From Phyllobates terribilis (taxonomy: Eukaryota), in NCBI RefSeq assembly GCF_046119375.1, contig NW_027362761.1, positions 550,684,001 through 550,748,000 on the forward strand: a DNA stretch of 64,000 bases. Reading direction: 5' to 3'. Both the position numbers and the translations under genes were made by a program. The notes under the pieces were generated by a model. That model saw only the letters and a program-made list of their open reading frames with translations, did not search any database and was not told the origin of the DNA. This document shows positions 1 to 64,000 of this stretch, piece after piece (positions within the stretch are counted from its first letter, which is position 1; each line of letters begins with the position of its first letter).

Positions 1-1921
1 ACCAGGAAAGGTGCTAATGCGGTTCAGTGGACTTCTGAGGCCATTGAAGCTTTTGTGTTTCTAAAGGAGAGGTTTACCTCTGCTCCCATCCTTATGCAGC
101 CTGATGTGACTAAGCCGTTTTTGGTTGAGGTTGATGCTTCTTCGGTGGGGGTCGGTGCGGTGTTGTCTCAGGAAAACAAGGATGGAGTACATCCCTGTGC
201 CTTTTTTTCAAAAAAATTTTCTGAGACTGAACTTAATTACGATATTGGTAATCGGGAATTGCTGGCGATTAAACTCGCATTTGAACACTGGCGTCACCTC
301 TTGGAAGGTGCTGAATTTCCCATTCAGGTTTTCACTGATCATAAAAATCTGATCTATCTCGATGCTGCCAAGCGCTTGAATGCCCGTCAGGCTAGGTGGG
401 CACTTTTTTTCTCGCGGTTTAATTTTTCCGTTACTTACATCCCGGGTACCAAGAATGTTAAAGCGGATGCTTTGTCTCGCAGCTTTTCTCCCATGGTCAG
501 TGTTGAGGAGGAAGAGGAGAGCATTTTACAAGAAGGTGTTGATTGCTGCTTTGGACTCCGTTTTGGAGGATGAGATTCTTAAAGCTCAGGAGAATGCCCC
601 ATCTAACACTTCCCATGGGAGGTTGTTTGTGCCTAGGACCTTTAGGAGAGATTTGTTTGTTGAGTGTCATGAGTCTCGGTTGGCAGGTCATCCAGGAATT
701 TCTGAGACCAAGAGACTTGTGGGTCGCAGTTTTTGGTGGCCTGGATGGCAGAAGGAAGTCATTAAGTGGGTGCGCCAATGTACTGTGTGTGCTAGATCCA
801 AGTCTTCGCATGCTCCTACTGCGGGGTTGCTTTGCCCTCTGGAGGTTCCTAGTGCACCTTGGACACATCTGGCTATGGACTTTATTACTGACCTTCCCCC
901 CTCTGAAGGTTTCACGGTCATCTGGGTGGTCATGGACCGTTTTAGCAAGATGTGTCACTTGGTTCCCTTCATCAAACTGCCTTGCGCTAAGACACTCGCT
1001 AAGGCCTTTGTCAAGGAAATTGTCAGACTACATGGTGTTCCTACTGACATTGTTTCTGATAGGGGACCTCAGTTCGTGGCTCGTTTTTGGCGTGCCTTTT
1101 GTGACAGGTTGGGAGTTCATTTGTCGTTTTCATCCGGATATCATCCTGAGTCTAATGGCCAGACAGAAAGGAAGAACCAGGATGTTGAGCAGTTCTTGCG
1201 TTGTTTTGTGGCAGACAATCAAGAGGGGTGGTCTGAGTTTCTGCCACTTGCTGAATTTGCTCTTAACAACCATACATCCTCTTCTGTTGGGTGTTCGCCT
1301 TTTTTTTGTTGTTCTGGGAGTCTTTTGGGTCATTCTCCAAATTGGTTTCGGCTGTGCCTGAGGAGGAGAGTTTTTCCGGTGATTTGGAGAGAGTTTGGAC
1401 GGATGTGCGTGGTAATCTTCAGGAGGCTAACAAAAAATCTAAGAGGTACTTTGATAGGAAATGGCAAGAGGTTTTGTTTGCTGTTGGTGACATGGTTTGG
1501 TTGTCCTCTAAGAATCTGTGATTGAGGATTCCTTCTAAAAAATTGGGTCCCAAGTTCGTAGGGCCCTTTAAGGTGCTTCAGATAGTTAACCAATCTGCTG
1601 TTAGGTTGGAGGTTCCAACGTCCTGGAAGATTAACCCGGTGTTTCTTGTTTCTCTGTTGAAAAAAGCTGATGTGTCGGATGGTGACGCCTCTGCCACTGT
1701 TCTTACCGGTGGTGGAGGACGGGGAATATGAAATTTCCCGCATCCTAAATTCTAGACGGTATAGAGGGAGTTTGCAGTATCTCGTCGCTTGGAAGGGTTT
1801 CGGACCTGAGGATAACTCATGGGTGAGGGCGGATGATGTTTCTGCTTCCAGACTTGTCAGAGCTTTTCACAGGAGGTTTCCTGGTAAGCCTGGGCCTAGG
1901 GGATCCGGAGGATCCTCTTAG
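1..1921 (+). pseudogene. pol: Gypsy pol (RT connection, RNase H, integrase, chromodomain), disrupted
   Basis: RNase H motifs [29 protein letters not shown] and KADALSR (1-573). Integrase H-H-C-C motif (HESRLAGH...CTVC), AMDFITDLP, IVSDRGPQF and SNGQTER (frame of 380-1525). GPF motif (KFVGPFKV) at ~1550. Chromodomain EYEISRIL...LQYLVAWKGFGPEDNSWV (1720-1921). Frameshifts near 530, 1300 and 1700, and an in-frame TGA at 1519-1521. Confidence 0.95.
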
Positions 1922-1933
1922 AAGAGGGGGTAC

Positions 1934-2353
1934 TGTTAGAACTCTCCTGTTAGTTTTTTTTTAGTTTGCTGGTCACATGACCATTTTTGCCTATTTAATC
2001 CGGCTCCGCCCTCCTGGCCTTGCTGGACTTCATTGTATTTACTACTCTTGAGCTAGCTTGGTGCTCTGTTGCTGTTCACTGTTAGTTTTGCTAGGTCTTC
2101 TGACCTCTATGCTTTTTGTTGTGTGTTTGTCTTTGACTGCTACTATTTCTGCTAGGAGGTGTCCAACTTATCCCAGTCCCTAGTTCTTGTAGGGATCCCT
2201 CCCTCACATCTATAGGTCTTCGTACAGACTAGCCGAGGACTTTAGCGGGTATGATCGCAGGATCAGGTTCCCCTACATCGTAGGGATCTAGTTTAGTTCT
2301 ATTGTAGAGACAGATCTCCTGTCTTTCCTTAGTCCCTGTAGCAGATCATAACA
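1934..2353 (+). repeat. 3' LTR of the Gypsy element (420 bp)
   Basis: Starts TGTTAG three bases after the PPT (AGAAGAGGGGG) and ends ATAACA. It is homologous along its whole length to 55196-55615. Confidence 0.93.
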
Positions 2354-3425
2354 CCAAAGGCCCAAAACTGGATAGTACAGCGATTTGACCCGTGGAACTG
2401 CGAAACCACACTGGGATGTTGGGCCTACACAAGACTATTTTCAACAGATATATTTTTGTGTCACAACAGTCAGGAGACACTGCTGTTTTTCTTTACGGAA
2501 AAAACTACCAAAACCTGAATAATAGAGATTTTTTACCGTGGGATGGCAAAACCACAGTTATTGTTTACTGGGGTATACCACACTTTTTTAAATAGAGATA
2601 TTTGCAGCTGAACAGTGAGCGACACACTCAAACTGCTTTTTTTTTTAGATACAAATGGCCCAAAATGGATAATACAGAGGTTTGAACTGTGGAAGTGCAA
2701 AACAACACTTCTGTTTCCCTAGCCTACACCAGACTATTTTCAACAGTTATATTTGTGTCTGAAAAATCAGAGACACGCTTTTTTTTTGGGGGGGGGGGGG
2801 GGACACACCAAAAGGTTAATAAGACGGGTATTTGTACAGTGTGAAGGAGGAAAAAAAAGGAGGATTTAGATGAAAAAAAAAGGATTTTTCCTTGCCTCCG
2901 ACACCTGGTGCTAAGTCCAGCAATTTCATCAACAGGAGCACACAGGACTGTAATGCAGCATTTGCTGGTATAACCACTGTGTCTCCTATATAGCCTGCCT
3001 GCCTGGTATCTGGGATGGATATTAGTCCTGAAAAGGACTGTTTGTTTGTTCTGGCAGCCTTTACAGACCCTACATTAACTATTTCGCAGTTTATATCTCT
3101 CCCTAAATCAGCAGCGCTGTCCCTACACTGTCTAATCCGGAGCGACTGTGTCCAAGATGGCGGTGCTCCGTTTTAAATACTCGAGGTGACGCTGTGTGGC
3201 CAGCCAATCACTGTAATGCCCACAACCAACATGGCTGCAGCATTACAGTGACTGGCTGGCAATCCCTGCAAGTTTATTGGCTCTGTAAAGAGCGCCAAAC
3301 ATGCAGGGCGGAGACCCGAGCTCCCGCCCGAGTAACCCGGAAATGCTCGGTGCTCGCCGAACATTCCGAGAAGCATGATGCTCGGGCGAGTACCAAGCAG
3401 TGTCGAGCATGTTCGCTCAACAATA
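2354..3425. mobile_element. hAT DNA transposon right end (copy 1)
   Basis: Contains about 3 degenerate ~150-bp repeats and a YY1/CCAAT segment. Ends GCTCAACAATA, a one-mismatch match to the TIR GCTCAACACTA. Collinear with 4300-5806. Confidence 0.8.
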
Positions 3426-3722
3426 ATAATCGTCACTCACCATCTTGGTGGACTCCTCAAAGTTAGTCAGGATGGTACATATGTCAGACATCCAAGTACA
3501 CTCCTGAGGTCTTATGTGTGGCGTCTGACCTGAATATCAACGGCCAAGTTGCAGCTGGTACTCCTCAACTGCTCTCTTCTGCTCACAAATCCTTTGCAAC
3601 ATCTGGAGGGTAAAGTTCCAACGTGTGTGGACATCACACACCAGTCGGTGTGCCGGAAGCTGCAAACACTGCTGCAACACAGCAAGGGCGGCGGAAGCTG
3701 TAGCCGACTTGCGAAAATGAGC
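3426..3722 (-). pseudogene. hAT transposase internal fragment
   Basis: The translation LVCDVHTRWNFTLQMLQRICEQKRAVEEYQLQ aligns with IICDLPTRWNSTLHMLERLCEQQAAVMEYQLQ of the transposase at ~50740-50860 (hAT TRWNS motif). Confidence 0.85.
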
Positions 3723-4290
3723 TGACAGGCTCTGCCTTTGCTCACCGCTCCGGCTGTCCTGCCCTGCTCTGCCTTTGCTCACAGCTCCGGCGGTCTCGCC
3801 CTGCTCTGCCTTGCTCACCGCTCCGGCGGTCTCGCTCTGCTCTGCTTGACTACCGCATCTGCGGTTATGTTCCTGAGTCCCAGACTGTACTGGACCTTAT
3901 TCAGTCTGTGCTCCATCCTGCTAGTGCCTCCATGTCTGTACTTCAGTCGTTCTTGCCAGTACCCCCTGCCTGCATACCAGTCGTGCTTACCAGTACCCGC
4001 CTGTCTGCATACCAGTCGTGCCTGCCTATACCCACCAGTCAGTGTGCCAGCCTAACCTGCCTGTTCCTGTATTCCCCGGTGTGGGTCAACAGCCGTGTCC
4101 GGGGTCTGACCTGGAGTAGCACCTGGTCCCTCTGCTCGGTACCTCCTTGGTGCACGGCGTCGTAGCCGTCGTGTGACCTTGGTCGGATTGGGTTGATACT
4201 TAGTTACGCCCCTCCAGGCACTCTCCGGTTCAAGGCACAGAGGGGTCACTAAACACACACACGCCAGTCAGTCCGGGCGTGTGCATAACA
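3723..4290 (+). mobile_element. 3' fragment of an LTR (same family as 28780-30663)
   Basis: Collinear with 30190-30660, including the GCTCTGC-rich VNTR and the CCTGCCAGTACCC repeats. Ends in TAACA. Confidence 0.8.
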
Positions 4291-5806
4291 CTTACACTCG
4301 CACTATCAATGGAAAAAGGGTAATAAAAAGGAGATTAGAACCGTAGAAGAGGAAAACCACAGTTCTATTTCTCTGGCCTACACCAGAATCTTTTAAACAG
4401 ATATATTTGTGTCTGAACACTGAGCGAGACACTCAATTTTTTTATTTTTAAGGAAAAAAGGCAAAAAGGTGGATAATACTGAGATTTGAACCGTGGAACT
4501 GCAAAACCACAGTTATAGTTATGTGGCCTACACCAGAATCTTTTAAACAGATATATTTGTGTCTGAACAGTCAGGCAGACACTATCACTGTTTTTTTTTA
4601 CGGAAAAAAGGCCAAAAGATGGATAATACTGAGATATGAAACTTGGAACTGCAAAACCACAGTTCTAGTTATCAGGCCTACACCAGAATCATTTAAACAG
4701 ATATATTTGTGTCTGAACAGTCAGCGAGACACTATTACTGGTTTTTTTTACGGAAAAAAGGCCAAATGCGGGATAATACTGAGATTTGAACCGTGGAACT
4801 GCAAAACCACAGTTCTAGTTATCTGGCCTGCACCAGAAATCTTTTAAACAGATATATTTGTGTCTGAACAGTCAGGGAGACACTATTAAAGTTTGTTTTA
4901 CGGAAAAAAGGCCAAAAGCTGTATAATACAGAGATTTGAACCGTGGAACTGCAAAACCACAGTTCTAGTTATCTGGCCTACACCAGAATCTTTTAAACAG
5001 ATATATCTGTGTCTGAACAGTCAGGGAGACACTATTACTGTTTTTTTATGGAAAAAAGGCCAAAAGCTGGATAATACAGAGATTTGAACCGTGGAACTGC
5101 AAACCACAGTTCTAGTTATCTGGCCTACACCAGAATATTTTAAACAGATATATTGGTGTCTGAACAGTCACAGACACACTCAATTTTTTTTGGGGGGGGA
5201 GAAAAAATACCAAAAGGTTAATAAGACGCGTATTTGTACAGTCTGACTGAGGGAAAAAAAAATACAGGATTTAGATGAAAAAAAAAAGGATTTTTCCTGG
5301 CCCCTCAGACCGAGGGGTAAGACGAGCAATTTGACCAGCAGGAGCACACAGGACTGTAATGCACTGTTTGTTGGTATAACCACTGCGTCTCCTATACAGC
5401 CTGCCTGCCTGCCTGATATCTGGGATGGATATTAGCCCTGAGAAGGACTGTTTGTTTGATTTTGCAGGCTTTAGAGACCCTACACTACCTATTTCACACT
5501 ATATATCTCTCCCTAACTCAGCAGACTAAGCCTACACTGTCTGATCCCGGGCGACTGTGTCCAAGATGGCGGCGCCCGGTTTTAAATACTCGAGGTGACG
5601 CTGTGCGGCCAGCCAATCACTGTAATGCCCACAAACAACATGGCTGTGATATTACAGTGACCGGCTGGCAATCCCTGCATGTTCATTGGCTCTGTACCGA
5701 GCTCCCGTCCGAGTAACCCGGAAATGCTCGGTGCTCGCCGAATATCCCGAGTAGTGAGATGCTCGAACGAGTACCGAGCAGTATCGAGCATGCTCGCTCA
5801 ACACTA
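4291..5806. mobile_element. hAT DNA transposon right end (copy 2)
   Basis: Ends with an exact TIR GCTCAACACTA (5796-5806), identical to 53787-53797. Has CTCG/CGAG-rich subterminal repeats and carries the 150-bp array. Confidence 0.88.
4310..5180. repeat. ~150-bp tandem repeat, about 6 copies
   Basis: GGAAAAAAGG recurs at ~4452, 4602, 4752, 4902 and 5050. The unit includes GAACCGTGGAACTGCAAAACCACAGTTCTAGTTAT...CCTACACCAGAATC. Confidence 0.93.
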
Positions 5807-6586
5807 CTCATCACTGAACATAATGTTCTGTGTAAACTGAGGGTCCTTTTCCAATATTTGTTTCGCCCATTCTTCAAATTCAGTGCGCCGATCTGGGTCA
5901 TCTTCGTTGAGGTGTTGCAGCAGCTGGATTTTGTAATGGTGCCATTTCTGAGTAGCTTATATCCACCCAAGGAATGTTAGACTGATGCCACTCTCCAGTG
6001 ACAAGCGGCGAGTGCTACGCTGTGGGCTCTTGCTGAATGAAGCTAGGACAGCCAGGGATGTTTCTTCATTAGTGACAGTTTTCTTGCGTCCACATTTTGT
6101 CAAATCCAACACTGAACCTGTTTCACAAAATTTGGCAAGCAGTTTGCTAACTGTAGCATGGGAGAAGGGTGGTCTTGTAGGGTGTCTTACATTGAAATCT
6201 GCAAAAATGACTCGGGTACTGCGTTCACCAGACATCAACCCAATTTCTATCCGCTCTTCACGTGTTAACCTCTGCGGCATGTCAATGGCTATAAACAAAG
6301 AGAAACTTGTAAATAACTAATGAAAGAATAAAGTTACCTTACAACCAAGCACACCATTGTTTTTCTTATGAAACTCTCAATAAGTTTGATGTGTCACATG
6401 ACCCTCTTCCCATTGAAAAAAAATAAAGTTGGATCCAAAATGGACAACTACAAAATGGCTGCCATGGTCACCACCCATCTGGAAAAGTTTTCCCCCTCCC
6501 ATATACTAATGTGCCACAAACAGGAAGTTGATATCACCAACCATTCCCATTATATTTAGGTGTATCCATATAAATGGCCCACCCTG
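5807..6586 (-). mobile_element. Tc1/mariner-superfamily transposon, 5' half
   Basis: The terminus reads CAGGGTGGGCCATTTAT on the minus strand with a TA at 6587-6588. The ORF from ATG 6280 (MPQRLTREERIEI...LLAKFCETGSV...GRKKTV) has a paired-like HTH and continues to IMFSDE (first catalytic Asp) at 5807-5824. Confidence 0.85.
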
Positions 6587-6786
6587 TAGTTTAGGTTCTT
6601 AAAAACAAAGCAATAACATTTTTGTATGTTTTTTCTACTTGTTTGTTTTCTCCAAAACACATAATTTCCTAAACCATTTTTAAGATCTGGCTATTTTTAA
6701 TTGTTGCATTTTGAATTTTTCTGAAACCTGTAATGGTTGCATGGGTCAAGGTGTGGTGCTCAGAACCCAAGCATGAGTCAAAAGGA

Positions 6787-6790
<4 letters not shown>

Positions 6791-6840
<50 letters not shown>
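6791..6840. repeat. (GT)25 microsatellite
   Basis: Direct reading of the sequence. Confidence 0.99.
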
Positions 6841-6842
<2 letters not shown>

Positions 6843-7403
6843 TCAGAAGTTTTCCATTCAGGTCACATACTCTCAGATGGTGCTGGAACCCCCTGGAGTA
6901 TTATGATCACAAAAAAGAAGGTAGTTTATTTAATAAAAAGAGAACATATATACAAGAGATAGCAGGTACAAAACTTAGTGTTTACATCTTGATCTATTTC
7001 ACACAAAGGCACAGACATTCTGGTTGCACTTTGCTTGTAAGCAACAACATTTCAGCATTTAGGCTTGACTGACGTGAACACTCCATTCCTTTTGTCTAAC
7101 CATCACTGACCACAGCCTTCTTCTGTTATACCCTTGCGCCATCCTAGAAAGTCCAGCATTTATTCACTATGACTTCCAGGCCTGGCCTACAAGTTGCCTC
7201 TTGAGCCCACTTCTCTACTAGCTGCTTTTGTCCCACAACCCACAGCTCTATTTCTGGCTTCAGGTCATACTCTGTTAATATTCTGGTGTAGCACTTTTGG
7301 AATCCAGTGGCCGAAGGAGCACAAGCAGGAATAGCAAGTGTTAATAGAAGTTATTAGAGTTAGCAAAGCAGCTGTAGGAAACAATCCAATGCAACACCCC
7401 TTT

Positions 7404-8968
7404 TGGGCTACCACGGTACGCTGGGTGTTATGGGGGGTCTCACCTCTCTAGGGCGCAGTGCCTCCACCCGAATCTTGTTTGTCGCTCTCACTGGGACAGC
7501 AGAAGGACTGGTATCTTCTGCCAGGGGCTGATTCGGGAAGCCCCTGCCACAGCTCAGTACACACTCATCCGGGACAGGAGTAAAATGGTTTAACAGGTTT
7601 ATTGCTATGCAGCAGAAATGAGGTGGATTTAAAGAAATAACATACAATACAGGTAACGGTGCTCTATAAAAATCATATACACATCACAATCTAATTCTTC
7701 CCCAACCCTGCAAATATAACGTAGCAGGGTTTCCCTTTTCTTGTATTAACTCAGTCCAAACGTTGGGGCCCCGTTGCCGCGGATGTTGGCGAGCAAATTT
7801 ATAACCGTTGGTGCACTTAGATGAACATTAACATAAAAAGTCTGGGGCATAGTGTATTCACTGTAACTGGTGCTGGTAGAACCACAAGTCTCAAAAGGAG
7901 CACTCACGGTGCGTCTCAACCGGTCGTATGTTTCCCTGGACACCAGCTGGGGGCGGCAGGATTCAGGCCTTTATACGGTGGGAGTTCCAGCAGAACTCTC
8001 CGAGTCCTTGATGTCACTTGCTTCACCGGGTGACAGAGCCGCGCTCTCTCCAGCAGCGTGGGTATATCAGAGGGGACGGCAACGCTCCGCAGCGTAGCGG
8101 GATACAAGTCCACAGCGCTCCGTCTTTCACAACAACAAGCTGCCACACTTCCTTTCCTCTCTAGTTTTACTTTCACTTTCTCTCCAGCTCCCTCCCCCAA
8201 GTCCCTCCTCCCTCCTATCCTTCCAGGCTGTGTCATCTGACTGAAACAAGGGCCCATGGGAATTGTAGTCCACTGCAGCTCAGGGAAAAAATGATTAGTG
8301 TCTGTAAGTCCCAGTATACCAGTAGCTGCTCTGACAGTTCCATGTGCAGGTGTTACACATAGATAGGTGTGAATAGTGTGGGTAAGACAGTCCAGGAGCT
8401 GGAGATTGCACTAGACTAAGCAGCTAGACACAACACCCAAGCAACAAACAAGAGAGCCATGCAGCTCCAAGCAGGCCCAAATAGGAAACAAGATGGATTC
8501 TACAGGTCCAGAATCCGGCATCCCAGCAAATGGCAACCACAGACTATAGCAGCAGGCCCCAGCTGCAAGGAGCGGGACAGCAGCACAACTACCAAGGTGA
8601 ACAACAGCAGCCACCACTGGCCAAACTGCAGAAGGACTACAGGAATCCTGGCATACTCCCAACAACTGGCTCTCTTTCTGGGTATTTCCACTTCACCACT
8701 TGGTCCTGGATGCTCTCGCTGTATTGGATCCATTGGATCATTGCTCTGCCATTGGATCCAGTTGCAGAATCTTGCTATTTCTTTTCTGCCTCTTCCTTTC
8801 ACACACTCATTACTCTTCGGTCTAGTCTGTCACACTCCCTGAGACTGACTTCATTTTACTACTAACTTTTGACTCACCGCTAACCAGGAAGTAGCTCTCT
8901 TACTCCCAAATACTTCTCCCTTCTGTAGAGCCAGATAACTGTTAACTCTTCTGTGCCCTGCATCTACA
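7404..8968 (-). mobile_element. LTR-like element, probably a solo LTR; left boundary uncertain
   Basis: The minus strand begins TGTAGATGCAGGGC. It has a ZNF143-type motif at 8257-8269, TATAAA at 7970-7975 and AATAAA at 7598-7603, in U3-R-U5 order. No clean TSD found. Confidence 0.5.
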
Positions 8969-9125
8969 CTCTTACTTTCACTTTCCAAACACAAGTGCTT
9001 AGAGGAGCATTAATCACACATTAAACTATTGCATCACACATCAGTATAAGTAAAATGCAGCAATATCACACATATCAGCACTGCAATGTCTTCAGGAAGG
9101 TGTTTCTTCACTTTCCACACTCTTA

Positions 9126-9955
9126 GGCTATGTGCCCACGATGCAGAAATGAAGCAGAAAATTTCTGCAGCATTTCTGCATCTCCCTGGCAGAAAAAACG
9201 CATGCAGATTGTGCATGCGTTTTTCCTGCAGAATACATGCGGATTCACATGCGGATTCACATGCGTTTCCGCATGCAGATTGACAAGCGCTTTCCAGGCG
9301 ATTAGCATCACTTGGAAAGTGCTTGACAACAAGGTCACACTATATAAATCCATGCAAACAGCATGGATTTATATAGTGTGACCGTAAAACAATGTTTAAA
9401 ATAAAGCTATACTCATCCCCGATGCCCCGGCGTGTGCTGCAGCGCTCGTTCCTGTCTGGTTCCTGGCTGCTGGCATATCGCGAGACACAGCGGTGAAGGG
9501 CCTGCGGTCACATGATTGTGACGTCACCGAAGGTCCTTCAGCGCTGCCGGCATGCAGAGAGAAGGCGCCGGACAGGTGAATATAACTTTATTTATTATTT
9601 TATTGTTTTTTTTACAGGTAGAATGGTACCCAGGTCTGGATGAGAGTCTTCTCTCCTCCAGACCTGGGTACCATCCGCACATTGAATCGCATATTATCCG
9701 CGTGTACAAATGTACAGACACGGATTCTATGCGTCTCAATGCAAGTCAATGGCGGCGCTTCCGCAAAATTAATGAACATGCTGCGGATTTATGAGCGCTG
9801 CAGAAATGCTGCGGAAAAATCCGCAGCATGTGCATTGACGTTGCGGAATGCCATTGGGGACCATGGGGTGTGGATTACCAAGCGTTTTTGATGCGTTTCC
9901 GCTGCGGAAATTCCGCAGCGGAAACGCATGAAAAACGCATCGTGGGCACGCAGCC
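9126..9955. mobile_element. PIF/Harbinger-type MITE
   Basis: TIRs GGCTATGTGCCCACGATGC / GCATCGTGGGCACGCAGCC, with a TTA 3-bp TSD on both sides (9123-9125 and 9956-9958). Confidence 0.85.
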
Positions 9956-11367
9956 TTACACATCATCCTCCCCTCTTTAACTATTACCATTCTCAGCAAC
10001 TAGACTTAGAAGACAAAAACAGTAAAGCAACTGTACAATACATTACATTTCTTTGTTTCTTCATAGTCAATTAGAATGGGGCAAAGAACACAACCCTTGT
10101 CACAGAGCCAGACAACATAGTCTGTTCTTTCATGAGGGTAAATGAATGCAGTCCTTGGTGGATGAGACTCCATAGTTGAGAGTGATGGACCCTCCAATCA
10201 GTCAAACTCCTCTCATCAACCAGAAAGGATTACAAAAGGCACAAACAAATAGAAAAATGAACAAAAATTTCAGCTTTTCTGGCTTCATGTCAGGCCTATC
10301 CTTGGCCATCAAGCACAAACCAAGAACAATCTCTTTTAACCCTAGAACGAACGCATACCTGGGGCCTCGCAGGCCCGCCCTGTTAATTGTTTTCTATTTT
10401 CTGCAAGATTACTTTAGTTAGAATTTTGAAACTCTAGGTATTCCTCATGTATATAGTTGTTTGTCATTTTTGTTTGAGTTATTCCATGTTATTTGCACAC
10501 GGGCCTAAAAGGCTCCAGGTATGTGAAAAAGTAGATTTTTATGATCATGCGTTCTAGGGTTAAAGTAAGTCTTCAATCTGGTCTCCCATACAACTGGAGC
10601 AATGGAAACTCTGTATAAGTGAAACACAGGACATGACTGACCCAAATGACAGCAGCTGCCATCGAAGGGTCTGGAACTCTCCTTTATCTTAGGTGCAATG
10701 GCACAACAGGGTATCTTTCTCTCTTTTGTGGCAGCTTAGTTAGGTGACTCTTTCACCTTCCTGGCTTACTCCAAAGTCCTGGACAGACCTTCATCATCCA
10801 TGAACTCCAAACTCCTTCCATCCAATCCCAAGTAACTGCTAGATGGAGACATTATTGGAACTTGCTATACATCCGTATCAGGCTCCCAGGATGAACACAA
10901 GTCCCTATATTTTTCCTGTAGCTCCTCTGCATTCACTGCAGCTTCTTTCGGTTGATAACTGGGCACAGTGCTACATTTTCAGGCCTACGTCTGGCCTTAC
11001 CAGACAGGGTGGAGCTGAGGCATGATCCTCTACGACATTAGGCCTTGCAGATTGCATACCTTCTGGAGTGGGCACAGTTTCCTCTCCCTGGTCATCTGGG
11101 GTGGTCACTGGGTATTTCACTTCAGGCCGAACCACAAGAGCTGGTGATGGTGGTAATTCTGGTATTTTCACATTAACTTTTCAATTTTTGTCCATTTGCA
11201 GCTGCTCCGTAACTTAAAAAAATGTTGGGCTTAGCAAAATATGCCTGATGCACTCCAGTATAGCAAATTGTTGCATGATTCTATTTTAGGTCATATTGTA
11301 CATTTCATTTTTGGTCAAACAGGCAACCTAAGGATGAGCCAATTATAATGTGGTGTGCATCTCTTAA

Positions 11368-12099
11368 AGGGAATCGGTCACCAGGTTTCTGCTATTTAAT
11401 CTGAGAGCAGCATGATGTAAGGAAAGAGATTCTGATCCCAGCAATGTATCACTTGCTGATTTGCATGCTTTCATTTTGATAAAATCACTGTTTTACCTGC
11501 TGCGGATCTACCTTTTCTATGAATGATGAGCTCTGTAATGTCCCACCCACACCCCCGATTGGCTGCTTTCTGTGTACATTGTAAATTGGCAGAAAGCTGA
11601 AAATCAGTGGTGGGGGTGTGGTTACCCAGAGCTGGAGGACTACTTGACATGAGGCACCTAGTCCTCTAGTGATTATCTCCTGCTGATAAAACACTGACTT
11701 TACTGAATAGTATGAACAACGAAAAGTGGCACTCACCACCAGCTGCAATTTTAAAAGTTCTTTATTCCAGCGTACATATCCGAAAGAGCAACAGGCAGGA
11801 GGTGTGGGGGAGTGGGAGAAAGTGGATGGCGGCTGTTTCACACTACAACCAGCGCTTCTACGGGTCCAACTATGGAGCACTGTCAAGCAGTGCTGCAACA
11901 GGCAAATGGTCACATATAAGAGGACTTTATATTTAGATGAAATATAGGACTGGTGCCTACGTAGCTTCACTTCTACACAATACTGACTTTACTAAAACAA
12001 TAACATACAGCCTAGTAAGTGTCACTTCCCTGGAATGAGGCTTTCTGATCCTCTGATCCTACATCATGCTACTAGTAAAAACCTGCTGACAGATTCCCT
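11368..12099. mobile_element. TTAA-flanked MITE (Kolobok / T2-MITE type)
   Basis: TTAA on both sides. TIRs AGGGAATCGGTCACCAGGTTT / AAACCTGCTGACAGATTCCCT match at 19 of 21 positions. Confidence 0.85.
11705..11981 (-). mobile_element. 277-bp retro-insertion, Penelope-like remnant
   Basis: Flanked by a 12-bp direct repeat ACTGACTTTACT (11693-11704 and 11982-11993). Contains a degenerate minimal hammerhead-like motif on the minus strand at 11823-11869. Confidence 0.5.
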
Positions 12100-14103
12100 T
12101 TAATAAATTCGGCGGAACTAACTCCAGCAAATAAGGAGTGATATACAAAATACTAGTCTTGATGGAGTCCTCCATAATTTTGAAACTCCTGTGTTCTGAT
12201 GCAAAATCTGTAACAGAGCCCTTTAACTTTCTTGCTTAATAGTATTGGCCTATATAAAATGAAGAAGAAAGAATATGCAAGCAGAATCCTGCAAAAACTG
12301 TATGAGCTGAGATACTTTGTACAACAGTGGTTAATGCAATGCTGTGTATGATAGGAAAAGTAGCTGACACATAACTATTTGTTACCCCTTATGATAAAAT
12401 TAAGTGCTCTCCAAATAAGTACACTATGACATAAACCTTAGCAGCCGGAGGGCCCATAAATCAGTAGTGAGTAACTGGTACACTAGTGCAAGGAGATTAA
12501 AAAGGGCACAGTAAACATTTGGGCATGTATAATATACAAATTAAAAATGTGTGAACACTCACATCTGCATAATCTACAAATTAAAATGGGTAATAGCATA
12601 GCATTAATTAGTGACTGATCAATTCATCCTTAATTGCCGGCATGCAAATGAACTTTCCGAGGTTCAAAAATGAATTTGTGAGAGAGCCATTAACCTTGTA
12701 TCTATAACACAGTTACAAATCAAGACAGGGAAAAAAAGTATCTTTTATAGTCTTTGTGTGGAAGGGTGTTTATAATTGTATGGCAGACAATTAAAGTGCA
12801 ACTGATCACTTGTTGTTAACGTATATTTATGAAGCTCTTCTGTTATTTTATGTGTGAGACGTCCACAAGCTAATTTGGGTTTTGTGATCATAAATATTTA
12901 TATGATAGTTAGATTCATGGTGTCCATCGCGTAGGGGCTGGAAAATCTTCTATCAATGTTTTGGAGACTAATTTTATTGTATACCAAAGTGAGAAACTCA
13001 GGAAAATAATTGTTTAACCAAGTAAAACCCTAGTTAACTTCGGAGACAAAGATCAGTAGTGTCTACAATGATGAATGTCTGTACTTTTTTGTGAGGTTCA
13101 TTTGAAATTTTATTTATAAAAATAAATAAAAACATAATTACAATCAGGCTAATATTAGGAACCTGTTAGGTGATTCATGCTGCCCAAACCACAGTAAGCA
13201 TTAATCAAAGTCTGACTGCATGATTGCAGCCTGGTATATTATTTTCTGTAACAGTCCAATGTTTCAGAAAAAAATCTACTTTGAAGATCCGGCCTGGGAC
13301 CAAAGCCGAAGACCAGACTAGTCTGGACCCCAACCCCGGCTGGTTTCTCCCAGCATTGCAGCTAGTTATCGACAGGTCTCTCCCTTGCATGTACATAGGT
13401 AGAGTCCTGTCAATTACCTGCAGCAGCACTGGGAGTAGCAGGCCGGGGAAAAGTCAGACTAGTCTAGTTTCTGGATATGGTCCCTGGGTGGATCTGTAAA
13501 AAAGTGGACAACCTGTTGACACTCCCCCATTAAGATGTTATGGCTACATAATGCATTGCTATGTTTTAAATGTTGTTTTATCTGGTTTGTGACATGCAAC
13601 AATTGGTTAGCTGCAGACAGGGTTAAGTTTTGGGGCCAGCCCATAGTGGAAGGAGTTATGTGGGCAAAAGGAACTCAGTTCCTGTTGTTATGCAGATATG
13701 GAAGAGTACTTGAAAAAAGAAGTACCTATGGTCCTATAATTCACAGATCTGTATTATGAAGGGTGTTTGTGTACAAAGAAGGGAGACCATACTTGGATAG
13801 CATGTTCTGAAAGAAACATGGACTAAGTGGCAGAAGGATTCTTTAGCTCAGGCAAGGGGGCCTAAAGCAAATTTTAAGCAGGAGAAGGATTCCTTATCTC
13901 ATGCAAGCGCATCTAAAGCAAACATTATCTATACTAGATAAGAAGCTAGAGTGTAACTAGACCTGAAGGTCATAGAAGAGAAGGTGAACAAACCAGAAAA
14001 AGTCTTTAAAGGGGACTATTCAAAAACCATCACCAGAATAACCCCTTACTAAAATATCCTTTATTTATAAATATAATATTTAAAAAAACCACATAAATAA
14101 ACA

Positions 14104-14437
14104 AACACAAAAGAAATAAATCAGATATCAACCTGGGGATGTTGAATGTACTAGGAAGTCCCTATCAGGAACCCTCACTTTGCCCCTGCCTGGATGCGGA
14201 AGTTGGCACCCTATAAGGAGATTGAGATTAGTGCCCCCGCTCAGCGTAGGCTGGCCCTATTGGTCCCTAACCAGCCCTATAGCCTTATCGCTATAGATAC
14301 AACACTTAGTGGTTCAATCTCAATCTCTTTATAGGGGGGCCGACCTCCACAGCTAGGCAGTGGCAAAGTGAGGGTTCCTGATAGAGACCTCCTAGTACGT
14401 TCAACAGCCCCAGGTTGATATTTATTTCTTTTGTGTT
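14104..14437. repeat. Long imperfect inverted repeat (arms of ~120 bp)
   Basis: 14104-14229 is the reverse complement of 14317-14437, e.g. CTATCAGGAACCCTCACTTTGCC / GGCAAAGTGAGGGTTCCTGATAG. Confidence 0.85.
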
Positions 14438-15077
14438 CAGAGAAGAGAAGGTGGCCAGGTTGGGATACAAGTTCTCCTATGGGTAACTGAGGATGCAGCG
14501 GCACAGCAAGGAGCATGTGGCCTTCATCAAATGGATTTGGAGAATAGCAGTGAGGAGTCATAGTGACGCGCCTCAGCCCTTGAGATTCTCACAAATCTAC
14601 CTGTGAGGGGCCATAGTGACACACCTCAACACCTGCTCCATTCTCAGTCTGTGCTATTAAAGATATGAAGATAAGGAATCACTGAGAACTTCAGCTATAT
14701 TCATCAGTGACAGACTTTGAAGGGGGTGGCAAGGCACGTGTATGACCAGGCACTCCAACTCCTCGACAATATACAAGTCCCCATTCAAATCTAATAATTA
14801 TCACTATCACTATTGAATGGATAAGTGATTATTTATGTAGATCGGAATACTCATTTAACTAACTCCAAATTTGACATATAGAAATTTGAGTAAGAGCTCT
14901 AAATTCCCCTCACTGCATTGATCAATAGTAGTACTGGAGGTCAGACCCCCATCGAGCCTAAAGCTCATGGACCTCAGTGCAAATTATGTAGCAGAAACTC
15001 TGAGATAACTTGTGTCAATATAGAACATTGCACTCTACTACTTATGTTTTTTGGTAGAGCAGCATTTTAGAAACGTA

Positions 15078-15272
15078 GGCATTGTGCACACGTTGAGTAT
15101 TTGGTACGTTTTTTATCTCAGTATTTCTAAGTCAAAACCAGGAGTCGAACAATCACAGGAAAAGTATAATAGAAACACATCACCACTTCTGCATTTTTTT
15201 CCCCACTCCTGGTATTGGCTTACAAAAATGGATGTAAAATAGTGACCAAATACTGAATGTGTGAACGTGGCC
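15078..15272. mobile_element. Short Harbinger-type MITE
   Basis: Ends GGCATTGTGCACACG / TGTGTGAACGTGGCC, followed by TTA. Confidence 0.6.
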
Positions 15273-16128
15273 TTAAGCAGCAGTGACTGGGTGTTTCTGA
15301 TGCACCATCCAATGGTAAATCTTTGTATCAATCATTGACAATATTTATTTTGTTAGGTACTTGATGGAAAGAGTCTAAGGCACTAAGCAATCTTTGCCTA
15401 TAGGCTTCTGGGATGTATATTCTCTCATACACACATCTACCCTTAAAGGCTATGAACACCTTCACACAAAATTTTTTTATTGAACATTTGACTCCAAAAT
15501 GCAAAGTTAAACCTAAATGCATGGATATAATCCCTTAAAAATCCTGCTAGTGTAAGGGTTAATCACAGTTTACTGTTTTGTTGGAGATTTGTGATATAAT
15601 ATATGGTCTGGCCAGTAGAAGGTAGCGGAGAGGCCAGAGTTGAAGGGCAGGGGTTTGAATTGGTGCATAGTTGGAAAAAGGTCTGGAGAGACTCTGATCT
15701 GTTTTTAGTGACTCTGGGACGCGTTGTTCGGCTTGACATGAGCCGACTCAGTGAGGACAACCAAGGACACAGCATCTTGGGCTAGGCCGCGTCAGGTTTT
15801 ATTTCTAAGGACTTAGTGAAGCCCTGCGCTTGAGAGATCAGCATTCTCTAAGAGATTCAAGTCAGCGTTTCTGATTATTTGGGACTCAACCCAGCAAGGA
15901 CACTTCAGCCTCAGGACGTACCGGTACCATTTACAACTGAATATATATGTGCATATATAAATAACTTAATGGAGGTCTAGTACATTAGGAGAAAAGGCCT
16001 CTTCTGTAAGAGATACTTCAAAAAACTGCTCCAAGTAGGCAATTATTAAAGTACTGGCATAACACTGTCGTTTTATAGATATATGCATAGAATGGATTAA
16101 TCACATGTATTTTTTGCTTACATATTTA

Positions 16129-16660
16129 GGCTACGCTCACACATGTTATGTTTTGCTGTGTATTTTGCAGCAGATTTTTATGCAAATTTTCAGCTGCGTC
16201 TGGCAGTACCAGCAAAGTCTATGAGAAACCAGAATTCTCTGTTCACATATGTTGCTTTGTGTTTGCTGCGTAGTTTCTGCCTTGCTTGCATATTTGGAAA
16301 ATAGAGCATGTCACTTCTTTCAGCGTTTCTGCAGCAGAAAACGCACCTGCATTTTTGTTGTGTATTTGCTGAGTTTTTTCACCTATAGGAAGCAATGGGT
16401 GGTCAAAAAACAAAGCAAAAACACAGAAAAAAACACGACAAAACTTGCATGTTTTTTACGCAGCTGTTTTCCTGCCAGAGAAAAGTTAGCAGCAGATTTA
16501 CAACAGAAAAAAACAGGTGTGTGAACATAGCCTTAGGCTTAGGCTATGTTCACAAACGTTGTGTTTTTTTTTCTGCTGCAAATCTGCTGCTAACTTTTCT
16601 CTGGCAGGAAAACAGCTGCGTAAAAAACGCAGGGTTCGTTGCGTATTTTGTTGCGTATTT
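16129..16660. mobile_element. Harbinger-type MITE (16129-16532) plus an inverted partial copy starting at 16542
   Basis: GGCTACGCTCACAC...GTGTGAACATAGCC with TTA TSDs. A second GGCTATGTTCAC begins 9 bp after the first copy ends, in the opposite orientation. Confidence 0.75.
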
Positions 16661-17178
16661 TATAAACTGGTTAGTAAATATCCAGATTATATGATCTAAT
16701 TTTTGTGCCTGTCTGCTGATTGCTGCTGTACCTCTCATCTTGTGGCCGTCCCTCGCCCACATTTCACTAGCACTGTACCAGTTTAGTAAGTGGCATCAGC
16801 AAAGTCAAATCAGAGAAGAGAAAGTTCCATCATGAGTTTGTGTGGCTTGACACAGGCAGTGTCAGTGTGCACGTGCACTCCTGCCAGCTGACTTTAGGAG
16901 GCAATTGCTTTGGGAAGCAAGTGATGTTAATCAGAAGGAGGAGAAACCTCTAACATGCAAAATAAGGGAGCATCGTGGTGCATCAAGCTTTTGGCCATGT
17001 TAATGTGGCAATAAACCTCACTCATTTGAAAACAAATCAGTTTTCTCAGGCACTGAACCAGTAATCGGTACAATGCTCCTATGATATTTATAAGAGCTAA
17101 GTATCCAATATACTTTGGAGATGAAAAGCTCCTTTACAAAAATTTCTATCAATTTTGCAACTGAAATGTGTTTGTAAG

Positions 17179-18132
17179 TAGAGATGAGCAAATAAATTTG
17201 AGTAGAAAATTCTACTCAAATTTTGCAAATTTTTTTTGTAATTCGCCTCCTCCCGAATTCAGCATAATGGCGGCCGCTGGCCATCAAAATTGTTAAAAAC
17301 TAAACTACTACGTCTGAGTGTCCACCTTCAGTAGGTGTATACACCCAAAGATGATGCACTACAGAGCACACATTCGCTCTGCCGGCACCATTGTCTATGA
17401 CCCCGTCGGCGGATACTTTCCAAATCGCGTTTTGTGGCATTTTAGTCTATGGCCCCTTCGGCGCATACTTTCCAAAACGCGTTTTGCGGCGTTATAGTCT
17501 ATGGCCCCTTCGGCTCATACTTTCCAAATCGTGTTTTGCAGGCGAGGTGTTTGAACTTAAGCTTCGACAGGGTCACTGAACGTGTAACACAAATGCAATG
17601 TAAAAGCACCCTTATACTCACCTTAACACGCACCTCTCTAGCCCCATCCATGTCACCTGTCCAGTCCTTGCTGCATATTCAGACCGCCGCTGCTCGTGCT
17701 GAAATCACCCCCGCCTCTCAAGCTAGCCCTGGACTTCCAACCTTGATGAGGCTTGGGAGGATTCTGCGCAAGTGCACGAAACGTCATGGCATCAAAATGA
17801 CATGTTGCACGCTGTGACCGTGAGCATGTACGTGCAGAACCCCCCTCATCAAAGCTGCAAGTTCCAGCCAAGCATGAGAGCACAAGCAGCGATGATCTGA
17901 AGATGTGGCGAGGACTCAACAGGTGACAGTGAGGAGTGGAGGGTCTAGAAAGGTGAGCAGTGAGATAAGTATAAGAATTTTTTTTTACTATTTTACATAT
18001 TATATTTATTATGTTCTCTGGTCTCGTTAGATAGATGAAATCACTCTAGCAAAATAAGGAACATTAAATTAATGGAGAATAACTTCCTTGCATATAAGCA
18101 AATTCAAATTTCCCCTGATCTGCTCATCTCTA
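17179..18132. mobile_element. Non-autonomous hAT element (954 bp)
   Basis: Perfect 12-bp TIR TAGAGATGAGCA / TGCTCATCTCTA and perfect 8-bp TSD TTTGTAAG (17171-17178 and 18133-18140). Confidence 0.92.
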
Positions 18133-19664
18133 TTTGTAAGTCCTTAATATAGCAGAGTACCCTGCAAAAATGTTACAAATCTGTCATAGTTCTAACTCAG
18201 TTCTGATGGTGTTCTCTGCATTTTCCTCCCTTCTCTCAGTATTAAAAGCAGGTAGGTGAGGGGGAATATACACATATTTGGAGAGAGAAGGAATCATCAC
18301 AGTCTCAGGGAGTGCTGAGTAAACAGGCTGTAGAAAAGAAGGAAATAAGTACAGGTTAGAAGCTGTGCTGTGACATGGGCTAATGAAGACAGCAGCACCC
18401 TGGCTACATAGAGACCTCTCATCCAGCCTATACTACTGAGAAATATATTGGATCAGTCGGCAAACTGCATATAAGAGGTCCAGAAAATGAATAACAGAAT
18501 GGATATTGCAGACTGAAGCGTGTAATTTTATTAACAAAACGTAACCATTTTTTATATGTCAAAAGTCTCCATATCCTTTAACTTTTATTTAATTGTGTTG
18601 CGTTATACAATATTCAAAAATACTAATCCCATACAATCTCACACCATTAAATAAAAAAAATGCAGTAAATATGATTTTTTTTTTTTACATTGGGAAACGA
18701 CGTGATCATGAACGGCCAATGGATAAAATCTGTCACAGGCATCTGTTAGGGCCATGCAGTAATGTATATCTTTGACGTTTAATTTTTTTTAAACAGAGGA
18801 TTCTATAGGAGACGTGCAGATGATGGATGACCAAGCTGTAGCATCAGTCAGAGTTATTTTTTTTTTTTTTACATTTCTGTATAACATCTGGCACTATACA
18901 CCTGGGGATAATAGTAATTTAGTAGAGGAAGGACACATCTGTATACTATTAATATGATAGAAAAAGAGACTATTTTGTTTTAAACCAGCTGGGTACTAAA
19001 AGAGCAAGTGGAATTCTTCCATCGTGAATACCATGTCAAGATTGCCATGTTTAAATGTATTGGTTCTAAATTCATCATAAACTTTTCTTTTCAATAAGTC
19101 GCCCCAGGACACATATTGAAAAACAAGACACGAAAGTATATAATGAACTTCAACTCTTCAGTTAAGGAAAAAAAATCTGCCGTGTGTCGGCTTACCTGAC
19201 TGTTGGGGATTTTGTCAGCTTTAGATTCTCAACTTTTGTTTCTGTTAAGCCTTTTGGAGCAGAAGTCACCACTGTTATTACCGTAATCAGCTTTGTACAA
19301 GCCCTTCTTCAGGCTCGTGTACAGTTAGCTGGGCTAGCAGACAGAGATCCCATTTAGTTCTCAACGCTGAATACTAAAGATGAAGAAATAATGGAAAAAA
19401 ACATTTGTGGAAAGAGAAGTATTGAATACATTTTTGGTTCCAAAATCCCAAATCCAATATACACTTATTATACTGAATTGACAAATTACAAATGCTAGAG
19501 ACTGAACGACGCTAGCAAGAGACAAAGACTAGTATTTAAAAAATCCTAAAAATGATTGCGGTACTTTTAAAACCAGCAAATTGTAGATTGTATAAATTGT
19601 AGATTGTATAAAATTACAAATTGTGTTGTTTTACAGATTCTGTTTGAACTAATATAAAAATATA

Positions 19665-21291
19665 CAGTACAGACCAAAAGTTTGGACACACTTTCTCATT
19701 TAAAGATTTTTCTGTATTTTGATGACTATGAAAATTGTACATTCGCACTGAAGGCATCAAAACTATAAATTAACACAGGTGGAATTATATACTTAACAAA
19801 AAAGTGTGAAACAACTGAAAATATGTCTTATATTCTAGGTTCTTCAAAGTAGCCACCTTTTGCTTTGATGACTGCTTTGCACACTCTTGGTATTCTCTTG
19901 ATGAGCTTCAAGAGGCAGTCACTGGAAATGGTCTTCCAACAATCTTGAAGGAGTACCCAGAGATGCTTAGCACTTGTTGGCCCTTTTGACTTCACTCTGT
20001 GGTGCAGCTCACCCCAAACCATCTCGATTGGGTTCAGGTCTTGTGACTATGGAGGCCAGGTCATCTGGCGTAGCACCCCATCTCTCTCCTTCTTGGTCAA
20101 ATAGCCCTTACACAGCCTGGAGGTGTGTTTGGGGTCATTATCCTGTTAAAAAGTAAATGACGGTCCAACTAAACGCAAAGCGGATGGAATAGCATGCCGC
20201 TGCAAGATGCTGTGATTGCCATGCTGGTTCAGTATGCCTTCAATTTTTAAATAATTCCCAACAGTGTCACCAGCAAAGCACCCCCACACCATCACACCTC
20301 CACCTCCATGCTTCACGGTGGGAACTAGGCATGTAGAGTCCATCCGTTCACCTTTTCTGCGTCGCACAAAGACACGGTGGTTGGAACCAAAGATCTCAAA
20401 TTTGGACTCATCAGACCAAAGCACAGATTTCCACTGGTCTAATGTCCATTCCTTGTGTTCTTTAGCCCAAACAAGTCTCTTCTGCTTGTTGCCTGTCCTT
20501 AGCAGTGGTTTCCTAGCAGCTATTTTACCATGAAGGCCTGCTGCACAAAGTCTCCTCTTAACAGTTGTTGAAGAGATGTGTCTGCTGTTAGAACTCTGTG
20601 TGGCATTGACCTGGTTTCTAATCTGAGCTGCTGTTAACCTGCGATTTCTGAGGCTGGTGACTCGGATAAATTTATCCTCAGAAGCAGAGGTAACTCTTGG
20701 TCTTCCTTTCCTGGGGCGGTCCTCATGTGAGCCAGTTTCTTTGTAGCACTTGATGGTTTTTGCAACTGCACTTGGGGACACTTTCAAAGTTTTCCCAATT
20801 TTACGGACTGACTGACCTTCATTTCTTAAAGTAATGATGGCCACTCGTTTTTCTTTACTTAGCTGCTTTTTTCTTGCCATAATACAAATTCTAACAGTCT
20901 ATTCAGTAGGACTATCAGCTGTGTATCCACCTGACTTCTGCACAACACAACTGATGGTCCCAACCCCATTTATAACGCAAGAAATCCCACTTATTAAACC
21001 TGACTGGGTACGCCTCTAAAGTGAAAACCATTTCCGGTGACTACCTCTTGAAGCTCATCAAGAGAATGCCAAGAGTGTGCAAAGCAGTCATCAAAGCAAA
21101 AGGTGGCTACTTTGAAGAATCTAGAATATAAGACATATTTTCAGTTGTTTCACACGTTTTTGTTAAGTATATAATTCCACATGTGTTAATTCATAGTTTT
21201 GATGCCTTCAGTGTGAATGTACAATTTTTATTGTCAGGAAAATACAGAAAAATCTTTAAAAGAGAAGGTGTGTCCAAACTTTTGGTCTGTA

Positions 21292-21295
<4 letters not shown>
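19665..21295 (-). mobile_element. Full-length Tc1-like transposon, DD38E (Intruder-type), 1631 bp
   Basis: CAGTACAGACC termini with TA TSDs. TIRs of ~270 bp (19665-19932 and 21027-21295). Confidence 0.95.
19828..20880 (-). pseudogene. Tc1-like transposase (350 codons) with two in-frame stops
   Basis: Motifs GRPR, WSDESKFE, TVKHGGGGVMVWGCF, QDNDPKH and DLNPIEMVW. TAA at 20146-20148 and TAG at 20047-20049 sit where Gln codons are expected. There are 38 residues between the second Asp (20140-20142) and the Glu (20023-20025). Confidence 0.93.

Positions 21296-21325
<30 letters not shown>
21296..21325. repeat. (TA)n microsatellite at the Tc1 TA target site
   Basis: Direct reading of the sequence. 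Confidence 0.97.
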
Positions 21326-21333
<8 letters not shown>

Positions 21334-22262
21334 CTATTTTAACACATATTTATTTTTGTAACTTTCTATCGTTTTGGTCATTTTGAAATTAAATATGTTA
21401 CTGCAATTATGGCACAATGCAGAAGTGAACAGAATGAGAAAGAAAACAAACATAGCCAATAGGATTTTCTTAGCAGTTCTCCGCATGACCATATGGAGTG
21501 CTTTTTCAGGAAGCTTCAGAAACTTTTATTTAAACACAGATAGAAAAATGTATCAAAGTTTTCTCAGTATTTCTTGCATCCAATAGAATTTAATTAAAAT
21601 ACTTCTTAACACTAATTAACATAGACTAATATCAAAATATATAAAAACACAACTTAATCATATATTAACTAATAATTTGTGGGGTTTTTTCAAATTTTAG
21701 AGCCCTTAAAATTATAAGCAGATGATTGGGAGACTTGGTCATAAGATCCCCACCGATTGCTCAAATCTCACCTTTCACCCCCTCCCCCAACACTGCCTTT
21801 AAAATGCTCAGCTCAGCAAACAGGATCGAAAGACTTCTAGCTGAGCGTGCACCCAAAGTGGGGTATGGATCAATAGCTCTCATAGGCTATGAGGCTTAAG
21901 TTTTCTATTAAATTCACAATGGTCTGTATATATGCGCTCCCGTTTGACAATCAGCGCATCTTTTGAGAGTGGGGTGGAGGGGGTTTGAGCAATAGGTGTC
22001 AGGTCGCAGAATCTAGATCCATTTCCGATCTGCTTAACGGTATTGAAATGTTAAAAAACCTTATAAAGGTTTAGTTACTCTCTAAAGAGGCACTCCAAAC
22101 AAAAATGTTATCTTGTAAACCTTTCTAAATATATTTGCAATGTAGTGTAGTTGTATAAGAATACTCAACAATCTCCATCTTCCCCAGTTTCCAGCACTGC
22201 TCCGGTTCTCTTATGCGTCATGTGAGCACTGAAAGGCGGCGGTGTTCACACTGTGCAGTAAC

Positions 22263-22812
22263 TGAGGCAGTGACCCAAGCAAGTCCAACATAAACAGCTT
22301 TTATTCAGCAACTCACGGTTAAACAGAAAGTCCTCCGGTTCGCAGCCGGGTTAACATGAGTCCATAAACAACGGTTGCCGGGGACAATGGCCACGCCGGG
22401 CCTCTCAGAGCCTGACAGGTGCAGAGCCTTCCTAGGCAGTGGTTCAGCCACCCTCAGTCCTGCTGAGCTACCCTGCTGTGCTCCTAGCAGGTTGCAACAT
22501 AGAACAACACTAAACCTTAGTGAAGGAGTTTTAAAGGACCTGTGGCAAGAGCCACTGGAAAATCCGGGTTGGAGGGAGGAGGCCGCCCCACTGCCTCCTG
22601 TGACCTCCTCCAAGAAATGAAGGCCCTGCCGGGTTTTACTTAATCTGCCTTAGCCAGGTAGTCTGACCAGGTTATTGCTCACCTTCATTCCTGCATTGCA
22701 GCCACAGCTGTGTCTGTGACTGCAATTCACTCCAGTGGATTTAATAGGTCTCTGTACACATTCTGGGGGATATATAACGTCCCTCGTATACGATTCCGTT
22801 CACTGCCTCACA
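22263..22812 (-). mobile_element. LTR-like element with 11-bp terminal inverted repeats
   Basis: TGAGGCAGTGA (22263-22273) / TCACTGCCTCA (22800-22810). The minus strand begins TGTGAGG and has AATAAA at 22300-22305. TSD uncertain. Confidence 0.45.
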
Positions 22813-23328
22813 GCACTCATCTCCTTTACTGACTTGGGACCAGGGTGTGGGATGAAGCTACTTCCATTCAGGTAAAAACGGAGTTCCATAGATTTACATT
22901 GTTTAAGCGACTTATGCTCCACACAAAAGCCTCTGTGTGATCTGATGAGTCAAATGATTTAGAAGAGGAATGGAAAGATGCTGGTGAACAGGAAAGATGC
23001 CGATCAATATGCTATGCAATACAACTACCTTAAATTACAGACAAATTTAGAAAAAATTATGGAATACAATTTTTGTCGGGGGTGCTTCAATTTATAAGTA
23101 TTCATATGCATTACTATAACAAAATTAGCATAAATTAAAGAAAAAGTCACTAGATATTCATCAGAAGTTTTCCTAGATGTGATTGAGCCCTTGACTGTGT
23201 CTCCATATAACTCTTACGTTATAAGAAGGTTTTCAAAATCCAATATTGTCTCATCCTCATCATATTCGGAAGTTTGCTTCATTTTCCAATCAGAAAAGAC
23301 TTCCAGGGTAGCTATTTTATACGATTAA

Positions 23329-23743
23329 AGGGGTCGTCCACAACTTTAAAATTGATAACCTATCCTTAGGATAGGTCATCAATGTCTGATCGGTCGGGGT
23401 CCGATACTCAGCGCCTCTGCCGATCAGCTGTTATTGGTGTAGGCGGCAGCGGCCGCTGGCCATAAATACTCACTTGCCGAGCTAGCCATCGTCTGATAGT
23501 GGCCGCTGCAGGGTACTGCACATCCACCTATGACTTAAATAGGAGATAGATGTGTAGTACCCTGCCTCGGCAACTGTCAGAAGACTGACAGCTCCACAAG
23601 TGAGTATTTCCGGTTGGCAGCGGCGTCCATTGACACCGATAACCGGTGATCGGCAAGGGTGCCAGGTGTCGGACCCCCACTGATCAGAAATTGATGACCT
23701 ATTCTAAGGATAGGTCATCAATGCTAAAGTAGTGGAAACCTCT
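23329..23743. mobile_element. TTAA-flanked palindromic MITE (Kolobok / T2-MITE type)
   Basis: TTAA-AGGGG...CCTCT-TTAA. The two halves are reverse complements over most of the length. Confidence 0.87.
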
Positions 23744-24598
23744 TTAATCTTTTTTTTGGAACTTAATTTTTATTTATTTTACAAAAGCTAAATACAAAGG
23801 ATGGCATGCTGTGAGTTTCTGCATACCATCAAGCTTTGAATGACGCAGTAAGCATACAGATTGAGCAGATAACAGGAAGTACAACAATAACAAAAAATGC
23901 TAAAATGAAGGTCAACATTTGAAATAATGATTTACCACTGTGAAACTAAACACTACCACAGTAACGTCCATTAATCAAGTTGATGAGAAATGTGTGCATA
24001 CGCAAACCATTTGGACCATTTATAAGTAAATGAGGGAAGGTTCCACATTGTAAGCTGCTCCACAAAGCAATTATTTTGAGCCACTGCTACACTTCAGGTA
24101 AGAGTTAATTTTTCCAGCTTTTAACTACTGGTTCTCTGCAAACCATTAGCACATGTGAGACAATAGTTGCATCAGGTATTAGAAGGTCTTTCAATATTAA
24201 AGAGAGCAGGGCTACACAGAGGGGGTGTATGTTAATTGCAGCTTAATTAGACAAGTTATCTACAGTATGTCCAGAAGGAGCTAGTCCGTGGGCAGTCCCA
24301 CCATACATGTATGAGTGTAAGTACTCCACCACTACACCTTCAACATACAGTATGTTAGATACCTGCAGATATATTTTAGCCAGTCAATGTGAGTATAGTA
24401 CCACCTATATAATAGTTTTCTGGTAGTCTCCAACTGATTTGCACACCAAACTGTAGTAGAGCTAAGGGAAAATATAGATACACATTATTCTTCACTAAAT
24501 CTCTGGTGCAGATTACTTTCCCACACATTCTGGTTTGTTGTTTGTCAAAAGATTTTGGATCCATTTTTTGCTATGGCCTTAATAAGTTGTCTAGTGAC

Positions 24599-25230
24599 TG
24601 TTACACACCTGTCTCAGATCTGTACTTTGCTCCCCTCTCCCGGGATTGCTGTTGTGCTCCGTTTCAGGCTTTGCAGGTGGCCTGGCATGCTCCCATTTGA
24701 TTGTCTGCCTGGGCTTACATAAAGCCTACCAAGAGACTCACCTGTGCCTTGGTATTAAAACTTTTAGTGTTCCTGAGTCCTGTCAACCTGCAGCCTTCAG
24801 TACCTCTGCTATCTTCTTCCCTGTCTCCTGTCTGCCTCCAGCTTCTAATACCGCTGCTGCATGCTTACCGGTCTGTTGTCCGCCTGCAGCTTCCAGTACC
24901 TCTGCTACCTGATCTGATTGCCAGTTTCCTGTCTGCCTGCAGCCTCCAGTACCTCTACTACCTGCTTCATGGTCTCCTGACTGCCTGCAGCTTCCAGTAC
25001 CTCTGCTACCTGCTTCATGATCTCCTGACTGCCTGCTGCCTCCAGTACCTTTAATACCTGCCTCCCAATCTCCTGTCTGCCTGATGCCTCTAGTGCTTCT
25101 TCTACCTATTTTGTATGTGCCTCACCTGCCTGCTGTACCAGCGCCTGTGGCCCATATGCCCACCACTTTTGCTTGGAGGATCAACCTCACCAGGTGAGCC
25201 AAAAGAGGATCCAAGTAAAATACCTCAAAG
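24599..25230 (+). repeat. LTR-like segment containing a 48-bp tandem repeat (about 6 copies, ~24790-25100)
   Basis: Unit CTGCCTGCAGCTTCCAGTACCTCTGCTACCTGCTTCATGATCTCCTGA. The segment starts TGTTACA. Outer boundaries uncertain. Confidence 0.55.
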
Positions 25231-26728
25231 TGGGAGAGTGAGGTCCCTGCATGCCATTGTAAGGATCTGAAAAAGTGTTTCATTTGTAAGTACTTTTAAA
25301 AGTCATGTTTAGTGATTACAAACATAGACATTATGGTTTAAAAGGGTAAGAGTGAATTTTCTTTACTAATTGTGCAAAGGGTTATTTTGTCTCACGAGAT
25401 GCAGGATCCAAAATCAGAGTCCAGTAAAAACACTTGAACTGATTTCAGTGGGACTGCAGTGAATCCCAATAGTGTCTGGTTGGGGGAAGATCTGCATCAT
25501 ATGTTTAATCCTGATTGTATGGTAGGAAAAATGTTCTTTACTTATCAAATTCTTCAGCTGTGTCATAGAAATACATTGTAGAATTGCTGCTTACATTACC
25601 ACCCAGCTCTTTGGAAGTGTCGTTAATCCACAAAGTGTTAGTGTGATTTGAAATGGTAGACTTGTAATAATTGAGTGTGCAGGCACAAACCAAACACCCT
25701 TTGTTAACTTGAAACTAGTATTAAATATTTTAGGCTACTCTTGTCCTTTGATTTGTTTTAAATCTAGTTTAAACTTAGCCTTTGCATTTTAAGTAGAGTA
25801 TTGGACGGAATAGTGTTAGGGAGGTTTCATAAGAAATGCAGAATCTTGGTGAGGATCATCATAATAATTGTACCTATTCAGCTTATCATAAAGATAGGAA
25901 ACCATGAGTATAAATGGAGGTCTTTATGGATTTTCATTATCTAGCTTGTGTTTTTACTGGAGGAAAAGATTCATCCAAAGGATAATGGATTTAGTAGCAT
26001 TACCTTTATAATTAATAGTTTCTAAAGAGTGATTCAGAGCCTTAGCTACTTATGTCAGGGACCTCTCAGGTGATGAACTGTGGATGAGAACATCATCTGC
26101 AAATAATCTGACACATTGATCAGTGGAAACAATATTTATGGCAGAAATATCTACTGATAATCATCTATGTCGAGTAAGGGGACACAATATAATCACAAAA
26201 ATGAATGGGAACTATAATTACCCCTGATGTTTCCCATTGGAAATCTTGAAATTAGATGTTAAGTTTCCGAATGTGTAAACTATGGCAGATGGACAGCACT
26301 AAAGGACCATAATAGCTCTAATAAAAGAATACAAATTTACTAAGTACTTCCTTTGGGTTCACTCTGTCAAACACCCTCTCTGCATCTAAAGAAAGGAGCA
26401 TGGTAGGTGCTCAACTCACAGCCACCGCCAACTAGACATTCAAAAATGACCAGTCCCATCAAAGGTCTGCCTACCTTCATAAACCACATCTGAACTCTAA
26501 TAAATATTGTCAGGAGAATGTCAAGTAAGCGGTTGGCTAACAAGTAATAATTTGAGGTCTGATTTCAGCAACGAAATTGGCTTAAAATTATGAGGCAAAT
26601 CTAATATGCAAATTGCCTCTTCAGAGAAAAAGAGGACTTGAACTCGATAGCGCCACCTATTGGAAGCAGCGATCCTACGAGTCACAATCAACCCTTTAAT
26701 GAGTCGTGCAATGTGACTTAGGATAAAA

Positions 26729-26810
26729 GCCAAATCAGAATCTCAATTTTCAGACACAGTGTTTTGTTCTGTTGGCCCTCATCAGTGCAAAGTATGAGAA
26801 CTGATTTGGC
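26729..26810 (-). ncRNA. Type I hammerhead ribozyme motif, copy 1 (core mutated)
   Basis: Minus strand: GCCAAATCAG-TTCTC-ATAC-TTTGCA CTGATGA GGGCCAACAGAAC AAAAC ACTGT GTC|TGAAAA-TT-GAGA-TT-CTGATTTGGC. The GAAA core reads AAAA. Confidence 0.72.
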
Positions 26811-26937
26811 TAGATGAGAGGCTCTGGACTGAGGTCTAAGGGGTAACGTTTCTCCTTGTGGAGAGTGACATACCGGCTCTGGCATGTCAAGGTAAGGAGA
26901 CTCATTCGCCGTGCAATGCTCCTCTGGGAAATTTAAT

Positions 26938-26945
26938 ATGCAAAT
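26938..26945. promoter_or_regulatory. Octamer motif ATGCAAAT (also at 26606-26613)
   Basis: Exact match, once per 332-bp unit. Function not shown. Confidence 0.5.
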
Positions 26946-27060
26946 TGCCTCTTCAGAGAAAAAGAGGACTTGAACCCTAAAGCGCCACCTATTGGAAGCA
27001 GCAATCCTACAAGTCACAATCAACCCTTTAACGAGTCGTACAATATGACTTAGGATAAAA

Positions 27061-27142
27061 GCCAAATTAGAATCTCAATTTGCAGACACGGAGTATCGGG
27101 TTGTTGGTCCTCGTCAGTGCAAAGTATGAGATCTGATTTGGC
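27061..27142 (-). ncRNA. Type I hammerhead ribozyme motif, copy 2 (core mutated)
   Basis: Minus strand: GCCAAATCAGATCTCATACTTTGCA CTGACGA GGACCAACAACCC GATAC TCCGT GTC|TGCAAATTGAGATTCTAATTTGGC. Stem I TTTGCA/TGCAAA is perfect, but GAAA reads GATA. Confidence 0.72.
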
Positions 27143-28779
27143 AAGATGAGAGGCTCTGGAATGAGGTCTAAGGGGTAACGTTTCTCCTTGTGGAGAGTGA
27201 GGCAAATCTAGGGATTTTTACAGTTTGGGGCTTTTTAAGAAAGATAACTGAAGCAGTGATTTAATTGGAGGCACATTGACAGACACAGACAGAAAAGGAC
27301 TCCAAGTCATATGGGCCCTTTGCAATCCAATAACTTATCATAATGCACAGTTCCATCTGCCTTGGCAGTTGCAATTCACCCCCTTTGGGCCCTGTGCAGT
27401 TGCACAGGTTGCACCATTGATATGTCCACCCTGATTGAAGGGCCTGGTCAAGAAATGTGGTAAAATGGATCCAGAGGATTTTTGGAAATCACTGGAGATC
27501 CAGTTAGAACCAGGACATTTGCTATAATACTTAGCCTATTGCTTTTAGTATCTATTTTTAGTGGACTGTTTACTTGAATGAAAACTCATAGTCGCAACAA
27601 TTTGATTTAAAAATGCCCCTTATTTTCTCCATATCTGGTACTGAAGTTTAAGGGACCAAATCGAATTATATAATGTAGAGCAATATTCAGTAAAATGGTC
27701 TCCTCTGGCTTTAGGATGTTGGAATGAATTGCCTTTATGCAGCAAAAAGGGATCCTAGACTTGGTGCAAGGAGCTAGATTTGTTCTCATACTAATATAAT
27801 TAATTTTTAACAGTCATAAGGCTAAGTCTTTTTATAAAAATTAATTTCATGTAAATGAGTGTATTTTAAAAATGGCTAAAGCTCTTGAAGCAGAGAAAGG
27901 CTCTTTAATTTTATCTATATAGATCAGCAAGTTGGTTGGGACTGTAAAGTGATGTGTGCGTGAGCTGCCTATTTCGCTTGTCAAATGAAGCTTCCTCTCA
28001 TTGTGGCCTTCATAAACCTTAATGAACTGGATAAGCAATGTGGGGCAAGGCCATGAAAAGACTTTACTATACTACAAACATTCATATCCATGATGCTTAT
28101 AGAAAAGTTGTTGGTGAACATACACATAGGTTACTAAGTGCAATAGGTCAAAAAACACATCAATAAAAAGTACATAGTCCAGGAAAGTAAATAGTTACAA
28201 AGGAGCATCACAGCAATAGGCATAGAAGAAAGAAAAACCTTCTCTTGAGTTTAAACATACGGGCACAGAGGCAGCTCAGAATCCAAAAACTGGAAGTCAT
28301 CATGAGCTAGGATGAACCTAGTAGAGAAAACAAACTCATAATAGAAAACATGGAATGTTATTTAGAAACCTAAAATCCATCAAGGCTATTTGTCAGTAAG
28401 ATAAAATGCAGCTGAAAGTCTATGAGGCTAGGTCTCTAAATGTAGAGGATGATAACATGACTCGATTATCTCACCTTGACTGATTTAAATAGTCCTCTGC
28501 TTTCTGTAGGTCACTGTCATCCTCTCTTTGGGCAAATAGTCAGGGGAGCACCTTATATTCTACATGCCATGATGCTCCTACGGTTTAAGCTTTCATTCCA
28601 TACATAGACACAGTAAAAGGCAACAGTTTTCATGCCATTCTTCGAAATGATTAACTCAACTGAGAAGCCTCATTTACACTCTATATTGTTGTTACGTAAG
28701 ACCATGTTTTTGTTTTTTTGTTTTTTTAACGGCCTTCGGCTCAATCTTGAGCCTTAATGAGTTGATGGATAATGATGAG

Positions 28780-30663
28780 TGTAACATCCCTGGTGGCATG
28801 CTGGCATGGTTTACCACCTCCCACCATGCAAGACCGCCATCTTACCTATCAATCCAGGCTGCACACTTTGCTCCAGTACCTGCTGTGTCTCTTGTCTAAT
28901 TGCTTAGGGCGCGGCGTGGCTACTGCCTGATTCTTATAGTTACTGTGTGCACACTCCTAATGCCTCCCCAGCCTATTGCTGTGAGTCACTGGATACTTAA
29001 ACCCCCTCCACCCTGTAGGGGGTTCCTGAGCAACACTTTCATTCAGTGTGTTCTGTGCAACTGAGTTGCCAGGTCCTTTCCTGTATCTTGTCTGTTCCGC
29101 CACCCTTGGGGCTGTATACCCAGGCATGTTTCCTGTATCTGTGACTTCTAGTCTGTTTCTGCCACCCTGGGGGCTGAGTTCCCAGGCTCGTTCCTGTATC
29201 TTGTTCCTGGTTCAGTTCCTGTCTGAACAGTGTCCTAGCCCGTTACCTGTTTGTCTCTATGTCTGAACCTTCCCTTTTCCTGCAGTGTCTGAACCTGCAC
29301 CTAACTCCAACTCGTTGTCTCTGTACTTCTGTTTGTGAGTTTAGTGTCCACTCGCTACTTCATTGTAAGTACCTTGTGTGTATCTGGTTCTGCTTGTCCC
29401 GTTTCCCTCCCTCAGTATCTACCTCCTGTGTTCTAACTATCTTCCTGTATTTTCCAGTCTGTTCCATGTGAACAGAGCCCTGTCCTGTCTGCCTGCACCT
29501 TCTGCTCTGTTCTGCTCTGCTTGTTCACCGCACCAGTGGGTTTTGTTCTGCTCTGCTCTGCTTGTTCACCTCACTTGCGGTTCCGCTCTGCTCTGCTTGT
29601 TCACCGCACCTGCAGTTCCGCTCTGCTCTGCTTGTTTACCGCACCTGCAGTTCCGCTCTGCTCTGCTTGTTCACCGCACCTGCGGTTCCGCTCTGCTCTG
29701 CTTGTTCACCGCACCTGCGGTTCCGCTCTGCTCTGCTTGTTCACCGCACCTGCGGTTCCGCTCTGCTCTGCTTGTTCACCGCACCTGCGATTCCGCTCTG
29801 CTCTGCTTGTTCACCGCACCTGCGGTTCCGCTCTGCTCTGCTTCTTCACCGCACCTGCGGTTCCGCTCTGCTCTGCTTGTTCACCGCACCTGCAGTTCCG
29901 CTCTGCTCTGCTTGTTCACCGCACCTGCGGTTCTGCTCTGCTGTGCTTGTTCACCGCACCTGCGGTTCCACTATGCTCTGCTAGTTCACCGCACCTGCGG
30001 TTTTGCTCCGCTTTGCTTGTTCACCGCACCTGTGGTTTTGCTTCGCTCTGCTTGTTCACCGCACCTGCGGTTTTATTCCGCTCTGCTTGTTCACTGCACC
30101 TGCGATTTTGCTCCGCTCTGCTTGTTCACCGCACCAGCGGTTTCGCTCTGCTCTGCTTGTTCACCACACCGGCGGTTTTGCTCTGCTCTGCTTGTTCACC
30201 ACATCAGTGGTTTCACTCCGCTCTGCTGTCCACCGCACCTGCGGCTCCGTTCCTGTGTCCCAGTCTGTACTGGTCCCTATCCTGCCTGCGTTCCTACCTG
30301 CCAGTACCCGCCTGTCTGCATGCCAGCCGTGCCTGCCAGTGCCCACCTGTCTGCATATCTGCCGTGCCTGCCAATACCCACCTGTCTTCATATCAGCCGT
30401 GCCTGCCAGTACCCACCTGTCTGTATGCCAGCCTAACCTGCCTGTTCCTGCATTCCCCGGTGTGGGTCAACAGCTGTGACCAGGGTCTGACCTGGAGTAG
30501 CACCTGGTCCCTCTGCTCGGTTCCTCCCATTTTCACGGAGTCGACTGAGCTGCCTTGTGACCTTGGTCGGACCAAGTTGATACTTAGTTACGCCCCTCCA
30601 GGCACTCTTTGGTTCAAGGTCCAGTGGGATCACTAATCAATCTCACGCCAGTCAGTCAGGGCA
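28780..30663 (+). mobile_element. Solo LTR (1884 bp) with internal VNTRs
   Basis: TG...CA termini with a perfect 5-bp TSD ATGAG (28775-28779 and 30664-30668). No coding sequence inside. Confidence 0.85.
29495..30245. repeat. 35-bp minisatellite, about 21 copies
   Basis: Unit TCACCGCACCTGCGGTTCCGCTCTGCTCTGCTTGT. A second 35-bp unit (GCCGTGCCTGCCAGTACCCACCTGTCTGCATATCA-like, about 4 copies) follows at ~30290-30430. Confidence 0.97.
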
Positions 30664-30719
30664 ATGAGTAGAAAGATCGATCTTGTGCAAGCCTAGATAG
30701 GTTTACTAGGGTCTTCTCT

Positions 30720-31830
30720 GGCGTTATTTTGATAGTGTCAAGCTATCGAGTTGCTGCTCCAGCGATTTTAGTTCCTTCTTTTTCGGCAAGTTCAGTCTTC
30801 CTGAAAATACCTTCTGAATTGAAGAAAATTGTGACAGGATGTAGTCTTGTCTGATGCCTCACACTACTTTGAACCATGCCATATCACCATGTTCCGTTTG
30901 GACTGTTGTTTCTTGGTTGATATAGAGGTGCCTAATGAGGCTGATCAGGTGATTTGGCACACCTATATCCTTCATGGTATTTCAAAATTTCTTGTGATCA
31001 ACTCGGTTGAAGGCTGTGCAGTAGTCGATGAAGGAAACATAGATCTGATTGTTGCATTCTTTGGCCTTTTCTATTATCCATCTAATGTTAGCAATCACAT
31101 CTCTTGTTCCTCTGCCTTTTCTGAATCCTGCTTGTTCCTCTGGCAGTTTGTCAAAGTAAGGCTGTAACCATCTTTGTAGTATCTTCAATAGTATTTTCCT
31201 GGCATGAGGTATGAGCGCAATAGTCCAATAGTTAGTTTCCACAGTTGGCAGCATCTCCCTTCTTTGGAATAGGACCATAGTATGGAATTCTTTGGAATAA
31301 GACCAAGGTACTAGTGCTGAATTTTCATCTCTCAGCATGAGTTGCTGCAGACAGATCACCAAAATTCTAAATATTTTAAAAACTTTCAAGCAAAGTCAGT
31401 TGCTTTCTGACCTTTTCCAGTATTTTCTCTTTAATATGGCAAAGTGAATATGAGTTATTATATCTCTAGAAGACAAAGAGTTTGGTATAGGCAGCCTATG
31501 TGCCCTACAATGGTCAAGAAATCAGAGAGGAATTATTTTAGGTCCTGTTTTCACCATTTCCAGGGTTCCCTCAGTCCTCTATTATTCCACCTAGGGTGGT
31601 CTACTATATCAGCATTTTTTGCTTTTTAGGCTGCTATTTCATCCTTGACCAAGTTAGCCCCATCCATTATTTCATTACAAGCTGTGGTGATTTCAGCCAT
31701 TTGTTCTCTCTGTGGGATGTGTGATTCTCCAGAGATGTGATTTCTTGCTGTAACTTCAGAAACGCAGAATATAGGTAATTCTAAATAGAGACTTTTAAGT
31801 CTGTAAATAAGGGTCTCATGACTGCTTTAG
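30720..31830 (-). mobile_element. Degenerate RTE-clade (BovB-like) LINE reverse-transcriptase fragment
   Basis: ORF 30982-31389 reads NYWTIALIPHARKILLKILQ...QAGFRKGRGTRDVIANIRWIIEKAKE...FIDYCTAFNRVDH (RT domains 1-3). Outer boundaries approximate. Confidence 0.8.
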
Positions 31831-32233
31831 AGTCTGAATTATTGTTATTCCCTCCCACGAATGCTGAAGCATTAGGAGGGAGACATACTATCTGGATTAT
31901 TGGCTATTTCTCTGACCTTTTTTGCTTGTTTTTTTTTTTCATCCATCCCACTGTAGCCTCTAACTGTGAAATAAACAGTTGGGAAATGTCTGACATTATT
32001 GATATTGGGTAAGAATATGGAGACATTGTGGCAGAGTTTTCTACTCTAACAGATGTAGAAGAGGTTGAGCTGTCATCGGTGATTAAATCTTCATGAACTA
32101 TTGTTGCCAGGTAGGAAGTGCAATATGGACAGGAGTGTTCTATTGGGAAAATGTTTGAACTTTAGAGGGCTCTTCTTGTTCTGCTGGATCATGCAGTCAC
32201 CTTTTATGCTTTATTCATATGAAATCTTATTAA

Positions 32234-32753
32234 AGAAGTTGTCCACTACTTTATATGACCCCCCCAATGTATCCCCCCGGGGCCCAGAAGTGTTTTTGTA
32301 AATACCTTGCGGTGCCTTTTCTGCCTCTGAGCGGCGCTATCACTGGCCGCTCAGAGGCATCAAGTGACCCGTCACTGACGCGCTCCCCGTAGTGGATGCT
32401 GGGCTGTGGCAGGATTACCCCGTGCGTCACACCCAGCATCTACCGCGCGCTTTCTCAGTGAATGAGGAGAGGGAGAGCGTGCGGTGGATGCCGGGTGTGA
32501 TGTACTGGTAACCCCTCCCACAGCCCAGCAGCCACCCTGGAACGCAGAAGTGAGTACCCCCTGTTACAGCCGGAACTTGTCGTGACATTAGCGGATGTCA
32601 GAGCCGGCTGCAGCCGGGGGTCACGTGATGCCTGTGAGCGGCCAGTGATAGCGCCGCTCACAGGCAGAAAAGGCACCACAAGGTATTTAGAGAAACACTT
32701 ATGGGCCCTGGGGGGATACATTGGGGGATCATATAAAGTAGTGGACAACCCCT
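32234..32753. mobile_element. TTAA-flanked palindromic MITE (Kolobok / T2-MITE type), 520 bp
   Basis: TTAA at 32230-32233 and 32754-32757. TIR GTTGTCCACTACTTTATATGA with long inverted arms; mirror-image ORFs appear in the track. Confidence 0.9.
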
Positions 32754-33876
32754 TTAATTGTGTGGATTCTATAGAGGAAAACCAAAAAGAATTCCATAAT
32801 AATTTACAAGGCGTTTAAGCCTCTGTGGCAAAGATGAGAGAGACTGTGCTTACAATGATCTTTATCCAACTGCTTCACCAAACACAACCTTACAGTGTGT
32901 CAAAGCTCAAAAAAATCTTGGCTAATTAAAACTGAAGGCTGAAGCCATAACCTCTAGAGAGGTCTCTGAGAGCAAAATGTTTCCAAAGTACTCTTTGTGT
33001 TCCGTGGTAGTGCCAGCTATCAGATGTTTCTTTGCAGAAATTCCTAGAATTTTTGAGTGGCCAAACAGGACGATGTGCTGCTGAAAAGATCTTTTATGCA
33101 GCTAAAAAAACATTGATGTCACTCGACAAACAAGCATTTTGCAAGTTCTTAGTTGATCGGCAGCCTGTTTACAGTGCACGATTATCGTGAAATGAGCATT
33201 CCTAGAAATGCTCATTCACGATGATTAAGCAGTGTAAATTGACCTTTAACCTATTAACATGTGCCAGTTATTGTGTTTTATATTCTTTCCAGTGCACTTT
33301 ATTGGATTGCCTTTTCTTAATTCGGACCTAGCTATTGATTGACCATGGTGTGGGAGTAATTCTATTATTATTGCTCCAATATTGACCTTTAAGGGTATGT
33401 GCCCACAATGCAGATTTGAAGGAGAAATTTCCTGAGCGTTTTTGTCTTTCCCTGGCAGAAAAAAACACATGCAGATTTACATGCATTTTTGACGCCTTTT
33501 TGAGTATCAATGAATGATTTTTGGAGTTAAATAAAGTTGGCAGGACATTGCTTAAGCCCTTGGATTACCATAAGAGTTGGGGTGAGTATATTCGTTCCTT
33601 TAAATTATTAACCACCTTGTCGGTTGTATTTCAAATAAAGTGTTTACACTGTGTCTGTCTGTTTCTTTACTTTGTTAGATCTGATTGACGCCTTGACATC
33701 ACCAAACAAAAGAGCTGGGTGTCAGCTAGTCCCATTCACCCAATCTTTGTCAGCATTCACGTAATTTATGCGACTGCTGTGAGATGTTTTCATAGAATCA
33801 TAGAATCATAGAATGGTAGAGTTGGAAGGGACCTCCTGGGTCATCTGGTCCAACCCCCTGCTCAAAGCAGGATTCT

Positions 33877-36666
33877 CTAGATCATCTCAGACAGATGTCT
33901 GTCCAGCCTCTGTTTGAAGACGTCCATTGAAGGGGAACTCACCACCTCTTGTGGCAGCCTGTTCCACTCATTAATCACCCTAACTGTCAAAAAGTTTTTT
34001 CTAATATCTAATCTGTGTCTCCTCCCATTTAGTTTCATCCCATTGCTTCTAGTCTTTCCTTGTGCAAATGAGAATAAAGATGATCCTTCTAAAATGTGAC
34101 AGCCCTTGACATATTTGTAGACAGCTATTAAGTCTCCTCTCAGTCTTCTTTTTTGCAAGCTAAACATTCCCAAATCCTGCAACCGTTCCTCATAGGACAT
34201 GGTTTGCAGACCAGTCACCATTCTGGTCGCTCTTCTCTGAACTTGCTCCAGTTTGTCTATGTCTTTTTTAAAATGTGGTGCCCAAAACTGTACACAGTAT
34301 TCCAGATGAGGTCTGACCAAAGAGGAGTAAAGACCGATAATGACTTCACGTGATCTAGACTGTATGCTTCTGTTAATACATCCCAGAATTGTATTTGCCT
34401 TTTTTGCTGCTGCATCACACTGTTGACTCATGTTCAGTCTATGATCTATTAGTATACCTAAGTCTTTTTCACATGTACTGTTGCTTAGCTCTATTCCTCC
34501 CATTCTGTATATGCTTTTTTCATTTTTATTGCCCAGATGTAGTACTTTGCATTTTTCCCTGTTAAAAACCATTCTGTTGGTTGCTGCCCACTGCTCCAGT
34601 TTATTTAGGTCTTTTTGAATCCTCTCTCTCTCTTCTCTAGTATTAGCTATCCCTCCTAGCTTTGTGTCATCAGCAAATTTAATCAGTTTACCCTCAATTC
34701 CTTCATCTAAATCATTGATAAAGATGTTGAACAATACAGGTCCCAGGACGGAGCCCTGTGGTACCCCACTTGAGACATTCATCCAGCTGGATGTGAAGCC
34801 ATTTACAACCACCCTTTGAGTCCGATCACTAAGCCAGTTATGAATCCACCTAACAGTTGCCTGGTCCATTGCATACTTGGTCATTTTTTCAATAAGGATG
34901 GTGTGAGATACTTTGTCAAATGCTTTGCTGAAGTCAAGATATACTATATCTACAGCATTTCCCTGATCCACCCAGTCAGTGATTCTGTCATAGAAGGAAA
35001 TTAAGTTAGTCTCACATGACTTGTTAGTTACAAACCCATGCTGACTCTGGTTAATCACTTCATTCTTATCCATGTACTTACATACATGATGTTTAATAAT
35101 TTTTTCAAAGATCTTTCCTGGTATAGAAGTCAGACTCACCGGCCTATAGTTCCCTGGGTCCACCTTCTTCCCCTTTTTGAAGATAGGAACAACATTTGCT
35201 CTTCTCCAGTCTTCTGGGACTTCTCCTGTTCTCCAAGAATTTTCAAAGATTATGGAGAGTGGTTCTAAAATTTCTTCTACGATCTCCTTCAGTACTCTGG
35301 GGTGTAATTCATCTGGACCTGGAGACTTGAACTCATTTATGTTAGCTAAATATTCCCTCACAATCTTTCTGTTTACAGATAACTTGGATTCCTCTATTCC
35401 TTTAAAAGGACAGTGAAGATCAGTTGATGTTACATTTTCTTTCTGAGAGAAAACAGATGCAAAATAAGAATTAAAAAGTTCGGCCTTCTCAACATCCTCT
35501 CTTACCATTTCTCCATTTTCATCCTGTAAAAATCCTATAGCATCTTTGACTTTTCTTTTACTTTTGACATACCCCCAAAATCCTTTTTTATTGCTTTTGA
35601 CATCTCTTGCAAGCCTTAATTCATTGTCAGCTTTAGCTAACCTGATACGTGCCCTGCAGGATCTGCAGACTGCATTATAATCTTCTTTAGATATGCCTCC
35701 CTCTTTCCATTTAATAAACATTTCTTTCTTTCTTTTTAGCATGTGTTTAAGTTCTGTGTTCATCCATCCTGGTTTCCTTAAATGCTTCCCATTCTTCCTA
35801 CTTTTCGGGATTGTTAACGATTGTGCTTTGAGAATCTCATTTTTAAAAATTTCCCATCCTTCCTGGACATTTTTGTCCTCAAGGACATCCAGCCATTGGA
35901 TCCCTCCTATTCTCTTTCTGAGTCTCTTAAAATCTGCCTTTCTAAAATCTAACCTTGAAGTTTGAGTCTTCACATGTCTTCCTCCTCTAGTTATCCAAAA
36001 TTCTATAATAGCATGATCGCTGCCTCCTAGGGTCCCAGCCACCTTTACCTCCTCAACCATTTCCTCCCTGTTTATAAGGATTAGATCCAAAGTAGCAGAT
36101 CCCCTTGTTTTCTCCCCTACCTTTTGGAAGATAAAGTTGTCAGCAAGAGAGGATAAGAATTTGCTTGACCTGTTAGTTTTACTTGAGAGAGATTCCCAAC
36201 AAATGTCTGGATAGTTGAAATCTCCCATGACCACTACGTCATATTCTTTGGAGAACTTGGTCATTTGACACATAAAGAGTTCATACATATCTTCAGCTTG
36301 CCCAGGTGGCCTGTAGTAAATGCCTACAATGGTGTCCTTTCCGTTGTTCTCTCCTTGTATTCTTACCCAAACAGTTTCCACAGAACTCCCAGTTTCTGAA
36401 GCTTCAATCTCTGTGCAGATATACGCTTTTCTAACATACAATGCAACACCTCCTCCTCGTTTACCAAGTCTGTTTCTTGCAAATAAGTTGTATCCTTTTA
36501 GCCTTTTATTCCAATCATGTGTATCGTCCCACCAAGTTTCAGTGATTCCAATGACATCATATTCCTTTTCCTGCATTAGTAGTTCCAATTCTCCTTGTTT
36601 GTTGCCCATGCTTTGTGCATTTGTATAAAAACATTTTAGTTTGTGATTGGTTTCTCTTCCTCCCAT
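33877..36666 (-). CDS. CR1 ORF2: APE endonuclease plus reverse transcriptase, intact 929 aa
   Basis: Endonuclease motifs YTNAQS, GITETWW, YRPP, MGDFN, LDL and GSDH. RT motifs NYRPVSLTS, QHGF, YLDFSKAFD, GVPQGSVLGP and FADD. No stop or frameshift. Confidence 0.96.
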   Translation of the reverse strand: MGGRETNHKLKCFYTNAQSMGNKQGELELLMQEKEYDVIGITETWWDDTHDWNKRLKGYNLFARNRLGKRGGGVALYVRKAYICTEIEASETGSSVETVWVRIQGENNGKDTIVGIYYRPPGQAEDMYELFMCQMTKFSKEYDVVVMGDFNYPDICWESLSSKTNRSSKFLSSLADNFIFQKVGEKTRGSATLDLILINREEMVEEVKVAGTLGGSDHAIIEFWITRGGRHVKTQTSRLDFRKADFKRLRKRIGGIQWLDVLEDKNVQEGWEIFKNEILKAQSLTIPKSRKNGKHLRKPGWMNTELKHMLKRKKEMFIKWKEGGISKEDYNAVCRSCRARIRLAKADNELRLARDVKSNKKGFWGYVKSKRKVKDAIGFLQDENGEMVREDVEKAELFNSYFASVFSQKENVTSTDLHCPFKGIEESKLSVNRKIVREYLANINEFKSPGPDELHPRVLKEIVEEILEPLSIIFENSWRTGEVPEDWRRANVVPIFKKGKKVDPGNYRPVSLTSIPGKIFEKIIKHHVCKYMDKNEVINQSQHGFVTNKSCETNLISFYDRITDWVDQGNAVDIVYLDFSKAFDKVSHTILIEKMTKYAMDQATVRWIHNWLSDRTQRVVVNGFTSSWMNVSSGVPQGSVLGPVLFNIFINDLDEGIEGKLIKFADDTKLGGIANTREERERIQKDLNKLEQWAATNRMVFNREKCKVLHLGNKNEKSIYRMGGIELSNSTCEKDLGILIDHRLNMSQQCDAAAKKANTILGCINRSIQSRSREVIIGLYSSLVRPHLEYCVQFWAPHFKKDIDKLEQVQRRATRMVTGLQTMSYEERLQDLGMFSLQKRRLRGDLIAVYKYVKGCHILEGSSLFSFAQGKTRSNGMKLNGRRHRLDIRKNFLTVRVINEWNRLPQEVVSSPSMDVFKQRLDRHLSEMI

Positions 36667-36788
36667 ATTTTTATTATTTAAATTGTTTTGTCTTTGTTCT
36701 TCTTTTCCACTTCCAGTAGCAGAGATCTCAATAGTATTTGTCAGCTGTATGGCTTTTTCTGGCCTTTTGCTTCCCTTCCCACATTGTT

Positions 36789-37538
36789 CTAGTTTAAAGC
36801 TCTTCTGATGAGTGTAGCAAGGCGACTTCCAAATACATGTTTTCCAGTCTTCGCAAGGTGCACCCCATCTCTAGCAAGTAGTCCATCGTATAGGTAATTC
36901 ATTCCGTGATCCAGAAATCCAAATCCTTGTTGACGGCACCATCGACGTAGCCAGTTGTTTACCTGTAGAATCTTATTCCACCTCATTGTTCCATGGCCAT
37001 CCACTGGGAGGATGGATGAGAAGACCACCTGCGCTCCCAATTCTTTCACTTTCTTGCCTAAGTCTTCAAAGTCACTGCAGATGGTTTCCAGGTCCTTTCT
37101 TGCGGTGTCATTTGTCCCCACATGTATTAGCAGGAATGGGTAGTGATCTGTAGGTCTGAAGAGTCTTGATATCCTGTCAGACACATCTTTAATTTTTGCT
37201 CCTGGGAGACAGCACATTTCTCTTGAGGTTATGTCTGGTCTGCAGATAGTGGCCTCTGTTCCTCTTAACAGGGAATCCCCCATGACCACCACTCTCCGTT
37301 TTTTCTTCACAACATTCTTCTTTCTCCATCCAGGAGGATTCTGAGGGCTTACAAGGTTATTCATTGCTGGCAAAGTCTTATTTTGCTGTATTTCTTCATG
37401 GTTCTCCTGCGTGAGAGCCTGGTACTGGTTCCTGAGCAGTATGGGTGCTGACTGCCTCTCGATCCTCCTGCTTCTGTGGGTCACATGCTTCCATTCCTCT
37501 GTTTCGTCAGGTGCAGTTCGAATTTCTTCTCTTTTTTC
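36789..37538 (-). pseudogene. CR1 ORF1, C-terminal SGNH/GDSL esterase-like domain (5'-truncated)
   Basis: Motifs VVVMGDSLLRG, PGAK, HVGTND and DGVHL. The frame stays open upstream of the GTG at 37484 to 37538, where homology appears to end. Confidence 0.88.
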
Positions 37539-38179
37539 TTAGCCTGGGAAGGTCCCATTAGGTAAACATTTCTATGGCCATAATTAACATCTCAGAGCTT
37601 GTTCGTTAGCCGCTACGCCCCCCCAATCAGCACTCAGCAGCGCTTTGGACACAGCGTATTTATGTTGCATCCAAAACACGGTGTCCTAATGCCGCACTTT
37701 TGTTGTTACATGTGAATCCACTGCATATAATGACGCTTCAATAATGATGCTGCATATAATGACTGCTGCTTCTCCCATCCATTCTGCTCTCGCTGTTATC
37801 AGCCAGAGCAGCGGTTGGATGAGAGGAGTAGCAGCCTCCTCTCCCGACCCAGGTACCAGCCGCGGTGCGATTTTTTTTGCCTATTGTTTTCCATTGAAAC
37901 AGCAAATCCGCATGTATAGATATTATACATGCGGGTTTGCTGCGATTCAATGCAAGCCAATGGGTGTGATTTTGCCATGAAATCGTACCTAAATTGGTTT
38001 TGCTGTGGTTTGAGCCGCAATGATAGTCCGCAGCAGAAATTTCCACATCATGTGCACAGCACATGCAGATTATCATTGCTGTACATGGCAGACCTCTTAC
38101 CAAGCTGTTTTAATGTGTTTCCTCCGTGGGAAACCGCTGCAGAAACGCATTAAAATTGCATTGCGTGAAATCAGCCTAA

Positions 38180-39260
38180 TAGTTAATAATAATTATAATT
38201 TTTTATTTATATAGCGCCAACAAATTCCGCAGCACTTTACAATTAAGCGGGGACATGTACAGACAATAAATTCAATACAATTTAAGACAGTTTAAACTGT
38301 TACATCAGGAGTGAGGTCCCTACTCGCAAGCTTACATTCTACAAAGAAATGGGGGGACACAATAGGTGAAAAGTGCTTGTTATTTCAGGTCTGGCAATTA
38401 TAATAAATAGGGATATTCATATAAAGCTGTATGATCCGGTCATAAGCCTGTATGTTTAAGTGCAATACTCAAGAACCGATTGCAGTTATCTTGTGCATGG
38501 AGGGTGTGGAGACAGATGAAGTGTAGGGAACAGATTCTGAATGATATTTAGAAAGAGGGAACAGGGGAAAGTTAATTTACTGAGTAGTTAAGGTGGTAGG
38601 GTTGTTTAAAGAGATGGGTTTTTAAAGCACGCTTGAAGATAAGGGGGCTAGGCATCAGTTGGATCGCCTGGGGTAGTGCATTCCAGAGAACTGGCGCAGC
38701 ACGAGAGAAATCTTGGAGACGGAGGTGCGAGGTTCGGATTATGGGGGATGTTAGTCTTAGGTCATTTGTAGAATGGAGGGCACGTGTAGGGCGATAGACA
38801 GAGATGATAGAGGAGATATAAGGTGGTGCAGAACTGTGGAGAGCTTTGTGGGTGAGAGTGATGAGTTTATATTGGACCCTGAGGCGGACCGGCAACCAGT
38901 GTAAAGACTGGCACAAGATGGAGGCATTGGTGAAGCGGCTGGACAGAAATACGACCCTGGCTGCCGCATTCAGGATGGATTGGAGAGGAGAAAGTTTGGT
39001 AAGAGGGAGACCGATCAGAAGAGAGTTGCAGTAGTCCAGACGAGAGTGAATAAGAGCAACAGTAAGAGTTTTAGCAGTTTCAAAGGTGAGAAAAGGCCGG
39101 ATTCTGGAGGTGTTTTTAAGATGCAGGTGACAGGAGCGAGTGAGTGATCGGATATGGGGGGTAAAGGAAAGGTTAGTGTCGAATATGACCCCCAGGCAGC
39201 GGGCGTGCTGGTTGGGAGTTATGGTTGAAACCTCCAAGGTAATTTCGATGTTAGGTAGAG
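38180..39260 (-). mobile_element. L2-clade LINE 3' fragment
   Basis: ORF 38572-39237 reads ARCLGVIFD...SRLDYCNSLL...LQSILNAAAR...LHWLPV (L2 C-terminus). The 3' end is GTAAAGTGCTGCGGAATTTGTTGGCGCTATATAAATAAA plus an (AAT)-rich tail. Confidence 0.9.
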
Positions 39261-41015
39261 TTGGAATAGTTGGATTCTTTACTTTTCTTAAGGCCCATCA
39301 TTTGGCCAACAGCCTTCTCAGCTGACTCTCCTTTTCAGTGAAGCACTCCTGTGTTCTCTATGAGAAAGCCTCTGGCTGACACATTGGCTCAGCTACATGA
39401 GTACAATGAAATCAGACATACCCAATCAAGATCTGCCGTGACCACCAGTTGGCTGGTGGCCCCATACACATTAGTTTGTTGGTCGAAACTGTAGGTATTA
39501 GCAGGTTCAGCAAACTTTAATTTAATGTGTTTTGGGGGCCTTAAGTGAACTGCTTATCCATTATGGATTCTGATCTAACATGACTCTGATATTGCTCTTG
39601 GTCTCTCAATAGCTTGGACATTATCCTGTATTTTTATGCTCTTCAGTTCACTCCACCAGTCACCAACTAGTATGCAGAAGCAACCAGGGAATCCTTGGAG
39701 CAAAGTAAAAATCTTTGTTGAAAAGCCTATACCAAATCTGACTGTTGTAGCTTTTTAGAGGTGAAGAGAACCCTTTCAACAATGTAAGCCATTCTGAACA
39801 TTGTTGGCTTGACCACTAAGAACATGTATCGTCATTTTGTGACCTTTAAAAGTTAATAAAAGTTATTGAGTTGTTAACAACTTTGGAAGGACACTTTTCT
39901 TGGAACATACAAAGTTGTAAATGAATCACATATACTCATCAGTCTTCACATTATTAATAGGTCTTTTGATGGTAATGGGAATTTTTCTACAGATTACAAA
40001 AAAGTGTCAGACACCATTCCCGAGAATGTCTTCATGATTAGGAAACATTAGGTGAGAACAGGACTTGGTCTGGGGTAGGTAAAATATTTCACAGCAGTAA
40101 AAGACATCTAACATTTTGATATGTGAATCAAATTTTAGTTTTATAATATCTTCCTGAGATTGGAAATGCTCTTCAGCTTATTAAATCAATAGAAATGTTA
40201 AAGCTAGGTGGAACCCCAATTATGGATTAAACCTGGAAGGTTAGACACTGGGTCTACACAAGACAGGAACAATTTATTTTCCCCCCTTGCTTTTTGACAA
40301 GTAAATGTCAGCAGGCAACATCATCTGCTAGTCCCCGGCATAGGGCACCTGTTATAGAAAGATTATTAGTCTTGCATGTGTCAAAATCTTTATCATTTCA
40401 GATTTGATACAAAATTACTTTTGCTTAATGCATCCATTAACCTTGAACTATCAGCATGTGTTTTATGATCTAATGTTAAAGGATATTTTTTTTTATGTTC
40501 TCATGGAATCACTTTTAAACTTGTTCGGATGACAATAATTTTAGTCTGAAGTTATTGGAAGAATTAAAATTTACACTGTGTAAATCTATTATATAGCAAC
40601 GCTGAATTATATCTTTAAATGGTTTTGTTCACATTGAAGACATATGTCATCATCGTCTAACACAAGTTGGTTGCATTTAGTTATTAGTCGTTAGTAGTGT
40701 TGAGCGATACCTTCCGATATCGGGAAATATTGGATCGGATTGGATCGGACCGATACTGAAAAAGTATCGGATATCGCCGATTCCGATACCGGAAACCAAT
40801 GCAAGTCAATGGGACAGAAATATCGTAATGAAAATAAACCCTTTCTTTCCTTGTAGGTTAATTCTACATGAAGGAAAACAACTAAGAATAATGTAGAATG
40901 AATTGGGGGAGGTGGGGGAGACAATAAAGGCATAGAGGTTTAACCCAATCAAATGGAATAGCAGGAATTAATATTTTTTTTTAAGACGTTCTGAGTTACG
41001 GAAATATTGACTATG

Positions 41016-41955
41016 TTAAGTATTTTTATATTTTGTCAGATATTTATGTTTCACTACTTCCATGCTCTTCACCTTCTTTTTTACTTCTCCCACACTTTCT
41101 CCTTCATCATCCTCAGCATCAGCATCTTTTTCATCCACTTCTTCTTCACCTTCTTCATCTTCTTCTTCTTCACCTTCTTCATATTATTCTTTTTTTTACA
41201 TTCTTCATATTCTACTTCTTCATCTTCTTCATATTCTTCTTCTTCATCATATTCTTATTTGTGACAGGCATTCCTGTAGTTGTTATCTATAAAAGTTAGG
41301 ACATTACACCTTTCGTTCTGCCCGTCACAAAAGATTTACAACAAGATTTGTCCGCGTTCAGTTTGGCCTGCAGCAGCAGGTCTTTTCCAGGGGCACCACG
41401 AGGAGGAACGGACTCACCCCCATACACTGCTTAGTCATCTTCGGCTTATAATTTAGATATTATCTTTTGCTCTGATTTTTAGTCTTATGCTTAATGTTCT
41501 TCCGCTTTTTGTTCTGCAGCTTCTTGTACTTCTGCTTCTTGGTTTTCTGTCTCTTGTTCTTCTGTATCTTGGTGGTTGTCTTCTCTTCTTTGTCCTCTTG
41601 GTCTACTTCTTCAGGGTCATCTTCTTGATATTCTTCGGGGTGGTCTTCAGGGTCATCGTCTTCGGGGGTCCTCGTCTTCGGGGTCCTCATCTTCTTCGGG
41701 GTCCTCGTCTTCTTCGGGTTGGTCTTCAGGGTCCTCGTCTTCGGGGTCCTCTTCTTCTTCGGCGTGGTCTTCAGGGTCATCGTCTTCTTCGGGGTGGTCT
41801 TCAGGGTCCTCGTCTTCTTCGGGGTGGTCTTCAGGGTTCTCGTCTTCAGGGTCGTCGTCTTCGGGGTCCTCGTCTTCTTCGGGTTGGTCTTCAGGGTCCT
41901 CGTCTTCAGGGTCCTCGTCAGGGAGATCCAGAGTGATTACCAAGAACCATTTCAA
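41016..41955 (-). pseudogene. Frameshifted Glu/Asp-rich low-complexity ORF remnant(s) inside the hAT
   Basis: Minus-strand frames read EDPEDEDPEDQPEE..., EDNHQDTEEQETENQEAEVQEAAEQKAEEH* and EYDEEEEYEED...EEGEEEVDEKDADAEDDEGESVGEVKKKVK. Coding status not established. Confidence 0.4.
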
Positions 41956-41989
41956 AAAGCATGAACTTGGAAATGTAGCAGAAGGTACA

Positions 41990-44290
41990 AGAAGGCTGAG
42001 GAACTACCGAGGACCAGCTGACGTTACTGGAACCCGGATGGGTAGCAGAAGGTACAAGAGCCAATGGAACTACCGAGGACCAGCTGACGGTACTGGAACT
42101 CGGTTATTAAGCAGGAGGTACCTGTGCCAGAAAGCACTACCAAGGACCAGCAGACGTTGGTGGAACTTGGATACCGAGAAGGAGGCACCTAAACCAAAGG
42201 CACTGCCGAGAACCAGCTGACGGTACTGGAACCCGGATGGGTAGCAGAAGGTACAAGAGCCAATGGAACTACCGAGGACCAGCTGACGGTACTGGAACTC
42301 GGTTACTAAGCAGGAGGTACCTGTGCCAGAAAGCACTACCAAGGACCAGCAGACGTTGGTTGAACTTGGATACCAAGAAGGAGGCACCTAATCCAAAGGC
42401 ACTGCCGAGAACCAGCTGACAGTACTGGAACCCAGATGGGTAGCAGAAGGTACAAGAGCCAATGGAACTACCGAGGACCAGCTGATGGTACTGGAAAACG
42501 ATTACTAAGGAGGAGGTACCTGTGCCAGAAACCACTACCAAGGACCAGAAGACATTGGTGGAACTTTGATACCGAGAAGAAGGCACCTAATCCAAAGGCA
42601 CTGCAGAGAACCAGCTGACGGTACTGGAACCCGGATGGGTAGCAGAAGGTACCCATTTAAAGAAAAGTTTCAAGGCCACGAGCCGGCCGCAGTTACCAAA
42701 ACCCACAGTCCTACAGGGGGTGCTTGTCCTTTTGGCACTATGGAACCAGCCTTCATTGCCAGATCCCGCAGCCCACATAGGAGTCACCTAAACTGCAGGC
42801 ACCATAGAGTCGGCTAACCCGACCGCAACACGACAGGACAACGCATTGGAGGCAAAGTGACGTTGACACTACCCAGAAACAGCTGGCGTGCTGGAACCAG
42901 GCTGGGCAGGAGGGAGTACCCGTGCCAAAGACACTGCCGAGAACCAGCTGACGGTACTGGAACCCGGATGGGTAGCAGAAGGTACAAGAGCCAATGGAAC
43001 TACCAAGGGCCAGCTGATGGTACTGGAACTCGGTTACTAAGCAGGAGGTACCTGTGCCAGAAAGCACTACCAATGACCAGCAGACGTTGGTGGAACTTGG
43101 ATACCGAGAAGGAGGCACCTAATCCAAAGGCACTGCCGAGAACCAGCTGACAGTACTGGAACCCGAATGGGTAGCAGAAGGTACAAGAGCCAATGGAACT
43201 ACCGAGGACCAGCTGATGGTACTGGAACTTGGTTACTAAGCAGGAGGTACCTGTGCCAGAAAGCACTACCAAGGACCAGCAAACGTTGGTGGAACTTGGA
43301 TACCGAGAAGGAGGCACCTAATCCAAAGGCACTGCCGAGAACCAGCTGACGGTACTGGAACCCGGATGGGTAGCAGAAGGTACCCATGTAAAAAAAAGTT
43401 TCAAGGCCGCGAGCCGGCCGCAGTTACCAAAACCCACAGTCCTACAGGGAGTGCTTGTCCTATTGGCACTATGGAACCAGCCTTCATTGCCAGATCCCGC
43501 AGCCCACATAGGAGTCACATAAACTGCAGACACCATAGAGTCGGCTAACCCGACCGCAACATGACAGGACAACGCATTGGAGGCAAAGTGACATTGACAC
43601 TACCCGGAAACAGCTGGCGTGCTGGAACCAGGCTGGGCAGGAGGGAGTACCCGTGCCAAAGACACTGCCGAGAAACAGCTGACGGTACTGGAACCCGGAT
43701 GGGTAGCAGAAGGTACAAGAGCAAATGGAACTACCGAGGACCAGCTGACGGTACTGGAACCCGGATGGGTAACAGAAGGTACAAGAGCCAATGTAACTGC
43801 CGAAGACCAGCTGACGGTACTGGAACTCGGTTACTAAGCAGGAGGTACCTGTGCCAGAAAGCACTACCAAGGACCAGCATACGTTGGTGGACCTTGGATA
43901 CCGAGAAGGAGGCACCTAATCCAAAGGCACTGCCGAGAACCAGCTGACGGTACTGGAACCCGGATGGGTAGCAGAAGGTACACATGTAAAAAAATGTTTC
44001 AAGGCCGCAAGCTGGCCGCAGTTACCAAAACCCACAGTCCTACAGGGGGTGCTTGTCCTATTGGCACTATGGAACCAGCCTTCATTGACAGATCCCACAG
44101 CCCACATAGGAGTCACCTAAACTGCTGGCACCATAGAGTCGGCTAACCCGACCGCAACGCGACAGGACAACGCATTGGAGGCAAAGTGACATTGACACTA
44201 CCCGAAAACAGCTGGCGTGCTGGAACCAGGCTGGGCAGGAGGGAGTACCCGTGCCAAAGACACTGCTGGGAAACAACTGGCGGTGCTGGA
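41990..44290. repeat. Nested tandem array: 66/67/66-bp subunits forming a 199-bp unit, interleaved with a 333-bp segment
   Basis: Subunits start CCAGCTGACGGTACTGGAAC. The 199-bp period shows in the ORF track (42070, 42269, 42468). The higher-order segment recurs 731 and 598 bp apart. Confidence 0.93.
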
Positions 44291-44291
44291 A

Positions 44292-47200
44292 CCCAGGGTA
44301 AATACTAAAAACAGAGTGGAGCCAGAGGCGTAATTGGAGCAAGTTTTAAATCAGTAGTACAGTGGATGCGGACCAAGCAGGAGAATTTGACGGACACAGA
44401 GCAGGGGAACAGCTGACGTTACTGAACCCCAATAACACTGGAGCAAGCGTTGACTGTGCAGACGGCACTTCTGAGCAGCAACTAGCGGTATTGGAGCCCA
44501 GGGTAAATACTAAAAACAGAGGAGCCAGAGGTGTAATTGGAGCAAGTTTTAAATCAGTAGTAGAGTGGATGTGGACAAAGCAGGAGAATTTGCCGGACAC
44601 ACAACAGGGGAACAGCTGACGTTACTGAACCCCAAAAACACTGGAGCAAGCATTGACTGTGCAGACGGCACTTCTGAGCAGCAAATGGCGGTATTGGAGC
44701 CCAGGGTAAATACTAAAAACAGAGGAGCCAGAGGTGTAATTGGAGCAAGTTTTAAATCAGTAGTACAGTGGATGTGGACAAAGCAGGAGAATTTGCCGGA
44801 CACACAGCAGGGGAACAGCTGACGTTACTGAACCCCAATAACACTGGAGCAAGCGTTGACTGTGCAGATGGCACTTCTGAGCAGCAACTAGCGGTATTGG
44901 ATCCCAGGGTAAATACTAAAAACAGAGGTGTAATTGGAGCAAGTTTTAAATCAGTAGTACAGTGGATGTGGACAAAGCAGGAGAATTTGCCGGACACACA
45001 GCAGGGGAACAGCTGACTTTACTGAACCCCAATAACACTGGAGGAAGCGTTGACTGTGCAGACGGCACTGCTGAGCAGCAGCTAGCGAAATTGGAGCCCA
45101 GGGTAAATATTAAAAACAGAGGAGCCAGAGGTGTAATTGGAGCAAGTTTTAAATCAGTAGTACAGTGGATGTGGACGAAGCAGGAGAATTTGCCGGACAC
45201 ACAGCAGGGGAACAGCTGACGTTACTGAACCCCAATAACACTGGAGCAAGTGGTGACTGTGCAGACGGTACTTCTGAGCAGCAACTAGCGGAATTGGAGC
45301 CCAGGGTAAATACTAAAAACAGAGGAGCCAGAGGTTTAATTGGAGCAAGTTTTAAATCAGTAGTACAGTGGATGTGGACAAAGCAGGAGAATTTGCCGGA
45401 CACACAGCAGGGGAACAGCTGACGTTACTGAACCCCAATAACACTGGAGCAAGCGTTGACTGTGCAGATGGCACTTCTGAGCAGCAACTAGCGGTATTGG
45501 ATCCCAGGGTAAATACTAAAAACAGAGGAGCCATAGGTGTAATTGGAGCAAGTTTTAAATCAGTAGTACAGTGGATGTGGACAAAGCAGGAGAATTTGCC
45601 GGACACACAGCAGGGGAACAGCTGATGTTTCTGAATCCCAAAAACACTGGAGCAAGCGTTGACTGTGCAGACGGCACTTCTGAGCAGCAACTAGCGGTAT
45701 TGGAGCCCAGGGTAAATACTAAAAACAGAGGAGCCAGAGGTGTAATTGGAGCCAGTTTTAAATCAGTAGTACAGTGGATGTGGACAAAGCAGGAGAATTT
45801 GCCGGACACACAGCAGGGGAACAGCTGACGTTACTGAACCCCAATAACACTGGAGCAAGCGTCGACTGTGCAGATGGCACTTCTGAGCAGCAACTAGCGG
45901 TATTGGATCCCAGGGTAAATACTAAAAACAGAGGAGCCAGAGTTGTAATTGGAGCAAGTTTTAAATCAGTAGTACAGTGGATGTGGACAAAGCAGGAGAA
46001 TTTGCCGGACACACAGCAGGGGAACAGCTGATGTTACTGAACCCCAAAAACACTGGAGCAAGCGTTGACTGTGCAGACGGCACTTCTGAGCAGCAACTAG
46101 TGGTATTGGAGACCAGGGAAAATACTAAAAACAGAGGAGCCAGAGGTGTAATTGGAGCCAGTTTTAAATCAGTAGTACAGTGGATGTGGACAAAGCAGGA
46201 GAATTTGCCGGACACACAGCAGGGGAACAGCTGACGTTACTGAACCCCAATAACACTGGAGAAAACGTTGACTGTGCAGACGGCACTTCTGAGCAGCAAA
46301 TAGCGGTATTGGAGCCCAGGGTAAATACTAAAAACAGAGGAGCCAGAGGTGTAATTGGAGCAAGTTTTAAATCAGTAGTACAGTGGATGTGGACAAAGCA
46401 GGAGAATTTGCCGGACTCACATCAGGGGAACAGCTGACGGTCCTGAACCCCAATAACACTGGAGCAAGCATTGACTGTGCAGACGGCACTTCTGAGCAGG
46501 AACTATCAGTATTGGAGCCCAGGGTAAATACTAAAAACATAGGAGCCAGAGGTGTAATTGGAGCACGTTTTAAATCAGTAGTACAGTGGATGTGGACAAA
46601 GCAGGAGAATTTGCCGGACACACAGCAGGGGAACAGCTGACATTACTGAACCCCAATAACACTGGAGCAAGCGTTGACTGTGCAGATGGCACTTCTGAGC
46701 AGCAACTAGCGGTATTGGAGCCCAGGGTAATTACTAAAAACAGAGGTGTAATTGGAGCAAGTTTTAAATCAGTAGTAGAGTGGATGTGGACAAAGCAGGA
46801 GAATTTGCCGGACACACAGCAGGGGAACAGCTGACGTTACTGAACCCCAATAACACTGGAGCAAGCGTTGACTGTGCAGACGGCACTTCTGAGCAGCAAC
46901 TAGCGGAATTGGAGCCCAGGGTAAATACTAAAAACAGAGGAGCCAGAGGTGTAATTGGAGCAAGTTTTAAATCAGTAGTACAGTGGATGTGGACAAAGCA
47001 GGAGAATTTGCCGGACACACAGCAGGGGAACAGCTGACATTACTGAACCCCAATAACACTGGAGCAAGCGTTGACTGTGCAGATGGCACTTCTGAGCAGC
47101 AACTAGCGGAATTGGAGCCCAGGGTAAATACTAAAAACAGAGGAGCCAGAGGTGTAATTGGAGCAAGTTTTAAATCAGTAGTACAGTGGATATGGACAAA

Positions 47201-49560
47201 GCAGGAGAATTTGCCGGACACACAGCAGGGGAACAGCTGACATTACTGAACCCCAATAACACTGGAGCAAGCGTTGACTGTGCAGATGGCACTTCTGAGC
47301 AGCAACTAGCGGAATTGGAGCCCAGGGTAAATACTAAAAACAGAGGAGCCAGAGGTGTAATTGGAGCAAGTTTTAAATCAGTAGTACAGTGGATGTGGAC
47401 AAAGCAGGAGAATTTGCCGGACACACAGCAGGGGAACAGCTGACGTTACTGAACCCCAATAACACTGGAGCAAGCGTTGACTGTTCAGATGGCACTTCTG
47501 AGCAGCAACTAGCGGTATTGGATCCCAGGGTAAATACTAAAAACAGAGGAGCCAGAGGTGTAATTGGAGCAAGTTTTAAATCAGTAGTACAGTGGATGTG
47601 GACAAAGCAGGAGAATTTGCCGGACACACAGCAGGGGAACAGCTGATGTTACTGAACCCCAAAAACACTGGATCAAGCGTTGACTGTGCAGACGGCACTT
47701 CTGAGCAGCAACTAGCGGTATTGGAGCCCAGGGTAAATACTAAAAACAGAGGAGCCAGAGGTGTAATTGGAGCCAGATTTAAATCAGTAGTACAGTGGAT
47801 GTGGACAAAGCAGGAGAATTTGCCGGACACACAGCAGGGGAACAGCTGACGTTACTGAACCCCAATAACACTGGAGCAAGCGTTGACTGTGCAGACGGCA
47901 CTTCTGAGCAGCAACTAGCGGAATTGGAGCCCAGGGTAAATACTAAAAACAGAGGAGCCAGAGGTGTAATTGGAGCAAGTTTTAAATCAGTAGTACAGTG
48001 GATGTGGACAAAGCAGGAGAATTTGCCGGACACACAGCAGGGGAACAGCTGACATTACTGAACCCCAATAACACTGGAGCAAGCGTTGACTGTGCAGATG
48101 GCACTTCTGAGCAGCAACTAGCGGAATTGGAGCCCAGGGTAAATACTAAAAACAGAGGAGCCAGAGGTGTAATTGGAGCAAGTTTTAAATCAGTAGTACA
48201 GTGGATGTGGACAAAGCAGGAGAATTTGCCGGACACACAGCAGGGGAACAGCTGACATTACTGAACCCCAATAACACTGGAGCAAGCGTTGACTGTGCAG
48301 ATGGCACTTCTGAGCAGCAACTAGCGGAATTGGAGCCCAGGGTAAATACTAAAAACAGAGGAGCCAGAGGTGTAATTGGAGCAAGTTTTAAATCAGTAGT
48401 ACAGTTGATGTGGACAAAGCAGGAGAATTTGCCGGACACACAGCAGGGGAACAGCTGACGTTACTGAACCCCAATAACACTGGAGCAAGCGTTGACTGTT
48501 CAGATGGCACTTCTGAGCAGCAACTAGCGGTATTGGATCCCAGGGTAAATACTAAAAACAGAGGAGCCAGAGGTGTAATTGGAGCAAGTTTTAAATCAGT
48601 AGTACAGTGGATGTGGACAAAGCAGGAGAATTTGCCGGACACACAGCAGGGGAACAGCTGATGTTACTGAACCCCAAAAACACTGGATCAAGCGTTGACT
48701 GTGCAGACGGCACTTCTGAGCAGCAACTAGCGGTATTGGAGCCCAGGGTAAATACTAAAAACAGAGGAGCCAGAGGTGTAATTGGAGCCAGATTTAAATC
48801 AGTAGTACAGTGGATGTGGACAAAGCAGGAGAATTTGCCGGACACACAGCAGGGGAACAGCTGACGTTACTGAACCCCAATAACACTGGAGCAAGCGTTG
48901 ACTGTGCAGACGGCACTTCTGAGCAGCAACTAGCGGAATTGGAGCCCAGGGTAAATACTAAAAACAGAGGAGCCAGAGGTGTAATTGGAGCAAGTTTTAA
49001 ATCAGTAGTACAGTGGATGTGGACAAAGCAGGAGAATTTGCCGGACACACAGCAGGGGAACAGCTGACATTACTGAACCCCAATAACACTGGAGCAAGCG
49101 TTGACTGTGCAGATGGCACTTCTGAGCAGCAACTAGCGGAATTGGAGCCCAGGGTAAATACTAAAAACAGAGGAGCCAGAGGTGTAATTGGAGCAACTTT
49201 AAAATCTGTAGTAGTGAGAATGTGAACATAGCAGGAGAAATTGCCTTCCGCACAGCAGGGGAACAGCTGACGTTACTGAACCCCAATAACAGGGCAGCAA
49301 GTGTTGACTGTGCAGACGGCACTTCCGAGCGCCAACTGGCCGTGTTGGAGCTCCGTGATAATACTGAAAACAGAGGAGCCAGAGGTGTAATTGGAGCAAC
49401 TTTAAAATCTGTAGTAGTGAGAATGTGGACAGAGCAGGAGAAATTGCCGTCCGCACCGCAGGGGAACAGCTGACGTTACTGAACCCCAATAACATGGCAG
49501 CAAGTGTTGACTGTGCAGACGGCAGTTCCAAGTGCCAACTGGCAGTGTTGGAGCTCAGGA
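44292..49560. repeat. 203-bp tandem satellite: 24 near-identical units plus ~1.5 diverged units
   Basis: ORF-track starts from 44362 to 49013 step by 203 bp (194 bp for two units carrying a 9-bp deletion). Confidence 0.98.
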
Positions 49561-49617
49561 ATTACAGTTCAGGTGGTAGAATATGAACACAACAGGAGAC
49601 CATTGCCAACCAATTAT

Positions 49618-52600
49618 TTATTCTGGAAGAGGACTGGCAAATGCATGCGAGATCCAGGCCTTGTTCATTTTGAGAAAAGTAAGCCGGTCAACATTATCGG
49701 AGGATAGTCGCATGCGACGGTCTGTTAGTATACCACCTGCGGCACTAAAGACGCGTTCTGATAATACACTAGCAGCAGGGCAAGCTAGCACCTCCAATGC
49801 ATACTGACTAAGCTCTGGCCATGTATCCAGCTTACAGACCCAAAACTTGAAGGGAGAAGAGCCGTCTGGGAGTACACTAAGAGGGCAAGACATGTAGTCT
49901 GTCACCATCTGACGGAAACGTTGCCTCCTGCTGACTGGAGCCATCTGTGATGGTGTAGACATTTGTGGCGGCGGGGACACAAAACTTTGCCACATTTCGG
50001 CCATACTGGTCTTGCCTTGTGCTGAGGCGCTGCTTCTGCTCCCTCTTTGTGCAGAGGTTCCTCCACTGCCTCGACGCACTGAGCTGCTTTGTAAAGCACT
50101 AGCAGCACTGCTCTCGGTTGGAATGGAAAACATGATGGAATGCACCAGTGCGTCTTGGTACTCCCGCATTTTACGCTCCCGGTTCAACGGTGTTATGAGG
50201 CTTTGTAAGTTGTCCCGGTAGCGAGGATCTAGGAGGGTGGACACCCAATAATCAGCCGTGTTGAGAATGTGGGCGATGCGGCGGTCGTTTCTCAGGCACT
50301 GCAGCATGAAATCAACCATGTGCTGCAGACTGCAAACTGGCCAAGAAACGCTGTCCCCTGCTTGAGGCGTGATCTCTGCCTGCTCTGCATCACCCCACCC
50401 TCGCTCTAGATACTGACTACTAGAGCATTGTGTACCTCCCTCCTCTGGACAGATGTCTTCCTCATCCATTGACTCCTCCTCATCCTCCTCACAAAGTGAC
50501 CCCTGCCTAGGCCTTTGTGGGGAACCACGTTGCGCAGACTGTAGAGAAGCAGATGGCATTTGTGACTCCTCATCCTCCACCTCTTAGAAAACCTCGTCCC
50601 TTAGTGCTTGCAGTGTTTTTTCAAGCAGGCAGGTAAGGGGGATGGTCATGCTGACTAGTTCATCATCTCCATCCACGTGGAATAATCGAAGGCACGCAAA
50701 ACGTGGCAAATGTCATTCATAGAGGCCCACTCAGTGGTGGTGAAGTGTGAACGGCGCGCACTGCTGCAGCTGGTACTCCATTACTGCTGCCTGCTGCTCA
50801 CACAACCTCTCCAACATATGTAACGTTGAATTCCACCTGGTGGGTAGGTCACATATGATGCGATGTTCCGGAAGAATCGGCGCTGCAGAGCTGCAATGCG
50901 TGATCTTGCGTTGCTGGAACGCCGCAAGTGAGCGCACTCTATGCGGACCTTGTGAAGCAGTGCATCAAGATCCAGATAGTCCCTCAAAAAACTCTACACG
51001 ACCAAGTTGAGCACATGTGCCAGACATGGGATGTGAGTGAGGTTGCCTAGGCCCAGAGCTGCCACCAGATTTCGGCCATTGTCACACACTACCATGCCTG
51101 GCTGGAGATTCGCTGGCACAAACCACACGTCGTTCTGCTGCTTGATGGCATTCCAGAGCTCCTGCGCTGTGTGACTTCGATTCCCCAAATAAATTAATTT
51201 TAATACGGCCTGTTGACGTTTGGCCACGGCTGTGCTCATATCGGTCATCATAACAGGTAACCATTCATGGGTCGATGTGGAGGTAGACCGTGACGGCTCC
51301 TGCAGCGCTGATTCAGAGGAACTGGAGTATGAGGAAGAGTCAATGTGTACAGACTGGATTCCTGCAATCCTTGGAGTTGGCAGAACACGTACAGCGCCAC
51401 TCTCAAGATCTGTACCCGGCTCCACAACATTTACCCAATGGGCAGTGAGGGAAAGGTATCGTCCCTGTCCATGCTTACTGGTCCACGCATCGGTGGTCAG
51501 GTGGACCTTGCTACTGACGGTGTTTTGTAGCGCATGTTTAATTTTTCCCTCCACATGATGTTGCAGAGCAGGGACGGCTTGCCTGCTGAAATAAAAGCGG
51601 CTGGGCACGTTGTATTGTGGGACTGCCAATGCCATAAAGTTACAGAAGGTGTCAGTCTCCACCAGCCTGAATGATATCATTTCAAGGGCCAGTAGTTTAG
51701 CAATGCCAGCATTCAGAGCCTGTGCTCGGGGGTGGTTTGCAGAGTATGGGCGCCTTTTCTCCCATGCCTGTGCTACGATGGCTGTAGACTGGCCTGGGAG
51801 TGTGAGGATGACTGGGAAAGTGGTGTTGTGGGTGGAATTACACTGTGTCTCTGTACAACAGTGCCAGAGATTCTTCCATGGCGATCCTGTGAGGAAGCCG
51901 AACCAGCTGTGTGTGAGCTGGAGGAAGAGGCTACAACACGAGCTGAAGAGGTGGTAGGTGGCGCTGTAGGTTGGCCTAGGTCTTCAGTGTGTTTTTGTAA
52001 CTCCACCACGTGCTTGGTCCGCACATGTTTCCACATATTTGTGGTATTGAGGTTGCTGACACTTTTCCCTCTTTTCACCTTCTGATTACACAGCTTGCAT
52101 TTGACAAAGCAAATGTCATCTGCAACTGTGTCAAAAAAGGACCAGGCACTGCAAGTCTTGGGATTTTGGAAGAGCCATGCTCCTAATGGGTGCCGAAGTG
52201 GAGGCTACAGGCAACCAAGTCTGCCCCCTCCCTCTCCCTCCTTTCTGGTCTGTTCGGGGAATCTCTTCCTCAGAGCTGCTCCCACCACCTTCCTGTCCCT
52301 CATGCCATGATGGGTCAAGGACCTCATCATCTACACCACCCTCTTCAAACAACTGCTTCTCCTGGGTAGTCTCGACAGCACAGTACGCACCAGAAAGTGG
52401 CACCTGAGTCTCATCCTCAGATGCGTACTGAGGTGTGCTGCTGACCATAGGCACTGGCCCACCCGCCTCTTCAGATTCAGAGAGACAAAACGGTTGCGCA
52501 TCACTGCATACTACCTCTTCTTCAAATTCTCGAATTCTGCTTGGCTGGCCCCCTCTTTCCAAGCCAAGAGATTCAGAGAACAGAAGTAGAGATGGCTCCT

Positions 52601-52961
52601 GTCCAGGGCTCTCTGACTGCCTGGGCAATTTGGCAGGTGGTGAAGAGACAGATGGGTGCTCTTCAGTGCTCAGGACCTGAGAGGATCTGGAACTAATTGA
52701 AGTTGATGCGTTAGCTGCCATCCATCCGACAACGGCTTCAATTTGGTCCTCCCGCAGCAGTGGGGTACGGCTAGCTCCTATAAAGCTGCGCATAAAGGAC
52801 TGTTCCCTGGTAAAACTGGGGGATGCTGAGTCACTGGTGCCCGCAGCAGGCACAGAATCCCCAGGTCCTCTCCCTGCAGGCACAGAATCTTCACGTCCTC
52901 TCCCAGCAGAAACTCCACGCCCACGACCACAACCACATGCCTTACTCCCTGCCTTCTTCAT
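49618..52961 (-). pseudogene. hAT (Ac/ZBED-like) transposase, disrupted
   Basis: BED finger AWSFF...CKLC...HVRTKH (~52020-52160), TTDAWTS (D1), CDNGRN (D2), CLAHVLNLVV (CxxH), TRWNS, and a C-terminal dimerisation domain WPELSQYALEVLACPAASVLSERVFSAAG (catalytic E). Frameshifts near 52165, 51777 and 50865, a TAG at 50994-50996, and further indels at ~50590-50730. Confidence 0.95.
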
Positions 52962-53520
52962 CTTGGTAGACTGATAAAGATAGGCAGAAAAGTACTAAGG
53001 GCTTAGTGTGCTTATTCCTGAACAGCTGCTAACAGGTATAAGAAACACAAATTTTATAAAGTGTGGACTAGACTTTAATATGAGCTAATGTGGCCTACAC
53101 AACTGTAAAGTGGAGTGTTTGGTGAACATTATTTAGTTTTTTTTTGTCACAAAAAGACACTGGATGTGCTAGTGTGTTTGGAACCAATTTAGCTGAATAC
53201 GGATGGAACCACCACACTAATAGGAGATATCAGGAAAAATTATGAATTGGCAAAAAAGGACAATGTATGAGGCAGTGACACACACTGAGTGCACTACAAC
53301 CAGACGTGGTTGAAGCACACACTACAGGGTGAGCTGCACTCACACACACACAGACCTTGCAGAAAGCGGTGAACAGCACAGAGAACTGTGCACTAGCGCT
53401 GCAAGGCACAGCGATTTATAAAGTAGCTTGGGTAAAGCAGAATAGACCAAATAGGTAGCTAAAACTGTCCCTCAGAACAACAGCGTCCTATCCCTAACTG
53501 AATTCACAGCAGAGTGAGCT

Positions 53521-53580
53521 CAAAATGGCGGCGGCGGCTTTCATAGTGCATCATGACATCATTTTAGCAGCCAATCACAG
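53521..53580. promoter_or_regulatory. YY1-type motif plus CCAAT box upstream of the transposase
   Basis: CAAAATGGCGGC at 53521-53532 and CCAAT at 53571-53575. The same pair occurs at 3153/3204 and 5562/5613. Confidence 0.5.
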
Positions 53581-54175
53581 CCATGCCATTAGTTAAGATG
53601 CCTACATGCCTAACAGGATGTGCCCACACTTCTTAGGATCCTCATTGGCTGAATAAAATGAAACTGGCTCATTACATTATGGGAACTTCCGATTCCGGTA
53701 TACGATATTGAAAAAGTATGGGAATTAAGTATCGGAATTCCGATACCGCGAATATCGGCCGATACCCGATATTTCAGTATCGGAATGCTCAACACTAGTC
53801 GTTAGTCAACTAATGATCTTTTCGTGAAAGAAAGTTTCCAGAAGTTTGAATGACTAGGCGTAAAGCTCATTCACCAGACAGTCCATCATGTTTTCAATAA
53901 TTGTTCAAGCATCAACCTACTTCTTTTAATGGTAATGGCCACCTTTATTGTCTCAATAAGCAAACATATCTAAACAGGTCTACCTGTCAAAATTTCAGAC
54001 AAGTCCCAAAAGGACCTGAGAAAGAAACAGAGTGCGGAGGTTCCATCAATGACTTCAAAGGCAGTTATCTCAGATACTTCCAAGTACTGGGTCTAGTTAA
54101 TGGGAACCTGACATATGCAGGATGTATCAGACGCTGGCTGTATGGTGACAGTGCTCTCCCTACGTACATGTATAT

Positions 54176-54430
54176 TTATTTTTATTTATTTATTTTACCC
54201 TCTTAAATAATGCTATCACATTTCACAGTGTTTTACAGACATCATTGGGGATCACAATCTACATTCATTATCAGTATGTCTTTGGAGTGTCGGGGAAGCA
54301 CGGAGAACCGGGAGGAATCCCACGCAAACACAGAGAGAAGATACGAACTCATTGCAGATGTTTTCCTTCATGGGATATGAACCCAGGACCCCAGAGCTGC
54401 AAAGCAACAATGCTAACCACTGATCGACCA
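54176..54430 (-). mobile_element. tRNA-derived SINE (V-SINE-like) with an L2-type 3' tail
   Basis: A-box-like TCAGTGGTTAGC and B-box GGTTCATATCCC (54372-54383). The core TGTGTTTGCGTGGGATTCCTCCCGGTTCTCCG is followed by an A-rich tail, and the 3' end aligns with the L2 end at ~38205-38245. Confidence 0.8.
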
Positions 54431-55195
54431 TGTATAGGAAGAGACCTATCACTCAAGGAGAACGGGAGGGGATAAACCACCAAGGACCCACTTGTCTGAC
54501 TACTATCCAATTAAAGTTGATCCCTGGCGTTCATTAAACTATGTTTTTCTCTGAAACGCAGATCAGGCATCATGTATAAGCTGTCAGGTTCCCTTTAGGA
54601 GGATATGTGCTTGAACTGCTGGTCAGTCTAGGTGAAAGCAATTATGTGTATAGAAGCTTATGAGATACAAATACAAGGATATAAATACCATAGAGGCAGC
54701 ACAGATAGTATTAAACACCAGACCATTCTATTTTGGATGATAGACAATGAGAGAATTGATTCAATGTGCTGAATTAAACTTGTGCTAAATAATAGAAAAT
54801 ATGCTAAACGCTGCGAATTCAAAAATTTTATGACTATATTCCCTTGAACAGCCAAAATATTTCCTGCCACCATTTTACACAATATACGGTAGGTGTTTTC
54901 ATAAGGCACAGAAGGCTGATGCAGCCACATTGGCTTCCCTATAATACTTTTTAGCTATCATATTACTTGGTTTAAAAGTAGTGATGAGCACGTGTGCATT
55001 AGGGTGCTCGGGCATGCTCGTTACTCAGCTGAGTATCGGGAGTACTTGAGCACAAAGCTCAAGTCCCTGTCCTGCCTGTTAGATAGCCAATCAACATGCG
55101 AGGATTGCCTGTCATACACAGTAATGCAGTAGCATTACAGTGATTGGCCAGCCGCATGGCGTCCTCGGGTCAATCTAAGACTCGAGGACTCTATG

Positions 55196-55615
55196 TGTTA
55201 GAACCCTCCTGTTAGTTTTTTCTATTTTGCTGGTCACATGACTTTTTGCCTATTTAATCCAGCTCCGCCCTCCTGGCCTTGCTGGACTTCAGTGTTACAT
55301 TTACTCTTAAGCTAGCCAGGTCCCTGGTACCTTACTCCGTAGTTTGCTTGGTCTTTTGACCACTAGTACTTCTGTTTGTTTGTTTGTCTTTGCTCTGCTA
55401 CAATTTCTGCTAGGAGGTGTCCAACTATATCCCAGTCCTTAGTTCTTGTAGGGATCCCTCCCTTATATCTATAGGTCTGCGTTCAGACTAGCCGAGGACT
55501 TAGGCAGGTCTGTTCACAAGGAACAGGGCCCCCGCTGCATCGTAGGGAATCAGCTTAGTCCTATTGTAGGGACAGTTTTCTTATCTTTCCTTAGTGTTTG
55601 TAGCAGTTCATAACA
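55196..55615 (+). mobile_element. Solo LTR of the Gypsy family at 1-2353
   Basis: 420 bp, TGTTA...TAACA, collinear with 1934-2353. Flanks CTATG / GTATG form a 5-bp TSD with one mismatch. Confidence 0.93.
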
Positions 55616-57321
55616 GTATGTTCGGCCCTTTAAACTCTGAAATCAGAGGATAAAATGAAATTAACTGCTCCCCCCGCCCATCTCTCGGCGCCAAGAGATG
55701 GGCAGGGGAAGCAGTCAATATTTAATAAGCATTTACATCTGCTTAACTGGAATATGAGTTATGTAAAAATAAAATAAACACACACAAAAGTCCTTTATTT
55801 AACCGGTTCCCGACCACCCACTGTAGATAAACGTCGGCGCTTGCCGGGCTCTGTGCAGTGCCGACGTTTAAAAACGGTGGGTGGTCTCGCAGTGCTCAGG
55901 ACCCCCAGGGTCCTGCAAGCACTGCGATTCCGGTGCAGAGCGTTAGCTCTGACAGGGTACATCATCGGGACCTGATCAGATCAGGTCCCAGTGATGTTAA
56001 CCCTTTGCTGTCTGCTATATGCTGTGATCTATAGTGATCGCGGCATATAGGAGACAGCAGGAAGAGAGGGGGTCGTCTTACTTACCTCCGAAGACCTCCG
56101 TTTCGTTTGAGGACCTGGGGTTGCTATGGCAGCTGGAGGTCACATGACCGCCTCCAGCTCTGCCATATATGGTGTCCTTCCTGTCTGGCTTCAGCCTGTA
56201 TGTAGCTGATACCAGACAGGAGACTCTGACTGAAACAGTCAGTGAAGATCTCATATAATGTAATATATGTGTATTACATTACATGAGATCAGTGATCAGA
56301 AAAATAAAAATTAATGTCCCATACAGGGACTAAGTAAAAATGTAAAAAAAAGTAAAAAAAAAGTTTTTAAACTATTAAAAAAAAAAATCACAAAATAAAT
56401 AAAAATAAATAAATAAAATATTAAACCAATAAATCCGTAAATTATTACAAAACCAAAAAAAGTACACATATTTGGTATCGCCGCGTCCGAAACAACCCGA
56501 GCTATAAAACTGTCACACTAATTAACTCCTTCTGTGCACACCGTAATAAAAATAAATAAAAAACGGAGCAAAAAAATATGCTTTTTCATCATATCGCCAA
56601 ACAAAAAGTGGAAAAAAATGCGATCAAAAAGCAGAATAGAAATAAAAATGGTACCACTGAAAACATCATCTTGTTCCACAAAAAAAAGCTGCCATACAGC
56701 TCCATCAGCCAAAAAATAAAAAAGTTATAGCGCTCAGAATAAAGCAATGCAAAAAAAATATTTTTTTTTCTATAAAATTGTTTTATTGTGTAAAAGCGCC
56801 AAAACATAAAAAAAATACAGTAAGTGTAGTATCGCTGTAAACGTACTGACCCGAAGAATAACGCTGCCTGATCACTTTTACCACACGCAGAACGGCATAA
56901 AAAAAAACTCAAAAAACAATTCCTGAAGTGTTTGTTTTTGTTAACTTTACCTCCCAAAAAACGGAATAGAAAGCGATCAAAAAATGTCACGTGCCCAAAA
57001 ATGGTTCCAATAAAAATTTCAACTCGTCCTGCAAAAAACAAGCCATCACATGACTCTATCAGCCGAAATATGGAAATATTATAGCTCTCAAAATATGGTG
57101 ATGCAAAAACTAGATTTTGCAAAAAAAGCGTATTTTAGTGTGTGACAGCTGTCAGTCATAAAAACCCGATATAAATCTGGTATCTCTGTAATCGCACCAA
57201 CCCGAAGAATAAAGTAATCTAATCAGTTATATCACACTAGGAACGGCATAAAAAATAAATAAAACAAATATTATTCACCTGCTACTGATTTGTTTATTAT
57301 GTCTCCCAAAGATCCCAGTAA

Positions 57322-57705
57322 GGCTCTGCTCACATTTATCCTGTGCTCTGCGCTGAGCACTTACACCAGAGTTTCCGTGTAAATCTCTGAAATACGTGAT
57401 TCAGCCAGAACCCATGATGGAAGATTCCCTGTAATGAGGCAGATATAGGCCACTGTGGATGCCGTCTAGCCTGGGATCCCACGGTGTCATTTCTTTTAGG
57501 CATGCATAAAAGTGCGGTTGGCCACAGTTTTGTGCACTTCTGAAAAAAAGGACACCACTAAACAGAGGCCAGACGGAGTCCAGAGTGACTCTGCTGCCTC
57601 ATTACAGTGAATGGATCCTGCAGGGGTTTCATCTGAATTACATCACTTGGAAAATTAGATGGAAACCCCGATGTAAGTGCTCAGCCTTGAGCGCCGGATA
57701 AATGT
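57322..57705. mobile_element. Harbinger-type MITE nested in the piggyBac-like element
   Basis: TAA-GGCTCTGCTCACATTTATCC...GGATAAATGT, with internal inverted arms (CTGAGCACTTACA / TGTAAGTGCTCAG). The right terminus is eroded. Confidence 0.55.
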
Positions 57706-58149
57706 TACGTAAAATGTTCCCAATAAAAGCTTCAACTCAGTCCTCAAAAAAAGCTAGTCCCCACTCAGGTCCATCATCTGTTAAAAATATAAGGGACTTC
57801 CAAGTTACTGGTAGCAGAAAGGCTCTGGAAAAGCAAAATGGTCCTTGCCCCCCAAAAGAAATTCAGAAAATGTTGTGCTCCCAAATCCAAATGCCTATTC
57901 TACAAAAATTTGTTCTCCAATTGTCAAATAGCGCTCCTTCCCCCTCAAATCTCACCGTATGGCTAAGTGGTACGATACAGCCACATATGGGGTATTGACA
58001 CTTTTAGAAGAAATTGTGTGACACATTTCGGCACCATTTTTACCCATTGCCCTGTGTGAAAATGTAAAATCTGAGGGTAAAACATTTTTTTGTGGTAAAA
58101 ATATAATTATGCTTTATTCACTGCCCAATGGTATAAATTTAAAAATTAA

Positions 58150-59480
58150 AAAATGCTCACTACTTCCCTAGATGAATTCCTTGAGAGGTGTAGTTTACAA
58201 AATGGGGTCACTTGTGGGGGTTTCTGCTGTTTTGGCATGTCAGCGACTCTTCAAATGTGACATGGTGTCTGCTGCCTATCCCAGCCAACATAGCGCTTCT
58301 TTCTCTTCCGAACCCTGCCGTACACCAAAGCAGTGGTTTTCCCCCACATATGGGGTATCGGCGTACTCAAGAGAAATTGTACAGCAAATTTCATGGTGCA
58401 ATTTATCCTGTTACCCTTATGATAATCCAAAATTAGGGAATGAAAAACATTTTTTATGGGAAAAATGTGAAAATTTTATTTTTACGGCTCAATATTATAA
58501 ACTTCTGTGAAGCAGCTGGGGGTGCAAGGTGCTCACCACACATCTAGATAAGTTCCCTAAGGGGTATAGTTTCCAAAATGGTGGCACTTGTGGGGGGTTT
58601 CCACTGTTTAGGCACATTAGGGGCTCCCCAAATGTGACATGGCGTCCGCTAATTATTCAAACAAATTTTACATTCAAAAAGTCAAATGGCGCTCCTTCCC
58701 TTTCAAACCCTGCCATGTGCCCAAACAGTAATTTGCCTCCACATATGGGGTATCAGCGTGTTCAGGAGAAATTGCATAACAAATTTCACGGTGCAATTTA
58801 TCCTATTACCCTTATGATAATGCAAAATTAAGGGATGAAAAATGGTTTTGTGGGAAAAATGTGAAAATTTTATTTTTACAGCTCAATATTATAAACTTCT
58901 GTGAAGCACCTTGGGGTTCAAGGTGCTCACCACACATCTAGATAAGTTCCCTAAGGGGTCTAGTTTCCAAAATGGTGTCACTTGTGGGGGGTTTCCACTG
59001 TTTAGGCACATCAGGAGCTCTCCAAACGCAACATGGCGTCCGCTAATTATTCAGACAAATTTTACATTCAAAAAGTCTAATGGCGCTCCTTCCCTTCCGA
59101 ACCCTGCCGTGCGCCCAAACAGTGGTTTTCCCTCACATATGGGGTATCAGCACGCTCAAGAGAAATTGCACAAAAAAATTTGGGGTCCATTTCATGTTAC
59201 CCCTGTGAAAATAAAAAAATTGGGTCTAAAGTAACATTTTTGTGAAAAAAGTTAAATGTTAATTTTTTTCTTCCACATTCCAAAAATTCCTGTGAAGCAC
59301 CTGAAGGGTTAATAAAGTTCTTGAATGTGGTTTTGAGCACCTTGAGGGGTGCAGTTTTTAGAATGCTGTCACTTTTGGGTATTTTCTGTCATAAAGACCC
59401 CTCAAAGTGACTTCAAATATGATGTGGTCCCTAAAAAAATGTTTTTGTAAATTTTGTTGGAAAAATGAGAAATCGCTGGT
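58150..59480. repeat. ~394-bp internal tandem repeat, about 3.5 copies
   Basis: CTAGATAAGTTCCCTAAGGGG at 58544 and 58938, with diverged copies at ~58168 and ~59330. Confidence 0.85.
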
Positions 59481-60564
59481 CAACTTTTAACCCTTATAGC
59501 TCCCTAACAAAAAAAAATTTGGGTTCCAAAATTGTGCTGATGTAAAGTAGACATGTGGGAAATGTTATTTATTAACTATTTTTTGTGACATATCTCTCTG
59601 ATTTAAGGGCATGAAAATTCAAAGTTTGAAAATTGCAAAATTTTCAAAATTTTCGCCAAATTTCTGATTTTTTCACAAATAAACGCAAGTGATATCGAAG
59701 AAATTTTACCACTATCATGAAGTACAATATGTCACGAAAAAACAATCTCAGAATCAGGGGAATACGTTGAAGCGTTCCAGGGTAATTACTTCATAAACTG
59801 GCAGTGGTCAGAATTGAAAAAATTGGCCCGGTCACGAAGGCAAAAACAGGCTCTGGCGCGAAGTGGTTAAAAAAAAAAAAAAAAACGACAATTCCCCTCA
59901 TTTACCCATTTATTAGAAAGTAAAGGTCTCCTGCAGGTTTGACATAGTTGATAGCAGCATGATCATCACTCCAATGTCTGCAGCAAATGAAGTGGGGCTC
60001 CATATGTCCATATGCTGGAATTTTGGATGGGGCTTGTCGTGGGACATTGATGTGGGTTACAGCGGATCCATTGGACTATGACGGACCACTATAGGATTTT
60101 TTGGGGAAATAATTTGGTGAAAGAGGGTGTCTTGGTTTTTTTGGTTAAAAAAGTGCTTTTCTGTTTGTGTGTGTGTTTATTGATTTTTACTTACAGGTTT
60201 AGTAATGGGGGTGTCGGAGTGATATTTCTTCATTACTAACTCCAGAGCTTGGTGTAACCGCAAGCTGCTGACATCAATCCCTAATCCCATTACACCGATT
60301 GTCACTGCACCAGGGCAATCGGGAAGAGAGGAGACAGGGCACCAGAATTGGTGCAGATAATGTGATTTTCCAGTTCTGGGGCAGCTGAGGGCTGGTATTT
60401 TTAGATTGGGTAGAGGCAAATAACCATGGTCCTTCCCAGCCTGATAATTACAGCCCGCAGTGATCTGTTTTGCCTTTGCTGCTTATTAAAATTAGGAGGG
60501 AACCCACAAGATTTTTATTTATTTATTTATTCTTAGACAGCTGATGAATATCTGCTGGCTATTT

Positions 60565-60585
60565 CTGTATCTCTCTCTATCTATC

Positions 60586-60616
<31 letters not shown>

Positions 60617-60680
60617 CTCTCTATCTATTTAACTATCTATCTAGCTTATCTATCTAGACTATCCATCTATCTATCCATCC
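60565..60680. repeat. (ATCT)n microsatellite, imperfect
   Basis: Direct reading of the sequence. Confidence 0.95.
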
Positions 60681-62823
60681 CTTTATATATCTCTTTAAGC
60701 CTTTTCTCCTTTTTACAACTAGCTTTAAACAGCATTCATTGCTGTACAAAAACTCAGGTGAAAAACAATAAAAAATTAGGCAAAAATGCAACAAGTACAC
60801 AGAGCCTTGAAACTGGAGTTCTGAGTTGCTGGGAAGGAGGCTGTGAACTAAGGTTACAAGAGTTCACAGCCTCTAGGTGCCCCAGCAGCTGGGAACTCTT
60901 GTAACCTTAAAGTCTCCCTTAAAGGCTCCCTTAAATTTTCTGGGTCTCACAGTTGCTGGGAGACCCCAAGGCTGTGAACTCCGGTAAGATTACCAGAGTT
61001 CACAGCCACCGGGTCTTGCAGCAGCTGTGAGGCTGGAAACCTTAAGAGAACCTTTAAGGGAGACTTTAAGGTTGCTGGAATTCCCAGCTGCTGGGACACC
61101 TGGAGACTTTGAACTAATATTAACAGATTTCACAGCATCCAGGTGTTTCAGCAGCTGGGAACTCCAGTAACCTTAAAGCCTCCCGTAAAGACTCCTTTAA
61201 AGTTGCTGGCCTCACAGTTATTGGGTCCCGCAGAGCGCAGTCTGGAAATCCATAAGACTCAGCAGAATCTCTGTAGTACGTTGGACTGCCAGACTGGGCT
61301 CTGAGTGACATGGTGGCAGCACAGACCGGCAGTCTGACGTACTACAGAAATTCTGATGTGGATTGCCAGACTAATGGTCATAGTGCTCCGTGAGACCCAG
61401 GCAGTTGTGAATGGATGTAACCTCACTGACGTCACTGAGGTTATATCTGTTAATAGCCGGCCAGTCTCGAGAAGTAGCGTGCCCGGCATGGTGGCTGCAA
61501 AAGCCTTTGGAGCGTTGTTACGGTGCTCCATACATTACAGATGATGTGGGACATTGTGGGATTGATAGACTAGTTCAGAACTGCATAAGATTTGTTTCTT
61601 TTTTATAAATGGGAGAAGAGGACATTTGTCGGGGACTTTTTTTGTTAATAATGGATTTTAGTGTCTGTTTTTTTTCCTTTTTCTTACTGGGTTAGTAATG
61701 GGGGTGTCTGACTGACACATCTTCCTTACTAACCCCAGGGATTGATGCCAGCTGTGATTTTTGACAAATCACAGCTGTCATCTACCCCAAATTCCATTAC
61801 CCTGATTGCCACTGCACAAGGGCAATTAGAAAGAGCTGAGACAGGGCGCCAGAATTGACACATCTAATGTGATGAGCCAGTTCTGTAGTCTGATATTTTT
61901 AGGCTGGGAAGGGGCCAATAACCATAGACCTCACCAGCCTGATAATATCAGCCCACAGTTGTCTGCTTTACCTTAGCTGGTTAATAAAAAAGCGGGGAAT
62001 CACACGTGATTTTTTTAAATTATTTATTTATTGCTAAAAATACAGTGGGAGATGGCTTTTTTTTCTTCTCTTTTAAATTTTGTCTTATATACAAGCCATT
62101 ATACAGGAAAGAATGTCTGCTAACCTTTTTTCCTATAAAATCCATTTTATCTTCAGTTTTGTATGTTTTTTTTGTCTGTCTGTAAAAGTGGCGTAATACT
62201 CTGACAATATTGTTCCAAGCAGCTAGTGAGTCAGAGATGCATTCAGGGATCTTCTCCATGCTGTTCCCATTCCATTTCTATCCAATTTAGTCATTTTATG
62301 CCCCCTTAGACCTCCTGGTAGGGTCTGCCGGAAAAATGCTGCAGTTTCCCATTGACTTCCATTATACTTGTTACTCAAAATGAGAAACTGACAATTACAA
62401 TTTGCTCTTGATTCGAATAACGAGCACCAGAGCATTTTATTGCTCGCCCATCACTATTTAGAAGTTGAAATTCAACATGCCTGATCCTCAGTGGAGAATG
62501 CCTGATGAAGATACTTTTCCGTTTGGACACGCATACCATGTTTTCCTCAGATAAAAAAGTATTTACTTTCTGCAACCTTCTTGTTACTCCTACTCCTATT
62601 GGTAATGCTCCTTCTCTTTCTGTTCTTTTATATCATGCACTTCAAAGCAATTTGACCCTTAGTTTGTTTTATAGGTGGAGCAGCAGATGTCAAGGAGATT
62701 TGATTATTCAGCTTCACATTGTGTCTCAGTGTTGTGCCTGATCTCTATGCAACTAGATTGGTTGAACATATAAGCTACCGTCACTCTTATCTTGCCTTCT
62801 AGTTTTACATCATGAAGCGCTCC

Positions 62824-63115
62824 CAGGGCCGGCTCCAGGTTTTTGTGGGCCCTGGGCGAAAGAGTCTCAGTGGGGCCCTTTAACACATACCACGTTTCAT
62901 GATGCACAGATACCGCAGAGAAATATATATATATATATATATAGTACAAGGCCAAAGATTTCACTTCTTACATTATATGAGTGATATCTATTGTAAATTC
63001 TACAATAGCTCAGAAACTGGCGAATCGCTCCACACAGTATACTGGCCCCCAAATAACGCTCCATGCAGGATACTGGCCCCCATATAAGGCTACACACAGA
63101 ATACTGGCCCCCATA
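62824..63115. mobile_element. hAT-like MITE left end with a short tandem repeat (ATACTGGCCCCCA x3)
   Basis: CAGGGCCGGCTCCAGG terminus, interrupted by the Tc1 at 63118. Confidence 0.5.
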
Positions 63116-63117
63116 TA

Positions 63118-64000
63118 CAGTGCCTACAAGTAGTATTCAACCCCCTGCAGATTTAGCTGGTTGACACATGCGGAATTAACTTGGCATTGTGACATTTGTA
63201 CTGTAGATCAGCCTGGAAGTGGGAAATGCACTGCAGCAAATTTTTTTTTTTTTTTTTAAAACATAAAAAGCTAATTCAGAGTGTCATTTATTATTCAACC
63301 CCTCAAACCACAAGAATTCTGTTTGGTCCCCCTAAAGTATTAAGAAGTAGTTCAGGCACCAAGAATAATGAGCTTCACATGTGTGGAGTAAAGATCTCTT
63401 TTGCCAGCCTTTTCTGACTATTTAAGACCCTCCCCAAACTTGTGAACAGCACTCAGACATGGTCAACATGGGAAAGACAAAGGAGCATTCCAAGCCCATC
63501 AGAGACAAGATCGTGGAGGGTCACAAGGCTGGCAAGGGGTACAAAACCCCTTCCAAGGAGTTGGGCCTACCTGTCTCCACTGTTGGGAGCATCATCCGTA
63601 AGTGGAAGGCTTATGGAACTACTGTTAGCCTTCCACGTCCAGGACAGCCTTTGAAAGTGTCCTCCCATGCCGAGGCCAGGCTTGTCCGAAGAGTCAAGGC
63701 TAACCCAAGGACAACAAGGAAGGAGCTCCGGAAAGATCTCATGGCAGTGGGGACATTGGTTTCAGTCAATACCATAAGTAACGTACTCCACCGCAATGGT
63801 CTCTACAGTTTACTCATGATCACTTGGAGGACTCTGAGACAGACTGGTTCAAGGTTCTATGGTCTGATGAGACCAAGATCGAGATCTTTGGTGCCAACTA
63901 CACACGTGACGTTTGGAGACTGGATGGCACTGCATACGACCCCAAGAATACCATCCCTACAGTCAAGCATGGTGGTGGCAGCATCATGCTGTGGGGCTGT
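63118..64000 (+). mobile_element. Tc1-like transposon, 5' part (cut by the window end); transposase has an internal deletion
   Basis: TA-CAGTGCCTACAAGTAGTATTCAACCCC terminus. The ORF from 63459/63468 reads MGKTKEHSKPIRDKIVEGHKAGKGYK...NPRTTRKEL, then shifts frame at ~63806 to WSDETKIEIFG...PTVKHGGGSIMLWGC. Confidence 0.92.

Follow-up and report, generated by a model that had tools for sequence, protein, structure and literature searches.

What enzyme moves a small self-cleaving repeat through an animal genome, from what template and starting at which point, is the question raised by a tandem repeat in Phyllobates terribilis; for retrozymes, the available text of three papers states all three matters as open (PMC7229834, PMC7761336, and bioRxiv 10.64898/2026.07.22.740005). 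Here, we report that the repeat belongs, as a single decayed copy, to a dispersed, non-coding family of 332-bp hammerhead repeats. We put at about 0.75 the probability of the main reading, a decayed 1.8-unit copy of a non-LTR retrozyme family, inserted by the reverse transcriptase (RT)/endonuclease of a Penelope-like element (PLE), probably of the Neptune type, with a likely circular RNA as template. The element itself is a non-LTR retrozyme, a kind already known in amphibians; what is new is its insertion footprint.

The window copy and its hammerheads

The window is the whole 64,000-nucleotide stretch analyzed (contig NW_027362761.1, positions 550,684,001 to 550,748,000, forward strand), and positions are counted from its first letter. 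The inserted body (26604..27197, minus strand; 594 bp) comprises 1.8 units of 332 bp, as a preliminary description made from the sequence had proposed: 253/288 positions are identical at a shift of 332, versus 54 to 92 at 14 other shifts tried, and neighboring units share 91.3% identity over 275 bp (BLAST). The unit has a GC content of 0.452, and its longest ATG open reading frame (ORF) encodes 55 aa. The flanking 13-bp direct repeat, TGAGGCAAATCTA, starts at 26591 and 27198, as described previously, and is the target site duplication (TSD). Its copy at 26591..26603 adjoins the element’s 3′ end, and the first 2 nt (minus strand) also fit the unit’s own continuation; the copy at 27198..27210 lies at the truncated 5′ end, where the last 3 nt (TCA, minus strand) also fit the unit. 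The 3′ end is site A (26604..26613, minus strand), the main 3′ end of the family, located where the octamer ATTTGCAT (26613-26606) ends and ~148 nt past the cleavage site, which bears out the earlier remark that the ends lie away from the cut. Site B (26828..26835, minus strand; unit positions 107-114), a second 3′ end of the family, is internal in the window copy.

Each unit carries the minus-strand type I hammerhead first reported, one in the downstream unit (26729..26810; core CUGAUGA at 26785-26779; predicted cut 26753/26752) and one in the upstream unit (27061..27142; predicted cut 27085/27084), with GUC triplets ending at 26753 and 27085. Both are broken, and the two different core mutations noted previously were found again: the downstream copy has AAAAC (G12 to A), with one mismatch in stem I and two in stem II, and the upstream copy has GATAC for GAAAC, two stem II changes, and one stem III change. 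The two stem I helices described previously fold stably (z of −3.7 and −5.7 for the window hairpins, with 0/200 shuffles equally stable), and the family has a third helix of 5 to 6 bp between them that had been overlooked. Stem II had to be redrawn, since the family has 4 bp (GGGC/GCCC) with a 5-nt loop rather than GGG/CCC with a 7-nt loop. Stem III, called very short, is weak and near-palindromic, and three pairs can nonetheless form around a 3-nt loop. In the suggested search with hammerhead models, Rfam gave no hammerhead match at E<=1 for the window copies; of four other loci, L013 alone matched Hammerhead_HH9, weakly and with both of its copies (31 and 23 bits, below the gathering score of 52). 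A whalefall-1 match in the window region (20.5 bits) was dismissed as chance.

An intact family core had been set beforehand as a test, and 808 exact intact cores were found genome-wide (control, 0). A sister family, 75% identical, shows compensatory stem changes; in 30 copies of the two families, 4 pairs were altered on both sides, and 23 covariation cells were observed, compared with 8.3 after shuffling and 1 to 5 in slid controls. Preservation of the pairing through compensatory changes in families so diverged argues that the hammerhead was selected during spread. Two consecutive complete hammerheads, which Li et al. (2026; bioRxiv 10.64898/2026.07.22.740005) take as the mark of an active element, occur in the family (four in L264 and three each in L265, L266, L270, and L274, among 30 loci) and not in the window copy, which is most likely inactive. 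One natural monomer folded as a circle reached −96.5 kcal/mol (z of −2.6 versus 60 rough two-letter shuffles), mostly from stem I. According to the available text of bioRxiv 10.64898/2026.07.22.740005, 8/9 of the predicted retrozyme dimers from Xenopus failed to cleave in vitro.

The unit resembles newt satellite 2 and the axolotl repeats Rtz_331 (HHR_Amex1) and Rtz_353 (HHR_Amex2), which share the ~330-bp length, the extended, internally looped stem I, and a weak, near-palindromic stem III, although helix III of HHR_Amex1 is one pair with a palindromic tetraloop, compared with up to three pairs around a 3-nt loop here. It also shares with metazoan non-LTR retrozymes, as far as they are described in the available text of PMC7229834 and bioRxiv 10.64898/2026.07.22.740005, a non-coding tandem unit of 150 to 450 bp (amphibian mean, 316 bp), a canonical type I hammerhead, a GC content below 50%, TSDs of more than 4 bp, a small number of units at each locus, and PLEs in the same genome.

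Ends of insertions across the family

The family search gave 5,582 first-look candidates, of which 40 were scored; the best copies were 94 to 95% identical and lay on many contigs. Because the query used to pick the first 30 loci ended near site A, the ends were counted anew on loci selected by their hammerhead core alone (all on contig C1, taken from the first 100 listed of 808, four duplicates of a locus removed; n = 86). Contigs of four sequencing runs (guessed to be RNA; four organism labels) contained the unit at 85% likeness, with the window-copy flanks absent, and were uninformative on expression, strand, ends, and circles.

Among the matches listed, 77/86 core-selected copies end at site A. 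In non-inverted loci, 52/58 end at A and 1/58 at B, and an inverted arm is present in 28/86 loci, of which 19 pair an A end with a B end, 3 pair A with C, 6 are other combinations, and none is A+A or B+B (same set). Sites B and C lie 80 to 110 nt further on than A, and in the core-selected matches listed, site B is almost exclusively the end of the arm opposite an A end; the inverted arm ends at a fixed site, and the long arm can be either one. The A and B ends recur in the sister family, where inspection of 30 loci by eye (query ended at A) gave 8 A+B inverted pairs. TSDs of 8 to 14 bp were found at both junctions in 44 of the 86 loci, with a peak at 12 to 14 bp (27 loci), and an exact TSD of at least 8 bp at both junctions was absent in 42/86 (among the matches listed). 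Both flanks of core-selected loci have A-rich and then T-rich tracts. Microhomology at the A junction averaged 2.0 nt (41 sites), versus 0.6 nt in 2,000 permutations, none of which reached 2.0. No poly(A) or simple-repeat tail was present among the matches listed, where a run of at least 8 A at the right end occurred in 1/86 loci, and no LTR-like layout was seen in the retrozyme loci mapped. We infer that site A is the start of reverse transcription. The preliminary description had missed the fixed start sites and inverted arms, as well as the snRNA-type enhancer block described below. In the literature searched (mostly without subscription papers and without supplements), no description of paired fixed ends in retrozymes was found; likewise, fixed start sites, paired inverted ends, and a TSD match to a resident PLE are unreported in the available text of PMC7229834 and bioRxiv 10.64898/2026.07.22.740005.

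The 5′ truncation, inverted 5′ arm, and AT-rich target seen in the family are Penelope-type traits, and the genome contains autonomous elements with RT, CX4CxxC, and GIY-YIG; the CX4CxxC motif marks Neptune/Nematis (PMC8557442, available text). These Neptune-type elements form inverted pairs with one short end and one tailed end (~75 to 85 nt). TSDs of 14, 14, 14, 18, and 13 bp were found in 5/7 evaluable inverted pairs of one family and a TSD of 13 bp in 1/3 of a second; L153 and L177/L185 had no TSD, L248/L238 and L254/L255 had no clear TSD, and L173/L200 and L180/L201 were left out of the count (anchor motif not found). Loci L203-L205 had one arm or none, and the C9 pair was rejected because it lacked the look of a single insertion. 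The available accounts of endonuclease-bearing PLEs (Neptune; Poseidon_Ac; PMC11167929, PMC8557442, and PMC3846280) extend the likeness to partial tandems, a tail on one end only, TSDs of 8 to 14 bp, two internal start sites, and a type I hammerhead upstream of the main end. This match between the ends of retrozyme copies and those of resident PLEs suggests that the retrozyme likely spreads by borrowing the enzyme of a resident PLE.

The two also differ: the retrozyme unit has no ORF, its tail is 80 to 110 nt rather than the 30 to 40 nt given for PLEs (75 to 85 nt in the two Neptune-type families here), its hammerhead is canonical where that of PLEs is minimal, and it has microhomology at its start site. 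In the available text of PMC11167929, a Poseidon element in vitro initiates internally at two sites and nicks both strands of AT-rich targets, with no homology between the cut DNA and the start site; compared with the microhomology found here, the last point counts against the Penelope-enzyme model.

Template and alternative routes

Among the matches listed, the core-selected copies that extend to site A all run across the cleavage site uncut, and since such copies sit in TSDs, the template was circular or multimeric; with the dispersal of the family, this supports the earlier proposal of a non-autonomous retroelement copied from such RNA. Insertions exceed one unit in 53/86 core-selected loci and two units in 13/86 (among the matches listed), and multi-unit and inverted insertions sit within one TSD, indicating that they arrived at once. 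Units of one insertion have rare variants in common (206/1,109, 18.6%, versus 1.3% between insertions), and subfamily allele agreement is 0.86 for same-strand units, 0.88 for inverted arms, and 0.58 between insertions. Concordance within insertions at four non-CpG sites is 0.91 (317/348, L031 excluded; 0.67 to 0.96 by site), and L031 consists of units of mixed alleles; a single circle is therefore not a full explanation.

An uncleaved linear multimer from tandem copies, reverse transcribed by the same Penelope-type machinery with hammerhead and circles irrelevant to mobilization, would explain the uncut run equally well and would suit the mixed units of L031 and the incomplete concordance, and hammerhead mutants are reported to have had no effect on insertion of the anole element in vitro (PMC11167929, available text). 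We nevertheless consider such a template unlikely: the compensatory changes point to selection of the hammerhead during spread, the diagnostic sites show no variation within many multimers (L012, L044, L046, and L054), axolotl retrozymes build up as circles (PMC7229834, available text), and long source arrays look rare. Scoring of 40 candidates with a three-unit query turned up a single long array, of ~20 units; its recurring internal deletions indicate that it grew in place.

That in-place growth, together with the local amplification proposed for Xenopus retrozymes, would also suit an origin of the unit as the detached pseudo-LTR of an autonomous Penelope-like family, with short copies as 5′-truncated ends and tandems made later by unequal crossover. 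The order of hammerhead, main end, and tail does resemble Neptune ends, and 24/57 retrozyme families of Xenopus have counterparts among known transposons, chiefly PLE termini (both Xenopus points from the available text of bioRxiv 10.64898/2026.07.22.740005). We judge this origin improbable, as multi-unit and inverted insertions arrived at once inside one TSD, the hammerhead is of canonical form and has an extended stem I, and a unit is preceded by another unit or by host DNA, flank pairs having only scattered other repeats in common. An RT + GIY-YIG ORF end runs into the 5′ side of the unit in 0/115 loci, in agreement with the earlier view of a stand-alone repeat rather than the terminal repeat of a Penelope ORF. 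PLE remnants lie in the fetched flanks of only 7/115 loci, downstream or distant, and those starting within ~90 bp of the element (L027, L099, and L109) are outside the TSD. A search for a partner sharing the unit’s sequence, confined to Neptune-type elements, gave no notable BLAST match in 20 + 17 GIY-YIG loci or 20 pLTR copies. When 12 pLTR regions were aligned locally, L074 had a marginal match over site A (z of 5.4, 0/60 shuffles, 24 tests) and L089 a match to the hammerhead core; the pLTRs tested were not clearly homologous to the unit in nucleotide sequence.

L1 yields TSDs of 7 to 20 bp and 5′ inversions, which fit, and a LINE lies in the window (RT + APE ORF at 33877-36870), yet mobilization of a SINE-like element by a LINE (L1, CR1/L2, RTE) with L1-style twin priming is very improbable, given the missing tail, an end that falls inside the tandem unit, an inverted arm that ends at a fixed rather than a random site with either arm the long one, and matching scars that belong to this genome’s PLEs.

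Promoter-like block and proposed cycle

The unit may carry an snRNA-type promoter, as judged from its motifs. An snRNA-type distal enhancer-like block (26914..26945, minus strand) consists of an octamer (26945-26938) followed by the SPH-like TTCCCAGAGGAGCATTG (26930-26914), in the same order as in the U5 genes of this genome; it resembles the U5 enhancer, and site A lies in the corresponding block of its own unit. The block is conserved in the sister family, and an octamer plus CCCA core arose by chance in 23/20,000 shuffles, although conservation of the octamer could stem from its also being the start site. A PSE-like stretch (26854..26868, minus strand), whose CTCC core lies 82 nt after the octamer, contains the minor site C (unit 80-83), and its similarity to the U1/U5 PSEs of this genome is not above chance (P of 0.34 to 1.0). 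A tRNA box-B-like reading of GGTTCAAGTCC, considered by eye, was dropped, since two alternative forms of that position occur within the family. An snRNA-type promoter is known from newt satellite 2 (Coats 1994, cited in PMC2220036). Retrozymes as reviewed in the available text of PMC7761336 seem to be without promoters or any motif indicating a partner, in contrast to the octamer/SPH-like block and fixed ends of the unit here.

In the borrowed-enzyme reading, copies with a full upstream unit would be transcribed, probably from the unit’s own promoter. The motif, the covariation, and the relatives suggest that multimers would self-cleave at GUC, aided by dimerization via the near-palindromic stem III, and that monomers would be ligated into 332-nt circles. 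From the observed scars, the enzyme would make a staggered cut of ~12 to 14 bp in AT-rich DNA and prime with 0 to 6 nt of microhomology; reverse transcription would begin inside the RNA at site A and continue around the template beyond the cleavage site, which would leave 0.5 to 7 units with a random 5′ end. In about one-third of events, the other target strand would prime a second cDNA at B (or C), leaving head-to-head arms with an A end and a B end. Copies then decay, mainly at CpG, striking core G12, and rare arrays enlarge further in place. Only tentatively do we extend this to a self-contained RNA-circle parasite, in which an snRNA-type promoter and hammerhead would yield the 332-nt circle and a dimeric Penelope-like enzyme would start at two fixed internal sites, one per strand of the staggered cut.

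This family offers direct genomic scars matching resident PLEs, exact start coordinates, and natural intact multimers. Its multi-unit copies in one TSD argue that most tandems arrive ready-made, without in-place growth, and the rule of one arm at A and the other at B bears on the origin of Penelope tails and inverted arms. If the extended model is true, the enzyme class moving animal retrozymes would be named, B-ended arms would leave an outward-facing promoter at host DNA, and the strict A+B pairing would explain the Penelope tail, long a puzzle, as the start site of the second-strand primer.

The 332-bp family and its hammerhead

The window copy lies on the minus strand at 26604-27197. The preliminary description had proposed a 332-bp tandem period, a flanking 13-bp direct repeat and a type I hammerhead in each minus-strand unit, and all three were borne out: 332 was the best self-shift (253/288 positions identical, versus 54 to 92 at other shifts), the direct repeats start at 26591 and 27198, and each unit contains an extended stem I, CUGAnGA, stem II, a GAAAC-like motif and GUC (predicted cuts at 26753/26752 and 27085/27084). 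Judged by standard hammerhead core requirements, neither monomer nor dimer of the window copy should cut, because core and stem II are damaged in both copies; an Rfam search called neither of them. Beyond this insert, no second copy of the unit was found within the 64-kb window.

Pfam-matching open reading frames (ORFs) of the window were fragments of other mobile elements. They include an LTR-retrotransposon integrase (380-1525), a Tc1-type transposase (20146-20898) and a hAT transposase (49618-50583), the last adjoined by an array with a 203-bp tandem unit (26 copies, 95% alike; 44274-49528), with additional arrays of 199, 133 and 66 bp at 41999-43982. A LINE (33877-36870, minus; endonuclease and reverse transcriptase [RT], 997 amino acids open) has an esterase-like ORF upstream (36789-37538, minus), and an 8-bp tandem repeat lies at 33790-33814. 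A different multi-copy repeat adjoins the element at 27284-27385, a stretch covered by contigs from all four sequencing runs.

A single-unit query of the 10.57-Gb host genome returned 5,582 first-look candidates; among the 40 scored, the best copies were 94 to 95% identical and lay on many contigs. Forty aligned hammerhead copies gave a clear majority at every column, and the majority sequence has an intact core, as had been anticipated of a consensus. Variation fell mostly at CpG positions, including core residue G12 (mean divergence from the column majority, 2.9% at non-CpG and 14% at CpG-type positions). A genome-wide search for the exact 33-nt core gave 808 matches (reversed control, 0), and 9 of the 40 aligned copies carry it; together these counts suggest a family of a few thousand copies.

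An older sister family (~321-bp unit, 75% identical; 2,961 first-look candidates; loci L206-L235, e.g., L043:2205-2521) shares the main and second 3' ends, A and B, and has a hammerhead with compensatory changes. Over 30 copies from both families, 93.7% of alignment cells in the stems were paired, and both-sided changes at four pairs in stems I and II numbered 23 cells, versus 8.3 in shuffles and 1 to 5 in slid controls. Covariation support is moderate, because the few events are shared through common ancestry and a count of both-sided pairs alone was not above shuffles (266/500).

Insertion scars

Ends were mapped at 86 loci picked by the hammerhead core alone, avoiding the bias of a query that ends near an element end, with unit positions counted downwards from window position 26941. 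Inverted arms were missing at 58 loci: 52 of these end at A, directly after GCAATTTGC(AT), one at B and five elsewhere or in complex form, and their 5' ends are scattered across the unit. Where an inverted arm was present (28 loci), A was paired with B (unit 107-117) in 19 and with a minor end, C (unit 80-83), in 3, the other 6 differing; neither A+A nor B+B occurred. Overall, 77 of the 86 loci have an A end.

Exact target-site duplications (TSDs) of 8 to 14 bp abutted both junctions at 44/86 loci (12 to 14 bp in 27), and reconstructed targets were AT-rich, with A-then-T tracts on either side. Microhomology at A junctions was 0 to 6 nt (mean 2.0, versus 0.6 in the control), and poly(A) was absent there apart from 1 of the 86 loci. 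More than one unit was present in 53/86 insertions, and multimers of up to 7 units are enclosed by one TSD. Copies read through the cleavage site, and A lies ~148 nt beyond it; the template was therefore a circle or an uncleaved multimer. Variants were shared much more within one insertion (opposite arms included) than between insertions, yet imperfectly. The ~20-unit array at locus L294 (G000:C7:126179674-126186248), which ends at A, shows recurring internal deletions and a higher-order repeat; since the deletions recur within it, this array also grew in place after insertion.

Putative promoter

Transcription of the unit from an snRNA-type promoter is plausible. In U1 and U5 genes of the same genome, an octamer lies 150 to 240 nt upstream, with a CTCC core near -60, and in U5 genes an SPH-like CCCA motif directly follows the octamer (SPH and PSE are names of snRNA-gene promoter motifs). 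The U1 genes form a tandem array of 1,079-bp period, and eight U5 genes are of two promoter types (U1 and U5 loci, L061-L072 and L256-L263). In the sister family, CAATTTGCATATTTCCCAG occurs in 23/27 junctions and nearly reproduces the U5 layout; the 332-bp family has five additional bases there. Octamer plus CCCA arose in 23/20,000 shuffles of the unit. From the unit's CTCC stretch, which lies 82 nt on, transcription would be expected to begin near unit 138, ~50 nt short of the cut; the resemblance of that stretch to the real PSEs of the U1 and U5 genes was not above chance. Conservation of the octamer could equally reflect enzyme recognition, because site A falls inside it. According to PMC2220036, which cites Coats 1994, newt satellite 2 has a promoter of the snRNA type, and one review describes retrozymes as apparently lacking promoters (PMC7761336).

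Resident Penelope-like elements and comparison with known systems

A GIY-YIG search of the same genome found elements combining RT, a CX4CxxC linker (described as a mark of Neptune and Nematis, PMC8557442) and endonuclease. In each of two Neptune-type families, a short end is accompanied by a tailed one 75 to 85 nt beyond; in both, a GGTGAGCTG motif resembling a splice donor also lies near the tail end, and upstream there is a variant hammerhead-like motif. Among their head-to-head insertions, TSDs of 13 to 14 bp were found in 5/7 evaluable inverted pairs of one family and 1/3 of the other (L157, L090/L172, L197/L178, L179/L155, L202 and L247/L246), one TSD being 18 bp and probably including microhomology. 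Each TSD-bearing pair joins one short arm to one tailed arm, which is the retrozyme's pattern. Inverted Penelope insertions tailed on one end are known (PMC8557442, PMC3846280), and the anole Poseidon protein is reported to nick both strands of AT-rich DNA and to use two internal start sites that match genomic ends (PMC11167929).

A Penelope-like enzyme is the likely one for the retrozyme; clear sequence sharing between the unit and the Penelope-like terminal repeats (pLTRs) was absent in the Neptune-type elements sampled, which counts against naming a specific partner. The preliminary description had allowed that the unit might itself be the terminal repeat of a protein-coding Penelope element, and at none of 115 loci was it the terminal repeat of an ORF. 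Three retrozyme copies (L027, L099 and L109) lie less than ~90 bp from Penelope-like ORF remnants, each within its own TSD. Taken together, the data show the family, its intact core, covariation, the fixed and paired ends, the TSDs and corresponding scars in resident elements, whereas transcription of the unit, its cleavage, circles and the enzyme's identity are inferences.

Literature searches at the level of main texts turned up no account of retrozymes with paired fixed ends; supplements may bear on the point. Salamander satellite 2 appears to work alike but differs in helix III. Retrozymes were present in 7/7 amphibians examined in one preprint (10.64898/2026.07.22.740005). By every feature tested, all of them common to non-LTR retrozymes as described there and in PMC7229834, the 332-bp element is a non-LTR retrozyme, and its insertion scars show the behaviour of a non-autonomous Penelope-like element.

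What the first reader, a model, noticed from the sequence alone, without database searches (positions are those of the whole stretch)
40695..53797. 13.1-kb hAT transposon that is about 65% internal tandem-repeat cargo
Seen: exact TIRs and an exact 8-bp TSD enclose a ~3.3-kb transposase pseudogene and, downstream of it, ~8.5 kb made of a 203-bp satellite, a nested 66/199-bp array and an acidic low-complexity tract. The transposase has at least 5 lesions while the ends are pristine. Known: typical autonomous hATs are about 3-5 kb. Inference: either the element was mobilised in trans with its cargo, or the arrays expanded in place. Either way it is a transposon acting as a satellite-DNA incubator or vector.
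Basis: partly seen in the sequence, partly recalled or inferred. Interest (0 to 1): 0.75.

Follow-up and report, generated by a model that had tools for sequence, protein, structure and literature searches.

The report
Dead frog hAT transposon carrying satellite arrays
This is a real 13.1-kb "cut-and-paste" (hAT) transposon in a poison-frog-type genome, with a decayed enzyme gene and two thirds of its length made of tandem repeats that the family carries from place to place; it is a clear example of a known way that transposons spread satellite-like DNA.

Summary
Window 40695-53797 is one hAT insertion with exact 11-bp terminal inverted repeats, an exact 8-bp target duplication (GTCGTTAG) and TCCGATA-type motifs under both ends. 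A 3.3-kb transposase gene lies on the minus strand.

- **Dead gene:** it has 7 lesions, five frameshifting deletions and two stop codons. Long contigs of the same family from three coded organisms lack every one of them. The copy's private substitutions look neutral.
- **Arrays:** 8.4 kb (64%) between the stop codon and the far end is tandem DNA. It comprises a 203-bp array of 26 units, 66/199-bp arrays nested in a roughly 600-730-bp macro-repeat, a 15/60-bp minisatellite and a CTT tract.
- **Carried or grown:** both. Contigs from two other organisms run from the transposase into the first bases of the 203-bp array, so that array belongs to the family. A 1015-bp five-unit block is duplicated with 2 differences, although the copy is about 1.4% diverged, so at least 1 kb grew in place.
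- **Trans-mobilisation:** not needed to explain the data.

Transposon-borne arrays that seed satellites are well documented. This scan has already reported several hAT elements with arrays on other DNA of this genome. It is a new member of a known kind, of moderate to low interest.

The parts
40687..40694 (.). Left copy of the 8-bp target-site duplication GTCGTTAG
   Evidence: one of only two occurrences in the window, abutting the element end.
40695..40705 (+). Terminal inverted repeat at the element's 3' end (relative to the transposase)
   Evidence: exact 11-bp match to the reverse complement of 53787-53797. It begins TAGTG, which fits the hAT YARNG end (from knowledge).
40706..40800 (.). 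3' subterminal region with TCCGATA(T/C)CG-type short repeats, the presumed transposase-binding sites
   Evidence: the motifs cluster here and at the other end.
41123..41259 (.). CTT-rich microsatellite / 24-bp repeat
41471..41919 (.). 15/60-bp minisatellite whose minus-strand translation is acidic (PEDEDPED...). There is no start codon, it breaks off after about 100 codons, and there is no evidence of a gene
41975..44260 (.). 66/199-bp arrays nested in a macro-repeat: a 214-bp spacer plus array, starting at 42653, 43384 and 43983 (94-96% alike)
44261..49559 (.). 203-bp tandem array, about 26 monomers. Inner monomers are 93-100% alike and edge monomers 82-87%. The unit is distantly homologous to the 66/199-bp unit
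   Evidence: 67% identity over ~110 bp, z 8.6 against shuffles.
46797..49029 (.). Youngest part of the 203-bp array: the five-monomer block 46797-47811 is repeated at 47812-48826 with 2 differences in 1015 bp, and a further monomer (48827-49029) is identical
49617..49622 (-). AATAAA overlapping the transposase stop codon (consensus match only). The 203-bp array begins about 58 nt further on
49618..52961 (-). Transposase pseudogene, about 1128 codons if the breaks are bridged. Deletions lie at 52156 (14 bp), 51774 (1 bp), 50874 (4 bp), 50760 (17 bp) and 50668 (7 bp). Stop codons lie at 50996-50994 and 50586-50584
   Evidence: The sum of the frame shifts matches the observed frame path -3/-1/-3/-2/-3/-2.
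49669..49899 (-). hAT C-terminal dimerisation domain (PF05699)
   Evidence: E 9.2e-15, 54.7 bits against a cut-off of 21.4. (matches Hermes transposase chains, E about 2e-9).
52010..52147 (-). BED zinc finger (PF02892)
   Evidence: E 9.3e-10, 38.8 bits against a cut-off of 20.6.
53687..53786 (.). 5' subterminal region with the same TCCGATA-type short repeats
53787..53797 (-). Terminal inverted repeat at the element's 5' end
   Evidence: Contigs from other copies leave the window sequence at 53797, with unlike continuations (table 7).
53798..53805 (.). Right copy of the target-site duplication GTCGTTAG

Best explanation
This is a single insertion of a member of an abundant, recently active hAT (Ac-like) transposon family of a dendrobatid-type frog. 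In this family the region between the transposase stop codon and the 3' end is filled with tandem arrays.

hAT excision and integration need only the ends and their subterminal binding motifs (established knowledge). The interior is therefore free to grow by slippage and unequal exchange, and whatever has grown is moved and multiplied with the element.

This copy most likely arrived about 11-12 kb long, already carrying most of its arrays. It then decayed neutrally: 7 disabling lesions and about 1.4% private substitutions, many at CpG. It also added at least 1 kb to its 203-bp array in place.

Shown: the hAT identity, the single insertion, the private lesions, the family-wide transposase-to-203-mer junction, and the young duplication. 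Inferred: that the 66/199-bp and 15/60-bp arrays were also carried in, that the copy was intact when it inserted, and that the arrays have no function for the element.
For: - **Ends:** exact TIR and TSD, with subterminal motifs at both ends.
- **Protein:** BED and hAT dimerisation domains above Pfam cut-offs, a match to Hermes, and anuran hAT/ZBED-like relatives.
- **Abundance:** 75,814 short contigs of run X1 lie on 4.6 kb, 31,659 of them at least 99% alike. Long contigs lie at about 1.4-1.7% difference: X14 (three contigs of about 0.9-1.1 kb), X9 (one of 3872 bp) and X10 (up to 1408 bp). They carry extra letters at all five deletion sites and a sense codon at both stops.
- **Private stops:** the G at 50996 and the C at 50586 hold at least 98% of X1 depth.
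- **Junction:** the X9 and X10 contigs both end at 49534, about 25 nt inside the array. That is where a 31-mer graph would branch if the junction is shared.
- **Satellite depth:** the 203-mer bins are 9-35 times as deep as the transposase bins in all four runs, the same order as 26 monomers per element.
- **Neutral decay:** 30 private substitutions fall 8/10/12 over codon positions, with 10 synonymous, 18 non-synonymous and 2 stops. Random expectation is 23% synonymous and 4% stops.
- **Growth in place:** the five-monomer blocks differ at 2 of 1015 positions, against about 28 expected if they predated the insertion.
- **Older layers:** edge monomers are more diverged. Macro-repeat units differ by 4-6% and most monomers by 2-7%, more than the roughly 2.8% expected for post-insertion duplicates.
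Against: - Only the transposase-to-203-mer junction and the right end could be tested in other copies. The left half (66/199-bp arrays, 15/60-bp repeat, left end) rests on the TSD and on divergence arguments.
- Contigs cannot give array length, so neither the 5.3-kb length nor the near-identical five-monomer blocks are verified against long reads.
- In run X1 (very short contigs) part of the depth at 51774 and 50874 agrees with the window. One or two deletions might therefore be shared by a sub-lineage.
- Gene conversion, rather than duplication, could make the five-monomer blocks alike.
- No empty site was seen.
Confidence: 0.8

Rival explanations
1. The element inserted as an ordinary 4-5-kb hAT, and all 8.4 kb of arrays grew in place in this one copy afterwards.
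For: The array is clearly dynamic. A 1015-bp block is duplicated with 2 differences, and several monomer clusters are at least 99% alike. The more diverged edge monomers fit growth from within.
Against: Contigs from two other coded organisms run from the transposase into the 203-bp array, and the 203-mer is very abundant in all four runs. Most monomers and the macro-repeat units differ by more than the roughly 2.8% expected for duplicates younger than this insertion.
Confidence: 0.07
2. The copy was already defective when it moved: a non-autonomous lineage mobilised in trans with its arrays.
For: In X1, part of the depth at the 1-bp (51774) and 4-bp (50874) deletion sites agrees with the window (table 4). 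Contig breaks at 53169/53170 and 53675 suggest that the family has deletion derivatives sharing only the 5' end.
Against: All five deletions are absent from the long contigs of X14, X9 and X10. Both stops are private at 98% or more of X1 depth. The number of stops and the substitution pattern match neutral decay at about 1.4% divergence. Intact ends over 38 bp are expected by chance at that divergence.
Confidence: 0.12
3. Assembly artefact or composite: the array length, or the linkage of the two ends, is produced by mis-assembly of repeats, or two separate hAT ends happen to bracket a genomic satellite.
For: Long tandem arrays with near-identical blocks are error-prone in assemblies. No raw long reads could be laid.
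Against: The exact 8-bp TSD abuts both ends. Monomers carry distinct variant patterns throughout, including two 194-bp deletion variants. The two five-monomer blocks still differ at 2 sites. The transposase-to-array junction is seen in independent runs.
Confidence: 0.05
4. The arrays are kept because they serve the element, for instance as a spacer, a regulator of transposase expression or a small-RNA source.
For: Arrays in non-coding parts recur in hAT families of this genome: a second family in this window at 3405-5806, and earlier scan notes. That recurrence could hint at more than accident.
Against: The array units show no similarity to the subterminal binding regions. There is no Rfam match and no long ORF. 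Units turn over quickly, and an AATAAA at the stop codon would end the mRNA before the arrays.
Confidence: 0.08

Closest known systems
Autonomous hAT elements (Ac, hobo, Hermes, Tol2)
   Same: 8-bp TSD, short TIR beginning TAGTG, subterminal short repeats, and a BED finger plus catalytic core plus C-terminal hAT dimerisation domain. The C-terminus matches Hermes chains.
   Different: It is 13.1 kb against about 3-5 kb (from knowledge). It has about 8.4 kb of tandem arrays after the stop codon and a roughly 270-residue low-complexity N-terminal extension. This copy is dead.
Autonomous transposable elements with satellite-seeding arrays in their untranslated regions (Atenspm 5' UTR/ENSAT1; Ogre 3' UTR/PisTR-A), as tabulated in PMC9659126
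   Same: Tandem repeats sit in the non-coding part of a coding-competent element family, are spread with it, and can expand.
   Different: Those are a plant CACTA element and an LTR retrotransposon. Here it is a vertebrate hAT with several nested array types. Independent long arrays outside the element were not shown here.
Tandem repeats riding on frog MITEs (Xmix/Xstir in Xenopus laevis; miDNA4 in X. tropicalis), cited in PMC9659126
   Same: An amphibian DNA transposon carries and spreads a tandem repeat that is homogenised within arrays.
   Different: Those carriers are small non-autonomous MITEs. This family encodes its own transposase and carries kilobases of arrays.
Tetris foldback transposon of Drosophila virilis (PMC4079207) and Helitron/DINE central tandem repeats (PMC12628747)
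   Same: Internal arrays of a DNA transposon are the building blocks of satellite-like DNA.
   Different: The superfamily and mechanism differ. In Tetris the repeats belong to the long TIRs. Here they show no similarity to the ends.
Other hAT elements with arrays in this same genome
   Same: Large hAT elements of a poison-frog-type genome in which much of the length is tandem DNA. One note describes an intact 14.3-kb copy that is about 65% satellite and may belong to the same family.
   Different: I could not read those windows, so family identity is untested. In several of them the arrays lie in front of the transposase, whereas here they lie behind it.

Membership tests
hAT superfamily of DNA transposons | 8-bp target-site duplication | tested here: met
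   GTCGTTAG lies on both sides, and these are the only two occurrences in 64 kb. It also fits the Ac-type nTnnnnAn pattern (pattern recalled from the literature; a single site is weak evidence).
hAT superfamily of DNA transposons | Short terminal inverted repeats (about 10-25 bp) beginning YARNG | tested here: met
   An exact 11-bp TIR, TAGTGTTGAGC. The consensus is recalled from knowledge.
hAT superfamily of DNA transposons | Transposase with the C-terminal hAT dimerisation domain | tested here: met
   PF05699, E 9.2e-15, above the cut-off. Aligned to Hermes residues about 435-526.
hAT superfamily of DNA transposons | N-terminal BED zinc finger | tested here: met
   PF02892, E 9.3e-10, 38.8 bits, when read in frame at 51776-52156.
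hAT superfamily of DNA transposons | RNase-H-like DDE catalytic core with insertion domain | tested here: inconclusive
   No Pfam model reached threshold on the core pieces. The core does align at 45-60% identity to anuran ZBED-like/hAT proteins, some of which carry PF27039 in precomputed tables. Catalytic residues were not mapped.
hAT superfamily of DNA transposons | Multiple copies with different flanks (evidence of mobility) | tested here: met
   Tens of thousands of contigs 95-100% alike lie on the transposase. Contigs leave the window at 53797 with unlike continuations.
Autonomous (coding-competent) copy | Uninterrupted transposase reading frame | tested here: not met
   Five frameshifting deletions and two stops.
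Satellite DNA in the strict sense (long independent arrays outside the element) | The 203-bp unit forms arrays not bounded by the transposon | not testable with these tools
   Monomer-to-monomer joints and high depth were seen, but both are equally expected from arrays inside many element copies.

The most novel reading that the evidence does not exclude
Cut-and-paste hAT families of this frog lineage might systematically use their non-coding regions as array nurseries. Dispersed, element-borne arrays such as this 203-bp unit (about 5 kb per copy across very many copies) would then make up a sizeable, so far unannotated share of the giant genome. Alternatively, the arrays might be retained because they benefit the element.
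Probability: 0.12. Interest if true: 0.6.

Novelty: new member of a known kind. Interest (0 to 1): 0.3.

Why it matters
Poison-frog genomes are several gigabases and rich in young transposons. hAT makes up 255 Mb of low-divergence repeats in Oophaga pumilio (PMC6278860) and 3.9% of the Dendrobates tinctorius assembly (PMC11152451). Neither paper mentions tandem arrays inside hAT elements.

This copy separates two layers within one locus. Arrays are inherited with the element, and arrays are added after insertion. That makes the transposon-to-satellite route concrete in a vertebrate. It also warns annotators that much 'satellite' or 'unclassified tandem' DNA in such genomes may be transposon interior.

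The mechanism is not new, and this scan has met the same pattern several times on other DNA of this genome.

Tried and rejected
DNA around related proteins, such as a Ranitomeya imitator gene model 81-91% identical over a short stretch, could not be fetched.
- **Metagenome scans.** Two exact-pattern scans of metagenome contigs, for the left end and for a 203-mer core, found nothing. That collection is not expected to hold frog DNA, so this says little.
- **Protein search of the arrays.** A word search with a 143-aa ORF across the spacer and 66-mers found no relatives. This is no evidence either way.
- **Arrays derived from the subterminal binding repeats?** Rejected. Local alignments of the 66-, 199- and 203-bp units to both ends score no better than shuffles.
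- **Acidic tract as a second gene?** Not supported. It has no start codon, breaks after about 100 codons, and is simply the translation of a 15/60-bp repeat.
- **Structured RNA in the element?** No Rfam family reached threshold.
- **Other copies in the window?** None was found. Only a 110-bp, 72% match to a different hAT fragment appeared.
- **Copy number.** I made no estimate, because the summed contig depth is not a copy number.
- **Expression.** I made no claim, because run X14 is only guessed to be RNA.
- **Mended transposase.** Pieces were searched apart by reference.
Full report
**1. Is it there?** Yes.

- The sequence TAGTGTTGAGC opens the element at 40695. Its reverse complement closes it at 53797, an exact 11-bp inverted repeat.
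- GTCGTTAG occurs exactly twice in the 64-kb window, at 40687-40694 and 53798-53805, touching the two ends.
- Beneath both ends lie clusters of TCCGATA(T/C)CG-type short repeats. Eleven of the window's 20 CCGATA/TATCGG hexamers lie within about 110 bp of the ends.
- There are no N runs in the window.

**2. The gene.** The transposase lies on the minus strand from ATG 52961 to TAA 49620-49618.

- Pfam finds the hAT dimerisation domain (E 9e-15). Read in its own frame, the BED finger is also found (E 9e-10).
- The C-terminus matches Hermes transposase chains.
- The nearest proteins are anuran hAT/ZBED-like models from Pristimantis, Engystomops, Phyllobates, Mantella and Dendrobates. Short stretches are 81-91% identical to Ranitomeya imitator models. 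The genome is therefore a dendrobatid-type frog. I cannot name the species.
- The reading frame runs -3, -1, -3, -2, -3, -2.

**3. What other copies show.** The runs were X1 and X14 from coded organism A, X9 from organism B and X10 from organism C.

- *Abundance and youth.* The family is very abundant and young. In X1, 75,814 short contigs were laid, 31,659 of them at least 99% alike. Long contigs of X14, X9 (one of 3872 bp) and X10 differ from the window at about 1.4-1.7% of positions.
- *Lesions.* These contigs hold extra letters at 52156 (14), 51774 (1), 50874 (4), 50760 (17) and 50668 (7). The window copy has deletions at those places. Their lengths modulo 3 reproduce the observed frame path exactly. 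The contigs also read a sense codon where the window has TAG (50996-50994) and TAA (50586-50584), and in X1 the family letter holds at least 98% of the depth at both places. That makes seven lesions. All are absent from the long family contigs, and the breaks together are consistent with a single open frame of about 1128 codons in the family.
- *Decay pattern.* Thirty substitutions private to this copy fall 8/10/12 on codon positions, with 10 synonymous, 18 non-synonymous and 2 stops. Random change would give 23% synonymous and 4% stops. At least seven are CpG transitions. This is neutral decay. At 1.4% divergence, two stops and a handful of indels are about what is expected. The 38 bp of TIRs plus TSDs are expected to be untouched more often than not. 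The contrast 'broken gene, pristine ends' therefore does not call for trans-mobilisation.
- *Caveat.* In X1, whose contigs are under 100 bp, part of the depth at 51774 and 50874 agrees with the window. A shared sub-lineage for those two deletions cannot be excluded.

**4. The arrays.** The list follows the element's own orientation, starting from the stop codon.

- An AATAAA overlaps the stop codon, a consensus match only. A 58-nt linker follows.
- The 203-bp array runs from 49559 down to 44261, about 26 monomers. Inner monomers are 93-100% alike and the edge monomers 82-87%.
- The 66/199-bp arrays (44260-41975) are nested in a larger repeat. A 214-bp spacer plus array starts at 42653, 43384 and 43983, and these units are 94-96% alike.
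- The 203-mer is a diverged relative of the 66/199 unit: 67% identity over about 110 bp, z 8.6 against shuffles. These arrays therefore form one evolving repeat lineage.
- A 15/60-bp minisatellite (41919-41471) reads as acidic peptide on the minus strand, but has no start codon and breaks after about 100 codons.
- A CTT tract lies at 41259-41123. About 430 bp of unique 3' end follows.
- In total 41123-49559 is 8437 bp, 64% of the element.

**5. Carried in or grown in place?** Both.

*Carried.* The X9 and X10 contigs run from the transposase through the stop codon and both stop at 49534, about 25 nt inside the array. That is where a 31-mer assembly graph would branch if the junction is shared by the family. 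The 203-mer bins are 9-35 times as deep as the transposase bins in all four runs, the same order as 26 monomers per copy. Depth is only a rough guide. Most monomer pairs and the macro-repeat units differ by 2-7%. That is as much as or more than the roughly 2.8% expected between duplicates made after this copy began to diverge.

*Grown.* Monomers 13-17 (46797-47811) and 18-22 (47812-48826) differ at 2 of 1015 positions, and monomer 23 is identical to monomer 18. About 28 differences would be expected had the duplication predated the insertion. At least 1.0-1.2 kb was therefore added, or homogenised, in place. Clusters of monomers at least 99% alike suggest up to about 2 kb.

*Untested.* The left half of the element could not be tested in other copies.

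**6. Mechanism.** hAT transposases act on the ends and their subterminal motifs (established knowledge). The interior is not constrained in length, arrays there can expand by slippage or unequal exchange, and every transposition spreads them. I found no sign that the arrays serve the element. They show no likeness to the binding-site regions, no Rfam family and no ORF with relatives.

**7. Comparison and novelty.** Transposon-borne arrays that seed satellites are well documented. Examples are Xmix/Xstir and miDNA4 in Xenopus, Atenspm, Ogre and Tetris (PMC9659126, PMC4079207), and Helitrons (PMC12628747). Papers on poison-frog genomes report abundant hAT but do not mention arrays inside them (PMC6278860, PMC11152451).

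This scan has already reported the pattern on other DNA of this genome. One note describes an intact 14.3-kb hAT that is about 65% satellite and may be the same family. I could not check that.

In this very window, a second hAT family piece (3405-5806) has a 150-bp array between its end and its transposase fragment.

**Verdict.** This is a new member of a known kind, with interest about 0.3.

Noticed in passing
window 3405-5806: A piece of a second, different hAT family on the minus strand. It has the same 11-nt end (5796-5806) but GCTCG-type subterminal motifs, a 150-bp tandem array of 5.6 units at 4331-5170, and a transposase fragment at 3405-3740 that is 88% identical to a Phyllobates terribilis ZBED4-like model. 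Here the array lies in front of the transposase, as in earlier scan notes.
   Followed up: partly
window 51054-51111: A stretch of about 58 bp inside the transposase gene has several-fold higher contig depth in all four runs. Consistent loose ends on both sides suggest that it is shared with another, more abundant repeat.
   Followed up: no
window 53169/53170 and 53675: Contigs of all runs break here, and consistent foreign continuations appear. This probably marks deletion derivatives of the family that keep only the outer 628 bp or 123 bp of the 5' end.
   Followed up: no
window 52131-52961 (-): A low-complexity, Gly/Arg- and Ser-rich N-terminal extension of about 270 residues precedes the BED finger. 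It includes a 30-bp repeat (52844-52909), has no Pfam match, and some family contigs have a 6-bp in-frame length difference at 52926.
   Followed up: no
window 29511-30433: Two adjacent 35-bp minisatellites (21 and 3.9 units) lie in a GC-rich, strongly strand-skewed stretch.
   Followed up: no
window 58293-59177: A 394-bp unit repeated 2.2 times at 87%.
   Followed up: no
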